A stretch of 64,000 nucleotides of DNA from a bacterium (GCA_965213685.1 CBDBZY010000031.1:32001-96000); one strand, 5' to 3'; counted from the stretch's first letter, positions 1 to 64,000 are shown. Translations and numbers: made by a program. Notes: generated from the letters alone by a model not told the origin.

Positions 1-28
1 TCTAATACAATATATTAAATTTTTTAGA

Positions 29-57
29 TTGTCTTATAGTTCGCCATGTGCTATATT
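29..57 (+). promoter_or_regulatory. sigma70-type promoter for gltBD (TTGTCT-17-TATATT, extended -10 TG, AT-rich upstream element)
   Basis: TTGTCT 29-34, TGc 49-51, TATATT 52-57; very AT-rich 1-28 in a GC-rich genome. Confidence 0.55.
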
Positions 58-182
58 CTGGTTCCCGGCCTTGCCGGAATCATCTTGGCAGCATTCACTA
101 AGACGCATTCAGGAATTTCCTGGCGCCGCGGGGGCCGGGGAGTTTCCCGGGACATCCTCCGAGGCGGAAGGCGGGTGAAACC

Positions 183-3100
183 ATGAGAGAGCCCTCCCGA
201 AAGCAGGGTCTGTACGATCCTGCCCTGGAGCACGACGCTTGCGGCGTCGCCTTTGTGGTGGACATCCAGGGGCGCAAATCCCACAAAATCGTCCAGCATT
301 CCCTCACTATCCTGAAGAATCTCGCCCACCGCGGGGCCACGGGCTCGGAGATCAACACGGGCGACGGGGCGGGAATTCTCATGCAGGTGCCCGACAAATT
401 CCTGCGCAAGGCCTGCGCGGCGGAAAAATTCGGCATCCCCCCGGAAGGCCGGTACGGGGTGGGCTCCGTATTCCTCCCCAGGTCTCCGAACCAGGCGAAT
501 GAGTGCGAACAAATTTTCGAGTCCATCGTCCACGAGGAGGGAGCCTTCGTCCTCGGCTGGAGGCCGGTGCCGAACGACCTCTCCGCGCTCGGGGCCTCCG
601 CCCGGGAGAGTGCCCCGCGATTCCGGCAGGTATTCGTCGGCGGATTCCACGAGTCCCTGGACGCCATGGGGATCGAGCGCAGCCTCTACGTCATTCGCAA
701 GCGCGTGGAGCACGCGATTCGCGAGTCGAACGTGCGGGACAGGGAGGAGTTTTTCGTTCCCTCGCTGTCCGCGCGCACGCTGATCTACAAGGGAATGCTC
801 ACCGCCAGGCAGCTCGAAAACGTGTTTCCGGACCTCAATGACCCCGACATGGAGTCCAGCCTGGCGCTGATTCACTCCCGCTTCTCCACCAACACGTTCC
901 CCTCCTGGCCGCTGGCCCACCCGTATCGCTACCTGGCGCACAACGGGGAGATCAACACGCTGCGCGGCAACATCAACTGGATGCGCGCCCGGGAGTCCCT
1001 CTGCCAATCCCCCCACCTGCCCGATCTGGAGAGAATCCTGCCCATCACCGTCGAGGGCGGAAGCGATTCGGCGATCCTCGACAACGTGCTGGAATTTCTC
1101 TACATGGCCGGTCGGGAGATGCCCCACGCCGTATTGATGATGATCCCGGAGCCGTGGGTGGGCCACGAATCCATGAGCGCGGAGAGAAAGGCGTTCTACG
1201 AGTTTCACGCCAGCCTGATGGAGCCCTGGGACGGCCCCGCCTGCATCGCGTTCACCGATGGCTCCCTCATCGGCGCGGCACTCGACAGAAACGGCCTGCG
1301 GCCCGCCAGATACTACGTCACGCATGACGACCTGCTCGTCATGGCCTCAGAGGTGGGCGTTCTCGACGTTCCGCCCGGGAACGTCAAGATCAAGGAGCGC
1401 CTCCACCCGGGGCGCATCCTCCTCGTGGACACCAGGGAGGGGCGCATCGTCGATGACGAGGAGATCAAGACGCGCTATGCGTCCGCGCACCCATACAAGG
1501 AGTGGGTGGATTCGCACCTGCTTGACCTCCAGGACCTGCCCCCCGCCCCGGTGCTCCCGGAGCCGGATCGTCACTCCATCCTCGAAAGACAAAAAATCTT
1601 CGGCTACACGCAGGAGGACCTGCGATTTTTCATCGGCCCGATGGCGAAACTGAAAACCGACCCGACCGGCTCCATGGGCAACGACGCCGCCCTCGCCGTT
1701 CTCTCGAACCGCCCCCGTCTCCTGTACGACTACTTCAAGCAGCTGTTCGCCCAGGTGACGAACCCGCCCATCGACGCCATTCGCGAGGAGATCATCACGC
1801 AGATATCCTCCACCATAGGCCCCGAGAAAAACCTGCTCGCCCCCGGGCCGGACTCCTGCCGGCAGGTCAGGCTGGACTCCCCCATTCTCGACAACGGGGA
1901 TTTCCACAAGCTCGTCCACATAGAGCAGCCGGACCTGAAGGCGGTCCCCCTGCCCATTCTCTTCCGCGCCGAGGAGGGCGTGGAGGGACTCCGGCGGGCG
2001 ATGGGGGAGCTGTGCAGGAAGGCCAGCCGCGCCATCGAGCAGGGCTACAGATTCATCGTTCTCTCGGACCGCGGCGCGTCGAAGGACTACGCGCCCATCC
2101 CCGCCCTTCTGGCCACCGCCGGCGTCCATCATCATCTGGTTCGGGAGGGAACCCGCACGCGGGTCGGCCTCCTCGTCGAAACGGGCGAGGCGCGCCAGGT
2201 GCACCACATGTGCCTGCTGCTCGGCTTTGGCGCCGCGGCCATCAACCCCTACCTCGTCTTTGAGACCATCGACGACATGCTCAAAACGGGGCTCCTCCGG
2301 GAGGTCGGCCCTGAGGCGGCCCGCAGAAACTACATCACCGCGCTCAACAAGGGCATCCTGAAGGTGATGTCGAAGATGGGCATCTCGACCATCCAGTCGT
2401 ATCGCGGTGCCCAGATATTCGAAGCCATCGGCCTCAAGCGCGATTTCGTGAAAAAGTATTTTACCTGGACGGCCTCGCGCATCGGCGGAATCGGCATCGA
2501 CGTCGTGGCCCAGGAGACCCTGAAACGGCTCCGGAACGCCTTTCCGGCCCGGCCGGTCGGCTCCCGCGAGCTCGAGGGCGGCGGCGACATCCAGTGGCGC
2601 CGGGACGGGGAGTTCCACCTGTTCAATCCCGAGACCGTGTTCAAGCTGCAACACTCCACGATGTCGGGCCAGTATGAAATTTTCAAGGAATACACGGAGA
2701 AGGTGGACAACCAGAGCAAGCATTTGGCCACGCTGCGGGGTCTTCTCGACTTCCGGCTGGCGGAGAGGGCCATCCCCCTGGAGGAGGTGGAGCCGGTCGA
2801 GGCGATCATGAAGCGCTTCAACACGGGGGGCATGTCCTACGGCGCCTTGAGCGCAGAGGCGCATGAAGTGCTGGCCGTGGCGCTCAACCGGATGGGCGCG
2901 AAATCCAACTCGGGCGAGGGCGGGGAGGACGCCAGCCGCTATGCGCCCGATGCGAACGGCGACCTCCGGCGCAGCGCCATTCACCAGGTGGCCTCGGGGC
3001 GCTTCGGGGTGACGAGCGATTACCTGGTCAACTGCACCGACCTGCAAATCAAGATGGCCCAAGGCGCCAAGCCCGGAGAGGGCGGACAACTCCCCGGCCA

Positions 3101-4739
3101 CAAGGTGTATCCCTGGATAGCCCGCACAAGGCACTCCACCCCCGGGGTCGGCCTCATCTCCCCGCCGCCCCACCATGACATCTATTCCATCGAAGACCTG
3201 GCCCAGCTGATATACGACCTGAAAAACGCGAACCCGCGCGCGGGGGTTCACGTGAAGCTCGTCTCCGAGGTGGGCGTCGGCACCGTGGCGGCGGGCGTCT
3301 CCAAGGCCCGCGCCGACACCGTCCTCATCTCGGGGCACGACGGGGGGACCGGCGCGTCTCCCATCACCAGCATCCTCCACGCGGGCACCCCGTGGGAGCT
3401 GGGTCTCGCGGAAACGCAGCAGGTGCTCGTGCTGAACAGGCTGCGGGACAGGATTGTGCTCCAGGTGGACGGGCAGATGAAAACGGGCCGCGACGTCGTC
3501 GTGGGCGCCCTGCTCGGCGCCGATGAGTTCGGGTTTTCCACGGCGCCGCTCGTCGTCATGGGATGCATCATGATGCGCGTGTGCCACCTGAACACGTGCC
3601 CCGTCGGCATCGCGTCCCAGGACCCGAAGCTGCGGGAGAAATTCGCCGGAAAGCCCGAGTTCGTGGAGAATTTCTTCCGCTTCGTCGCCGATGAGGTGCG
3701 CGAATACATGGCCGGGCTCGGCTTCCGCAGCATGGAGGAGATGATCGGGCGCGTGGACAGGCTCATCACCAGGAAAGCGGTGGATCACTGGAAGGCGAGA
3801 GGGCTGGACTTCTCCGCCATCCTCCACAAGCCGGACGCCGGCCCCGGCGCCGCGACCCGGCAGATCACGACGCAGGACCACGGCCTCGAGCACTCGCTCG
3901 ACATGCGGGAGCTGCTGCCCAGGTGCAGGGACGCGATAGAGAACAAGACGCCGGTTTCCCTGCGGCTGCCCATCCGCAACATTCACAGAACCGTGGGCAC
4001 CATCACGGGCTCGGAGGTGACGCGCGCGCACGGGGCGGAGGGGCTGCCGGAGGACACCATCCGCGTCCACTTCACCGGCTCGGCGGGCCAGAGCTTCGGC
4101 GCGTTCGTCCCGAAAGGCATGACCTTGACGCTGGAGGGCGACGCCAACGACTACATGGGCAAGGGACTCTCGGGCGGCAAGCTGATCGCCTATCCCCCCA
4201 GGGAGGCCGGCTTCGCGCCGGAGGAGAACATCATCATCGGAAACGTGGCGCTGTTCGGCGCCACGTCGGGAGAGGCGTATTTCCGCGGCCTCGCCGGCGA
4301 GCGCTTCTGCGTCCGAAACAGCGGCGCGCGCGCGGTGGCGGAGGGCGTGGGAGACCACGGATGCGAATACATGACGGGCGGCCGCGTCGTCATCCTGGGG
4401 AAAACGGGCAGGAACTTCGCCGCGGGAATGTCGGGAGGCGTCGCCTACGTTCTGGACGAGGGGGGCGACTTCGCCGGCCATTGCAACACGGAGCTGGTGG
4501 ACGTCGAGCCTCTGCGGGCGCCCGACGACGTCGAGGAGGTGAAGGGGATGATCCGGAAGCACATCGACCACACGGGCAGCGCGCGGGCGGAGGAGGTTCT
4601 CGGCGCGTGGGACGCGCACCAGCCCAGGTTCGTCAAGGTGATGCCCCGGGACTACAGGCGCGCGCTCACGGCCATCGAGGAGGCGAAGGAAAAAGGCGTC
4701 TCGTGGGAGGAGGCCGTCATGGAGGGGGCGGATGGGTAA
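183..4739 (+). CDS. gltB: glutamate synthase large subunit
   Basis: 1518 aa; N-terminal HDACGV amidotransferase start, [40 protein letters not shown] 3Fe-4S motif, GXGXG C-terminal domain. Confidence 0.98.
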
Positions 4740-6184
4740 GCCGACGGGATTCGTGGAATTCGGCAGGGAGGCGCCCAGGACGCGGCCCGTGGAGGAGCGC
4801 GTCCACGACTGGGACGTGGTCTATCTCCCCACGCCACAGGAGACGCTCCGGCGCCAGGGGGGCGCGGTGCATGGACTGCGGCATTCCCTTTTGCCATCAG
4901 GGGTGCCCGCTGGGGAACCTGATTCCCGACTGGAACGACCTCGTCTATCGCGACCTGTGGAAAGACGCCATCGAGCGGCTTCATGCGACGAACAATTTTC
5001 CGGAATTCACCGGCTGGCTCTGCCCGGCGCCCTGCGAGGACTCCTGCGTCCTCACGATAAACGACTCCCCGGTGACGATCAAGGAGATCGAAAAATCCAT
5101 CATCGAGCACGCCTTCGCCGAGGGGTGGGTCAAGGCGGCCCCGCCCGAGGCGCGCACCGGCAAAAAGGTCGCCGTCGTGGGATCGGGGCCGGCGGGCCTG
5201 GCGGCGGCCCAGCAGCTCAACTACGCGGGGCACCTCGTCACCGTCTTCGAGCGCGACGACAAGCTGGGCGGACTCATGCGCTACGGGATACCGGACTTCA
5301 AGATGGACAAGACCTACATCGACCGGCGCACGCGGCAGATGGAGGAGGAGGGGGTGGCGTTCCGGGTGAACGCGAACGTCGGCGTGAACCCGAGCGTGTC
5401 CGACCTGCAGGAGGAGTTCGACGCCATCGTGCTGGCGGCGGGCGCGCTGATGCACAGGGATTTGCGCATCCCGGGGCGCGAGATGGGGGGCATCCACTTC
5501 GGCATGGAATATCTCACCATGCAGAACCGAAGGCTCGCGGGCGCGGACATACCGGATGCGGAGTTCATCACCGCACAGGACAAGCGCGTGGTCGTCATCG
5601 GAGGAGGCGATACGGGCGCGGATTGCGTGGGCACCGCGCACAGGCAGGGGGCCAAGTCCGTCCGCCAGTTCCAGTACCATCCGCGTCCGCCGGACAAAAG
5701 AGACCCGCTGAGCGACCCCTGGCCGAACTACGCGCACATATTCCGCACCGCGCCGATGTATGAGGAGGGCGGCGAGCGCATCTTCCAGATTCAGACCCGG
5801 CGCTTCCTCGGCGAATCCGGCCGCGTCAGAAAAATCGACACCGTGCGGGTGAACGAGACCCGCGACGAGAGCGGAGGAGCCGTGTTCTCCGAGATACCGG
5901 GCTCCGCAGAGGAGATCGACGCGGACCTCGTCCTCATCGCCATCGGCTTTCAGGGGCCCGACTGCCATCCCCTGCTCGACGCGCTGGCCCTCGAGCGCAC
6001 CGGACGCGGCGCCGTGCGTCGCGACGAGAGATGGATGACCAGCGCGCTGGGCGTCTTCGTGGCGGGCGACATGACCCGGGGCGCCTCCCTGGTGGTCTGG
6101 GCGATTGCGGACGGACGCTCCTGCGCGCGCGCCGTGGATGAATACCTGATGGGGGAGTCCGGCCTGCCCGCCCCCCTGGAATAG
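4732..6184 (+). CDS. gltD: glutamate synthase small subunit (apparent +1 G frameshift at G6 run 4857-4862)
   Basis: MGKPTGF start overlapping gltB stop; removing one G joins it to [43 protein letters not shown]. Confidence 0.93.
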
Positions 6185-6255
6185 TCCCGGGATTTTCGGC
6201 GGACGTTTCGCGCCGACATGACGGACCCTGCAGGGCAGACGGCGGCCGCGCCGCC

Positions 6256-7003
6256 ATGAAAGGAGTCGACATGATCACCGAGGGGGAGTTGGCCAGCGCC
6301 GCCGGGCGCAGGCCGGTCGGCGACGAGCCAGTCGCCCCGCGGCACCGGGAGGGCTTCGAGGGCGTCGTTCTGCGCGGCGCGAGAACTTCCGTGGAGCCGC
6401 TCGAGCCGGAGCGCGACTGCGCCGATATTCTCGCCGCCGCGACGGGGGGGCGATACGCCGGACAGGATTTGGGACTACCTCAGCGTCGGTCCCTTCGCCG
6501 ACGAAGCGGGGGTGCGGGCCTGGCTGGACGACTGCGCGGCCTCGAAGGATCCGGTTTTCGTGGTCTACCGCGACCGGGCGACCGGCCGCCTCGGCGGGAT
6601 GGGCAGCTTCATGGAAATTCGCCCCGCCGCCGGGGTCGCCGAAATCGGCCACATCTGGTTCGGCCGCGCCTGGCAGCGCGGTGCCCGCGTCACCGAAGTC
6701 CTCTCGCTGATGATGCGCCGCGTCCTCGACGCAGGCGGCTATCGCCGCCTGGAGTGGAAATGCGACGCGCACAACGCGGCGTCCCGCGCCGCCGCGCTGC
6801 GCCTCGGTTTCCGCTACGAGGGCACCTTTCTCAACCACATGATCGTTAAGGGGCGCAACCGCGACACCGCCTGGTTCTCCATCACGCAGGAGGAATGGCC
6901 GCCCGTTCGGGAGGCCCACGACCACTGGCTCCTCCCCGAGAACTTCGACGACCAGGGCCGACAGAAGCGCGCGCTGAGCGACCTCACCCGCGCGCTCTGG
7001 TGA
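6256..7003 (+). CDS. GNAT (RimJ/RimL-like) N-acetyltransferase (apparent +1 G frameshift at G7 run 6444-6450)
   Basis: EIGHIW...RRLEWKCDAHNAASRAAALRLGFRYEG...KGRNRDTAWFS; removing one G restores TGGDTPDRIWDYL. Confidence 0.85.
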
Positions 7004-7042
7004 GTGAGGCGGCAGGGGGAGACGAGTCCCGGCGGGCCTCTC

Positions 7043-8075
7043 TCAATTCGCCAGCGCCGCGTTCCAGATCGGGCGGATGGCGAAGGCGCCTGACGTCTCC
7101 GTATCCACCATCACCCGCACGGCGTGCATGTGCTTCGCGCCGAAAACCTGGAGGGCGACGACGTTCGGCGCCTTTTGCCGGAACGGGCGGATGACCTGGT
7201 AGATATGGCTGTCGCCGTAGATCAGCAGAACCGGCCTGCGGAACGCAGCCGCCCCGCGAATCAGCGCCTCGCCGAACCGCCTGAACCCGGACGCGCGGGC
7301 GAACGCCTCTTTTTTCGGCGCGAAAGACGCCGCCCTGAACATGTCGGCGTGGATCGCGAGCACGATCGCTGTGGCGTCCGAGGCGGCGGCCTTGTCGAAA
7401 CTCGCCTGGAGCCAGGCGACGTTCGCCGCATCTCGGGCGAAGAACTCGCGGACGGCGCGCGGTGCCCGCACCTCGAAGTTGTTGTTCGATCCAACGACGT
7501 GGGCCGTCAGGAAATGCACCCCCTCCTTGACGAAGCGGGCGTTCTCCACGTAATCGCCGAACCCCTGCATGGCGTCCGACTGCCGTTCAAGCCGCATCGG
7601 CGCCTTTCCGCGCGAAGTGCGCGCCGGCGGCGAAGAACGTCCGCCGGACAAAGGCCAGCCTCTCCAGCGGGTCGAAGCGGCCCGCCTTCTTTCGGTGACA
7701 ATCGGTCCACTCGTTGTCCCCCGGCGTGTAGATGAGCGGGGCGATGAACGAATCCATGAAATCGCGCTGCGCGCGCAGCATCTCGTCCGAACACGGGGTC
7801 GAGCCGGACTTGATGTCGCCCACATGTATCGTGAAGGCGGGTTTGAGAGCGTTTATCTGCCCGATCAGCGCGCGGAACGGCGGATAGACTTTCTCGGGCT
7901 TTCCGTAAGGCATGTCGCCGAGCGCCACGAACGCGAAAGGCTTCTCCGCCGCCGCAGCGGCTCCCGCCGTCAACCCCCACATCGCCAACGCCCCGAGAGC
8001 CGGCGCCAGCCATTTCCTCGCGAGCGCGTCCCCGGCGCGCCGCATCGTCCCGACCGTAGAAACCAGCGGTTCCAT
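7043..8075 (-). CDS. exported calcineurin-like metallophosphoesterase (single-base frameshift near 7620-7632)
   Basis: signal-peptide-like N-terminus, GDMPY, HVGDIK, TPGDNEWTDCH; second frame carries IHAD and YGDSH; GGAGG RBS before 8075. Confidence 0.75.
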
Positions 8076-8283
8076 CGCAGTCTGTCCTCCATGCATGAAA
8101 GAATGTGGGAGCGATTCGGCATCCGCCGCCGCCGACGGAGCGACGCCATCCCGATCGGGGGGACTATAGGGGAAAAAGAGAGGGCGCATGTTGCGCGCGG
8201 GTGAATTTTTCGTGATTTTCGGGAGAATCACGCGGGCCGCCGGACGGGCTCATCCGGCCTCCGCCCGCGCATCGCGGCAAATC

Positions 8284-9162
8284 TCACCTCCCCCAGCCCA
8301 GCCTCTCGGCCACCCGCAGGAGGATGTCCGAGCGGTTGAGGGCGTAGATGTGAAAATGCCGGACGCCCATCGCCGTCAGCTCCTGAATCTGGGCCGCCGC
8401 CAGGTCCGCCGACGCCTCCCGAAAGCCGGCCGGGTCGTTCTCATAAGGGGCGAGTGCGTCGACGACCCTCCGGGGAACGCGCGCCCCGCACTTGCGGGCG
8501 AAGCGCTGGGCCTGGGTCAGATTTCGTATGGGCAGGATGCCGGGGGCCAGGTCTATCCGCACGCCCCGCCCCGCCGTCTCCTCCAGGAAGCGCTCCCAAA
8601 TCCACGGCTCGAAGAAGAACTGGGAGGCGGCGTAATCCGCCCCCGCATCCACCTTTTGCACGAAGTGGTCCATCTCCCTCGCCCTGTCGGGCGTTTCTGG
8701 ATGGCCTTCGGGGTAGCAGGCCACGCCTATCGAGGAGAACCCGCCCAGGTTCCGCAGCCACCGGACGAGGTCGACCGCATATCGAAACCCGCCGGCGGCG
8801 GCCTCCGCTCGCGTCATGCCCTCCGGAATATCTCCCCGAAGCGCCAGGATGTCGCGCATCCCGTTTTGCCGATAGGCGGACATCAGGCGCGATATGTCCG
8901 ACTCGCGCGAACCCACGCAGGTGAGATGTGCCACCACCCGCCCGGGATAGCGCTTCGAGAGCGCCAGCACCAGCTCGAGCGTCCCCTCCCGGGTGGAGCC
9001 GCCCGCCCCGTACGTCACCGAGGTAAAGGCGACGTCCATCGCGGCCTGCAGCGCGGCCACCTCCCGCAGCGCGCGCTCCACCGCCTCCCGGCCCTTCGGC
9101 GGATACAGCTCCACCGAAACGCTCACGTCGGCAGAGGAGATGCTCTCGATCACCCTGGACAA
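8284..9162 (-). CDS. metF: 5,10-methylenetetrahydrofolate reductase
   Basis: SVELYPPK, SVTYGAGGS, AHLTC, LALRGD, CYPEGHPE, SQFFF, HIYALN; start (TTG 9162 or GTG 9153) uncertain. Confidence 0.92.
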   Translation of the reverse strand: MSRVIESISSADVSVSVELYPPKGREAVERALREVAALQAAMDVAFTSVTYGAGGSTREGTLELVLALSKRYPGRVVAHLTCVGSRESDISRLMSAYRQNGMRDILALRGDIPEGMTRAEAAAGGFRYAVDLVRWLRNLGGFSSIGVACYPEGHPETPDRAREMDHFVQKVDAGADYAASQFFFEPWIWERFLEETAGRGVRIDLAPGILPIRNLTQAQRFARKCGARVPRRVVDALAPYENDPAGFREASADLAAAQIQELTAMGVRHFHIYALNRSDILLRVAERLGWGR

Positions 9163-9210
9163 TCCGCTACCCTCTGCGGACGCCGCCAGAGCGGCGCGAA
9201 CGATGGACGC

Positions 9211-9250
9211 AACAAAAAACAGGCGCGGGGCAAAAAATTCGCCCCGCGCC
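9211..9250 (-). terminator. intrinsic terminator upstream of metF / downstream of sod-prx
   Basis: minus strand GGCGCGGGGC-gaatttttt-GCCCCGCGCC followed by TGTTTTTTGTT. Confidence 0.75.
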
Positions 9251-9397
9251 CGAGAACGGCAAGCCCGAACAGAAGGCTCAGGCAAACCAACAAGCTCCCA
9301 CAAACCCCACAACAAGCTCTCCGGAACTTCCCGGCCGCCCCCCCTTCGCCCTGGCGCAGCTCCGAGGGGGGGGGGGTACGAACCGCGCGGGAGCGGG

Positions 9398-9862
9398 CTA
9401 GCTCAAGGCCCCGAGTGCCGCGAAGAGCTTCTCGTCATCGGGCTTCTCGGGCGGGGCCGCCGTCACCTCCATGTAGGCGACGCTCCCCTGCTTGTCGACG
9501 AGAATCACCGCGCGGTTGCTGAACCCCTTGTCGTTCAGCAATCCGTAGGCCGCGCAGGTTCCCTTGCCGAAGAAATCGCTCAGCAGGGGGAATTCGATGC
9601 CATACTTCTCGGCCCAGGCCGCATGTGCGAACGGGCTGTCCACGCTGATGCCGAGGACCTCGCAATCCGCATCGTCGAACCGGGCGCTCTCGGCCTGGTA
9701 GGCCGGCAGCTGCTCGCTGCACACGGAGGAGAAATCGAACGGATAGAAGCACAGCAGGACGTTCTTCTTTCCGCGGTAATCGCTCAGCCGCACGGTGTCC
9801 CCCTCGGCGAGGGTTCTCGGCAATTCAAAGTCCGGTGCGGCGTCGCCTACGCTCAGCCCCAT
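9398..9862 (-). CDS. peroxiredoxin (AhpE/BCP-like, AhpC/TSA family)
   Basis: [22 protein letters not shown] (PxxxSxxC), GISVDS, FPLLSDF. Confidence 0.9.
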
Positions 9863-9894
9863 GAGGGCGCCCTCCCTTTTTATGGATGGTTTTC

Positions 9895-10482
<588 letters not shown>

Positions 10483-10749
10483 TTTGTTTTCTCCTTGATG
10501 GAAATGGAATGTTCTGTTCATTCACACGAAATTTTGTGACTCCTGCAAGGCCGCAGCCTCCCTCGACGCTCCCGAACCGCCCGGAACATGGACGGCGCAA
10601 GACGAGGCGCCGCCGGGGGCCGTTGTTCTTTTTCCGCTTTAAACCAAACGCGCGAACCTCTCTCTCGCGTCTCGCGAACCCGCCAGAACGTCCCGGACGA
10701 CCTTCGTCTAGTCCGTTTACCCCGTGCGCATGGATGCGCCAGAGGGCGC

Positions 10750-10778
10750 ATTGTATTTTAGGGATCGGGGCGCGTCAA
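10750..10778 (-). promoter_or_regulatory. sigma70-type promoter (TTGACG-17-TACAAT) about 260 nt upstream of sodA
   Basis: -35 at 10773-10778, -10 at 10750-10755, exact 17-nt spacer. Confidence 0.7.
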
Positions 10779-10812
10779 ATCTCCTCCTTGCAGCACGTCT
10801 GCGCGCCTCCGT

Positions 10813-11712
10813 CTATTCCGGTGCGCACCCCTTGTGGATTTCATCGAAATCGCGGTAGAGGAGGGACATATCCTCCTCCACCATCCCCCGCGCGACGGCT
10901 TTCTCCAGAAACGCGAGGGCGTCCTCGGCCAACGGAATGTCCGCCCCGCACTCCCGCCCCATCCCGACGGCGATGCCCACGTCCTTGCGCAAATTATAGA
11001 CGCGCGCCATCCCGTTCCACTTGCCCGAGAGGATGTTGTTCGGAAAACGATGGCGGCTCGCGTAGCTGTAGGCCGTCGAGACGTTGCAGACGTCGATCAT
11101 GTCCTCCACCCGCATCCCCAGCCGCTCGGCGAGGCGCGCCCCCTCGCAGGTCGCCAGAAACATGGTGTGAAGCACCATGTTGTGGATCAGCTTCATGGTG
11201 TGGCCCGCACCCTGTGCCCCCAGGTGAAAGGTGTTCTCCACGAAGGGGCGGAGGAACGGCTTCGTCCGCTCGAGAAGCGCCGCGTCTCCCCCGACCATGA
11301 GGGTCAGCTTCCCCTCCAGGATGCTGGCCGGCCCGCCGCTCATGCCCGCGTCGAGATACCCGACGCGCGCGCGCGCGGCCGCCTCCGCCAAGCGCCTCGT
11401 CCGCGCCGGGTCCGAGGTGGTCAGGTCGCAGATGACCAGCCCCTCTCCCGCGTTGCGCAGCACTCCCTCCGCACCCCGCAAACAGGCCTCGATTTCCCCG
11501 GACGACGGCACCACGAAGAAGATGACCGCACAGGATTTCGCCATCTCCCCGGGCGCGGCGATCGAGACGCCGTCGATTTTCTCGAACGGCCGGCGCGCCG
11601 CCTCGGACACGTCCCAGAGCGTCAGGGGCGTTTTCGCCTCGATGAGCCTTCGCGCCACCGGGTTGCCCATGCGCCCCAGGCCGATGACGCCCGCCCTCCT
11701 CTCCTGCCCCAT
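10813..11712 (-). CDS. NAD(P)-dependent beta-hydroxyacid dehydrogenase (3-hydroxyisobutyrate/6PGD family)
   Basis: GVIGLGRMG, DAGMSGG, LTLMVGG, MKLIHN, KDV. Confidence 0.88.
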   Translation of the reverse strand: MGQERRAGVIGLGRMGNPVARRLIEAKTPLTLWDVSEAARRPFEKIDGVSIAAPGEMAKSCAVIFFVVPSSGEIEACLRGAEGVLRNAGEGLVICDLTTSDPARTRRLAEAAARARVGYLDAGMSGGPASILEGKLTLMVGGDAALLERTKPFLRPFVENTFHLGAQGAGHTMKLIHNMVLHTMFLATCEGARLAERLGMRVEDMIDVCNVSTAYSYASRHRFPNNILSGKWNGMARVYNLRKDVGIAVGMGRECGADIPLAEDALAFLEKAVARGMVEEDMSLLYRDFDEIHKGCAPE

Positions 11713-11753
11713 GCGGACGCCTCCGGGGAAACGATGCGGGCGATGCGCCCGGA

Positions 11754-11830
11754 TGGAGCCGACGACCGGACTTGAACCGGTGACCTGCTGATTACGAATC
11801 AGCTGCTCTACCTGTCTGAGCTACGTCGGC
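11754..11830 (-). tRNA. tRNA-Thr(CGT)
   Basis: GCCGACG/CGTCGGC acceptor stem, CTGAT-TCGTA-ATCAG anticodon arm, GTTCAAGT T-loop, encoded CCA. Confidence 0.95.
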
Positions 11831-11875
11831 GAGAAGAAAGGGGCGCCCCCTGCGCGCGACCCCCACGCGGGTGCT

Positions 11876-11904
11876 ATTGAACACGCCGCTTTCGCCTTCG
11901 TCAA
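11876..11904 (-). promoter_or_regulatory. candidate promoter of tRNA-Thr (TTGACG-17-TTCAAT)
   Basis: -35 11899-11904, -10 11876-11881. Confidence 0.45.
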
Positions 11905-11964
11905 GCGGCGAGACCGCCCGAGGCCGCGTGGTACGCCGCCTTTCGCGGTTTCCCCCGCCCAGGG

Positions 11965-11995
11965 TTGACTTCCGGGGCGGGCCGTCGTACAAAAT
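11965..11995 (+). promoter_or_regulatory. candidate promoter of tRNA-Lys (TTGACT...TACAAAAT)
   Basis: TTGACT 11965-11970, A-rich -10 region 11988-11995 just before tRNA. Confidence 0.45.
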
Positions 11996-12008
11996 TCCTC
12001 TTTCTCGC

Positions 12009-12084
<76 letters not shown>

Positions 12085-12189
12085 CACACGTCCCCAGGCC
12101 TCGTTTGGGTTTCTGGATTTTTGGATTCTCACTCCCGCCACCGCCGCCAAGCCGCCTCCGGCCGGCGGGGCCGCAAGGGGAGAGGACGC

Positions 12190-12579
12190 ATGGATGACGC
12201 CGACGCCCAAAGGCTGATAGAAAAAATCGTGGACGACCGCGGCTGGGTGCTGCCCGAGCAGGAGTTCTACATCCGCAAGGACCCGGAATACCACGCGCGG
12301 CAAAGCGCACTCTACAACCACGTGATCAAGCGCGAGGGCGCACTCTCCGAGAAGATGCGCGAGCTCATCGTCATCACCGCCCTTTGCGTGCGCCTGCCGG
12401 GCACCGAGGTGGAGGTCTACGTCAAAAACCACATGCGCCGGGCACTGGAGCTGGGAGCGACGGAGGATGAGATATTCGAGGCCGTGCAATGCCTGATATT
12501 CCCCGCCGGCGGCCCCTCCCTGATGATGGGGATCAAGTGCCTGCGCGCCGTCATGGCGGAGCGCGGGAGCACCGGCTGA
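12190..12579 (+). CDS. carboxymuconolactone decarboxylase (CMD) family protein
   Basis: GALSEKMRELIVITAL...HMRRALELGATEDEIFEA pattern; GAGG RBS. Confidence 0.8.
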   Translation: MDDADAQRLIEKIVDDRGWVLPEQEFYIRKDPEYHARQSALYNHVIKREGALSEKMRELIVITALCVRLPGTEVEVYVKNHMRRALELGATEDEIFEAVQCLIFPAGGPSLMMGIKCLRAVMAERGSTG

Positions 12580-12657
12580 CGTCTGGACAGTCTCCCGGCC
12601 GCGCGCCTCGATGGGACGCGCCGCCGCGGGAGCGCGCACCTGGGAGGGAGGAGGAGC

Positions 12658-13395
12658 ATGGACAGGGGAATCTGGGCGACCTGGTACGACCTGCCGAAAG
12701 AGGGCGAGGCGGAATACAACGACTGGCTGCACAACGCGCACATCAAGGACGCACTCAAACGCCCGGGCTACATGTGGGCGGCCCATTACGAACTCATCGA
12801 CAGGGAGTCGCCCCACTCCAAGCGAAAGGCCCACCTCGCATACACGGACGACGCCTCGATTCCGGGCGGTACGGAGTTTCTCCTCCTCTTCGGGGCCGCA
12901 ACGCCCGAGGCGTTTCTGAATCCCAGCCCCGCCCAGCTCCTGGAGGCGCACTCCGGCGAGACGCGCGCGATGCTCGCCAAAAGAATCGGCGCGCGCACCT
13001 GCATCCTCACGGAGGTGGACCGGGTGAACGGCCCCGACGCCGCGACGCGCGCCATCGGCGGGGTGCCGGCGCCGGTGCTCCAGATGGGCACCTTCAACTG
13101 CTTCACGCCCGAGGACGATTTCGACCTGAGCGCCTGGTACGCGCAAGATCGCCTGCCCGCGATGAAATACATGCCCGGCTGCGTGGGCGCGCGCAAGCTG
13201 GTCTCCGCCGCCGGGTGGGCGAAGCACAGCATCTTCTACGAGTTCTCCTCCCTGGAGAAGGTGCTCTCCCACTTCCCGCGGGCGGACAAGCTCATCGCCG
13301 GCGAGAACGACTGGTCCTACCGCGTCTGCCAGCGCCTGCTCCACGCGCCCGGCTCGCCCACGCGCGGCAGGCGCATCTGGCCGCCGGCGGAATGA
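12658..13395 (+). CDS. hypothetical protein with two EthD/DUF4286-like alpha+beta barrel repeats
   Basis: EYNDWLHNAHI...RPGYMWAAHY repeated as DLSAWYAQDRL...MPGCVGARKL; strong GGAGGAG RBS. Confidence 0.65.
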   Translation: MDRGIWATWYDLPKEGEAEYNDWLHNAHIKDALKRPGYMWAAHYELIDRESPHSKRKAHLAYTDDASIPGGTEFLLLFGAATPEAFLNPSPAQLLEAHSGETRAMLAKRIGARTCILTEVDRVNGPDAATRAIGGVPAPVLQMGTFNCFTPEDDFDLSAWYAQDRLPAMKYMPGCVGARKLVSAAGWAKHSIFYEFSSLEKVLSHFPRADKLIAGENDWSYRVCQRLLHAPGSPTRGRRIWPPAE

Positions 13396-13402
13396 GGGGA
13401 GA

Positions 13403-14074
13403 ATGCGGATGCGCTACATGAAGCCCATCCCGGTCGAGGAAGCGCAAGGAGAGGCCGCCAGGCTCTTCGGGGGCGTGGAGAAGATGCTCGGCCGGGTGGC
13501 GAACTCCTTCGCCGTCATGGCTTACCAGCCCTACGTCGCCAAGGTGATTCTGCCGCTCACCGTCACGCTCATGCGCGAGGGGCTCGGCACGGTGCTGCCC
13601 ACCAAAATCAAGGAGATGGCCGTCATCAAGACGAGCCACCTGAACGGGTGCGAATACTGACTCGGGCACAACACGGCGCTCGGTCGGGACGCCGGGGTCA
13701 CGGAGCAGGAGGTGCTCGAAATCTGCTCGGACGCCTATATGGACTCCCATACGATGAGCGCGCGGGAGAAAGCCGCCGTCCTCTGGGCGGAGCACGTGAC
13801 GAAAAACACCGCCAGGACGCGCGACGACGTATTCGGGGAGGTCCGACGCCATTTCGACGATCGCGAATTCGTGGAGCTCACCATGGTCATCACCTACTTC
13901 AACATGCGCAACCGCTTTCAGGACGCCCTGCGCATTCCGCTGGACGCCCCGAAAACGATCGCGGGCATCACCGCCGGGCGCAGGCAGGACCCGAAAGATC
14001 TCAAGAATTTTCTCGAAAACATGGTGGCGGAGTGGCCCGAGCGCTTTCCCGCGCCAGAGGAGGGCGACGCCTAG
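13403..14074 (+). CDS. AhpD/CMD-family selenoprotein (C-E-Y-U motif; Sec at TGA 13658-13660), 223 aa
   Basis: ORFs 13403-13660 and 13712-14074 share a frame and are separated only by TGA; read-through gives NGCEY-U-LGH, the AhpD CxxC motif followed by His; SECIS-like hairpin follows. Confidence 0.88.
13658..13700 (+). promoter_or_regulatory. bacterial SECIS-like stem-loop
   Basis: upper stem CGGCG/CGCCG plus CUC/GGG with bulged A; apical GGUC loop 13682-13685, 21 nt after UGA; UGACUC can pair with GGGUCA 13695-13700. Confidence 0.72.
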
Positions 14075-14221
14075 TGCCGGCGCGCGAGGCCATGCGCACA
14101 AATGCCGCGGGCGACGCTCCCCCTCCCTCCGCACCCGTTCCGCGCCATGCTGCGGGCTGCGGTTTTTGCGGAGCGCGGGTCGGCAGGAGCCGCTCCCCCG
14201 TCCGCGCAGGGAGCCCCAGCG

Positions 14222-14665
14222 ATGCCTGAGAAGCCCGACTTCGTCTGGGAGAATCTCGAGGCGGGCATGATCATCGGCGAGCGCACCCTCACGGTGACGC
14301 AGGAGATGGTGGATGCGCACTGCGACGCCGTGGGCGCGCGGCGGGAGCGCGGCGGGGGCGCCTCCCCCGCGGACGCGCCCATCGCCCCGCCGATGATATT
14401 CGTCAACGACTTGCTCGCCATCTATGACGAGAACTACAGCCGGTTCGGCACCATCCACGCCCAGCTCGGCTACCGGTTTCATCGACCCGTGCGGGTCGGG
14501 GAGACCGTGCGCCAGCAGGTCGCGGTAAAGAACTTATACGTCAAGCGGGAGAAGGGGTGGATCGTGAGCGAGCTGCGCGTCACGAACCAGGCGGGCGCAC
14601 TGCTCCTCACCTCCACGCACACCTCGGTCTTGAGCCTCACGAGGAGGCACGGGGCGGATGACTGA
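14222..14665 (+). CDS. MaoC/hot-dog family dehydratase
   Basis: IAPPMIF, TIHAQLGYRFHRPVRVGE. Confidence 0.75.
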   Translation: MPEKPDFVWENLEAGMIIGERTLTVTQEMVDAHCDAVGARRERGGGASPADAPIAPPMIFVNDLLAIYDENYSRFGTIHAQLGYRFHRPVRVGETVRQQVAVKNLYVKREKGWIVSELRVTNQAGALLLTSTHTSVLSLTRRHGADD

Positions 14666-15095
14666 AGACGCGCCCGACCTCCGCGCGATGCGGGTGGGAG
14701 ACGCGCTTCCGGAGCGATCCTACGCGATGGGGCGCGACGCCATCCGGAAATTCAACCGCTACGTCACCGGGGGTATCGACACCCGGAACATCCACACCGA
14801 TGACGAGGTCGCCCGAAAGGTGGGCCTGCCCGGGGCGGTGGCGACCGGCCGCCACCCGGTCTGCTTCATCGCCGAACTCATGGCCGACCATCTGGGGATG
14901 GGCTTCATCGCGGGCGGGGAGCTGGGGGTCTCCTTCGTGAAGCCCATATTCCCGGGCGACGCGCTGCGCCTCGCCGCCACGCTCCGGGAGAAAAGGGAGG
15001 AGGACGGCGCGACGCGTTGCCTCTTCGACGTCGCGCTCATCAACCAGGACGGCGTGGTCGTGACGCTCGGCACGGCCGGCGGACGCCTCGCGTAG
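14658..15095 (+). CDS. MaoC family dehydratase
   Basis: NIHTDDEVARKVGLPGAVATG, FVKPIFPGD. Confidence 0.8.
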   Translation: MTEDAPDLRAMRVGDALPERSYAMGRDAIRKFNRYVTGGIDTRNIHTDDEVARKVGLPGAVATGRHPVCFIAELMADHLGMGFIAGGELGVSFVKPIFPGDALRLAATLREKREEDGATRCLFDVALINQDGVVVTLGTAGGRLA

Positions 15096-15107
15096 CCGCC
15101 CCGCCCC

Positions 15108-17246
15108 GTGCGCACCCCCCGGGAGTCCCTCGACAGCCTCTTTCGCCCCGAATCGCTCGCCATCGTGGGCGCGTCCTCGAACCTCCGCCGGCTCGGGGGC
15201 ATCCCCCTGCGCCTGACGAAGGAATACGGGTTTCCCGGTCCCATCTACCCCGTCAACCCCGGCCGCGCGGAAATCGCGGGGCTCCCGTGCTACCCGGACG
15301 TCGCCTCCCTGCCGCGCGCGCCCGAATTCGCCCTCGTCTGCACGCCGAGGGACGACGTCATCCCCGCCCTGGCACAATGCGCGGAGCGGGGGGTGCGGGC
15401 CGCTGCGGTCATCACCTCGGGCTTCGGGGAGACCGGCGCGGAGGGGATGGCGCTCCAGAGGAAGATTCTCGACATCCGCAAAACCTCCGGCATGCGGGTG
15501 CTCGGCCCCAACTGCATGGGCGTGGTGCACGTGCGCTCCAGGCTCATGGCCACGTTCACGATCTCCATTCGGGACGACGACCCGCTCATCCCGGGGGCGG
15601 TGGCCATCGTCACCCAGAGCGGCGCCATGGGGGCGTGCATGCTCACGGGCTTTCAGGAGAGCGGCGCCGGCATCAGCGCCCTCGTGAGCCTGGGCAACGA
15701 GGTGGACGTCGATTTTGCCGAATGCGTCGAATACTTCCTGGACGACCCGCATACGCGCGTCATTTGCGGGTATCTGGAGTCGGTTCGGGACGGCGCGCGC
15801 CTGCGGCGGGCCGCCGCGCGCGCCCTCGCGGCGGGAAAGCCCATCGTCCTGCTCCGGGGCGGGAAAACCGAGGAGGGCGTCCGCGCCGCGCGGGGCCACA
15901 CCGCCGCGATCACGACCTCGAACGACGTATTCGCCGCCTTCGCCGCCCAATACGGGATTCAGGTGCTGGACTCGATGGACGATTTTCTGGAAATCGGGGA
16001 TTTTCTCGCGCGCTCCCGCCCGATTGCGGGAAACCGGCTGGGCGTCATCAGCTTCTCGGGCGGGCTGGGCGCACTCGCCGCCGACCTCGCGACGACGGCG
16101 GGGTTCCGCCTCCCCGTTTTTGGAGAAGCCACCCAGGCGAAGCTGGCGGCCATCCTCCCCGATTACGCCCCGACGGACAACCCGGTCGACCTCGTCTCCC
16201 TGATGGTCAGCCAGCCGGAGAGCCGCCCCCTCCAGAGGGCGGGCGAGGCGGTGGCCGCAGACGCGGGCGTCGACGCCGTCCTCCTCCTCATGGGCGTCTA
16301 CCACCATATGGCCGACGAAATCGCACAGGACATGAAGGCGCTCTTCGAGTCCTCGGGAGTCCCCCTCGCCTGCGCGTGGCTCACGGGCCCCCAGGGGCAC
16401 ATCCAGGCGCTCAAAAAGCAGTCCGTGCCCGTGTTCCGCGATTATTCGCGGGCGATACGCGGCCTCGCGGCGCTCCTGTCCCTCCAGCGCGCCCGGGCGG
16501 CCATCCCGTCCCTCTCCCGGCAGACGCAGAACCGCTCCCGCGCGGAGGCGGCCAGGCGGATCATCCGCCGCCATCCGCCCGCGGCCGACGGCTTTCTGCC
16601 GCCCGAGGCCTGCGCCGGCATTCTGGACCTCTACGGGGTGCCCAGACCCCGCGAAACCCTGGCGGAAACGCCCGAAGAGGCGCTCGCGGCCCAGCAGAAA
16701 TGGCAACGCTCCGTGGCGCTCAAGGTCGTGGCCGGGCACCTCCCGCACAAAACGGAGGCCGGGGGCGTGCGGCTGGGGCTGCGCGCGGCGGAGCGGATTC
16801 TGGCGGAGGCGGAGGAGCTGCTCGGCCTCGCGCGCGACGCCCGCCTCCTCGTGCAGGAGATGATCGAGGGCGGCGTCGAACTCCTCATCGGCATATCGCG
16901 CGACGAGACGTTCGGCCCCTGCGTCACGGCGGGCCTCGGCGGGGTGTTCGCCGAAGCCCTCGGCGACGCCGTCCGCCTGCTGCCCCCCTTTGACGCGCAG
17001 CAGGCGCAAAGGGCACTCTCGGGCCTGCGCGGGCGCGCCGTTTTCGAGGGGTTTCGGGGCGGGCCGGCCGTTCCCATCCCGCTCGTATCCGATATAATGG
17101 CCAAAATATCCGAGGCGGCGTTCGAGCTGGCCGAAGAGGTCGCCGAGATGGACGTCAACCCCCTCATCGTCACGCCGGAGGGTTGCCGCGCCGTCGACGT
17201 GCGGATACGGACGCAACCCGGAGGACCCGGGAGAGAGGGCGCATGA
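15108..17246 (+). CDS. ADP-forming acyl-CoA synthetase (acetate--CoA ligase family, fused alpha/beta)
   Basis: SLAIVGAS, YPVNP, GPNCMG, QSGA, SLGNE, HTA phospho-His, DNPVD, HKTEAGGV ATP-grasp, DVNP. Confidence 0.9.
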   Translation: MRTPRESLDSLFRPESLAIVGASSNLRRLGGIPLRLTKEYGFPGPIYPVNPGRAEIAGLPCYPDVASLPRAPEFALVCTPRDDVIPALAQCAERGVRAAAVITSGFGETGAEGMALQRKILDIRKTSGMRVLGPNCMGVVHVRSRLMATFTISIRDDDPLIPGAVAIVTQSGAMGACMLTGFQESGAGISALVSLGNEVDVDFAECVEYFLDDPHTRVICGYLESVRDGARLRRAAARALAAGKPIVLLRGGKTEEGVRAARGHTAAITTSNDVFAAFAAQYGIQVLDSMDDFLEIGDFLARSRPIAGNRLGVISFSGGLGALAADLATTAGFRLPVFGEATQAKLAAILPDYAPTDNPVDLVSLMVSQPESRPLQRAGEAVAADAGVDAVLLLMGVYHHMADEIAQDMKALFESSGVPLACAWLTGPQGHIQALKKQSVPVFRDYSRAIRGLAALLSLQRARAAIPSLSRQTQNRSRAEAARRIIRRHPPAADGFLPPEACAGILDLYGVPRPRETLAETPEEALAAQQKWQRSVALKVVAGHLPHKTEAGGVRLGLRAAERILAEAEELLGLARDARLLVQEMIEGGVELLIGISRDETFGPCVTAGLGGVFAEALGDAVRLLPPFDAQQAQRALSGLRGRAVFEGFRGGPAVPIPLVSDIMAKISEAAFELAEEVAEMDVNPLIVTPEGCRAVDVRIRTQPGGPGREGA

Positions 17247-17677
17247 GCAGGAGAATCACGCCGCAAATCCGCTCCCTGGTGGGGAGAAGGCACGGGCCCT
17301 ACCGCGTCCGGGTCGAGCGGGGCGCGATAGAGAAATTCGCCGACGCCATCGGGGACCCGAACCCGGCCTACCGGGGGCCCGAGGCCATCGCACCGCCCAC
17401 GTTTCCCACGACCTTCCGGCCCGGGGACGCCTACCCCGACCTGCCGGCGGATTTCGGCGACGTGGGGCTGCACGCATCCCAGGCCTACGAGTTCAGCCGT
17501 CCCCTGCGCGCCGGCGACGCGCTGGACGTCTCCTTCACCATCGTGGACGTCACGGAGAAGACGGGCCGCTCGGGCGACCTCGTCTTCATCGAGCGGGAAT
17601 ACGAATTTCTGGACGCGCGCGACGGCGCCCGCGTCGGCGGGGGGAGATGGGTCTCTCTCCGGCGATTCCAGACATAA
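17243..17677 (+). CDS. MaoC dehydratase N-terminal/FAS1-like subunit
   Basis: VERGAIEKFADAIGDPNP, APPTF, LHASQAYEFSRPL. Confidence 0.82.
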   Translation: MSRRITPQIRSLVGRRHGPYRVRVERGAIEKFADAIGDPNPAYRGPEAIAPPTFPTTFRPGDAYPDLPADFGDVGLHASQAYEFSRPLRAGDALDVSFTIVDVTEKTGRSGDLVFIEREYEFLDARDGARVGGGRWVSLRRFQT

Positions 17678-17686
17678 GGAGCGGCG

Positions 17687-18088
17687 ATGGGCCACCAGAG
17701 GGGCGAGGCGCTCCCCGAACTCGTGAAGGCGCCCGTGTCGAGGACGCAACTCGTGCAATACGCGGGCGCCAGCGGGGACTACAACCCGATTCATTTCGAC
17801 GACGAGGCGGCGCGGGCGAGCGGCCTCGCCGGCGTCATCGCCCACGGGATGCTGTCCATGGCGTTTCTGGGGCAGCTGGTGGAAAACGCCTTCGGGGCGG
17901 GCGCCTGCAAAAGGCTGGAGGTTCGTTTTCAGGGCATGGTGCGGCTCGGCGAGGTCATCACCTGCCGCGGCGTCATCACGGAGGTCGCCCGCGCGGGGGG
18001 GCGCCCATACGCCGTGTGCGAGGTCGAGGCGGTCAACTCGGGCGGCCGCGCGGTCACCTCGGGGACGGCCGAGGCCTGGCTGGACTGA
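17687..18088 (+). CDS. MaoC family dehydratase (catalytic subunit)
   Basis: YAGASGDYNPIHFD, IAHGMLSM. Confidence 0.88.
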   Translation: MGHQRGEALPELVKAPVSRTQLVQYAGASGDYNPIHFDDEAARASGLAGVIAHGMLSMAFLGQLVENAFGAGACKRLEVRFQGMVRLGEVITCRGVITEVARAGGRPYAVCEVEAVNSGGRAVTSGTAEAWLD

Positions 18089-18118
18089 ACTGAACCCACG
18101 GGAGGAGAGAGGAATTCC

Positions 18119-18862
18119 ATGAGACTTCAAGGCAAGAGCGCCCTCGTCACCGGCGCGGCACAGGGCATCGGCCGCGCGGTGTGCCGGCAGTTCGCGCGGG
18201 AGGGGGCGAGCGTCCTCGTCGTCGACACGAACGAGGAGGGGGGCGAGGAGACGGCGCGCCTCGTTCGCGAGGCCGGCGGCCGGGCGGCGTTCCACCGGGC
18301 CGACGTGGCCAGCCCCGAGGAGGTCGAGGGCGCGGTCGAGGCGTCCGAGAGGGCGCACGGCCCCATCCGCGTCATGGTGAACAACGCGGGCATCGTGCGG
18401 GCGGCGATGCTCCACAAGATGACGGAGGCGCAGTGGGACGCCGTCATCGCCGTGCACCTCAAGGGCACCTGGGCGGGTATACAGGCGGCGGCCAGGCGCA
18501 TGATCCCCCGCAAGGAGGGGCGGATCATCAACGTCACCTCGGGTGCCGGCCTGCGCGGCACCATCGGGCAGATCAACTACTCCGCCGCGAAGATGGGAAT
18601 CGTCGGCGCGACGCAAAGCGCCGCGCGCGAACTCGGACGCCACAACATCACCGTCAACTGCGTGTCGCCCGCGGCGATCACCCCGATGACGGAGACGATA
18701 CGCACCGACGAACGCTTCGAGTCGAAATACCTCGAGCGCATCTGCCTGGGCAGGTGGGGGGAGCCGGAGGAGATGGCGGCCGGCTTCGTGTTTCTCGCCT
18801 CCGACGAGGCCAGCTACGTGACCGGCATCGTCCTCAGAATCGACGGCGGCCTCGGCATGTAG
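18119..18862 (+). CDS. FabG-like short-chain dehydrogenase/reductase
   Basis: TGAAQGIG, NNAG, YSAAK. Confidence 0.9.
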   Translation: MRLQGKSALVTGAAQGIGRAVCRQFAREGASVLVVDTNEEGGEETARLVREAGGRAAFHRADVASPEEVEGAVEASERAHGPIRVMVNNAGIVRAAMLHKMTEAQWDAVIAVHLKGTWAGIQAAARRMIPRKEGRIINVTSGAGLRGTIGQINYSAAKMGIVGATQSAARELGRHNITVNCVSPAAITPMTETIRTDERFESKYLERICLGRWGEPEEMAAGFVFLASDEASYVTGIVLRIDGGLGM

Positions 18863-18991
18863 GGGCGGGCATCGGAAAACGACCGGGAACTTTGCGGGAG
18901 CGCTTTGCGAACCGCGCCGTCCCCCCTGCGGAACAACCGCCCCGCCCTCAGAAGCCGCCGCTGCGCGCGGCTGGTCGGGCCGGGATGGGGC

Positions 18992-19000
18992 TGATACAAT
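18992..19000 (+). promoter_or_regulatory. extended -10 promoter element (TGaTACAAT) upstream of Zn-ADH
   Basis: TG-n-TACAAT 50 nt before the start codon. Confidence 0.45.
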
Positions 19001-19050
19001 CGGGACAGGACGCCCCCTTCCCAAAAACCGCGCGATGGAGGAAACCGCCC

Positions 19051-20079
19051 ATGAAGGCCATGATCCTCAAGGAGTTCGGCCAGCCGCTCGCCTACGAGGA
19101 GGCGCCCGATCCGCGCATCGGCCCCCGCCAGGTGCTGGTGGAATCGAAGGCGAACGGCCTGTGCGCCACCGACCTCAAGATTGTGGACGGCCACGTCAAG
19201 ACGGCGCCCAGGCCCCTCATGCTCGGCCACGAGAACTCGGGCGTCGTCCTCGAGGTCGGCGCCGAGGTGGACGCCTTCGCCCCGGGCGACCGCGTGGTCG
19301 TCGTGAGCAAGCAGACCTGCGGGGCCTGCCGCATGTGCCGCCTGGGACACGAGGAGATGTGCAGGAACTCCCCCGGACGCTTGGGGATAGAGATAGACGG
19401 CGGCTTCGGCCAGCTCGTCGCCGTCTCCGAGAGGAGCCTCGTCAAAATCGGCGAGAACGTCTCGCTCGAGGCCGCCTCCCTCATCGGCGGCACGCTCGGC
19501 TCCCCGCTCCACGCCATCCGCATGGCGCGGCCGGAGCTGGGCGAGTGCGCCGTCATATTCGGGGTCGGCGGCCTGGGGCTGCACGCGCTGCAAATCCTTC
19601 GGCACCTGGGCGTGGGCGTCATCGCCGTGGACGTGAAGGAGGAGAAGCTGGCGAAGGCCCGGGAGCTGGGCGCGTTCGAGACCATCCACGCCGCGCGGCT
19701 CGACCCGGTGGACGCCGTGCTGGAGATCACCGACGGATTCGGCGCCGACATCGCCCTCGAGATCGTGGGCGGGGCCGCCGTGCCGCCCGTGATTCAGCAG
19801 TGCCTCCAGCTGCTGCGCCCCGGCGGCCGCCTCGTCATCCTCGGCTACACGTTTGGGCAGAAGGTGGAGATAGACCCCGCGCATCTCGTCTACAAGTGGA
19901 TTCAGATCATCGCCTCGCACAACCACACGGTCCGCGACGTGGCCGACGCCGCGAGCCTGGTGAACGACGGCCGCGTGCGCGCCGTCATCACCGAGGAGGC
20001 GCCGATGCCGGAGGCGAACGAGGCGCTCGCGGCGCTTCGCGCGGGAGACCCGGTGGGACGCATCGTCCTGCGGTGGTGA
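19051..20079 (+). CDS. zinc-binding alcohol dehydrogenase (MDR family)
   Basis: GLCATD, GHE, CGACRMC...C, GVGGLG. Confidence 0.9.
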   Translation: MKAMILKEFGQPLAYEEAPDPRIGPRQVLVESKANGLCATDLKIVDGHVKTAPRPLMLGHENSGVVLEVGAEVDAFAPGDRVVVVSKQTCGACRMCRLGHEEMCRNSPGRLGIEIDGGFGQLVAVSERSLVKIGENVSLEAASLIGGTLGSPLHAIRMARPELGECAVIFGVGGLGLHALQILRHLGVGVIAVDVKEEKLAKARELGAFETIHAARLDPVDAVLEITDGFGADIALEIVGGAAVPPVIQQCLQLLRPGGRLVILGYTFGQKVEIDPAHLVYKWIQIIASHNHTVRDVADAASLVNDGRVRAVITEEAPMPEANEALAALRAGDPVGRIVLRW

Positions 20080-20082
20080 CAC

Positions 20083-20136
20083 GGGCACGGGCCGTGGCGC
20101 GGGCACAGCCCGTGGCGCGGGCACGGCCCGGGGCGC
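20083..20136. repeat. three tandem copies of an 18-bp unit
   Basis: GGGCACGGGCCGTGGCGC / GGGCACAGCCCGTGGCGC / GGGCACGGCCCGGGGCGC. Confidence 0.8.
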
Positions 20137-20202
20137 GAGCCGGGGGCCACGCCCGACGGAGGAGAATCCACCCATCCTCAGAAGCGCATCGCAGGAGGGA
20201 GC

Positions 20203-21594
20203 ATGGGGCATCGCATCGAAACGGACAGCATGGGGGAGATCGAGGTTCCAGCAGACAGATACTATGGCGCGCAGACCGCCCGCTCCCTCGTTCACTTCCG
20301 GATCGGGGAAGACCGCTTCCCCCGCGAGATCATCCGCGCCCTGGGGGTTCTCAAGAAGGCCGCCGCCCTCACCAACGAGGAGCTGGGAATCCTCGATTCC
20401 CGCAAGGCGGCCCTCATCGCCCGGGCGGCGGACGAGGTCATCGCGGGCGGGCTCGACGCGCACTTCCCGCTGGCGGTCTGGCAGACCGGAAGCGGAACGC
20501 AGACGAACATGAACGCCAACGAGGTGATAGCCAACCGCGCGATAGAGCTGGCGGGCGGGCGGATGGGCTCCAAGTCCCCGATCCACCCGAACGACGACGT
20601 GAACAAGGCCCAGTCCTCCAACGACACGTTCCCGACGGCGATGCACATCGCAGCCGCAGCCCAAATCACCGGCAGGCTGATCCCCGCGGTTGACGGGCTC
20701 CGGCGGACGCTCGCGGCGAAGGCGGACGCCTTCGGGGAGATCATCAAAATCGGGCGCACCCATCTGATGGACGCCGTCCCCCTCACCCTCGGACAGGAGT
20801 TCTCCGGCTACGCACAGCAGCTCGAAAACGGGCTGGGGCGCGTCGGGACGGCACTCGACGGCATCTACGAGCTGGCACTCGGCGGAACGGCCGTGGGCAC
20901 CGGACTCAACACGCACCCCGAGTTCGCGGAGCGGGCGGCCGCCAGAATCGCCGCGATGACGAACCTCCCCTTCCGGTCCGCGCCCAACAAGTTCGAGGCA
21001 CTCGCCGCACACGACGCGGTCGTCTTCGCGAGCGGGGCCATGAAGACCCTGGCCGCCGCGCTGATGAAGATCGCCAACGACATACGGATGCTGGCCTCGG
21101 GGCCGAGATGCGGGGTGGGCGAGCTGCGTATCCCCGAGAACGAGCCGGGAAGCTCCATCATGCCCGGCAAGGTCAACCCCACCCAGAGCGAGGCGATGAC
21201 CATGGTCTGCGCCCAGGTGATGGGCAACGACGTGGCCGTGAACATCGGCGGGGCGACGGGGCATTTCGAGCTCAACGTCTTCAAGCCCCTCATGATCTTC
21301 AACCTGCTGAACTCGGTGCGACTGCTGGCCGACGCCTGCGACTCCTTCAACGCCCACTGCGCCGTCGGCATCGAACCGAACCGGCCCGCGATAGACGCCT
21401 ACCTGCGCAACTCGCTCATGCTGGTGACGGCGCTGAACCCCGTCATCGGCTACGACAACGCCGCCAGGGTGGCGAAAAAGGCGTTCGCAGACGGCGGCAC
21501 CCTGCGCGACGCCGCAGTCGCGCTCGATCTGCTCACCGAGGAGGAGTTCGACGCGGCCGTCAAGCCGGAGAAGATGACGGGCCCGGGGGGTTGA
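20203..21594 (+). CDS. fumC: class II fumarate hydratase
   Basis: [37 protein letters not shown]. Confidence 0.97.
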
Positions 21595-21651
21595 CGCGGG
21601 CGACCTTTTGCGGACGCTCTCTTTCCTAGCTCGGGCGAGGGCGTTCGCCGT

Positions 21652-23056
21652 TCAGACCAGATAGGGCAGGTCCGGGCGCTCGCCTTTCAGTATCCGCTCC
21701 AGCGTCAGTATCTGAATTTTGGGGAAAGACCCGGAGAGCAGCGACATCGTGGGCGGGAGTGTAAAAACGCCGCTTCCCCTTGCAAATTTCATCATGGCGC
21801 CAGTCGGTTCGTTTCTTGTGATAAACACGCCCACCGGATTTGCGTCATTCAACAATCCCTTCAACGACCGGACGTGCTCTACGTTCACGCGCCCGCTTTT
21901 GACAGAGCAAATGGCGACATTATCGCCTCTCAGGAGAATGCGCCCGTCAATTCCGCCTTAACCTTTCAGCCGCCGCCATTGTCGTTCCGCAGCCGCAGAA
22001 CGGATCAAGCACGAGCCCGCCGGGCGGGCATGACGCGCGAATGATTTTTTCCAGCAGTTTCACGGGCTTTTGTGTGGGATATCCGAGATATTCCTTGTTA
22101 TGCGTGCTGTAGTTCGTGAACCCGGTAGGCTCCAAAATGAGATTTTGCGGGGGATTTCCCTTGTCCGCCTTCGCATAGCGCTTCAATCCCGGCCATTTGC
22201 CTTTTCTCGGATGATGGATCAACCCGGCCTTATCGAGAGCATCCAGCCTTTCATGGATGCCTGCGATGTCCAAATAGCCGGGGATGAACTCGCGAGCGAT
22301 ATATTCCGCGTAATCACCCGTTTTCGGCACAGACCAACCTCTTCCCATGGCATGAACGTCATAATGCTTCCAGGGCGTGGTGCTCGGGCTGCCTTTCGCC
22401 CCCCCCCCCCCCCCCCCCGGGCCCGTCAAATCAGCGGACCGGTACCGCCCGTGTTTGTCTTGAGAAGGATACGCCCGCCGCAATTGCTCCTCCGTTTTGG
22501 GAACCGCTATGGCCCAGCCGTTCCAATAAGCGTCCTTCCCGTTACGATAAAACAAGATGCTGTCGAGTATGCGGCCAAATCGATTCGGATTGTTATGGGA
22601 TGTAGCGCGTTTCCAGGCGATATCGTTTGTGAAATTCTCCGCCCCGAATACTGCATCCATGACGACTTTGAGATAATGGCTGGCCGTATCATCGCAATGG
22701 AGATAGAGAGAGCCGGTCGGCTTCAATATGCGGCGCATCTCCACCAACCTGACGGCCATATTCACCAGATAGGCGCATATCTCCACTTTGCCCAATGCGC
22801 TCAACAGCGCGTTCAATATGCTCCGCGCACCGAAATGCTTCATCTCTCGCAAATGATCGTCGCATTCAGGCGTCCAGGACCACGTATCGTCAAAAGCCAG
22901 TACCTGGCCCTGATCATCGGGATAGATGATGTTGTATGCGCGCTTGGAATTGAACGGGGGGTCGAGGTAAATTAAATCGAATTGCCCGTCTTCCATCTTT
23001 CGCATGATCGGAAGATTGTCGCCATAATAGAGCTTTCTGGTGCCTACCTCACGCAT
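21652..23056 (-). pseudogene. beta-class N6/N4 DNA methyltransferase fused to a C-terminal restriction-endonuclease-like domain, broken by an internal deletion/frameshift near 21950
   Basis: GDNL, IYLDPPF, YPTQKP, DPFCGCGTT, then stop at 21947; another frame (21652-21954) reads GIDGRI...SVKSG...GVFIT...PKIQILT; visibly lower GC than flanks. Confidence 0.75.
22399..22418 (-). repeat. G20 homopolymer (coding strand) inside the methyltransferase gene
   Basis: 20 consecutive C on + strand, read in frame as P-G6-A. Confidence 0.85.
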
Positions 23057-23146
23057 TCGGTCCTTGCCTTCCGTTCGCCCACGCCGTCGGTTCGGTGCGG
23101 GCCATATCGTTTTTTCTCGCCGCCGGACCGAATGAGGAAGCCCGCA

Positions 23147-25865
23147 TCACTCCCCCTCCTCCCTCTTCAAAAGCTGTCGGAGCACATACTGCAGGATGCC
23201 GCCGTGCTGGTAGTAGGCCACCTCGTTGGGCGTGTCGATGCGGACGATGGCGTCGAATGCGACGGGTTCGCCGCCGCCGCTCCCCTCCGGTGCGGCGGTG
23301 ACCCGCACCTTCCTGGCCTCGCCCTGTGCCAGGCCGTCGATGTCGAACACCTCCCGGCCCGTGAGCCCCAGGCTCCCGGCGGTGTCGCCCGGCTGGAACT
23401 GAAGCGGTAGCACGCCCATGCCGACCAGGTTCGAGCGGTGGATGCGCTCGAAGCTCTCGGCGATGACCGCCTTGATTCCCAGCAGGCTCGACCCCTTGGC
23501 GGCCCAGTCGCGCGAGGAGCCCGTGCCGTATTCCTTGCCGCCCAGAACGACGAGGGGGACGCCCGCCTCCCGATACTCCATCGCCGCATCGTAAATGGGC
23601 ATGACCCTGTTCGTCGGGAAATGGGTGGTGAAGCCGCCCTCGGTGCCCGGGGCCACCCGGTTCCTCAGCCGCACGTTGGAGAACGTGCCGCGCATCATCA
23701 CCTCATGGTTCCCGCGCCGGGAGCCGTAGCTGTTGAAATCATTGGGCAGAACGTCGTTCATCACCAGAAACTGGCCGCCCGGGCTGTCGCGCTTGATGGC
23801 ACCGGCCGGCGAGATGTGATCCGTCGTCACCGAATCGCCCAGAAGCGCCAGGCAGCGCGCCCCCCGGATGTCCTCAACGGGCGCGGGCACCGGCTGCATC
23901 CCCTCAAAATAGGGCGCCTTCCGGATGTAGGTGGACATGTCGTCCCACGCGAAGAGGCTGCCCTCCGGCGTCGGGATGCCCTGCCAGCGCAGGTCGCCCC
24001 GGAAAACATCGCCATAGCTCTTCTCGAACATGTCCGCCTTCACGTGGTTCATGACGGTATCCTGGAGCTCGCGCCGGGTGGGCCAGATATCCCGGAGGTA
24101 GACGGGATTGCCGTCCGCATCCTCGCCCAGTGCCTCCGTCGCGATGTCCAGGTCCATCCGGCCGGCGATGGCGTAGGCGACCACCAGGGGCGGGGAGGCC
24201 AGAAAGTTCATGCGCACCTCGGCGTGCACGCGGCCCTCGAAATTCCGGTTGCCCGAGAGCACCGAGCAGGCGACGAGGTCGCCCTCGGCCACCCGCCTTC
24301 GAGATGTGCGCGGGCAGGGGGCCGGAGTTTCCGATGCACGTGGTGCAGCCATATCCCACGTTGTGAAAGCCCAGTCGCTCGAGATAGGGGATGAGTCCCG
24401 CACTCCGCAGGTACTCCGTCACCACCATGGAGCCCGGCGCCAGCGACGTCTTCACCCAGGGCTTCACCTGCAGCCCCCGCTCCGCCGCCTTCTTCGCCAC
24501 CAGGCCCGCGCCCAGCATCACGGACGGGTTCGACGTGTTGGTGCAGCTCGTGATGGCGGCGATGACGACGGCGCCATGCGTCATCTCGTAGGTTCTGGCG
24601 CCCTCTCGCACCGTGACCGCAGCGGCGGGCGCCACGGCCGTCGCGCCGTCCGCGCCTCCCAGCTCGCCCAGCATTTTGTCGAGCTCCCGCTCGAAGGCGG
24701 CCTTGGCGTCGGTCAACGCGATGCGATCCTGCGGGCGCTTGGGGCCGGAGATGCTCGGAACGACGTCCCCCAGGTCGAGCTCCAGCGTGTCGGTATAGGT
24801 CGCCTCGGGGGAATCCGCCTCCCGGAACATGCCCTGCGCCCTGGCGTAGGCCTCCACGAGCGCGATTCGCTCCGCCGGCCTGCCCGTGAGTTGCATATAT
24901 TTCAGCGTTTCATCGTCGATGGGGAAGATGCCGCAGGTGGCGCCGTACTCGGGCGCCATGTTGGCGATCGTCGCGCGATCGGCCAGGGGCAGGTGGTCCA
25001 GGCCCGGGCCGTAGAACTCCACGAACTTGCCGACCACGCCCTTCTCCCGGAGCATCTGGACGACCGCCAGGACGAGGTCCGTGGCCGTGGCGCCCTCGAT
25101 CAGAACCCCGGAGAGCCGAAAGCCGATCACGTCCGGGATGAGCATCGAGTACGGCTGGCCCAGCATGGCGGCCTCGGCCTCGATTCCGCCGACGCCCCAG
25201 CCCAGCACGCCCATGCCGTTGATCATCGTGGTGTGGGAGTCCGTGCCCACGACGGTGTCGGGGAAGGCGCGCGTGACGCCCCCCCTCTCGTCCGTCCCCA
25301 CCACCGGGGAGAGGAACTCCAGGTTCACCTGGTGGACGATGCCGGTATCCGGCGGCACCGCCCGAAAGTTGCGAAACGCGCCCTGTGCCCAGCGGAGAAA
25401 GGCGTAGCGCTCGGTATTCCTGTCGTATTCCAGCTGCGCGTTGTTCTCCAGGGCCGTCCTCGTGCCGAACTCATCCACCTGAACGGAATGATCGATGACC
25501 AGGTCCACAGGCTGCAGGGGGTTGATGAGGTCCGGGTCGCCGCCCAGCGCCTTCATGGCGTCGCGCATGGCGGCGAGGTCCACCACGACGGGAACGCCCG
25601 TAAAATCCTGCAGCAGAACGCGGCTCGGCATGAAGCCGATCTCTTTGGCCGGGTTGTTCTTCGCATCCCAGGAGGCGAGCGCCTCGACGTCGGCGGGGCG
25701 CACGGAGCGCCCGTCCTCGTTTCGCAGGAGATTCTCCAGCAAAACCTTCATGGCGAAGGGGAGCCTGTCGACGTCGCCCTTGCCTTCCAGGGCGCGAATC
25801 CGGTACATCTCATGGGTTTTCCCGCCCACCTCGAGGGAGGAGCGGGCGCCAAAGGTGTTGTTCAT
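23147..25865 (-). CDS. acnA: aconitate hydratase A (apparent +1 G frameshift at 24292-24294)
   Basis: [38 protein letters not shown]; second frame [28 protein letters not shown]. Confidence 0.95.
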
Positions 25866-26120
25866 CGTTCCCCTCATTCAGGCAGGAGTCCCGCCGCCCG
25901 CGTAATATCACGGAAGGCCCGGCTCCGCCCCGTCAAACGCTCCCTGCGTTCAGAACCGCTCCCGGGGGCGATTCCGGCAAAAAGCTATGCCCGAAGCTCG
26001 AAACTATGCCCGGCTGAATCGTATGGAATGGCGGAAAAACGACTTGCTCTGGCGGCATGATACCACAAACGCGCGGAGAGGAGGAGAGCGATTCCGGGCG
26101 GGTGCGCGGGAAAACGCCTC

Positions 26121-26546
26121 TCATGCGTTTTTCACGACCATGTAGGTGGCGGAGGCGAAGCAGGCCAGCTTCTCCTCCTCGCCCAGAACCCGAATCTCCC
26201 ACACCGAGGTTTTCCGGCCGAGGTGCAGTGCCTTCGCCTCGCCGACGAGGACGCCCTGCGAGGCGGGCCGCAGGAAATTGACCTTCATCTCCACCGTCAT
26301 CACTTCCGTGCCGATGGGGTAGCTCACGTAGCTGCCCACGCCCCCGGCGGTATCCGCCAACGCCGCCAGCGCACCGCCGTGCACCACTCCGTGGGGCTGA
26401 AAAAGAGCGGGGCGAACCGGCAGGCCGACCCGGGCGAATCCCCTGCGCGCCTCGAGAACCTCAAAGCCCATGACGTCGTTGAAATTCCCGCGCCAGCGAT
26501 CCCGAAATATCTTTTCGACGTCCTCCCTGCTCCACGACGATTCCAT
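26121..26546 (-). CDS. PaaI family thioesterase
   Basis: HGVVHGGALAALAD, TVEMKVNFLRP. Confidence 0.88.
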   Translation of the reverse strand: MESSWSREDVEKIFRDRWRGNFNDVMGFEVLEARRGFARVGLPVRPALFQPHGVVHGGALAALADTAGGVGSYVSYPIGTEVMTVEMKVNFLRPASQGVLVGEAKALHLGRKTSVWEIRVLGEEEKLACFASATYMVVKNA

Positions 26547-26637
26547 CGCTACCCCTTCGGGCGCACATGGACGGACCCGAGGGACGGCGCACCCGGAAGG
26601 GATGCGCGGAGGGTGCGGGCCGGGCCACGCGCGCCGC

Positions 26638-26952
26638 CTAGCCGAATATCTGCGTCGGCACGCGCCCCCAGGCGGACGGGTCGGTGAGGATGTCGCCATC
26701 CTGGTCTTCGTAGGAGAAAAACAGGATTTCGGTCTCCGTCTTCCTGCCCTTCTTCTCCAGGCGGCGCACGGTGATCGTCGGGACGTGCACGCCCAGCTCA
26801 AAGTTTTTCGCATGACTCACCGAAACGACCGCCCCGAACTTGGCGGCACACCGCTCCAGCTGCTCCCTCGTCGTCCGCACCCGACCGTCCGCAAGCACCG
26901 CTCCGCCAAAATTCTCCGTCAGATCGACCACAAAAATATCCGGTTCCAGCAT
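26638..26952 (-). CDS. small hypothetical protein (104 aa)
   Basis: protein-like composition, GGAGGGAGAGG RBS, co-oriented with neighbours. Confidence 0.6.
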   Translation of the reverse strand: MLEPDIFVVDLTENFGGAVLADGRVRTTREQLERCAAKFGAVVSVSHAKNFELGVHVPTITVRRLEKKGRKTETEILFFSYEDQDGDILTDPSAWGRVPTQIFG

Positions 26953-27079
26953 GATGACGTCCTCTCCCTCCGAGCCGGCAAGCGAAGATAGGCGAGAAAT
27001 CCCGAAACACCCCCCGGGCGCCTGAAAGCGCGGAGTCTAGCAAAATCGGGTCGAGAAGTCTTGCGGCGGGGGGAAACCC

Positions 27080-27853
27080 CTACCAGTCCCAGAACAGCGT
27101 GTACGCCCGGCCGGTGACGGGCTGTCTCTCTTCCCACTCCAGGCACATCTGGCCGGTTCCGCTCAGTATCCGGGGATACATCCGGCGCTTGTTGAAGCTG
27201 TTGGACGCCCCTTGCGACTCCTCCCGCCGGGCGCCCACGATTTTCCGGCCGGCGGGCAGCAGCACCTCGAGCCGAAACGCCTCGGTGGGGTACTCCACGA
27301 CGAGGGTGACCCATTCGTTTCGCGTGGTGAACACGTCCCGCAAGGCCAACTCATGCCGCACCTCGAAAACCTCCCCGTTGCGGATCGCCTCCGGCAGCGG
27401 GAGGGATGCGGAAAAATCCGCTCCGGCGCCCTCGGAGATGCGATACTCCAGGGGCGTCCAATCGGGCGCGCGGCTCTGGGCCTCCTCGATCACCCGATAG
27501 GAATACGCCGCCTCCCGCGCTCCGCTGCCCGTATGGTAGCGCGTCCGTATCCGGGAGAGTTTTCGCAGGGCCAGGCAGCGCCGGACGCCCTCCATGCGCG
27601 CCTCTCTGCCCGCGATGTCCTGGATCGCGTAGGTGCGGGCGTTGAACAGCACGCGATAGTCATAGACGTTGTGTCTTTGCTTCTCCCCCGAAAGAGCGGA
27701 ATCGGAGGGGGGCTCCCCTCCCTCGATGCGGCGGATGCGGGCCTCGAGCGCGCCCATCTTCTTCGCCAGCTCGCGCTGCTGCTGGAGAATCGAAGAAATT
27801 GCGCCGGAGAGCTCCTCGAGTGCGCCCTCCGAGCCGGGGTCCTTGTCCGCCAT
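27080..27853 (-). CDS. hypothetical protein (N-terminal coiled coil, beta-rich C-terminal domain)
   Basis: GGGGGAG RBS; LQQQRELAKKMGALEARIRRIE heptads; ends YTLFWDW. Confidence 0.65.
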   Translation of the reverse strand: MADKDPGSEGALEELSGAISSILQQQRELAKKMGALEARIRRIEGGEPPSDSALSGEKQRHNVYDYRVLFNARTYAIQDIAGREARMEGVRRCLALRKLSRIRTRYHTGSGAREAAYSYRVIEEAQSRAPDWTPLEYRISEGAGADFSASLPLPEAIRNGEVFEVRHELALRDVFTTRNEWVTLVVEYPTEAFRLEVLLPAGRKIVGARREESQGASNSFNKRRMYPRILSGTGQMCLEWEERQPVTGRAYTLFWDW

Positions 27854-27995
27854 GCTCCCCCCAGTCCTCGCGCCGCGCGCCCCGACCGAACGGCCCGCGG
27901 CGGCGGCTTCAGCGTTTTCCCCGCCACCTGAGCAATCCCGCCATCTGGGAAATGGTATATCAAGATACAGCACGCCCCGCGACCCGGGGAATCGC

Positions 27996-29139
27996 CTATC
28001 GCGAGGCGGATCGCGAAGCGCCGTCCCCCGGTGCGATGCGGCGCGGATCCGCCAGTTGTCCGCACGCCGCGAGGATGTCCCCCGCCCTTGCTGATGCGGA
28101 TGGTGGCGAGGACGCCCGCGGCCCGCAACGTCTGACGAAACTCCTCGATTCGCCCGTCGTCCGGCCGCCCGTAGGGTGCCCCCGGAAACGGATTCCACGG
28201 AATCAGGTTCACCTTGCACCTCAGGCCGCGCAACAGCCGCGCGAGTCCCCTGGCATTCTGGCCGGAATCGTTCACGCCCCGGAGCATGACATATTCAAAA
28301 GTGATGCGCCGCCGTTCGGGGATGGGCAGTTTGCGGCATTCATCGACGAGTGCTTGCAGGCTCCATTTCCGGTTGACGGGCACCAACGCGCCCCTGGTCT
28401 CGTCATCCGCCGCGTGAAGCGACACGGCCAACCCCACGCCCGGGGCGGCGGCCACGAAATCCCGGAGCCTGGAGACGACCCCCACCGTGGAGACGGTGAG
28501 CCTTCTGGGGCTGACGGCGCCCGCGTCCGGGTGGGTGAGGATTTTCACGGCGGCGACGGTGGCGTCGAAATTATCGAGCGGCTCCCCCATGCCCATGAAC
28601 ACGACGTTATGAAAACGCTCCCCTTCCGGCAGGCGTCTCCTCGCGGCGAGAAACTGGCCGACGATCTCGCCCGCCGTCAGGTGGCGGACAAAACCCATCT
28701 TCGCCGTGAGGCAAAACGCGCACCCCATCGCGCACCCCACCTGGGTGGAGACGCAAAGCGCCCACCGCGTCGCGCCGCGGACGCTCCGCATCGGTATCCT
28801 GACGCTCTCCACGCGCGCGCCGTCGCCCAGGCGCCACACATATTTTTCCGTCCCGTCCACGCTCCTGGCCTCCCGCTCCAGCTCGAGTGCCTCTATGCGG
28901 GCCGCGCGCTCCAGCTTCGCCCGGAAATCCCGGGGGACGTTCGTCATCCGCGAGAATTCCCGCACGCCGCGGGCATACAGCCAGGAGAAGATTTGCCGCC
29001 CCCTGTATGCGGCCTCGCCCATCCGCTCGCACAACGAGACGAGCTGCGCCTCGTCCATGCCAACCAGCGGGACAGGTTCGGGGGAGGGCGGCGGACCCGC
29101 CCGGTCGGGGGAGGCCTGGAAACGCGCGTCCTGTTTCAT
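27996..29139 (-). CDS. rlmN: dual-specificity RNA methyltransferase RlmN (apparent +1 G frameshift at 28079-28083)
   Basis: CVSTQVGCAMGCAFC, MGMGEP; removing one G restores GGDILAACGQL. Confidence 0.93.
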
Positions 29140-29229
29140 CAACGCACCCACGGTGGTATGGTTTGCCCGTTTTCCTTCGCGCATGAATCATACCACGACC
29201 ATCCATGCCGGGACGGGGAGTGTTCGCTC

Positions 29230-29865
29230 GTGGCCATACGCGCGCTTCTTTTAGACCACGACGGCACGCTTGTCGACAGCTACGAGGGAATCGCGAAGTG
29301 CATGCGCCTCACCTGCCGCGACCTCGGCGTGCCCGATGTGTCGGACGCGGAAATTCTCGCATCCATCGGCCCCACGATCGAGGAGAGATTCGCCGAACTC
29401 TGGGGAGAGGATGCGGCCGGCGAGGCGGTGCGCCTCTACCGCTCCCATTACGAGGCGCATAACATCGCGGGCACCCGCGCCGTTCCGGGGGCGCGGAAAA
29501 CGCTCGAAGCCCTCGCGGGCCGGGGCATCCTGATGGCTTGCGTATCGAACAAGACATGGTTCTTCTGCGAGCGGCAGCTGGCGCACGTCGGGCTTCTTCC
29601 CTATATCGAGACGGTGCTGGGGCACCGCCAGGGATACGCGCCGAAGCCGGACCCCGAGATGCTGTTCGCCGCCCTCGAATCGCTGGGCGTGCCGCCCGAG
29701 GAGGCGCTCATGATCGGGGATACGACGACGGACATACGGGCCGCCAGAAACGCATCCATCCCGGTATGGATCGTCCGGGGGAAATATGCGCAGCCCGATG
29801 AGATACAAAAATGGCGCCCGGACAAATACCTGGAGAAACTGGACGACATCCTGCAATTTTTATGA
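29230..29865 (+). CDS. HAD-family hydrolase (phosphoglycolate phosphatase-like)
   Basis: DHDGTLVDS, SNK, KPDP, IGDTTTD. Confidence 0.88.
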   Translation: MAIRALLLDHDGTLVDSYEGIAKCMRLTCRDLGVPDVSDAEILASIGPTIEERFAELWGEDAAGEAVRLYRSHYEAHNIAGTRAVPGARKTLEALAGRGILMACVSNKTWFFCERQLAHVGLLPYIETVLGHRQGYAPKPDPEMLFAALESLGVPPEEALMIGDTTTDIRAARNASIPVWIVRGKYAQPDEIQKWRPDKYLEKLDDILQFL

Positions 29866-29982
29866 TTTTTCATGTTGCGGGCCGCGCGCGTCCCATATCA
29901 TGGGCGCCTATCCTCGCCCGCGCGGAATCCGCAGAGGGCGCCTGTGCCGAAAAAAGCCGCATCGCGCCCGGGAAACGGAATC

Positions 29983-30693
29983 ATGAACGCGACGGCCGCC
30001 GCCAAAAAGCGAAAAATCCGGGCACTGGCGGACAGGCTCCTCTCCCGCTTCGGCAAGCCGGGGCGCGTCATGCGGCGCGACCTGCTCGACGCCCTGGTGG
30101 AAACCCTCCTCTCGCAAAGCACGACCGACCACAATCGCGACATGGCGTTCCGCTCCCTGAAAAAAACGTTTTCCGGCTGGGATGAAATCGCCGACGCCCC
30201 CCGGACGGCCCTCGCCCAAGCGGTTCGCTCCGCTGGTCTGGGAAACCAGAAGGCCGGGCGCATCCGGGATTTCCTCCGGTGGCTTCGCGCGGATCGCGAA
30301 CAGCTCTCCCTGGAGTTCCTGCATGAGGAGCCGGATGATTTCGCCGTGCGGTATCTCACCCGGCACAAGGGCATCGGCGTCAAGACCGCGTATGTCACCC
30401 TGATGCTGGCGTCGGGCCGGGACCTGTTCGCCGTCGACGTCCACATCCACCGCATCATGACGCGCCTGGGCGTCATCGGGGAGAAAACCACGCCCGAGAA
30501 ATCGCACGCCGAGCTCGCGCCGCTCATCCCGAGGGGGCGCGCCCATGAACTGCACATGAACATGCTGCGCTTCGGCAGAACCATCTGCACCGCCCGCAAC
30601 CCCCGATGCGCGGATTGCGACATGCGGCGCATGTGCCGCTACTACCGCGATGCGAGACGCGACGCCGCCTCTGCGAAACCCGGAAAATCATGA
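29983..30693 (+). CDS. nth: endonuclease III (HhH-GPD, 4Fe-4S)
   Basis: LLSQSTTD, GIGVKTA, AVDVH, CTARNPRCADCDMRRMC. Confidence 0.85.
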   Translation: MNATAAAKKRKIRALADRLLSRFGKPGRVMRRDLLDALVETLLSQSTTDHNRDMAFRSLKKTFSGWDEIADAPRTALAQAVRSAGLGNQKAGRIRDFLRWLRADREQLSLEFLHEEPDDFAVRYLTRHKGIGVKTAYVTLMLASGRDLFAVDVHIHRIMTRLGVIGEKTTPEKSHAELAPLIPRGRAHELHMNMLRFGRTICTARNPRCADCDMRRMCRYYRDARRDAASAKPGKS

Positions 30694-31586
30694 ACTGGAT
30701 TCAGCTGATCGGCCCCGGGGAGCTGCTGGCCATCGCGTCCTCCATCACGTTCTCCGTGGCGCAAACCTTTCTCCGGCAAGGCATCCGGAGCGTATCCCCC
30801 CTGGCCACCGCCCTGATCGTCAACGGAATCGTCAGCGTGGGGGGGCTCGTCATCTCCCTCATGAAAGGCACCCTCCTCACGTCCAGGCCTGCGACGATCC
30901 TCTGGTATGCCGCCGTGGGCGCCACGGGCCCCACGATCGGAAGATATTGCTACCTGATAGCCGTCTCCCGCATCGGCCTCAGCCGCACCGTGCCCATCTC
31001 GTCTGCGGCCCCCATCTGGGGAACCCTCTTCGCCGTCCTGTTCCTGGGCGAGGCGCCGACGCCCGTCGTCCTGTTCGGCACCCTCGGCATCGTCGTCGGC
31101 GTATCCATCCTCGGCATACAGGACGACAGGTCGCAATCTTTCAGAAGCTGGTTTCAGGGGGCGCTGATATTTCCGCTCATCGCATCGCTCGCCTATGCGG
31201 CGGCGCCCATCTTCGCCAAACTCGCCTATACGCATCAGTTGACGCCCGCCGTCGGCATGGCCGTCTCCTTCACCACGGCCAACTGCCTTCTTCTGGCCGC
31301 AAAGCCCATCCTGCCCGGGCAAAAAGACATCTGCGGGGACAGAGCTGGCCTCATCTGGGTGGGAGGCGCGGGCCTCATCGGCGTTTGCAGCTCCTACATG
31401 CTCTGGACGGCTTTTACCCTCTCCAGCGTATCCACCGTCCTGCCACTGAGCCGAATCGCGCCGATCTGGGTGCTGATTCTCAGCTATTTTTTCCTGGGGA
31501 AACTCGAAACGATCAACTACAAGACCGTGCTGGCCACCATCTGCGTCGTCATCGGCGGAGTGCTGATCACCGCTTTCCGGAACTAG
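30690..31586 (+). CDS. EamA/DMT family transporter
   Basis: about ten hydrophobic segments in two repeats, LFLGE. Confidence 0.88.
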   Translation: MNWIQLIGPGELLAIASSITFSVAQTFLRQGIRSVSPLATALIVNGIVSVGGLVISLMKGTLLTSRPATILWYAAVGATGPTIGRYCYLIAVSRIGLSRTVPISSAAPIWGTLFAVLFLGEAPTPVVLFGTLGIVVGVSILGIQDDRSQSFRSWFQGALIFPLIASLAYAAAPIFAKLAYTHQLTPAVGMAVSFTTANCLLLAAKPILPGQKDICGDRAGLIWVGGAGLIGVCSSYMLWTAFTLSSVSTVLPLSRIAPIWVLILSYFFLGKLETINYKTVLATICVVIGGVLITAFRN

Positions 31587-31653
31587 CCCTCCCCGGGGGG
31601 AGGCCGAGACGCCCCCCTCTCCGGACAACGCCCGAACGCCCGCGCCCAGCCCC

Positions 31654-32901
31654 CTACCGGCCCGCCGCCGCCTCCGCCACGCGGGGGGAGTACGCGAGGT
31701 CGTCCACCTGGGGCGGGTCCTCGAGAAAGCCCGCCGCCTTCAGCGACAGCACGTCGTTCGTCCCGTCCGAATGCAGGAAACTCAGGGCGTCGCGCATGAG
31801 TTTCTCGATGGGATTTTTTCGCATATACCCCGCCGCACCCCAAAGCTCCATCGCCGCCTGGCACACCTGCACGGCGGACTCGGAGGCGAACACCTTGCTC
31901 AGCATCGCGTTTTTCCTGTCCATCTCGTCGAGCTGGGTGCTCCACGCCGTGCGCCACAGATAGGAGCGGGACGCCTCGATCTTCATCGCCATGCGCGCGA
32001 GCCGCACTTGCTGAATCTGGTGGGCGAACAAAGGCGCGCTGCCCTGGATTCTCGCGTGGGCGTACTGCAGGGACAGATCATACGCCCGCTGCGCGACGCC
32101 CAAGACGGTGGCGCCCGCCTGAATGTTGCTGCCATGCTTTATCAGCAGGTTGGCGAGCGCCGGCAGGGCCTGGCCCACCTCCCCGATCTGATCCTCCTCG
32201 GGAATTTCCACATCATGAAACTCCAGGGTGCCGTTTTGCACGCACCGCTGGCCCAGCTTGTCCCACACCTCGGTGACCGCAAAACCCTTCGCGTCCGAGG
32301 GCATCAAAAAAGCGGTGAGGCCCCTCGACAGCGGATCGTCCTTGTCCGTGCGGGCGACGATTTGATAGATTTTGGCGAGCCCGCCGTTCGAGATGTAGCG
32401 CTTCGTGCCGTTGAGCACCCAGCGGTCGCCCTTCTTCTGCGCATACGCCTGCATTCCCGCGCCGGGATTCGGATTGGGCCATATGTTGTCGCTGCCGGCG
32501 GTCGGCTCCGTCCAGGCCGTCGCCAGCAGGCACGCATCGTCGTCCATCAGTTTCGGAAGCCAGCGCCCGCGCTGCTCCTCATTCGCCATGTTGACGATCG
32601 ACGTCATGATCTTCCACGTCTGATCATAGGCGACGGCGAGTCCCAAATCCCCGTACGCGAGGGCCTCTCCCACGATGGCGCACGAGAGCACGTCGGCCCC
32701 CTCGCCGCCGAATTCCTTCGGGACGGTAAGCGTCCGGAGGCCCCGCCGGGAGCCCTCCCGGATGACCTCCCAGTTGAAGGATTCCTCCGGGTCCTGGATG
32801 CGGTCCGCGACCTCCGCGGCGGGTATCATCACCTCGGTGGCGTATCTTTTCGCGATGTCCTGGAGTTCCGTCTGCCGCGACGTGAGCTGAAAATCGACCA
32901 T
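31654..32901 (-). CDS. acyl-CoA dehydrogenase family protein
   Basis: TEPTAGSD, LNGTKRYISNG, KLGQR, WGAAGYM, KLMRDA. Confidence 0.9.
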   Translation of the reverse strand: MVDFQLTSRQTELQDIAKRYATEVMIPAAEVADRIQDPEESFNWEVIREGSRRGLRTLTVPKEFGGEGADVLSCAIVGEALAYGDLGLAVAYDQTWKIMTSIVNMANEEQRGRWLPKLMDDDACLLATAWTEPTAGSDNIWPNPNPGAGMQAYAQKKGDRWVLNGTKRYISNGGLAKIYQIVARTDKDDPLSRGLTAFLMPSDAKGFAVTEVWDKLGQRCVQNGTLEFHDVEIPEEDQIGEVGQALPALANLLIKHGSNIQAGATVLGVAQRAYDLSLQYAHARIQGSAPLFAHQIQQVRLARMAMKIEASRSYLWRTAWSTQLDEMDRKNAMLSKVFASESAVQVCQAAMELWGAAGYMRKNPIEKLMRDALSFLHSDGTNDVLSLKAAGFLEDPPQVDDLAYSPRVAEAAAGR

Positions 32902-33028
32902 CGGTTTCATCCTCCCCCGGAAAACGGGTTGTCGATATGTGCGCGGCGGCGCACCCTGCGCCAGAGAGAAACCGCGCGCCTGCGCCTCCCCACTCTCCCG
33001 CCGGACGCGCGGGGAGACGAAGGCGCTG

Positions 33029-33427
33029 CTAATGCGCCGATGGATTCTCGCACAACTCGATGCGAATGTTTCCAGGCCCCCTGACATAGGCGATCATGCG
33101 CCCGCCAACGCCGCGGCGCACGGGCTCCACCATGATCTGCGCGCCCTTGCCCCGGAGCCATTCCACGGCGGCCTCCACGTCGGCGACGCCAAACCCGAAG
33201 TGATCCAGGCCCTGGACAAGATCTGGCCCCACGGCGTCGGGCGTCTCGCCCGGCCTGAGGCCGCGCGCGAATATCACCAGACGGCCGATTTGAATCGCCG
33301 CGTTGGGCGCACCCTTCAAGTCCTCGTCGTAGCGGATGATTTTCGCATCGAACACGTCCTGAAAATAATCGGCAAACGCCTTCACGTCGGCGCAAACGTA
33401 GTGCATGTGGTCAAACCCGAACTCCAT
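33029..33427 (-). CDS. VOC/glyoxalase family protein
   Basis: FDHMHY, GLDHFGF, GPGNIRIEL. Confidence 0.85.
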   Translation of the reverse strand: MEFGFDHMHYVCADVKAFADYFQDVFDAKIIRYDEDLKGAPNAAIQIGRLVIFARGLRPGETPDAVGPDLVQGLDHFGFGVADVEAAVEWLRGKGAQIMVEPVRRGVGGRMIAYVRGPGNIRIELCENPSAH

Positions 33428-33449
33428 GAAATCCCCCTGAAGATGCGCC

Positions 33450-35159
33450 TCAAGGCGTGATGATGAGGGGTGCGGCTTCCGCATCCGCACTCCCCGGGGC
33501 GCCGCTGTCCCCGGCGCCCTCCTGCCGTGCCTCCCCTTCCCCGCCCGCGGACTCCCGGGCTTGCCGGATCATGCGCTCCATCATCACGCTGACGGAATAC
33601 TGAACCATCTCGACGAGCAGCGGTGCGCGCCCATCCGCATCCTCGCGCACCTCGTCCGCCAGCGTCACGCACTCCCGGGCCATCGGCTCATCGCCCGCCT
33701 GGCGGAAAATATATGCGTTATCCTCCAGCTGGCCCGCTATGCGCTCCCGCAATCCCTCCTCCCGGAAAATCTCCTTCGCGCCATTTTCCACTATCTGGCG
33801 AAGGCGCTCTTTTTGCTGTCTCTCATCCATCGCCACCTGGCTTTCCATCGCCTGCAGGGATTCCCGAAAATACGGCGCGACGCGCTCCTCGTCCATCGCC
33901 CAACCCCAGAAGGGCCGATGGGAGAACAGCGCCCGCACCTCCATCCTCTCCTCGCCTTCGGCCAGGCGGTCCACCATCCCGCGCACAGGGTGCGCTCCCC
34001 CCGCGGGGAACGCGGCGGATTCCGCCAGCGGCTCCAGCATGAGCTTCGCGTGCGTAAATCCGCGGGGAAGCGGCGTTTCTCCCGCCTCGTTTTCGCGCTG
34101 GCTCCGCTCCAGAAGCCAGACGGCATACCCGGCGGGCACCTCCTGCGACGCCAGGGTGGGAACCTCCGAAATCCGCTGGAATACGCCGCGCAACTCCCTG
34201 GCGCTCATCTCCGCGTCGGTGAGCTCCACAATCCCCCGTCCCCGACGCAGGCGCGCCTGCACGAGATACCTTCCGCGCGGAACCCGGGAGCGGGCGATCC
34301 ACACGAGCATCTGTCCGCGGCCGTCCACGGCGCTGGCCACGGCGCGCACATAATCGGGCTGGTGGGTTCGACTGGCCGCGCGCGCCTGCGGATCGGGCGA
34401 TTTTTCGATTTCAACGCCCTGGTTTTTCAGGCGAAAGATCGCCTTGCGAATGCGGGACAACGTCTCCTTGTCGCCGGCGGACTCCGAGAGCGACCGGAGG
34501 GCGACCGCGGCTTCCCGCGTGCCCATGCGCCCCAGAATTTCTATGAAATGCGCGGGCGGCGGCGCTCCCTCGTCGGCCATCGCCTCCGCCAGGGCGAGTG
34601 CGTTCGCGGCGGAGACGCCATCCATGCCGCCGAGGCCGTCGCGCAGCGTCACCTCCTGCAAAAAAGGAGGCAAGTTCTTCAACAAGGACACGACGACGCG
34701 CGCGGAATCGCCCGTGAGGGGCGCGCCCGCTCCCAGCCGGCCGGAAATGTCGCGGGCCTTGCCCAGGTTCTCCGCACCGAGGCCAGCCGGCAGCTCCGCC
34801 CTGGCGTCCAACGCCTCGATGGTCTCCACCAGCGCGGCGAGTCCCGGCGTCGACCAGCGCATCGTCCGGATGAGGGAGAGCAATCTGGGAACGACGGACG
34901 CATCGCCCAGCGCCCGCAGCGCAAGAAGGGTGGGGATGCGTCCGGCCGCGCTGGTGGAGGACAAATGGGCCAACACGCCGGCGGTCCCGACCGCTCCCAT
35001 CTCCCGGATTTCATCCAGCAGGGGCGCCGGCGCCAGGGCACCGGGCGGCGCGGGCACCGTGAAGGACGCCTCGAGGCCAGCCGCGACACCAACCGCCCGG
35101 TTCAAGTCCTCCTCGGAGAAGGCTTTTTTCGAGAATTTCACCCTGGATTTTCTTGCCAC
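33450..35159 (-). CDS. hypothetical protein with HEAT-like helical N-terminal half
   Basis: long coding-like ORF; ALRALGDASVVPRL, LGRMGTREAAVAL, RKAIFRLK, SAVDGRG. Confidence 0.65.
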   Translation of the reverse strand: MARKSRVKFSKKAFSEEDLNRAVGVAAGLEASFTVPAPPGALAPAPLLDEIREMGAVGTAGVLAHLSSTSAAGRIPTLLALRALGDASVVPRLLSLIRTMRWSTPGLAALVETIEALDARAELPAGLGAENLGKARDISGRLGAGAPLTGDSARVVVSLLKNLPPFLQEVTLRDGLGGMDGVSAANALALAEAMADEGAPPPAHFIEILGRMGTREAAVALRSLSESAGDKETLSRIRKAIFRLKNQGVEIEKSPDPQARAASRTHQPDYVRAVASAVDGRGQMLVWIARSRVPRGRYLVQARLRRGRGIVELTDAEMSARELRGVFQRISEVPTLASQEVPAGYAVWLLERSQRENEAGETPLPRGFTHAKLMLEPLAESAAFPAGGAHPVRGMVDRLAEGEERMEVRALFSHRPFWGWAMDEERVAPYFRESLQAMESQVAMDERQQKERLRQIVENGAKEIFREEGLRERIAGQLEDNAYIFRQAGDEPMARECVTLADEVREDADGRAPLLVEMVQYSVSVMMERMIRQARESAGGEGEARQEGAGDSGAPGSADAEAAPLIITP

Positions 35160-35323
35160 GCCACCTCTCCCGCAAAAATGATTGGACGCCTCCATCATTG
35201 GCGGGCGCGGCGCGCAGTGTCAAGACGGCGCGGGAGGCGCCGCCCCGATCCGATCCCCCCCGGCTTTTGCCAACGGTGGCGGCCCATGGCAAAATCGCCG
35301 ACGTTCCGATTTGGGGAGACGCC

Positions 35324-36313
35324 ATGAACTTCCGGTTCGCCCATTGCGGCGATTTCCACCTCGGCCATGATTTCGACTATCTCCCGGCTTCCAAGGCAGC
35401 GGCGCGCCGGGCCGACTTGCGCATGGCGTTTTTTCGCTCGGTGCGCGAGGCGCTCGCATGGGGTGCGCAGGCGTTCCTCATCTCGGGCGACCTGTTCGAC
35501 ACCCCGCATCCGGATGCGCGCGATGTGGCCATCGTCTCGAAGAATCTCTCGCACCTGTCCAAAAAGGGGGTGCGCTGCTTCGCCATTCCCGGCAACCATG
35601 ACCCGATGGGCGCCGAATCCGTCTGGAACCGGCCCGAAATCGCCAACCACGTTCGGCTGTTCGGCAACGACCCGGGCAACGGACTGGACCAGGAGCGCAT
35701 CGCCGAGCTGGACCTCACCATCGCGGGAATCCCCTGGAACATGAACGACGCATTCCGGCCGCCCCTGCAGGCAATTCTCACGCGGGAACTCCGCTTGACC
35801 GACAGGGCCATCCTCCTCCTGCACGGCTCGGAAGCCGCCCTCGCCCGGGAGCATCCCGCGTTCCGGGAACATCCCTTCCGGGCCGATGACCTCAGGCGCC
35901 TGCCGTTCGGGTATGTGGCCATCGGCCATTACCACAAGCCCGTGGACGTCGCCCGGTGGGACGGCGGCGCCGCGTGCTACAGCGGCTCGCCCGAGGGGAT
36001 GCGCTTCAGCGACCACAACCTGGGAGTCCGCTCGATCGTCTTGGGAGAGATGGACGAGCGGGGCGCTCTCGTCCGGGTGCGGAGACAGCCCGTCAACGCG
36101 CGCACCATGCGCACCCTCTCCTATGCGGCAGGCGATGGAACGACGGCGGACGACTGGTTTCGGGCCGTGGACGACATGCGGGACCCGGACACCCTCCTGC
36201 GGGTGCGCGTCCCCAGGGAGCGGGGCGCGGGGCAAAGGCGGGCGGAGGTTCTGCTGTCCTCCCTTCGTCCGGATTTTTTCTATCTGGACATCGTATGGGA
36301 GTCCCCCGCGTGA
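35324..36313 (+). CDS. SbcD/Mre11-like DNA repair metallophosphoesterase
   Basis: HCGDFHLG, SGDLFD, PGNHD, LLHG, IGHYH, YSGSPE. Confidence 0.85.
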   Translation: MNFRFAHCGDFHLGHDFDYLPASKAAARRADLRMAFFRSVREALAWGAQAFLISGDLFDTPHPDARDVAIVSKNLSHLSKKGVRCFAIPGNHDPMGAESVWNRPEIANHVRLFGNDPGNGLDQERIAELDLTIAGIPWNMNDAFRPPLQAILTRELRLTDRAILLLHGSEAALAREHPAFREHPFRADDLRRLPFGYVAIGHYHKPVDVARWDGGAACYSGSPEGMRFSDHNLGVRSIVLGEMDERGALVRVRRQPVNARTMRTLSYAAGDGTTADDWFRAVDDMRDPDTLLRVRVPRERGAGQRRAEVLLSSLRPDFFYLDIVWESPA

Positions 36314-37173
36314 GCAAGGCCGTCTGGTGCGACGTCGCCTTCGCCCGCACCGAAGTCGCCGCGCGACTCGCAGACGCCCGCCGCGTGCGCGGAGAGGGCG
36401 AGCGGAATGTCGTGTGCGTCGTGATAGACGTGCTCCGAGCCACCACGAGCATCGCGGCCATCCTGGAAAACGGATGCGCCGCCATATATCCCTGCGCATC
36501 TCCCGGAGCGGCGCGGGCGCTGGCCCGCGGGCTGCGGCACCGGCACGGGCCGGGGGAAATACTCCTGGGCGGGGAGCAGGACGGCAAACCCATCGAGGGA
36601 TTCGATGCGGGGAACTCCCCGCTGGAATACACGAGCGAGCGAATCGGCGGGAAAATGCTGGCGTTCTCCACGAGCAACGGAACCGGAACGCTGGCCGCCG
36701 TCCAGGGCTGCGGGGAGGTTTTCACCGCCGCTTTCGTGAACATCACCGCCGCGGCCAAGCGGGCGGGGCGCCTCCTGCGGGCGAACCCGGGACGAACGCT
36801 CCTGATCGCCTGCGCCGGCCGCGAGGGTGCCTACTGCGAAGAAGACGCCGTGGCGGCGGGCGTCCTGCTGCGCATCCTGTCCGGGAAGGCGGCGCCCCTG
36901 GCTCTCTCAGACGCCGCGCGCGCGGCCCTCCGCCTCGCCGAAGGCGCGGAACGGGACCTGGAGAAAATGCTCCTTCGCAGCTGGTGGGGAAAACACCTGT
37001 GCGCCCTGGGCCTTGGAGACGACGTATCCTTCTGCGGGCGGAAGGACGTCACGAGCGTCGTTCCCGTCCTTGCCGGGGGGGCGATAACGCGCGCTCAGCC
37101 CCCGGGCGCGCCGCCCAATGCGCCCTCCACCGCGCTTTCCGCCTCCGGAGAGTCCGCCCCGGGCTTCAGGTAA
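36310..37173 (+). CDS. comB: 2-phosphosulfolactate phosphatase family
   Basis: VIDVLRATTS, GGE...GFDAGNSP, STSNGT, EEDAVAAG. Confidence 0.88.
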   Translation: MSKAVWCDVAFARTEVAARLADARRVRGEGERNVVCVVIDVLRATTSIAAILENGCAAIYPCASPGAARALARGLRHRHGPGEILLGGEQDGKPIEGFDAGNSPLEYTSERIGGKMLAFSTSNGTGTLAAVQGCGEVFTAAFVNITAAAKRAGRLLRANPGRTLLIACAGREGAYCEEDAVAAGVLLRILSGKAAPLALSDAARAALRLAEGAERDLEKMLLRSWWGKHLCALGLGDDVSFCGRKDVTSVVPVLAGGAITRAQPPGAPPNAPSTALSASGESAPGFR

Positions 37174-37907
37174 AGAAAAAACTCCCGGTTGCCCTTGGCG
37201 CCCGTAACGGCGCTCTCGGCGATGGCCTGGGGGGACGCTTCCATCCGCAGCGCCTCGCTCCAGACGCGGAGGAGCACCTCTCGGTGAAGCGCGGGGTCGC
37301 GGACGATACCCCCCTTGCCGACGCGGCCCCTGCCCACCTCAAACTGCGGCTTGACGAGCGCGACCATCTCTCCGCCATCGGGCAGCAGCCCGCGAACCGG
37401 TCCGAGCACCTTGACGAGGGAGATGAAAGAAACGTCCATGACGCACAAACCCGGCCGCTCCTCCCCCGCCAGCGTCCGGAAGGCCTCCGGCGTCAGACGC
37501 CGCGCGTTGACACCCTCCAGCAGGGTGACCCTGGGGTCGTTCCGCAGCTTCCAGGCGATCAGCCCCCTGCCCACGTCCACCGCCGCGACGCGGCGGGCAC
37601 CGCGCGCGAGCAGCACATCGGTAAATCCGCCCGTCGACGCGCCGACGTCCAGGCAATACCTGCCTTCCGGACACACCCCAAAAGCGTCCAGCGCGCCGGC
37701 GAGCTTCAGCCCGCCCCGGCTCACGTAGGGGCATGGGTCTTCCCGGACGGTGATGGAGGCGTCCTCGAGAAAAGAGGAACCCGCCTTGTCGGCGGGTTTG
37801 CCGTCCACGCGGACGAGACCGGCCAGGATCAGGCGCCGCGCGCGCTCCCGGCTCGGGGCCAGGGCGCGTTCGACGACGAGCCTGTCAAGCCTCTGTTTTC
37901 TTGCCAT
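37095..37907 (-). CDS. tlyA: TlyA family RNA methyltransferase
   Basis: S4 domain RLD, YVSRGGLKL, DVGASTGGFT, DVSFISL, KPQFE, GNREF. Confidence 0.93.
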   Translation of the reverse strand: MARKQRLDRLVVERALAPSRERARRLILAGLVRVDGKPADKAGSSFLEDASITVREDPCPYVSRGGLKLAGALDAFGVCPEGRYCLDVGASTGGFTDVLLARGARRVAAVDVGRGLIAWKLRNDPRVTLLEGVNARRLTPEAFRTLAGEERPGLCVMDVSFISLVKVLGPVRGLLPDGGEMVALVKPQFEVGRGRVGKGGIVRDPALHREVLLRVWSEALRMEASPQAIAESAVTGAKGNREFFLYLKPGADSPEAESAVEGALGGAPGG

Positions 37908-39819
37908 AGGTCGCCAGGCCGGCGGAATCGGACTCCGCCTCGAGCATCCGGCAAGCCGCCTGCGTGATGTCGCCCGGCGTCAGTCCGCAAGCCTCGCGCT
38001 GGAAGTGGGGCGCCCCGTGTTCGACAAAGTGGTCCGGAATCCCCAGAACGGCGACGGGAACGTCCGAAACGCCGCGCGCCGCCAGAAGCTCCAAAACGCC
38101 GGACCCCATGCCGCCGATGCGCGTCCCCTCCTCAATGGTGACGATGCGCTTGCATCGCCTGGCGAGCGCCAGAATTTTCTCCTCATCCATCGGCTTCACG
38201 AAGCGGAGGTTCAAAACCGACGCCTGGATTCTGATTTCCGCCAGCTGCTCCGCCGCCTCCGTGGCGAGGCCCACCATGGGGCCCAGGGCGATGAGCGCCA
38301 CGTCGTCTCCCTCTCGGAGCAGCTCCGCCCGCCCGATGGGAATCGTCCCGATATTCTCGTCCATCGCCACCCCCTCGCCGGAGCCGCGCGCGAAACGCAC
38401 CGCCGCCGGCCCGGGATGCTCGATGGCGGTACGAACCATCTTTCGCAGCTCGTTCTCGTCTTTGGGGGACATGATCACCATGTTCGGCAAGCAGCGGAGG
38501 TAGGCCAGGTCATACGCCCCCTGGTGGGTGGGGCCGTCGTCGCCCACCAGGCCGGCGCGGTCCAGTGCGAAGGCGACGGGCACGTTGGTGAGGCAGACGT
38601 CGTGGATGATCTGATCGTAGGCGCGCTGCAGGAACGTGCTGTAGATGGCGACCACCGGCTTCATCCCCTGAAGCGCCAGCCCCGCGGCGAACGTCACCGC
38701 GTGCTGCTCGCACATCCCGACGTCGAAGCAGCGATCCGGCAGCACCTTCTGATAGTTCACGAGGGCCGTGCCCTCGAGCATGGCCGCCGAGATGGCCACT
38801 ATCTTCTCGTCCTCCGCGCTGAGGCGGATCATGGCGTCGGTAAAAACCTTGGAGTAGCTCGGAGGCCCGGCCGCTTTCTTGTGAAACTTGCCGGACTCGG
38901 GGTCGAATTTCGTCACCCCGTGGTAGGTGATGGGCTCCGCCTCGCTGTAGGGATACCCATGGCCCTTGCGGGTGACGACGTGCACCAGGTTCGGGCCGTC
39001 CAGGTTCTTGACGTTGCGGAGCGTGGGAATGAGCAAATCCAGCCGATGGCCGTCCACCGGGCCGACATACCGAAAGCCCAGCTCCTCGAACAAGATGCCC
39101 GGCACGATGATATTTTTCAGCGAATCCTCCACCCGGTCCATGAACGTGACGGCATGATCGCCCACGAGGGGGAGGTGGCCCAGTATTTTCTGCACCTCGT
39201 CGCGCACCTTGCGCGCCCGGTTCGCCCACTCCCCCGTCATGATGCGCGCGAGATAGGAGCACATGGCGCCCACGTTGTGGGAAATTCCCATTTTGTTGTC
39301 GTTGAGGATGACGGTGAGGTTCCTCTTCACGTCGCCGGCGTTGTTGAGCGCCTCCATCGCCATGCCGGCGGTCAGGCTGCCGTCCCCGATGACGGCGACC
39401 ACCTGAAAATCCTCGCCCGAGAGGTCGCGCGCCGTCGCCATGCCGAGTGCCGCCGAAATCGACGTGCCCCCATGCGCCACGTTCAGATGGTCGTATTCGC
39501 TCTCGCGCCTGTCCGGGAAGCCCGCGATTCCCCCCCATTGCCTCAGCGTATGGAAGCGATCCCGGCGTCCCGTCAATATCTTGTGCGCATACGCCTGGTG
39601 GCCCACGTCCCAGATCAACTTGTCGCGCGGCGTGTCATAGAGATAGTGAAGCGCTACGACGAGCTCCGCCGCCCCCAGGGAGGCGCCGAGGTGTCCCCCC
39701 GTGGCGGAGGTTACCTGGATGACCATGTCGCGGAGCTCCTCCACGACCTGGGGAAGCTGGTCCTCCGGCAGTTTTCGCAAATCCGCCGGGCTATCGATGC
39801 GCTCGAGTAGTTCGCCCAT
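37885..39819 (-). CDS. dxs: 1-deoxy-D-xylulose-5-phosphate synthase
   Basis: GGHLG, WDVGHQAY, GDGS...EALNN, DRAGLVGDDGPTHQG. Confidence 0.97.
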   Translation of the reverse strand: MGELLERIDSPADLRKLPEDQLPQVVEELRDMVIQVTSATGGHLGASLGAAELVVALHYLYDTPRDKLIWDVGHQAYAHKILTGRRDRFHTLRQWGGIAGFPDRRESEYDHLNVAHGGTSISAALGMATARDLSGEDFQVVAVIGDGSLTAGMAMEALNNAGDVKRNLTVILNDNKMGISHNVGAMCSYLARIMTGEWANRARKVRDEVQKILGHLPLVGDHAVTFMDRVEDSLKNIIVPGILFEELGFRYVGPVDGHRLDLLIPTLRNVKNLDGPNLVHVVTRKGHGYPYSEAEPITYHGVTKFDPESGKFHKKAAGPPSYSKVFTDAMIRLSAEDEKIVAISAAMLEGTALVNYQKVLPDRCFDVGMCEQHAVTFAAGLALQGMKPVVAIYSTFLQRAYDQIIHDVCLTNVPVAFALDRAGLVGDDGPTHQGAYDLAYLRCLPNMVIMSPKDENELRKMVRTAIEHPGPAAVRFARGSGEGVAMDENIGTIPIGRAELLREGDDVALIALGPMVGLATEAAEQLAEIRIQASVLNLRFVKPMDEEKILALARRCKRIVTIEEGTRIGGMGSGVLELLAARGVSDVPVAVLGIPDHFVEHGAPHFQREACGLTPGDITQAACRMLEAESDSAGLATYGKKTEA

Positions 39820-39948
39820 GTCATCTCTCCCCCGGCTCCCCCGGGAAGCGTATCGCGACGCCCGTTTCTGCCCGGCCGGCGCGAACGCCCTCATCTCCGC
39901 ACGATGGCCCGCGCCCATATGGAAGGTTCCGGTATTCTAGCAGGAGCA

Positions 39949-40866
39949 TCAGAATCTGCGCAAGACGACGAACTGCGCCAGGGCGGCCAGGCCGGGCGCC
40001 TGGTCCGGCAGGGTTTCGAGCGCGTCGAGCGCCTCCCCGCAAGCGGAGCGCGCCAGTCGCTTCGATGCGTTCAGTCCATACAAGGCGGGGTAGGTCGCCT
40101 TGTCGAGTCCCGCGTCCGAGCCCGTGGGCTTGCCGATGAGCGCCGCGTCGCCCTCCACGTCGAGGATGTCGTCCACAATCTGAAACGCCAGGCCGATCCT
40201 CTCCCCATACGCGCCCAGGGCTTCGAGTTGCGCCTCATCGCCCCCGCCGAGCAGGCCCCCCAGGCAGACCGAAGCCCGCAGAAGGGCGCCCGTCTTTCTT
40301 CTGTGGGTCTCCTCCAGATGCGCGAACCCGCTCGCCCGGCCATGCGCCCGGACGTCCAGGAGCTGCCCCCCCACCATGCCCGCAGCACCCGCCGCCGCGG
40401 CCAACATGCGAATGGCGCGCACCTGGCGCGCCGGCGAAACGCGCTTCCCCATCTCCTCGCTCGCCATCAGTTCGAAGGCCAGGGTCTGCAAGCCGTCGCC
40501 CGCGAGAATCGCCGCCGCCTCGCCATACACCTTGTGGCTCGTGGGGACTCCCCGCCTGAGGTCGTCGTCGTCCATCGCGGGCAGGTCATCGTGGATCAGC
40601 GAGTAGGAATGAATGCATTCCAGGGCGCACGCGGCGGGCAGGATCGTTTCCGGATTCCCGCCAACGGCCTCGCATCCCGCCACGCAAAGCGCGGGACGCA
40701 GGCGCTTGCCCCCCGCGAAAAGGCTGTAGCGCATGACCTCGAACACTCCGGATGGTTCGGACGCTTCCGGCACCAGCCGATCGAGCGCCTCCTCCACGCG
40801 CCCCGCCCAGCCGCTCAGGTAGGCCGCCGCATCGACGACGCCCGGGGGGGCGGCCTCACCCATCAT
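39949..40866 (-). CDS. ispA: farnesyl/geranylgeranyl diphosphate synthase
   Basis: GGKRLRP, SLIHDDLPAMDDDDLRRG, FQIVDDILD; xseB-ispA-dxs synteny. Confidence 0.93.
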   Translation of the reverse strand: MMGEAAPPGVVDAAAYLSGWAGRVEEALDRLVPEASEPSGVFEVMRYSLFAGGKRLRPALCVAGCEAVGGNPETILPAACALECIHSYSLIHDDLPAMDDDDLRRGVPTSHKVYGEAAAILAGDGLQTLAFELMASEEMGKRVSPARQVRAIRMLAAAAGAAGMVGGQLLDVRAHGRASGFAHLEETHRRKTGALLRASVCLGGLLGGGDEAQLEALGAYGERIGLAFQIVDDILDVEGDAALIGKPTGSDAGLDKATYPALYGLNASKRLARSACGEALDALETLPDQAPGLAALAQFVVLRRF

Positions 40867-41125
40867 CCGCACCGTTGTCGAACGGCTGCAACGAGAAACC
40901 TCCCTCCAGGCCTCCCACGAGCTCCTCCACCCTCTTTTGCGCCGCGTCCAGTCGCTCCCGGCTATAGCGGAATATCCTCACGCCCTCCTCATACAGGGAG
41001 ACGGCTTCCTCCAGGGAAGCGTCGCCCCCCTCGAGCTCTTCCACGATGGACTCCAGACGCGCCAGGGCGGCCTCAAAACTTTTCGGTTCCGCATCGGGTT
41101 TCGCGGATTCATCCGAAGCACTCAT
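40856..41125 (-). CDS. xseB: exodeoxyribonuclease VII small subunit
   Basis: FEAALARLESIVEELE...LEEAVSLYEEG. Confidence 0.92.
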   Translation of the reverse strand: MSASDESAKPDAEPKSFEAALARLESIVEELEGGDASLEEAVSLYEEGVRIFRYSRERLDAAQKRVEELVGGLEGGFSLQPFDNGADDG

Positions 41126-42522
41126 GAACGCTCTCCTTCTGGAAAAACCTCCTCCACCCGGCACGACAAGCTGCCTTCCGCCAAGCGAATCCGTATCGAT
41201 TCCGTTTCCCTCACACGGCTGGCGCTTTTGAGGAGGAGGCCATCGGCCTCCCTGTACGCCAGGCTATACCCCCGCGCCAGAACGGCGAGCGGCGACACCA
41301 GCTCGAGGCGCCGCGCGGCGTCCTGGAGCGCATCCCGCTTGCGCCCGACGAGCCGTGCGGGCGTCGCGCGCAGCCGACGCGCGGCGTCTTCCGCGCGGGA
41401 CAGGGCGCTCTCCACCCTCTCCCTGGGCGACATCCCCCGCAGCCTCGGAGCCATTGCGGCCAGGCGCGCCCGACGCATCTGTCCCTGATGACCGGCCTCC
41501 CTCGCCATGCGCTCATACAGGGCGTCCACCCGCTGGGCCAGCGCCTCGAGCGGCGCTTCCGGTCTTCTGAAGGCGGGCTCCCTGAGCAAACGGGAGTACC
41601 TGCTCTCCAGCGCTTCCATCCGCTCCCGCATCGCCCGGCGCATCTCCCCCAGCAAGGCGCGCATGTCCCGCCCCGCACCCTGCCAGCCCCTGGCGACGCG
41701 CTCCGCCGCCGCCGTGGGGGTGGGCGCCGACGCATCAGCCGCCAGATCGCTGAGCGACGTGTCCACCTCATGGCCCACCGCCGAGATGAGGGGCGTCCCG
41801 CACCCGGCGATCGCGCGAACCACCTCCTCCTCGTTGAACGCCCACAAATCCTCCCGGCTTCCCCCGCCTCGGCCCACGATAAGGAGGTCGGCGGGGCGCT
41901 CCATGCCGGCGAGACCCGCATCCGCCCTTTGAATGGCCTGCGCGATGGAGGCCGCCGCGCCATCCCCCTGCACCGGCGTATGGACGATGACGACCTCGAC
42001 AATCGGCGCGCGATCCCCCAAAACCCGCAGCATGTCGCGGAGAGCGGCGCCCTCTGCGCTCGTCACCAGCGCGACGCGGCGGGGGCGTTCGGGCACCTCC
42101 TTTTTTCGCTCGCGCCCGAAGAGTCCCTCCTGTTCCAGCCGTTCGCGCAACTGGCGAAAAGCCACCTCGAGCGCGCCTTCTCCCAAGGGCTCCATCGAGA
42201 GCGCGGACAGCTGAAAGCGGCCTTCTTTCTCGTAGAGCGTCAAGCGGCAGCGCAGCATCACGCGCATGCCCGCTTCCGGTGCGAAGCGCAAGAACCGCCT
42301 GCGGCCGGAAAACATCACGGCGCCCACCCTGGAGGCGGCGTCTTTCATCTCGAAATAGGAATGCCCGGATGGATACGTCCGCCAGGAGGAGATTTCCCCT
42401 TCCACCAAAACCTGGCCGAATCCTCCCTCCAGCAACTCTCTCACGCGCGCGTTGAGCTGCGAGACGGTGAGCACCGCCGGCGCAGCCCGGGGCTTGCCGC
42501 CCCCCAGGAGGTCGACGCTCAT
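41122..42522 (-). CDS. xseA: exodeoxyribonuclease VII large subunit
   Basis: VEGEIS, SGHSYF, GRGGGSREDLWAFNEE, SAVGHEVD, PTPTAAAE. Confidence 0.95.
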   Translation of the reverse strand: MSVDLLGGGKPRAAPAVLTVSQLNARVRELLEGGFGQVLVEGEISSWRTYPSGHSYFEMKDAASRVGAVMFSGRRRFLRFAPEAGMRVMLRCRLTLYEKEGRFQLSALSMEPLGEGALEVAFRQLRERLEQEGLFGRERKKEVPERPRRVALVTSAEGAALRDMLRVLGDRAPIVEVVIVHTPVQGDGAAASIAQAIQRADAGLAGMERPADLLIVGRGGGSREDLWAFNEEEVVRAIAGCGTPLISAVGHEVDTSLSDLAADASAPTPTAAAERVARGWQGAGRDMRALLGEMRRAMRERMEALESRYSRLLREPAFRRPEAPLEALAQRVDALYERMAREAGHQGQMRRARLAAMAPRLRGMSPRERVESALSRAEDAARRLRATPARLVGRKRDALQDAARRLELVSPLAVLARGYSLAYREADGLLLKSASRVRETESIRIRLAEGSLSCRVEEVFPEGERS

Positions 42523-43397
42523 CGCGCGGCCCGCGCCGCTTCCGCGCGGAGGGAATAGGCGCGCACCGTGTTCGCCATCAGCATGGCGACCGTCATCGGC
42601 CCCACGCCGCCCGGCACCGGCGTGATGGCCGACGCCTTCTCGCACAAGGGACCGAAGTCGCAATCGCCCACCAGCTCCCCGTCCACCCGGTTGATGCCAA
42701 CGTCCACCACGACCGCTCCCGCCCGGACCATGTCCGCCGTCAGGAATTTCGGCCGTCCCAAGGCGGCCACCACGATGTCGGCCCCCCGGGTGATGGCGGA
42801 AATCTCCCGCGTTCGGGAATGGCACACCGTCACCGTCGCGTTCTCATGCAGCATCAGCAGCGACAGGGGGAGTCCCACAATCTTGCTGCGCCCGATGATG
42901 ACGGCGCTTTTCCCGCCCAGGCGGATGCCGTAGAACTTCAAAATCTCGAGGACTCCGGCGGGCGTGCAGGGCTTGAGCGCGCCCTGCCGGAGCGCCAGCT
43001 TGCCGAAATTCTCCGGATGAAACACGTCGGCGTCCTTCCCGGGGGAAACCGTTCCCAGGATTTCCCGCTCATTCAGATGCCCGGGGAGCGGCAGCTGCAC
43101 CAACACGCCGTCCACTTTCGGGTCCCGGTTCAACTCCCGGACGAGGGAGAGGACTTCCTCCTCGCTCGCATCCTCCGCCAGGCGATGGTCAAACGTTTCG
43201 ATGCCGAGCCTCCTGGCGGAGCGGCCCTTGATGCGGACATACACTTGGGACGCCGGGTCCTCCCCCACGAGAACGACGGCGAGGCCGGGCGGCCTGCCCA
43301 TCTGCGGCAGCAGCCCGGCGATGGAGGCCGCAAGTTCCTCCATCACCTTCTCCGCCACAGGTTTGCCTTTCAGGAGCAAGGCCGGTGCCATGTTCAT
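42519..43397 (-). CDS. folD: bifunctional methylene-THF dehydrogenase/cyclohydrolase
   Basis: VQLPLP, PCTPAG, GRSKIVG, DVGIN, ITPVPGGVGPMT. Confidence 0.96.
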   Translation of the reverse strand: MNMAPALLLKGKPVAEKVMEELAASIAGLLPQMGRPPGLAVVLVGEDPASQVYVRIKGRSARRLGIETFDHRLAEDASEEEVLSLVRELNRDPKVDGVLVQLPLPGHLNEREILGTVSPGKDADVFHPENFGKLALRQGALKPCTPAGVLEILKFYGIRLGGKSAVIIGRSKIVGLPLSLLMLHENATVTVCHSRTREISAITRGADIVVAALGRPKFLTADMVRAGAVVVDVGINRVDGELVGDCDFGPLCEKASAITPVPGGVGPMTVAMLMANTVRAYSLRAEAARAAR

Positions 43398-43463
43398 CCC
43401 TTATGATGGGGGTCATGACGGGTCGTCGCTTCCAAGGCGGGGGTTTTCAGCCGCGCGAGACGG

Positions 43464-44435
43464 CTAGACCAGAATCTTTCCATCCTGGATGATCAACCGC
43501 TCATCCGCCCACACCGTGGGGCTGTCAAAAATCATGTCGATGTGGAGCGGGGCCTCGACGTTGCCCCCGATGCTCCCGCTGTCGCCCACCGCCATGTGGC
43601 AGGTGCCCCACGTTTTCTTCGCCTCCCGCATCGTCTCCCTGGGCCGGCAGGCCGGGTTCGTGCCGATGGCGAATTCGGCCACGTTCTTCGCCAAATCCCC
43701 GTTTTCCTCCAACAGCCTCCAGAACCGGTCCGCAGCGGCGCTTCCCGTGACGGACGCCACCTTCCCCTCCTCAATCTCCAGGCGGATGGGCTCGGTGACG
43801 AATCCCAAATCCTTTCGCTCGATGGAGAAGGGGTTCACCATCACGCCGCTGGCCGTGCCCTCCAGCGGGCTCATGGCCGCCTCTCCGTCGGGACACGCCG
43901 CGAACTCTCCGGGCTTTCTCGCCACGCCAATGAGGGGGAAGCAAGTCCTTCCCTCCAGGGAGAAGCGCATGTCGCATCCATCCGGCGTGGTGAACCGCCC
44001 CGATTTCGCCTCGGTATATATGTCGGAAATTTTTCGGGTGACCCGGGCAACCTCGTCATAATCGGCCAGGGCACCGCCGGCGACCATCATGTCCTCGCGC
44101 CATCCCCACATATCGAGAACGCGGGCGCCCTCCCGGAGCGCGCTCCTCGCCGTTTCGGTGTGAATCGTGGCAAAGCTGGTCTGGAGGATCACCACGTCGG
44201 AGGCCGCCATCGCCGCCCCCACGTGGGGCAGGGGGTCCACGCCGCCATTCATATGCGGGGGCATGTGCATGATGGACAGCCTCGCGCCCGCGCCGCTCAG
44301 GGCGTGCGCAAGGGCTTGCGTGATGGACGCGGGACGATCCGAATCCGTGACGAGGAGCACCAGCTCGCCCGCTCTCACGTCCAGAACCTGCTCTACGATT
44401 CGCCTGGCGGTAGGCGCCATGTTGAACTTTGTCAT
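43464..44435 (-). CDS. M29/leucyl aminopeptidase-like metalloprotein
   Basis: [25 protein letters not shown]. Confidence 0.78.
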
Positions 44436-44642
44436 CTCATCACCCCTGCGTGCGGAAAATCGGAAACGGACGGCGCGCCAGATGAATGCGGGCCGATCCC
44501 CGGCGAAAATCCTCCCTGCGCGCGCGGCATTATACGGGGCTGGGAAACGCGCTCGCAAGAGCGCCGCCGCATGTGCGAGAATCGGCCGGCAGCCTTCGCT
44601 TTCATGGCATCCACTAGGCATCCACTAAAAACGGGCGCGGAC

Positions 44643-45047
44643 ATGACGACCCCCAGAAACCCCTATCTTACGGTGGACATCATCATCGAGACCGGGGATG
44701 GGGGCGTCGTGCTGATTGAGCGGAACAACCCGCCCCTCGGCTGGGCGCTGCCGGGCGGGTTCGTCGACTACGGAGAGACGCTCGAAGGCGCCGCGATGCG
44801 GGAAGCCAGGGAGGAAACCTCGCTCGACGTGAGGCTGGTTCGCCAGTTTCACGCCTACAGCGACCCTGGGCGCGACCCGAGGCAGCACAACGTCACGGTG
44901 GTGTATATCGCAAGGCCCGTCAGCGGCGCCCTCCGGGCGCGCGACGACGCGGGGCGGGCGGGCGTCTTCACCCGAGACGCGCTGCCCTCTCCCGTCGCGT
45001 TCGACCACGCAGACATACTGGACGATTATTTCTCCGGCAAGCACTGA
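44643..45047 (+). CDS. NUDIX hydrolase
   Basis: [34 protein letters not shown]. Confidence 0.92.
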
Positions 45048-45152
45048 GAGGCCGCCGCGCCGCGCAGGCGCGTTGTGCTATCATGGGCGCGCGACGCACA
45101 GGCGATGCGCGCGCGCATCCCCGGTTTTCCGTGCCATAGGACTTCTCACGAC

Positions 45153-45863
45153 ATGAGCGCTCTATTCCGAACCCTCGGCCGCGCATTCGCCCTGCTGCAA
45201 AAGGACGTCGCCGCCGTCATGGAGCGCGACCCCGCCTGCAGGACAAAGACGGAGGTCGTCTGCTGTTATCCGGGATTTCACGCCATCTCCCTGCATCGCG
45301 TGGCCCATTTTTGCTGGAGGGGGGGCTTTCTGCTCGTCGGGCGCTGGCTCAGCCACCTGAACCGATTCCTGACGGGCGTCGAAATTCACCCGGGCGCGCA
45401 AATCGGCGAAGGATTTTTCATAGACCACGGCATGGGCGTCGTCATCGGAGAGACCGCGCAGATCGGGAAGAACTGCACCATCTATCAAGGGGTGACCCTG
45501 GGCGGCGTGAGCCTGAAAAAAGAGAAAAGACACCCATCGCTGGAAGACAACGTCATCGTCGGCGTCGGCGCCCTCGTCCTGGGGCCGCACGTCATCGGCG
45601 CCGGCAGCCGCATCGGCGCGAGTTCGGTCGTCATCTCCGACGTTCCCCCCGGCTGCACGGTGGTCGGCGTGCCCGCGCGCATCGTCTACCGCGAGGGGCT
45701 GGGAAAAACGGATGGTCCGCCCATCGTCTCCTTCGAGCACCACGAACTGCCGGACCCCGTGGAGGCGGCCATCCAGTCCTTGCACCAGCGCATCTCGGCG
45801 CTGGAAAAAGAGCTGTCCCAGACGGCGGGGGCGCCCGGGGCGGAAAAATCCGGGGCGCCATGA
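45153..45863 (+). CDS. cysE: serine O-acetyltransferase
   Basis: [27 protein letters not shown]. Confidence 0.95.
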
Positions 45864-47035
45864 AAACCGTTTACATGGATCACAACGCGACGACGCCGAC
45901 GCGCCCGGAGGTTCTGGCCGCGCTCCAGCCGTATCTGCAGGAGAAGTTCGGAAATCCGAACAGCATCCACCGCTATGGGCGCGAGACCAGAATCGCGGTG
46001 GAGCGCGCGCGCGGCCACGCGGCGACGCTCATCGGCGCTGCGGACAGCGATGAAATCCTCTTCACCTCCGGAGGGACGGAGAGCGACAACTGGGCGCTTC
46101 GGGGCGTCGTCTCCGCGGCACGGGGGGGGAGGAGCCATATCGTCACCACGCAGGTGGAGCACGAGGCCGTGCTCACGACATGCCGGACGCTGGAAGGGGA
46201 GGGGGTGGCGGTCACCTACGTGCCCCCCGATCGGAAGGGGCGCATCTCGCCTGGGGAGGTGGCGGCGGCGATTCGGCCGGACACGAAACTCGTATCCGTC
46301 ATGTGGGGCAACAACGAGGTCGGCACCATCCAGCCGATCCCCGAGATCGGCGCCGTCTGTCAGGAGCGCGGGGTGCCGCTCCACACCGACGCCGTGCAGG
46401 TTCTCGGCAAGGAGCCCGTCGACGTGGAGCGGGCCGGCGTCTCCCTGCTTTCCGCCAGCGGACACAAGATCAACGCCTGCAAGGGAACGGGCTTTTTGTA
46501 TGTGAGGAGGGGAGTCCGGCTCGACCCCCTCATCGCCGGCGGCGGACAGGAGCAAAAAATGCGGGCGGGGACGGAAAACGTCGTCGGCATCGTCGCCATG
46601 GGAGAGGCGTGCCGCATCGCGCAAGAAGAAGGCGCGCAATTCGCCCGGAGGGTTTCGACCTTGCGGGATAGACTGGAGAACGAAATCTGCGAGCGAGTTC
46701 CCGACGTGCTGGTCAACGGCGATCCGGCGCGCCGGCTCCCCGGCACGTCGAACCTGGGGTTCATCGGCGCGGAGGGAGAGACGCTGCTGATTCGCCTGGA
46801 CCTGGAGGGCATCGCGGTGAGCACCGGCGCCGCGTGCAGCTCCGGCTCGCCTGAGCCCAGCCACGTCTTGCTGGCGATGGGATTGCCGAGGGAGGCCGTG
46901 CAAGGCTCGCTGCGGTTCAGCCTCGGGCACGGAAACTCGGATGCGGATGTCGACAGGCTGCTCGAGGTGCTGCCGGACGCCGTCCGCAGGGTGCGCGAGA
47001 TGGCGCCCCCCTCCCTGAGACCGACAAAAACGTGA
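45860..47035 (+). CDS. iscS: cysteine desulfurase (IscS/NifS type)
   Basis: [33 protein letters not shown]. Confidence 0.93.
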
Positions 47036-47044
47036 GGAAGCCCC

Positions 47045-47428
47045 TTGTCCCCGCAAGACGACTACCACTATAACGCCACCGTGCTCGCCCACATCGCGGA
47101 TCCGCGCAACGTCGGCGTCATCGAAGACGCGGACGCCCGGGGAAGCGGGACGAACCCCGCCTGCGGGGATGAGGTGACCCTCTACCTCAAATTCGAGGAC
47201 GGCGTCGTCTCGGACGCCAAGATGCGCATCCTGGGCTGCGGGGCGATCACCGCGGCGATGAGTTCGTTGACGGATTTGGCGCGCGGGAAAACGGCGGCGG
47301 AGCTGGGGCGCATCACCGCGCAGGAGATTGCGAAAAGCGTCGGCGGCCTCCCCGCCCACAAGCGCCACTGCGCCGCCCTCGCCCGGCGCGTGCTCCAGAG
47401 CGCATTGCGATCCCGCAACAGCGGCTGA
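47045..47428 (+). CDS. iscU: IscU/NifU-like Fe-S scaffold
   Basis: PRNVG, NPACGD, GCGA, KRHC. Confidence 0.88.
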   Translation: MSPQDDYHYNATVLAHIADPRNVGVIEDADARGSGTNPACGDEVTLYLKFEDGVVSDAKMRILGCGAITAAMSSLTDLARGKTAAELGRITAQEIAKSVGGLPAHKRHCAALARRVLQSALRSRNSG

Positions 47429-47435
47429 CGCCTCC

Positions 47436-47897
47436 ATGACGCCGTCGCCTCCCGTCCGAATCATCGAACTCGACGGGCACCGGGGCTGGGGGCTGCGCAC
47501 GGACGATCCGGCGACGCCTGCAAACATCGGCCTCCTGCAAGCCCGCCTGCTCAAAATCTGTGGACATCTTCCGAGAATCGGCCCCGCCTTCGGCCTGGAC
47601 CACGGCGAGAGGGGGTATGCGGCCTGCTGGAGGGCGCCGGTCGAGCTGCCCCTGCCCCGGGCGCTCCACGAAGCGCGCGCACCGGGCGGCTGGTACGCGG
47701 TGGCGACGCACGAGGGGGGCTACGACGCGATGGGCGACACCGTGGAGGGCGTCCTCACCGGCTGGCTGCCCCACAGCGGATTCCGCAGAAAAGAGGGGCC
47801 GCTGATCTACCGGTACGTGACCGACCCCCGTGAAACGGCGGAGGCCGACCTGCGAACGGAAATCTGCGTTCCCGTTCGGCCCGACCCGATTGAATGA
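47436..47897 (+). CDS. GyrI-like small-molecule-binding protein
   Basis: GGWYAVATHEGGY, WLPHSG, RYVTDP...LRTEICVPV. Confidence 0.75.
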   Translation: MTPSPPVRIIELDGHRGWGLRTDDPATPANIGLLQARLLKICGHLPRIGPAFGLDHGERGYAACWRAPVELPLPRALHEARAPGGWYAVATHEGGYDAMGDTVEGVLTGWLPHSGFRRKEGPLIYRYVTDPRETAEADLRTEICVPVRPDPIE

Positions 47898-47938
47898 CCG
47901 CGCCGAGGGCGACGCCTACAGGTTCTGTTTCCGGCGCC

Positions 47939-50881
47939 TCACGCCTTCGCGATGCGGCACAGCAGGCTCTTCATGTTCGTCTGATCGGAGGCCGGGTCCC
48001 GCTGGTTCGCATCCGTCAGAAAGTTGACGGATCGCCAGGGATGGTAGGGCTGGCGCTCTCCCCAGCCAATCGGGACAAACACCGAATCGCGCCGGATGCC
48101 CGCATTCACCCAGGCCATCGCCTCGATGGCGCCATGCGCGGTCTCGACCCGAAGCTTCTCCCCGTCCTCGATGCCCAGCGCCGCCGCCTTTTGGGGATGG
48201 ATTTGGCAATAGAGGTCGGGCCACATCTCCTGTGCCTGCCAGAAATAATGCGTCCAGCTGTGAAAATGCGGGGCGGGCGGGCGGCCCGTGATCAACGTGG
48301 CGTCAAAACCGGCGCCATCGCCGGCACTCGCCCCGTCCGGCTGGACGATGCGGGCGGTGCGGGAGCCCGTCGGCACCTTGCTGAACGGGGAGAGCACCTC
48401 CATGTCGTCATCGCCGCGCTCATATTCGAGGTGGGGCAATTCCAGCAGACTCTCTTTCTCGCCGTAAAACTCCGGCAGCGCGCCCAGCCCCACCCGGGAG
48501 AATTTCTCCTCCAGCGCCTCGGTCCAGAACTCCAGCCGCCCGCTCGGCGTGGGGAACCGCTTGCCCTCGGGCTGTCCGGTGGCGGTCGTCCCCTCGAGAT
48601 ACAGCGTTTCCTGCTCGGGGGCGTCCTCGCTCGCGACCGGAAAGCGCACCCACCGGTAGGGGGTCGAGTGGAGTCTTCTTTGCGTGACCCCCCGCAGGAA
48701 ATCGTTGTCTATGCACATCTCGTCCCAGAACTTTCCGGGGTCCTTGTACTCCTCCTTCATGACGTCGCCAAACCCCAGGCGCTTTCCGAGCTCTATCCAT
48801 ATCCACCCGTCGGGCCTCGCCTCCCCTGGCGGGTCGATCATCTTGTCTATCCACACGATCCGCCTGTCGTCATTCGTGCGGCCGACCTCCCCCTTTTCGA
48901 TGCCGCCCGCCGCGGGCAGCACGTAATCGGCGAACGCGGAGGTCTCGTTCTGGAACAACTCGATGTGGACGACGAGGTCGAGGGAGAGGAAGGCGGCGCG
49001 CGCCTCGTCCTGGCCCGGCCACTGCGCCAGCGGGTTGTTGCACGTGATGAGGCCCCGGATGGGGTATGGCTTCCCCTCCCGCATGGCGCGCAGCCAGCCG
49101 GCCGGGCTCCTGCGCACCATGGGCCTTCGCATCTCCGCTCTCCTGTCCTCCGGTGCGTTGGCGGCGATGGGCGGGCCGGCCGTCATGTTCACGTAGGCAC
49201 CGCCCCGGCGGCCCCAGTTCCCCGTTATCGCGGCCACGAACATGAACACCCGGTTGGTCTGCACCGAGTTGGTGTGCTGGTTGATTCCCCGGCTCGCGAA
49301 AATGACGCAGCCGTCCGCCCGGGCCACCTCCTCCGAGAGTGCCCGAATGTCCCGCGCGGATATGCCCGCAATGGCTTCCGCCCAGTCGGGGGAATACCCC
49401 CTGGCGAACAGGAAATCGCGCCACCGCTCCCAGCCCAGCACCCATCGCTCGCAAAAGCGCCTATCGTGCAGGTCGCCCGCGAGAATGTGATGCGCCATGG
49501 CGAGGCCGAGGGCCATGTCGGCGCCCGGGCGAATGGGCAGCCATTGGTCCGCCTTGCTCGCCGTCGCGGTGAACCGGGGGTCCACCACCACCATCCTGGC
49601 CTTGTTCCGGATGCGCCAGTCGTTCACCTTGCCGAAATAGACCGGCCGCGTCTCGGCCTGATTGTCCCCGATGTAGAGATACATCGCGGCGCTGCCGATA
49701 TCCCGCGGCGTATAGCTGTTGCCGTTTCCGTTGATCCCGTGCGTCACCTCGTAGGCGACCACCTTGCCCGCCGCGCAAAACGGGTCCGTGCCCTGGATGT
49801 TGGGGGTTCCCCACATCTGGCTGAACAATCGCGCATACCCTTTCTGGGTGATGAGGCCCGTGCGCGTTCCCACGAAAAGCGCGAGCGCCTCCGGGCCCCA
49901 CCGCTCGCCGAGTGCCTGCAGCTTCGCGGCGATCTCATCGAGCGCCTGCTCCCAGGGGATGCGCTCGAATCGGCCCGCACCCCGCGCGCCGACGCGCTTG
50001 AGAGGGTGCAGCAGGCGATGCTCGTTGTGGTGCATCTGCAGCGCGAACTGCGCCTTGGGACACAGCTTTCCGTTCAGGACGGGGTCCTCCTCGTTTCCCG
50101 TCACGTTGATGAGCCGCTCCCCCTGAAAGTGAAACTTCGCGCTGCAGCAGTTGAAGCAGAAATTGCACCCTCCGGGCAGAACGCGGTCCGCCTGCAGCGT
50201 CTTCTTGTCCTGCAGATAGGGGAAGCGGGGGCCTTTCTCCTCAAACACGGCGTTCGCGGCGGGAGAATCCGCAAAGCGCGGCCGGCGGGGACTTGCGGAC
50301 GGACGCCGCCCGTCCCCCTCGCACTCGCGCCCGTTTCGCCTCTCGATTTTCTCGAGGTAGACCGTCTGCGGCTTCAGGAGGAAGTGATCGTGATCGCGGG
50401 GACGGCGCCCCTCCTCTCCCGCCTTTTCCAGGAGCGCCCCCCTTTCTCCGAAGGAGATGGCGAACCCCGGGCAAATCTCCGCGCAGGCGGGCTCCAGGCC
50501 CCGGGCGCGTCTGTCGGGACACAAATCGCACTTGACCGCATGATGCCCCCTGGCGTCGTAGCCCATCGCGCTGTAAGGACACGCCATGACGCATTCCCCG
50601 CAGCCGGTGCAAAGCTCCTCGCGCACTTCCACCGCGCCGGTGTCCGGATGTTTCGTTATCGCCCGGGGGTGAACGGGACAGGCCCGCAGACAGGCGGGAC
50701 GCTCGCAGTGCTGGCAGGTGAGCGTCAGGAAGTCGGGTGCGCCCGTGGAGGCGTCTCCCAGCCAGACGACCTTGTTGCGGTATTCGCCGGGACCCAGCCT
50801 GTGCTCCTGCTTGCAGGCCGCCTCGCAGCTTTTACAGCCGAAGCACCGCTCCAGGTCTATCATCAAGGCTAGCTGCCCCAA
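47939..50881 (-). CDS. DMSO-reductase-family molybdopterin oxidoreductase fused to an N-terminal 4x[4Fe-4S] DmsB/NrfC-like domain
   Basis: CFGCKSCEAAC, CQHCERPACLRACP, CTGCGECVMACP, CDLC...CAEICP; then CNFCFNCC...LCPK, RLLHPLKR, GTPN...FC, PIRPGAD, ADYVLPAA, IHPQKA; TTG start after GGAGG. Confidence 0.88.
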   Translation of the reverse strand: MGQLALMIDLERCFGCKSCEAACKQEHRLGPGEYRNKVVWLGDASTGAPDFLTLTCQHCERPACLRACPVHPRAITKHPDTGAVEVREELCTGCGECVMACPYSAMGYDARGHHAVKCDLCPDRRARGLEPACAEICPGFAISFGERGALLEKAGEEGRRPRDHDHFLLKPQTVYLEKIERRNGRECEGDGRRPSASPRRPRFADSPAANAVFEEKGPRFPYLQDKKTLQADRVLPGGCNFCFNCCSAKFHFQGERLINVTGNEEDPVLNGKLCPKAQFALQMHHNEHRLLHPLKRVGARGAGRFERIPWEQALDEIAAKLQALGERWGPEALALFVGTRTGLITQKGYARLFSQMWGTPNIQGTDPFCAAGKVVAYEVTHGINGNGNSYTPRDIGSAAMYLYIGDNQAETRPVYFGKVNDWRIRNKARMVVVDPRFTATASKADQWLPIRPGADMALGLAMAHHILAGDLHDRRFCERWVLGWERWRDFLFARGYSPDWAEAIAGISARDIRALSEEVARADGCVIFASRGINQHTNSVQTNRVFMFVAAITGNWGRRGGAYVNMTAGPPIAANAPEDRRAEMRRPMVRRSPAGWLRAMREGKPYPIRGLITCNNPLAQWPGQDEARAAFLSLDLVVHIELFQNETSAFADYVLPAAGGIEKGEVGRTNDDRRIVWIDKMIDPPGEARPDGWIWIELGKRLGFGDVMKEEYKDPGKFWDEMCIDNDFLRGVTQRRLHSTPYRWVRFPVASEDAPEQETLYLEGTTATGQPEGKRFPTPSGRLEFWTEALEEKFSRVGLGALPEFYGEKESLLELPHLEYERGDDDMEVLSPFSKVPTGSRTARIVQPDGASAGDGAGFDATLITGRPPAPHFHSWTHYFWQAQEMWPDLYCQIHPQKAAALGIEDGEKLRVETAHGAIEAMAWVNAGIRRDSVFVPIGWGERQPYHPWRSVNFLTDANQRDPASDQTNMKSLLCRIAKA

Positions 50882-50906
50882 GACGCGCCCCTCCCACGCA
50901 CGCGGA

Positions 50907-51680
50907 CTACCACTTCGCCAGATGCCACCAGTATATCTCCCCGCCGCCGGAAACATAGCCCGCGAAAAACGTGACGGTGACGACATGCCCCAACATGCCG
51001 AGAACGAAGAGAAACGCCAGAACGATGTGCGCCGCTCGCCAGTAGGCCTGGGCGGGAGAGGCGCGGGTGCGCCCGCCCAGCAGCCTCCTCTCCCGCTCGG
51101 CCAGGCGGGCGTAGGCGAGCGCGAGGCCGGGCCGGGTCAGCCAGTGCCCGAGCCGGAGGGAGAAGACGCCCTCATCCGCTCCCGGTGCCAGCCGGGACAA
51201 AAGGGCCTCTTTCCGCTCGATCAAGCGGGCGATGCGCTCCCGGTCGGCCGCACCCGGCGGGGAGAAGGACTCCTCCCTGGAGGCGAAGGCGGCCGCCATC
51301 GCCCTGGAGATGCGAACGCGCGCCCACACCCCGAGGATCACCAGAAACAGCAGCGCGACGAGCAACAGCGCCGGGGCGTAGCGCAGAAATCCGGCGGAGT
51401 GGATGGTCGCCAGCACGCCGCCGAGGGTGGCCGTCACCACATGGGCGGAAAACCAGCCGACGGGGGAGCCGCCCAGGCCCGTTCGCTTCGTGATCACAAA
51501 CACAACGGAGACGCACAGGAGAACGGCGCCCGCCACGCCGAACGCATACAGCGTCGGGGAGCCCGGCTGACGCCATTCGCGCGGCAATTCCGGCTGGAGC
51601 GCGAAAAAGGTGACCAAAACCAACGCCGCGGCGAAGATGAGGTAGGCGAGCAGCCTGTCGCCAATGTCGAACCGTCTCAT
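50907..51680 (-). CDS. integral membrane protein with paired His (cytochrome b-like)
   Basis: multiple hydrophobic helices; FSAHVV...TIHSAG and WRAAHIV...LGHVV. Confidence 0.7.
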   Translation of the reverse strand: MRRFDIGDRLLAYLIFAAALVLVTFFALQPELPREWRQPGSPTLYAFGVAGAVLLCVSVVFVITKRTGLGGSPVGWFSAHVVTATLGGVLATIHSAGFLRYAPALLLVALLFLVILGVWARVRISRAMAAAFASREESFSPPGAADRERIARLIERKEALLSRLAPGADEGVFSLRLGHWLTRPGLALAYARLAERERRLLGGRTRASPAQAYWRAAHIVLAFLFVLGMLGHVVTVTFFAGYVSGGGEIYWWHLAKW

Positions 51681-51685
51681 GGAGA

Positions 51686-52165
51686 TCAGAAAAATTCGAT
51701 CTTGATGACATCCACGATTTCAAAGTTTCGCACGCCGCCCGGAAGCCGCACCGTCACCTCGTCGCCAGGTGCTTTCCGCATGAGCCCGCGAGAGAGGGGC
51801 GCGCTGAAAGAGATGATTCCGTTGGGCAGGTCGCTCTCCTCCTCGCCCAGGATCTTGTAGGTAATCTCCTCTTCCCTGTCCAGGTCGAAAAGGGTGACCT
51901 GCGTCCCGATGGTGACCCTGTCGCCGGCGATGGGCAGATCCTCTATCACGCTCGCCTCGCGAATCTTGTCCATGATCCGGCTCACCTCGTTCTTCAGGTT
52001 GCCCTGCAGCTCGATGGCCGCCTCCCACTCGGCGTTCTCGCTCAAGTCGCCCAGACTCGCCGCCTTGCCGATCTCCTTCGACACCTCGTGCTTCAGGCGG
52101 TGCTGGATCGCCCCCACCTTCTGTCTCAGGCCCTCCAGACTCGCTTTGGTGATGTAATACGGCAT
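51686..52165 (-). CDS. greA: transcription elongation factor GreA
   Basis: GDLSENAEW, ISFSAPLSRGL. Confidence 0.9.
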   Translation of the reverse strand: MPYYITKASLEGLRQKVGAIQHRLKHEVSKEIGKAASLGDLSENAEWEAAIELQGNLKNEVSRIMDKIREASVIEDLPIAGDRVTIGTQVTLFDLDREEEITYKILGEEESDLPNGIISFSAPLSRGLMRKAPGDEVTVRLPGGVRNFEIVDVIKIEFF

Positions 52166-52209
52166 CTCTTCCTCATTCCGCGGGGGGTGAAATGATCCCA
52201 ACATGCGCC

Positions 52210-53127
52210 TCAGGCGCCCTCCGGTGCTTTCTCCTTCCATCCTTCCCGAAAATCATAGCCCGTCTCCTCCACGAACGCCTCTATCAGGCGCTTCGTGACG
52301 GGCCCCGGAACCCGCGCGCCGGGCCGGAAGCTGTCTATCGCGCGCACCGGCATGGCGCATATCGCGCTCGAGGTGATGAAATACTCGTCCGCCTGCGCCA
52401 AATCGTATGTCGTGATGCCCCTCTCCTCGAGCGGAATCCCCAGGCGCGCGGCCAGCTCGAACACCGCCAGGCGGGTCACTCCCTGCAACACGTTCCTCTC
52501 CGGCGGCGTCCAGAGAACGCCCTCTTTCACCATGAAGAAATTGGCCACCGAGTTTTCCGCCACGTTCCCGTATATGTCGAGCATCAAGGACAAGGAACCG
52601 GACGCCGCCGCGTCCAGCTCCGCGAGAATCTGATTCATCTTGCTCGTCACCTTCGCCCTCGTCTCCACGCACTCGGGCGGGTTGCGCCGCGTGGGCGTGA
52701 TCGCCAGGCGCACGCCGCTTGCGTAGCGCTCCGCGAAAGACGCGACGTCCACCGGCCGCCAGAATATGAACACCGAGGCCGGCCCCGCCGCGCCCGCCGC
52801 CATGGAGGGATCGTCGAGGCCGCGCGTCACCCAGTGGCCCACGCGGTACATGGCGCCCTCCTCGAGGCGGCACAGGTTGGACTCCAGAGTCGCCAGCGTG
52901 GCGCGCCTCATCTCCTCCTTGCCCAGCCCCGCGTCGATGCGGACGTATCTGAGCGACCGGTAGAGCCTGTCGAGATGATCGTCGAGCCGATAGAGCCTTC
53001 CCGCGAAACAGGGCGTGACCTCATACACCCCGTCTCCCCAGAGGAAGCCGCGGTCGAAGGGGGATATGCGGGCACTCCCCTCCTCGATAATCTCGCCGTT
53101 GAGATATACGAAACGATCGCCTGGCAT
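52210..53127 (-). CDS. class IV PLP aminotransferase (D-amino acid/branched-chain type)
   Basis: DRGFLWGDGVYE, HLDRL, AKVTS, LQGVTR, ADEYFITSS. Confidence 0.9.
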   Translation of the reverse strand: MPGDRFVYLNGEIIEEGSARISPFDRGFLWGDGVYEVTPCFAGRLYRLDDHLDRLYRSLRYVRIDAGLGKEEMRRATLATLESNLCRLEEGAMYRVGHWVTRGLDDPSMAAGAAGPASVFIFWRPVDVASFAERYASGVRLAITPTRRNPPECVETRAKVTSKMNQILAELDAAASGSLSLMLDIYGNVAENSVANFFMVKEGVLWTPPERNVLQGVTRLAVFELAARLGIPLEERGITTYDLAQADEYFITSSAICAMPVRAIDSFRPGARVPGPVTKRLIEAFVEETGYDFREGWKEKAPEGA

Positions 53128-53284
53128 CGGGCGCCTCTCCCGTCTGAATCAGCAAAAACGCGGGCGCGAAACAACGGGCGCAGCCGCGCGCGAAAAGGGG
53201 ACGTCGCTCTGCGCACCCCCGCATCTTACAGAGAAACCTTTCCGGAGAAAACGCAAGCTCCCCGCGCCGCAAGAAGGCGCCCGC

Positions 53285-54883
53285 TCAGCTCCTCTCCCCC
53301 CAGCCGCCGCCGCCCGGCGTCTCGAGGCGTATCCTGTCCCCGCATCTCGCCGAGAAGCGGGCCTTGCCGGAGAGCCGCCGGGTCTTGCGTCCGCTGATGA
53401 ACGAATTCCGGCCCCGCTTGCCCGGCTCCCCGCCCGCGAGGGGCCAGGGCGCCCTCTCGCGCCTCTCCGTCATGAACGAGACGGTGGCGTCGCCGAGCAG
53501 CTCGATCTCCCGAACGATGCCCTCGCCCCCGCGGTGCCTCCCCCGGCCGCCGCTGCCGCGGCGAACGGCGTAGCGGCTCACCCGAAACGGATAGGCGTGC
53601 TCGAGGGCCTCGATGGGCGTGTTCAGGGTGTTGGTCAGGTGGGTGTGAATCGCATCCTCCCCCGGCCCCCACGGCCCCGCGCCCATGCCGCCGCCCGTGG
53701 TCTCGTAATAGGCGTACGGGCGGCCCTGCCTGGGGCCGGGGCGATGGTCCGCCCCCCCTATCGTGAGGTTGTTCATCGTGCCGCAGGAGGCGGCGGGCAT
53801 CTTCTCCGGGCAGGCCTTTGCGAGCGCGCCGAGTATCGCGTCCACCATGCGCTGGCTCGTCTCGACGTTTCCGCCCGCGACGGCGGCGGGAAACTCCGCG
53901 TTCACCACCGTGCCCGCCGGCGCGATTACCTCGATGGGATTCATGCACCCCGAATTGTTCGGGATATCGTATGGCACCAGACAGCGGACGGCGTAGTACG
54001 CCGCCGTGCGGGCGATGGACTCCACCGCGTTGACGCTGCCCCGCGTCTGCGGGGCGGAGCCCGTGTAGTCCACGCGCATCCTGGGGCCGCGTATGGCGAT
54101 CTCCACCCGTATCGGCACGGGGCCGCTGCCGAAGCCGTCGTCATCCATGAAATCCTCGAAGCAATACCGCCCGTCCGGGATGTCCCGAATCACCGCTCTC
54201 GTCAGGCGCTCGGCATACCTTTGCAGCTCCGCGCCGTAGCGCAGCGTCTCGGCGAGGCCGTGGCGTTCGACGATCTCCAGAATCCTCCGCTCCCCCACGC
54301 GGTTCGCCGCGATTTGCGCGGCGATGTCCCCCCTCCGCTCCTCCGCCGTGCGCACGTTGGCGAGGATGAGGGACAAAACGTCCTCCTGCACCTCCCCCCG
54401 GCGCAGAAGTTTCACCGGCGGAATCACCACGCCGTCCTGAAATATCTCCGTCGTGATGCTCATCGAGCCGGGGGCGATGCCGCCCACGTCCGCATGATGC
54501 GCCCGGTTGGCGACGTAATAGATCAGCGCGTCCTCCCCTCCCTCCCCGGCGTATACGGGCGAGATCATCGTGATGTCGGGCAGGTGATTCCCCCCGTGGA
54601 ACGGGTCGTTCAGCACGACCACGTCGCCCGGCTCGAGCGTCATGCGCTCGATGACGTATTCCACGGACATCGGCATGGACCCCAGATGCGCGGGCAGGTG
54701 CGCCGCCTGGGCCGCCATCTGCCCCTTCGCGTCGAAGATGGCGCACGAGTAGTCTTTTCTCTCCTTGATGTTCGGGGAGAAGGAAGAGCGGCACAGCGCC
54801 ACGCCCATCTCCTCGGAGGCCGCGAACAGCAGGTTGCGAAAAACCTCCAGGAGCACCGGATCGTAGGAGGGCTTTTGGGCCAT
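53285..54883 (-). CDS. hydantoinase B/oxoprolinase family subunit
   Basis: SPNIKERKDYSCA, PAHLGSM, NDPFHGGNHLPD, HHADVGG, TPGGGGWG. Confidence 0.92.
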   Translation of the reverse strand: MAQKPSYDPVLLEVFRNLLFAASEEMGVALCRSSFSPNIKERKDYSCAIFDAKGQMAAQAAHLPAHLGSMPMSVEYVIERMTLEPGDVVVLNDPFHGGNHLPDITMISPVYAGEGGEDALIYYVANRAHHADVGGIAPGSMSITTEIFQDGVVIPPVKLLRRGEVQEDVLSLILANVRTAEERRGDIAAQIAANRVGERRILEIVERHGLAETLRYGAELQRYAERLTRAVIRDIPDGRYCFEDFMDDDGFGSGPVPIRVEIAIRGPRMRVDYTGSAPQTRGSVNAVESIARTAAYYAVRCLVPYDIPNNSGCMNPIEVIAPAGTVVNAEFPAAVAGGNVETSQRMVDAILGALAKACPEKMPAASCGTMNNLTIGGADHRPGPRQGRPYAYYETTGGGMGAGPWGPGEDAIHTHLTNTLNTPIEALEHAYPFRVSRYAVRRGSGGRGRHRGGEGIVREIELLGDATVSFMTERRERAPWPLAGGEPGKRGRNSFISGRKTRRLSGKARFSARCGDRIRLETPGGGGWGERS

Positions 54884-54894
54884 CGCGGACCCCC

Positions 54895-56916
54895 TCACCC
54901 GAGGTTCTTCAAGATGAGATTGCCCCAGTCGTCCACCCGGCACTCCCAGCCCGGGGAGACGACCGTCGTGGCGCTGAACTCGCACGCCAGCGCCGGGCCC
55001 AGGAGGCGGTGGCCGGGAGAGAGCGCCTCCCGCGCATACACGAGGCCCTCGACTTCTCTCCCCCGAAAAACCATGCGCTGCTTTCCTGAGAGGGCGCGAG
55101 AAACGCTTTCCTGACCACCGGGGAGCCGCCTCATCGGCAGGCGCTCCACCTCCCCGACTGCGCGCACCCTGAGCGTCACGATCTCGACGGGGCTATCGGG
55201 GCTGGCGGTGCCGAACCGCTCATCGTGCAACCTGTCGAACGCCTCCCGCAGGCTCTGGCGAACGTCGGCGCCCGCCTCCTCGGGCCGATAGGGAAGCGTC
55301 AACTCGTAGGATTGCCCGAGATAGCGCATATCGATGAAGAACGAAAAGGAGGGGCGGCGAAAACCCTCGCGCCGCAACTCCTCGCGTCCCTGGCGCCGCA
55401 AGGGGGCGAAACGCCGCGCGAGGGATTTCTTGCTCACCTCGCCGAGCGGCAGCAGCACCGTTCTCGCGTAGTCTTTCACCACGTCCGCCGTCAGCATCCC
55501 CCGGGCGGAGAGAATCCCCGGGGCGTTGGGCACGACGACGTGCGGAATCCCGAGTATCTCCGCCAAGGAGCAGGCGTGCATCGCGCCCGCACCCCCGAAG
55601 GAGATCAGGGCGAACTCGCGCGGGTCGTGCCCCCGCTCCACGCTGATCAGGCGAATCGCGCGGGCCATGTGCTGGTTCGCCACGCGGACGACGCCCTCCG
55701 CCGCCTGCCGGGCGTCAAGGCGCAGGGACTTCGCGAGGCGCGCGACGCCGGCCTTCACCGACCGCGCGTCGAGGCGCATCCTCCCGCCCAGGAATTGCGC
55801 GGGATCGAGGCGGCCGAGAAAGAGGTTCGCATCCGTCACGGTAACCGCGCTTCCCTTGCCGTAGCATATGGGGCCCGGGTCCGCGCCCGCACTCTCCGGG
55901 CCGACGGCCAGCGCACCGCCCGGATCCACCCGGGCGATGGAGCCGCCTCCCGCACCCACCGTGTGGATGTCGATGAGGGGAGTCCGAATCGGACAGCCGG
56001 CCACCTCCGTCTCCGAGGTGAAGCCGATGCCGCCATGCAGCAGGGACACGTCCGTGCTCGTTCCCCCCATGTCGAACGCGATCGCATTTTCAAACCCCGT
56101 CCTGCGCGCCACCTCACAGGCGCCCACGACGCCGCCTGCGGGGCCGGACAAAATCGTTCGCACGGCCTCCTCGCCCGCCGTCCCGCTCGAGATGACGCCG
56201 CCGTTGCTCTGCATGACCCGCAGGCGCCCGGAATCGAGACGCGCCTCCAGCCCCTTCAGGTATCCGCGCATCATCGGGGACACGTAGGCGTTCACGCACG
56301 TGGTGCTCGTCCGCTCGTATTCCCTGAACTCGGGAAGCACGCGGCTGGACATCGACACGTGAACGCCGCCTTGCCCGACGGCCTCCGCCACGGCCTCCTC
56401 GTGAGAGGGGTTGGCGTAGGAGTGGAGCAGACAGATGGCGACGGACTCGACGCCCGCCCTCTCGAGCCTTTGCCTGAGCTTCTCCAGGGACGCGCGATCG
56501 AGGGGGAGTATCTCGCCGCCCCTCTCGTCTAGGCGCTCCGCCACGCCCATCCGAAGGCTCCTCGGCACCAGGGCGGATGGCCTGCGATACGCCAGATTGT
56601 ACAGCTCCTTGCGGTTCTGGCGGCCAATCTCTATCACGTCCTCAAAGCCGGCGGTCGTCACGAGGGCGGTTTTCGCCCCCCGGCGGGTGAGCAGGGCGTT
56701 CGTCGCCACGGTGGAGCCGTGGGTGACGTCCAGGAGGGCGCAGCCGTCCTCCAGAATCTCGTCCAGCCCCCGGAGGATGGCGCGCTCGGGCGCGTCGGGC
56801 GTGGAGAGCACCTTGTGGACCCGGACCCGAACGCCATCAAACGAGATGAAGTCGGTGAACGTCCCGCCGGTGTCCACGCCGACGCGAAGCGTATTCCCCT
56901 CCCGCCCGGGCATCAT
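54895..56916 (-). CDS. hydantoinase A/oxoprolinase family subunit
   Basis: GVDTGGTFTD, HGSTVATN, SGPAGG, DMGGTSTD, GAGGGS. Confidence 0.92.
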   Translation of the reverse strand: MMPGREGNTLRVGVDTGGTFTDFISFDGVRVRVHKVLSTPDAPERAILRGLDEILEDGCALLDVTHGSTVATNALLTRRGAKTALVTTAGFEDVIEIGRQNRKELYNLAYRRPSALVPRSLRMGVAERLDERGGEILPLDRASLEKLRQRLERAGVESVAICLLHSYANPSHEEAVAEAVGQGGVHVSMSSRVLPEFREYERTSTTCVNAYVSPMMRGYLKGLEARLDSGRLRVMQSNGGVISSGTAGEEAVRTILSGPAGGVVGACEVARRTGFENAIAFDMGGTSTDVSLLHGGIGFTSETEVAGCPIRTPLIDIHTVGAGGGSIARVDPGGALAVGPESAGADPGPICYGKGSAVTVTDANLFLGRLDPAQFLGGRMRLDARSVKAGVARLAKSLRLDARQAAEGVVRVANQHMARAIRLISVERGHDPREFALISFGGAGAMHACSLAEILGIPHVVVPNAPGILSARGMLTADVVKDYARTVLLPLGEVSKKSLARRFAPLRRQGREELRREGFRRPSFSFFIDMRYLGQSYELTLPYRPEEAGADVRQSLREAFDRLHDERFGTASPDSPVEIVTLRVRAVGEVERLPMRRLPGGQESVSRALSGKQRMVFRGREVEGLVYAREALSPGHRLLGPALACEFSATTVVSPGWECRVDDWGNLILKNLG

Positions 56917-57923
56917 CTCCTCCTGTTCGCCCAGGCTTCGGGGTTCAGCAGATCGGGAGGGCGCCTGCCGCGCAGGTAGGTTTTCACGTTTCGCACCACG
57001 CGCGCCGAGACGGCCTGGCGCCCCCGATCGGTGTTCGTCCCCAGGTGGGGCATCATGACGACGTTCCGCATCCGCAGGAGTTCCGGGCGCGGGTTCGGCT
57101 CGCGCTCGAAGACGTCCAGCCCCGCTCCGCCGAGACGCCCTGCGCGCAACGCCTCGACGAGGGCCTCCTCATCCAGAACGGCGCCCCGGGCGGTATTGAT
57201 GAGCACCGCCCCCTTTTTCATGCGGGCGAACTGCTCCGCACCGAGGAGGTGATGCGTGGCGTCGCTCAGGGGCACATGCACGCTCAGGAAATCCGCCTCC
57301 CCCAGAAGCCTGCGAAAAGAGCGATACGAGACGCCCAGCTCCCTCTCCTCCCTCGGGCTTTTCCTGTTTCGGCTCCAGTAGCGGACCCGCATGCCGAACG
57401 CGCCCGCCATGCGCGCCACGGCGCAGCCGATGCGGCCCAGGCCGACGACCCCCAGCACCCTTCCCTCCAGGCCCAGGCCCTCGAACAGCGTGGGCGTCCA
57501 GCCCTTCCACCTCCCCGCCCGGACGTATCCGTCCGCCTCCACCACGCGCCTGCTCACCGCCAGCAGGAGCGCCATGGCGCATTCGGCGGTGGGCGCCGTA
57601 ACGACGCCGGGCGTGTTCGTGGCGAGGATGCCGCGCCTCGTCGCCTCCGCCATGTCGATGTTGTTGAAGCCGACTCCGCAGTTGGCGATCAGCCGGAGGC
57701 GCGGCGCCTCCGCCAGCAAATCCGCCCCGACGCCGTCTCCCACCATCGAGATGAGGACGTTCGCATGGCGCAACGCCCGCCCGTAGGCGTCCGGGGACGG
57801 ACGCGCTTCCTCCTCGTGCATGACCAGCTCGCTGCACTGGCGCAACTCTTCAAAATGGCCGGGGGGAAACCTCCGGGAGAGGAACACGCGCGGGAGGAGG
57901 CCGGGGGACGCCGCGCCGCTCAT
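56913..57923 (-). CDS. D-glycerate/glyoxylate reductase (D-2-hydroxyacid dehydrogenase)
   Basis: VGFNNID, TNTPG, GLGRIG, INTARG, GLDVFERE, PHLG. Confidence 0.9.
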   Translation of the reverse strand: MSGAASPGLLPRVFLSRRFPPGHFEELRQCSELVMHEEEARPSPDAYGRALRHANVLISMVGDGVGADLLAEAPRLRLIANCGVGFNNIDMAEATRRGILATNTPGVVTAPTAECAMALLLAVSRRVVEADGYVRAGRWKGWTPTLFEGLGLEGRVLGVVGLGRIGCAVARMAGAFGMRVRYWSRNRKSPREERELGVSYRSFRRLLGEADFLSVHVPLSDATHHLLGAEQFARMKKGAVLINTARGAVLDEEALVEALRAGRLGGAGLDVFEREPNPRPELLRMRNVVMMPHLGTNTDRGRQAVSARVVRNVKTYLRGRRPPDLLNPEAWANRRR

Positions 57924-59089
57924 GGTCCCAGCTGCTTCACGGCCTGTGCGATGCGGTCGACCGCCCGCTCGAGATTCTCCACGCTGTTGGCGAAGCACAT
58001 GCGCAGGTGGCCTTCCGCATGGACGCCGAAGGCGGAGCCGGGCAGAGTCGCCACGCCCGCCTCGTCGAGAAGATAGTCGGCGAAATCATTCGCGCTCATG
58101 GGAATCCGGCTCACGTTGGGAAACGCGTAGAAAGCACCGGCGGGGTATCGGCAGGATATTCCCTCCACCTCGTTGAGGCCCGCGATGAATATATCCCGAC
58201 GACGCCGGAAATCATCCATCATGGCGCGGCTTTCGGACTGATCCTCCAAAAGCCCCCGCGCACCTGCCAGCTGGATGAAGGGGGGCACGCAGCTCACCGA
58301 GTTCGTGATGAGCTGGGCGAGCGGTGCGGCGAGGGCGGCGGGAGCGGCGACGAAGCCCAGCCGCCAGCCCGTCATGGCGTATGTTTTCGAGAACGTCTCG
58401 AGCAGGATCGTCCGCTCCCGCATGCCGGGCAGCGTGCCCAGGGAGGTGTGCTCCCCCTCGAAAAGCATGTGGGCATACACCTCGTCCGACAAGACGATGA
58501 GGTCGTTTTCCACCGCGATGGCGGCAATCGCCTCCAGCTCGTTTCTCGTCAACGTCCCGCCGGTGGGGTTGTGCGGATAATTCAGGATGAGGAGGCGGGT
58601 GTTCTCGGTGACGCGCGCGCGCAGATCCTCCGGTGCGAACCGAAAGTCGTTCTCCTCCAGTATCGGCAGCGGTACGGGCCGCGCACCCGCATAGAGCGTC
58701 ACGGACTCATAGACCGGAAAACCCGGGTCCGGGTAAATCACCTCATCGCCCGGCCCGGCCGTGGCCATGATGGCGTAGTACAAAAACGGCTTTCCGCCCG
58801 GGCCGACGACGATCTCCTCCGGCGAATAATTCCCGCGCCCGTCGCGCGCGAGCCACGCGCAGGCGGCTTCCCTGAGCACCGGCAAGCCGGCGGACGGGCA
58901 ATAGTGCGTCTGGCCCGACTTCAGCTGCGCGTACGCCTCCTCCACGATGCTCGAAGGCGTGTCAAAATCGGTATCGCCGATTTCCAGGTGGATGATGTCC
59001 CGGCCCCGACGCTCCATCTCGTTCGCCCGGGCCAGAACCACGAACGAACTTTCGGTCTTGAGCAATTTCATGCGATCGGCCAGGCGCAT
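57920..59089 (-). CDS. class I/II PLP aminotransferase (aspartate aminotransferase-like)
   Basis: NYPHNPTG, SDEVY, FSKTYAMTGWRLG. Confidence 0.92.
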   Translation of the reverse strand: MRLADRMKLLKTESSFVVLARANEMERRGRDIIHLEIGDTDFDTPSSIVEEAYAQLKSGQTHYCPSAGLPVLREAACAWLARDGRGNYSPEEIVVGPGGKPFLYYAIMATAGPGDEVIYPDPGFPVYESVTLYAGARPVPLPILEENDFRFAPEDLRARVTENTRLLILNYPHNPTGGTLTRNELEAIAAIAVENDLIVLSDEVYAHMLFEGEHTSLGTLPGMRERTILLETFSKTYAMTGWRLGFVAAPAALAAPLAQLITNSVSCVPPFIQLAGARGLLEDQSESRAMMDDFRRRRDIFIAGLNEVEGISCRYPAGAFYAFPNVSRIPMSANDFADYLLDEAGVATLPGSAFGVHAEGHLRMCFANSVENLERAVDRIAQAVKQLGP

Positions 59090-59107
59090 TCGACATCCTC
59101 GTTTTTT

Positions 59108-59713
59108 TCAGGTCACCGGGCGGGAGGCGCCCTCTTCGAGAACACCACACCTCATCAACATATTCAACGCTTCGGGTATCGGCAGGCCCACGACGTTGGT
59201 ATAGCTCCCCTCCACCCTGTCCACCAGGCTCCCCCCGAGACCCTGGATGGCGTACGCCCCCGCCTTGCCCATCGGCTCGCCGCTCCCCACGTAGCGCCGG
59301 GCGGTCGCCTCGTCCACCTCCCGAAAGCGCACCCTGGTGGTCACCGCCCCCTCGCGCCGAAAGTCCGCTCCGAGGAGCGCGAACGCGGTGATCACCCGGT
59401 GGGTTCGCCCCGAAAGCGTCATCAGCATGTCCAGGGCCTCCTCCCCGCCGGACGGCTTTCCGAGGATTCTCCCGTCGAGTGCCACCACGGTGTCGGCGGC
59501 GAGCACGAACGCGCCCGGGGACCTCCCCGCCACGAAATCCGCCTTGGCGCGCGCGCGGCGCCGGGCCTCGGCTTCGGCCCCGAGACCCGGCGCAACGCCT
59601 TCCTCCACCCCCGGAGGCGGCCGGACGACGTCGAACGCAAGGCCCGCATCCTCGAGAAGCCGCTTTCTGCGCGGGGAGCCTGAAGCCAGGATAAAGTGCT
59701 GAACCTGCCGCAA
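59108..59713 (-). CDS. maf: Maf family nucleoside triphosphate pyrophosphatase
   Basis: ILASGSPRR, AADTVV, GKAGAYAIQG, NVVGLP. Confidence 0.92.
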   Translation of the reverse strand: MRQVQHFILASGSPRRKRLLEDAGLAFDVVRPPPGVEEGVAPGLGAEAEARRRARAKADFVAGRSPGAFVLAADTVVALDGRILGKPSGGEEALDMLMTLSGRTHRVITAFALLGADFRREGAVTTRVRFREVDEATARRYVGSGEPMGKAGAYAIQGLGGSLVDRVEGSYTNVVGLPIPEALNMLMRCGVLEEGASRPVT

Positions 59714-59734
59714 AATCAGACCGAAGGGGGGCTG

Positions 59735-60712
59735 CTAGCTGTCCCGATCCACAACGTAGTCGGCCATGGCGCGCAGCGCGTCGACATGGGGGGAGTCGGG
59801 CAAGACGGTGAGGGCCGCCTTTCCCGCCTCCACGTATCCCCGGGCCCTGTCGAGGGTGTAGTCCACCGCCCGGTATTTGTTCATCAGCCCGAGAATGTAT
59901 TCCATATCCTCCGGGCGAATCTCCCCCGCGTGAACGACGAGGTGATTCAGCCTCTCCAGCTCCGAGTCCGCCGCTTGGGCGCAAACCTTCAGCAGGGGCA
60001 GCGTGACGTTCCCCTCCTGCAAATCCCCGCCCACGGATTTCCCCGTTCTCTGCGCGTCTCCCATGTAGTCGAGGGCGTCGTCGACGAGCTGAAAGGCGTA
60101 TCCGATCTGGACGCCAAACTGGTGGAGCGCGTCCACGAATATGGGCGGGCTGTCGGGTATCAAGGCGCCCACCCGGCAACTCGCGGCGATGAGCGTCGCC
60201 GTCTTCCGATAGACGACGTCCAGATACTCCTCCTCCTTCAGCTGGAGGTTGTACATGTTCACCAGCTGAAGCACCTCGCCTTCGGAGAGGAGGTTGCAGG
60301 CCTCGCTCATGGTTTTCATGATCCGGCCGTCGGCGTCGGACGCCATGAGCGAAAAACTCCTGGCGAACAGAAAATCCCCCACCAGGACGCTCGCCTCGTT
60401 GCTCCACTTGAAGTTGGCGGACGGGTTGCCCCGCCGCATCTTCGCCTCATCCACCACGTCATCATGAAGCAGCGTGGCCGTATGGATGTACTCCACCACG
60501 CACCCCATCGTCGTGGCGCGCGCACCCTCGTAGCCGCAGGCCTTGGCGGCAAGCAGCAGGAGCACCGGCCGAAGCCTCTTGCCCCCCGATCCGATGAGGT
60601 ACCCGCTCACATCAGGGATCAAGACGACGTCCGAATGAAAATTCGACTGAATCGCCTCCTCCACATCGTCGAGTTCAGAGGCGATGGAATCCACAATTTC
60701 AGAAAATTTCAT
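59735..60712 (-). CDS. ispB: long-chain (octaprenyl-type) polyprenyl diphosphate synthase
   Basis: GGKRLRP, HTATLLHDDVVD, FQLVDDALD, DLQEG. Confidence 0.88.
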   Translation of the reverse strand: MKFSEIVDSIASELDDVEEAIQSNFHSDVVLIPDVSGYLIGSGGKRLRPVLLLLAAKACGYEGARATTMGCVVEYIHTATLLHDDVVDEAKMRRGNPSANFKWSNEASVLVGDFLFARSFSLMASDADGRIMKTMSEACNLLSEGEVLQLVNMYNLQLKEEEYLDVVYRKTATLIAASCRVGALIPDSPPIFVDALHQFGVQIGYAFQLVDDALDYMGDAQRTGKSVGGDLQEGNVTLPLLKVCAQAADSELERLNHLVVHAGEIRPEDMEYILGLMNKYRAVDYTLDRARGYVEAGKAALTVLPDSPHVDALRAMADYVVDRDS

Positions 60713-60810
60713 TCCACCCCCGACACACGGGCAAAACGATGCAAATGAAAAGCCTCATTCCCATTCTGCGGGCCCATTTTGCGGCCATCTCCCCCCATCA
60801 AGCGCAGGAC

Positions 60811-60839
60811 AATCTATGGGGCGCGCGCAGGGCTGTCAA
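60811..60839 (-). promoter_or_regulatory. sigma70-type promoter for the ispB-maf operon (TTGACA-17-TAGATT)
   Basis: -35 60834-60839, -10 60811-60816. Confidence 0.65.
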
Positions 60840-60931
60840 GGGATTCCGGCCTCTCTTTCCCTCCAGGCACAGCTCGGCTATGTTGCCAGAGGCGGGACAC
60901 AACCATCAAACCACCCGGGAGAACCCTGATT

Positions 60932-61309
60932 GTGGGCAGGAAAATCCGGATCGCAGTCGGCGGCCTGAAGATGAAAGCAGAACTCGGGGAGGGCGAAACC
61001 GCGAACCTCCTGTGGGAGGCTTTGCCGATCCACGGCGCGGCGAACGTCTGGGGCGAGGAAATATATTTCCCGATTCCCGTGGAGGCGGGGGCGGAGGATT
61101 CCGCGCGGGAGGAGATGGAGGCCGGCAAGATCGCCTACTGGCCGCCGGGCCGCGCATTTTGCATCTTCTTTGGCCGCACCCCGGCGAGCGTGGACGACGC
61201 CCCCCGCGCGGCCAGCCCCGTGAACCCGCTGGGGCGGGTGGACGGCGACCCCGGGGATTTCCTGGCCATCCGCCCGGGGGAGGAGGTGCGCCTGGAAAGA
61301 GCCCCATGA
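60932..61309 (+). CDS. cyclophilin-like fold protein (DUF369/TM1367-like)
   Basis: WGEEIYF, IAYWPPGRAFCIFFGRTP. Confidence 0.85.
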   Translation: MGRKIRIAVGGLKMKAELGEGETANLLWEALPIHGAANVWGEEIYFPIPVEAGAEDSAREEMEAGKIAYWPPGRAFCIFFGRTPASVDDAPRAASPVNPLGRVDGDPGDFLAIRPGEEVRLERAP

Positions 61310-62559
61310 ACGCCGGCGCGTCGAGGGGGGCCTGCATCGTCCTGCACTACAACGAGATTGGCCTCAAGGGGAAGAATCGCCCGCTCTTCATCGAACGCCT
61401 CGCCGACAGGGTCGGGCGCGCAGCCTCCCTGTTTTGCGAGGCGCGCGTCCAGAAACGCACCGGAAGGCTGGTTCTGGAGACGGCCGACCTCCAGTATCCC
61501 GCCGCCCTGATCGACGCGCTCCGCAAGGTATTCGGCCTGGCCTATTTCGCCCGGGCGCGGAGAATTCCGCTCGATCCGGACGCGGCGGCCAGGACGGCGC
61601 TGGAGATGATCTCCCCCCTGAAAATCGGGAGTTTCCGGGTGCGCACCCGAAAATCGTTTCCCTCCACGCCCATCAGCGCGCGGGAGTGGGACAGGGCCAT
61701 CGGCGCCAGGATTCAGGCCAGAAGGCATTTGCCGGTGGATCTGGAGCGGCCCGGGCTCACGGTGCACGTCGAGGCCATCCCCCGGGAAGCCTGGGTGTAT
61801 GTGGAGAAGATACCGGGGCCGGGCGGTCTGCCCGTCGGCTCGGTCGGCAAAGTGGTCGCGCTGCTCTCGGGCGGCATCGACTCCCCCCTCGCCGCCTGGC
61901 GCATCATGAAGCGCGGCTGCGAGGCGGCCTTCGTCCACTTTCACGGCGCCCCCTACCTCAGCCGCGCGTCCGCCGAGAAGGCGCAGGATCTCGCCCGGGT
62001 GCTCAACCGCTACCAGTGGGGCAGCAGGCTCTACATGGTCCCGTTCGGAGACCTGCAAAAGGAGGTCGTCCTCGCCACGCGGCCCGAATACCGCGTCGTC
62101 CTCTACCGCCGGTTCATGGCGCGCATCGCCGAGCGGATAGCCGAACGCGAGAACGCCCGCGCCCTGGTCACCGGGGAGAGCCTGGGCCAGGTGGCGAGCC
62201 AGACGCTTCAGAACCTGGTCGCCATCGAGGATGCGGTGCGCCTCCCGATGCTGCGGCCCCTCATCGGCATGGACAAGGAGGAGATCATCGAACAGGCCAG
62301 GCGCATCGACACGTTCGACATCTCCATCGAGCCCGACCAGGACTGCTGCTCGTTGTTCGTGCCCAAGCACCCGGCGATACGCTCCCACGCGGGGCACCTG
62401 CGCGGGCTCGAATCACGCATGGACGTTGACGGGATGATCGAAAGGGCACTCGGTGCGACAGACGTCATCGAACTGGACCCGGAGGGGCGGACGCGAAAAG
62501 CCCCCCTCGTCCGCATCCGTTCCGCCGCCGGGGAGGCGCCCGTCCCGCGGGAGGCGTGA
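61306..62559 (+). CDS. thiI: tRNA 4-thiouridine synthase ThiI
   Basis: YNEIGLKGKNR, THUMP domain, LSGGIDSP, TGESLGQVASQTL, DCC. Confidence 0.93.
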   Translation: MNAGASRGACIVLHYNEIGLKGKNRPLFIERLADRVGRAASLFCEARVQKRTGRLVLETADLQYPAALIDALRKVFGLAYFARARRIPLDPDAAARTALEMISPLKIGSFRVRTRKSFPSTPISAREWDRAIGARIQARRHLPVDLERPGLTVHVEAIPREAWVYVEKIPGPGGLPVGSVGKVVALLSGGIDSPLAAWRIMKRGCEAAFVHFHGAPYLSRASAEKAQDLARVLNRYQWGSRLYMVPFGDLQKEVVLATRPEYRVVLYRRFMARIAERIAERENARALVTGESLGQVASQTLQNLVAIEDAVRLPMLRPLIGMDKEEIIEQARRIDTFDISIEPDQDCCSLFVPKHPAIRSHAGHLRGLESRMDVDGMIERALGATDVIELDPEGRTRKAPLVRIRSAAGEAPVPREA

Positions 62560-62572
62560 GGGTGCGGGCTCG

Positions 62573-62980
62573 TCATTCGGCGTCCCCGCCTTCCGCCTCC
62601 ATCGCCGCCGCCAGGTCCCTCTGCTCCACGAAATGCGTATCCGGGTGCAGATAGCCCGCAAAGTTGTCCCGTCGTATCGGCCCGCAGGCCTCGAAGGCCA
62701 CCGTGTCCTCCAGGTAATCCGCCTGGTGCTCGGTGTGCGGCGGCACATACCAGACGTCGCCCGGCTTCAGCACCGCCACGGGGTCGTCTCCCGCCTGCAC
62801 GCGGGCCGACCCGCTGATGAGACAGAAAATCTGCTCCGCCTCGTGGTGGTGTCTCCGCGTGGACTTCCCGCCCTTCGCGTGAATGTAGCTGATCATGCAG
62901 TGCTTCCCGCTCACGAGCCCCACCTTCACCCCCGAAAATGGCACCTTCTCGGGCAGCTCGTCCCAATTCGTCACCGGCAT
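62573..62980 (-). CDS. cupin domain protein
   Basis: HHHEAEQ, GDVWYVPPHTEH. Confidence 0.85.
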   Translation of the reverse strand: MPVTNWDELPEKVPFSGVKVGLVSGKHCMISYIHAKGGKSTRRHHHEAEQIFCLISGSARVQAGDDPVAVLKPGDVWYVPPHTEHQADYLEDTVAFEACGPIRRDNFAGYLHPDTHFVEQRDLAAAMEAEGGDAE

Positions 62981-63131
62981 ATTTTCCCCTCCTCCTTATC
63001 GCTTATCGCTCGGCGGAAGCGCAGCCTTCCCCGACCCCGCCGCCCGAACCCTGTCGCGCAAAACGCCGCCCGGAACCTGCCGCATCGCGGCCGCCGCCAA
63101 CCGCAGACTTCGCGGCGGCCCCCTCCCTTCC

Positions 63132-64000
63132 CTAGCGCGAAGGGATTGACGCGTCCTTCCCGACCTGCAATCGCCGGAAGGCGTCCGCCGGCAAAGGCGC
63201 GCCGCAGGCCGCGTTCTGCGTGGACTGCCCGGGCGTCCGTATGCCCGGAATCACGCAGCTGACGTTCTCGTTGGAGACGCAGAACCGAATGGCCGTCTCG
63301 GCCGCCGATACGCCCAGGTTCTCCGCCACCTCGCGGACGCGGCGGAGCTGGGCCTGGAACTTCCGGATGTTCTCCGGGGACAATATGTTCTTTCTGCGAT
63401 CTCCGGCGGCGAACTCGAACGTCTCGTCGATGCGCCCGGAGAGGAACCCCCGCTTCAGCGGGACGCGCGATATCACGCCCACATCCGCCGCTTTCGCCCG
63501 CGCGAAGGCGGGCGCCGCCTCCTGGCTGATGACGTTGTACTCCATCTGCAGGGTGGCCGGCCTGTTCTGCTCCACCGCCAGGTCGCATTCCGCCACCGTG
63601 TTCACGGAGACGCCCCAGTGCCTGATCTTTCCCGCATCCCGGGCTTTCTCCAGCAGGGCGTAGCTGTCCTCGGCCGCCATGTTGTCGACGTTGGGGTTGT
63701 GCAGCTGGTAGTAGTCGATGGCGTCGACCCCGAGGCGCTTGAGGCTCCCCTCCAGGCAGCCGCCGATGTAGTCCGGGGCGAAATTGCGCCGCCCCGTCGT
63801 CATGTCGTTTCCCCCCCTTCGTGAAAACCAGTATCTCCCCTCGGTCGGAGCGCTCGGCGAGAAACTTGCCGATGACGGTCTCGCTGTGGCCCGCCCCGTA
63901 GGCGTCCGAGGTGTCGATGAAGTTCATGCCGGCGTCGACTGCGGCGTGCAGCGCGCGGTTGCTCTCCGCATCATCCACCGGGCCGAACACGCCCCCGATG
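63132..64000 (-). CDS. aldo/keto reductase (5' end beyond window; apparent +1 G frameshift at 63811-63817)
   Basis: FIDTSDAYG, SE...G, SLKRLGVDAIDYYQLHNP, GKIRHWGVS; removing one G gives TKGGNDM. Confidence 0.88.

Follow-up and report, generated by a model that had tools for sequence, protein, structure and literature searches.

AhpD-like selenoproteins with a CxxU motif were described from the Sargasso Sea as 27 sequences assigned to COG2128 and provided with predicted SECIS elements, a stem-loop right after the UGA with a G in its small apical loop being the criterion used for the latter (PMC1088965). The GOS data subsequently yielded a family “AhpD-like 1”, with 299 selenocysteine (Sec) forms and 902 Cys homologues, and a second one, “AhpD-like 2”, assigned to pfam02627 (PMC2398784). 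A 2026 review lists AhpD-like proteins with TIGR01926, PF02627, NF041238 and NF041047 (PMC13188914). According to its published description, BSepDB devotes a family page to AhpD-like proteins and counts 48-54 selenoprotein genes in UBA8248 “Nitrospinota” MAGs, which places these among the richest bacteria (PMC13326102). As to Cys-containing relatives, Glu36, Cys48, Tyr50, Cys51 and His55 of PA0269 have been described as proton-relay and redox residues (PMC3141380).

The gene reported here belongs to a lineage already known for the use of Sec and to a family whose use of Sec has been in print since 2005; since the selenoprotein family has been known for that long, our result is mainly an annotation fix. 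It adds one more well-supported case in a lineage (UBA8248, labelled Nitrospinota) listed among the most selenoprotein-rich. The first-pass annotation of this DNA had stated that AhpD-like CxxU selenoproteins are known from environmental data, which the marine metagenome studies of 2005 and 2008 bear out. As regards signals for Sec insertion, the SECIS of E. coli fdhF has a GGUC apical loop and a bulged U.

The window, i.e. the whole stretch of DNA that was analysed, comprises 64,000 nucleotides of a bacterial assembly (GCA_965213685.1, CBDBZY010000031.1:32001-96000). On its plus strand, ORFs of 85 aa (13403-13660) and 120 aa (13712-14074) have a common frame, and before the TAG at 14072-14074 the frame opened at 13403 has a single stop, the TGA at 13658-13660 (codon 86 of that ORF); frame translation agrees in this respect with the first-pass annotation, in which the two ORFs were parted by that TGA alone. 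Read-through from 13403 gives 223 residues with the segment NGCEY-U-LGHNTALG (C83-E-Y-U86). The start had been placed at 13403 and was corrected to a position two codons downstream, as the only codon of the 13403 ORF that is a start codon (ATG or GTG) in 20 of 20 orthologues is codon 3, ATG 13409. Because no other codon is a start throughout the orthologues and GGGGAG precedes it, we take the product to be 221 residues long, with Cys81 and Sec84 (Table 1). The TGC of the motif aligns to Cys48 of PA0269; the TGA falls on Cys51 of the same protein and, in 99 database homologues, on the second Cys of a CxxC motif. Very probably, 13409-14074 makes up a single intact gene, encoding an AhpD-like thiol/selenol oxidoreductase of the CMD family, with UGA read as Sec; conservation, covariation of a downstream hairpin and the presence of the Sec machinery all point to Sec insertion at this codon.

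Table 1. Features of the predicted AhpD-like selenoprotein gene, in positions counted from the first letter of the window
Feature	Position	Strand	Remarks
RBS GGGGAG	13396..13401	+	7 nt 5' of ATG 13409; G-rich stretch in the same place in 20 orthologues
CDS, predicted AhpD-like selenoprotein	13409..14074	+	221 codons, TAG stop 14072-14074
TGC, first Cys of C-x-x-U	13649..13651	+	Codon 83 of the 13403 ORF; product residue 81
TGA, predicted to be read as selenocysteine	13658..13660	+	Codon 86 of the 13403 ORF; product residue 84
Bacterial SECIS hairpin (predicted)	13674..13694	+	Fold, covariation (7 of 8 pairs tested), restriction to TGA forms
Hairpin arms	13674-13681 with 13686-13688 and 13690-13694	+	8 pairs, bulged A 13689
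Apical loop GGUC	13682..13685	+	Starts 21 nt after the TGA

Profile searches with the read-through protein returned, both above threshold, Pfam PF02627 (CMD) with 44.5 bits (cut-off 23) and NCBIfam TIGR00778 (AhpD core) with 32.7 bits (cut-off 27.8). The match to TIGR01926, “peroxidase-related enzyme”, was sub-threshold (58.5 vs 81.8 bits) and covered profile positions 4-174 of 178; judged by its sequence, the protein is a relative of TIGR01926 and, by the NCBI threshold, not a member. The models for selenoproteins likewise gave full-length matches below threshold, namely NF053654, YciW-related (seleno)protein, 68 against a cut-off of 310, and the further (seleno)protein models NF041238 (29.6/175), NF041047 (17.2/110) and NF041537 (15.7/510). 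Since no selenoprotein-aware NCBIfam model reaches its cut-off, automatic pipelines will keep splitting the gene.

An AlphaFold2 model based on 96 aligned homologues was all-helical (pLDDT 96.7, pTM 0.92), with helices 67-81 and 84-96 making up the two-helix active-site motif and with two further helices, from about 180 to 223, which are absent from solved relatives; the C-terminal extension of about 40 residues carries a conserved W-P (W211, P212). The best Foldseek match in the PDB was the debrominase Bmp8 (6ohi; E 3.4e-6, TM 0.78 by target length), with Mlr4105 (3c1l), Atu0492 (2gmy) and PA0269 as further matches, and the full-length matches listed had TM values of 0.75-0.84 by target length; for AhpD of D. 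radiodurans (6k40), TM was 0.70 by query and 0.83 by target. The high model confidence and the AhpD-like nature of the best structural matches argue for the earlier suggestion that read-through would give a complete AhpD-like fold. In sequence comparison, PA0269 (2ijc) was matched with E 1.2e-16, and with 3.3e-33 when the family profile was used. Glu71, Cys83, Tyr85 and U86 (223-residue numbering) align to Glu36, Cys48, Tyr50 and Cys51 of PA0269; the column of its His55 is occupied by Asn90, which is directly preceded by the conserved His (H89).

It might be argued that two separate small proteins are made, the ribosome stopping at the UGA and starting anew at GTG 13712, as this GTG does open the 120-aa ORF and databases list C-terminal pieces of such kind. 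This has, in our estimate, hardly any probability, for the stretch from the TGA to 13712 is conserved as protein (HNTALGRDAG) and lies within the active-site helix, and neither piece alone would be a complete AhpD fold.

The state of the family in public collections was assessed with 269 database homologues, among which 157 matches span the motif. The motif column reads CxxC in 99 of the latter, SxxC in 14 and CxxW in eight, the rest being various degenerate forms, mostly second domains of fused proteins; CxxW is the outcome of a gene caller reading TGA as Trp. In some fused two-domain database proteins (e.g. P0002, P0122) the second domain has AxxS or SxxC. Furthermore, 135 of the 269 proteins begin after the TGA column 86 and three end exactly at column 85, in line with the prediction that standard annotation would render such genes as fragments. 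The value of the present finding is therefore mainly that of annotation rescue, as the gene and most of its relatives stand as UGA-cut fragments in public collections. The named database relatives are labelled as MAGs of Nitrospinota, Nitrospinaceae or Tectomicrobia, and more distant ones as Rhodospirillaceae and SAR324.

A six-frame search of 61 genomes (the source genome and 60 relatives) gave matches in 47, among them each of the 36 genomes that belong to the family of the source and each of the 22 that belong to its genus. An in-frame TGA was present in 147 of the best 150 of 476 six-frame matches; among the other three, two were without TGA and one had TAG only. At the level of aligned loci, 19 of 20 orthologues have TGA at column 86, and the remaining one (L042) has the same letters in an alignment that loses the frame for about 35 codons. 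With 30 paralogues added to these 20 orthologues, the 50 gene copies comprise 47 with TGA, two with Cys codons and the one out of frame, which, together with the CxxC forms among the database proteins, accords with the expectation that homologues would have Cys or TGA in this column. The source genome itself has at least eight genes with TGA at the CxxU column (L024, L044-L049 and L051).

Both gene halves are under purifying selection with the TGA unchanged, as follows from median dN/dS values of 0.12 before and 0.20 after the TGA in comparison with 17 gap-free orthologues (dS 0.27-0.73). Some copies are damaged or mis-assembled: L040 (G001) has a second in-frame TGA at the column of Arg177, L042 (G006) a frame break of about 35 codons around the Sec codon, and the paralogue L051 (source genome, contig 38) is split over two frames. 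A reading of the gene as a pseudogene, in which a nonsense mutation has struck the active-site Cys codon and an 85-residue stub or nothing is made, could invoke these damaged relatives and the fact that under table 11 the TGA is a stop. We regard it as highly improbable, since TGA stands in the same column in so many copies from many genomes, the sequence 3' of the TGA has a median dN/dS of 0.20 at a dS of about 0.5, and the TGA is followed by a covarying hairpin.

The hairpin had been reported in the first-pass annotation as a GGUC-loop structure 21 nt 3' of the TGA, and we found it at that place, covarying and only with TGA forms. Fold alone proves nothing here, because the DNA is rich in G+C and z is near chance: 13669-13699 folded alone has -12.2 kcal/mol and z = -1.2, with 28 of 200 shuffles folding as well, and the 63-nt fold has z = -1.7; the support comes from comparison. 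Covariation was assessed on 46 distinct 60-nt stretches from the TGA onward (alignment A2), counting the bulged structure, i.e. columns 18-24 with 29-31 and 33-36, or seven of the eight pairs. Pairing was retained in 86.3% of 322 cells, as against 24.2-47.5% with the 3' partners slid by 1-3 columns. In the shuffle control, which overstates the effect because of kinship among the sequences, none of 500 shuffles attained the observed value in four of five measures, and six did so in the fifth, further pair types; the slid control is free of that weakness. Changes on both sides occurred in five of the seven pairs. As the pair that closes the loop, 25 sequences have U-A and 21 have C-G, none being unpaired there; this pair ties the synonymous choice of Leu codon (CTT/CTC) to the Gln or Arg codon after Gly.

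When all retrieved loci were used, 101 distinct stretches were available, among them 90 TGA forms and 10 Cys-codon forms, which make a clean control: the hairpin travels with the UGA. The loop begins with GG in 90/90 TGA forms vs 1/10 Cys-codon forms and is GGTC in 80/90 vs 0/10; all three apical pairs are kept in 85/90 vs 0/10, and the mean paired fraction, in the better register, is 0.92 vs 0.46. Moreover, among 18 close orthologues the third codon position varies in 2 of 6 hairpin codons vs 143 of 200 codons elsewhere. Applied to the 46 stretches, RNAalifold retained the three apical pairs only, since two registers occur in the lower stem. The register without bulge (8 continuous pairs) was rejected as the general structure, as it pairs in 64.9% and gives 72.3% when slid by +1. 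An outer stem was likewise discarded: the 63-nt minimum-energy fold pairs the UGA with GGGUCA (13695-13700), which varies and, as checked by eye, without compensation. A permissive Rfam scan of 13560-13800 returned no SECIS family, its four matches having E above 3, i.e. being due to chance.

The first-pass annotation had further presumed selABCD elsewhere in the genome. Indeed, selA (564 bits) and selB (370 bits) are adjacent on contig 5 of the source genome, both above cut-off, and a tRNA-Sec scored 78.6 bits and was called SeC, with anticodon tca, by ARAGORN. A Sec-type selD (GGU-GSK) was found 56 kb from the gene on the same contig (L010:900-2020, contig 31, outside the window), out of frame in the assembly, where it falls into three frames. 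Compared with the selD of a relative, these breaks are single inserted letters; public-run contigs spanning selD (X3, X4, X6) omit the extra letters, in at least 12 places, and X3 and X4 have no further difference from the assembly over the selD stretch. Because the public contigs omit exactly those letters, the frame breaks are consensus errors of the assembly and not decay, with the qualification that the spanning contigs may share the assembly's own sample. The seven public runs listed include none recorded as RNA. Across the genomes, selD was above cut-off in 24 of 26 (the source counted, its match being a fragment only), the matches of the relatives being full-length with one TGA, and selA, selB and tRNA-Sec were present in all five closed genomes of the genus examined. 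It should be noted that local insertion errors advise caution over other apparent frameshifts in this assembly, which has 7.97 Mb in 71 contigs, about twice the 2.9-4.6 Mb of 22 same-genus genomes, with contamination given as only 3.7%.

The extra letters in selD, at least 12 and absent from the public contigs, could raise the suspicion that the TGA is an assembly or sequencing error for TGC or TGT. The chance of this is in our view minute: the selD errors are insertions and not substitutions, the gene aligns gap-free to 17 orthologues, and independent assemblies show the same TGA in 90 distinct homologous stretches. Slightly more credit, albeit still very little, may be given to a reading of UGA without Sec, with the codon either reassigned to Trp or Gly throughout the genome or decoded by near-cognate insertion of Cys or Trp, to which the eight CxxW database homologues and the choice of a TGA=Trp code by some gene callers could be taken to point. 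Against it, the upstream gene ends at TGA 13393-13395, for which some orthologues have TAA instead, so that TGA is otherwise an ordinary stop; the genome has the full Sec machinery; and TGA is restricted to the column of the redox Cys, where it is accompanied by a hairpin missing from Cys forms.

Upstream of the selenoprotein gene, a 245-aa ORF (12658-13395, plus strand) ends 13 nt before its start. Searches with this ORF gave no family above cut-off and a weak match to DUF4286 (E 0.013). As a candidate partner of the selenoprotein, it has homologues that adjoin AhpD-like Sec genes in five out-of-genus loci (L098, L102, L103, L119, L134), and the source genome has four copies, only one of them next to an AhpD-like Sec gene. 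Two genes upstream, a CMD-family gene (12121-12579, plus strand; PF02627, 42.5 bits) is without CxxC or TGA, and a CMD gene also lies directly 5' of more distant orthologues (L088-L092, L094). The other neighbours are two hot-dog dehydratase-like genes and an ADP-forming acyl-CoA synthetase, and a 3-hydroxyisobutyrate-dehydrogenase-like gene and two tRNA genes are likewise found upstream. Gene order kept within the genus says little, since the relatives are close. Neither a peroxiredoxin nor an adjacent ahpC was seen in the neighbouring stretch examined. Tandem AhpD-like paralogues occur in the genome G035, with a Sec form followed by an SxxC form in L067:1-1598 and the order Sec, SxxC, Sec in L070:1-2286; the SxxC members of these arrays are without the GGUC hairpin.

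A motif screen of the window for further selenoprotein genes yielded 59 candidate TGAs, mostly in Arg/Pro-rich non-coding frames. Four of the 59 were run against Pfam. The candidate at 21950-24418 (minus strand) was dismissed as two genes, the end of an aconitase with a TGA stop and then an in-frame DNA methylase (N6_N4_Mtase); the three others were also rejected, one being located before a cyclophilin-like gene and two without any family.

By analogy with established bacterial Sec decoding, the best-supported route would be that the hairpin forms 13 nt past the UGA during translation and is bound by SelB with GTP and Sec-tRNA(Sec), which would deliver selenocysteine to the UGA, after which the ribosome would continue to the TAG at 14072. 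In the folded protein, Cys81 and Sec84 would be placed where the second of the two helices of the conserved AhpD motif begins, near the Glu/Tyr/His relay residues, and this redox pair may cycle between the selenol/thiol and the selenenyl-sulfide states. Most likely, on grounds of homology, the Cys-Sec pair would, like that of AhpD, serve to reduce a peroxiredoxin or a hydroperoxide. The second Cys of M. tuberculosis AhpD is presumably the attacking residue, which would fit Sec at that position.

The subfamily has multiplied: at least eight Sec-type copies with TGA at the CxxU column are present in the source genome, and the genomes of the genus have 7-17 matches each, nearly all with TGA among the matches listed. 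The copies may have diverged, some of them into Sec-dependent reductive dehalogenases, an idea prompted by the closest solved structure, that of Bmp8, which we take to be a thiol-dependent debrominase of tetrabromopyrrole. As a joint reading of multiplication, divergence and such an activity, we consider this improbable. If true, these enzymes would be a bacterial counterpart of deiodinases, useful where brominated metabolites abound.

In comparison with known systems, the gene agrees with the marine AhpD-like selenoproteins in its CMD/AhpD fold, in having a predicted Sec in place of the second Cys of CxxC, in a SECIS hairpin that directly follows the UGA and has a G in its small apical loop, and in the existence of many Cys homologues; that family is common in marine bacteria. 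In contrast to that family, with which it was compared by description, the present subfamily stays below the TIGR01926 cut-off and has its C-terminal extension of about 40 residues, uncovered by solved relatives (145-197 residues). With PA0269 and M. tuberculosis AhpD it shares the two-helix CxxC motif, in which Glu, Tyr and both redox positions align, whereas here Sec replaces the second Cys; furthermore, the relay His is at +3 (CxxUxxH) and not at +4 as in PA0269, which has 145 residues vs the 221 found here. Bmp8 (6ohi, 6ohj) gives a full-length sequence match, its CxxCxxH being aligned to CxxUxxH with the His also at +3. However, it has only 22% identity (Foldseek), is no closer than several uncharacterised “peroxidase-related” proteins and uses Cys, and nothing here points to halogenated substrates. 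The SECIS, finally, resembles that of E. coli fdhF in being a hairpin close behind the UGA, in its GGUC loop and in its bulged stem base, and differs from it in its eight pairs with a bulged A on the 3' arm, in a lower stem that shifts register among paralogues, and in that no Rfam model matched it.
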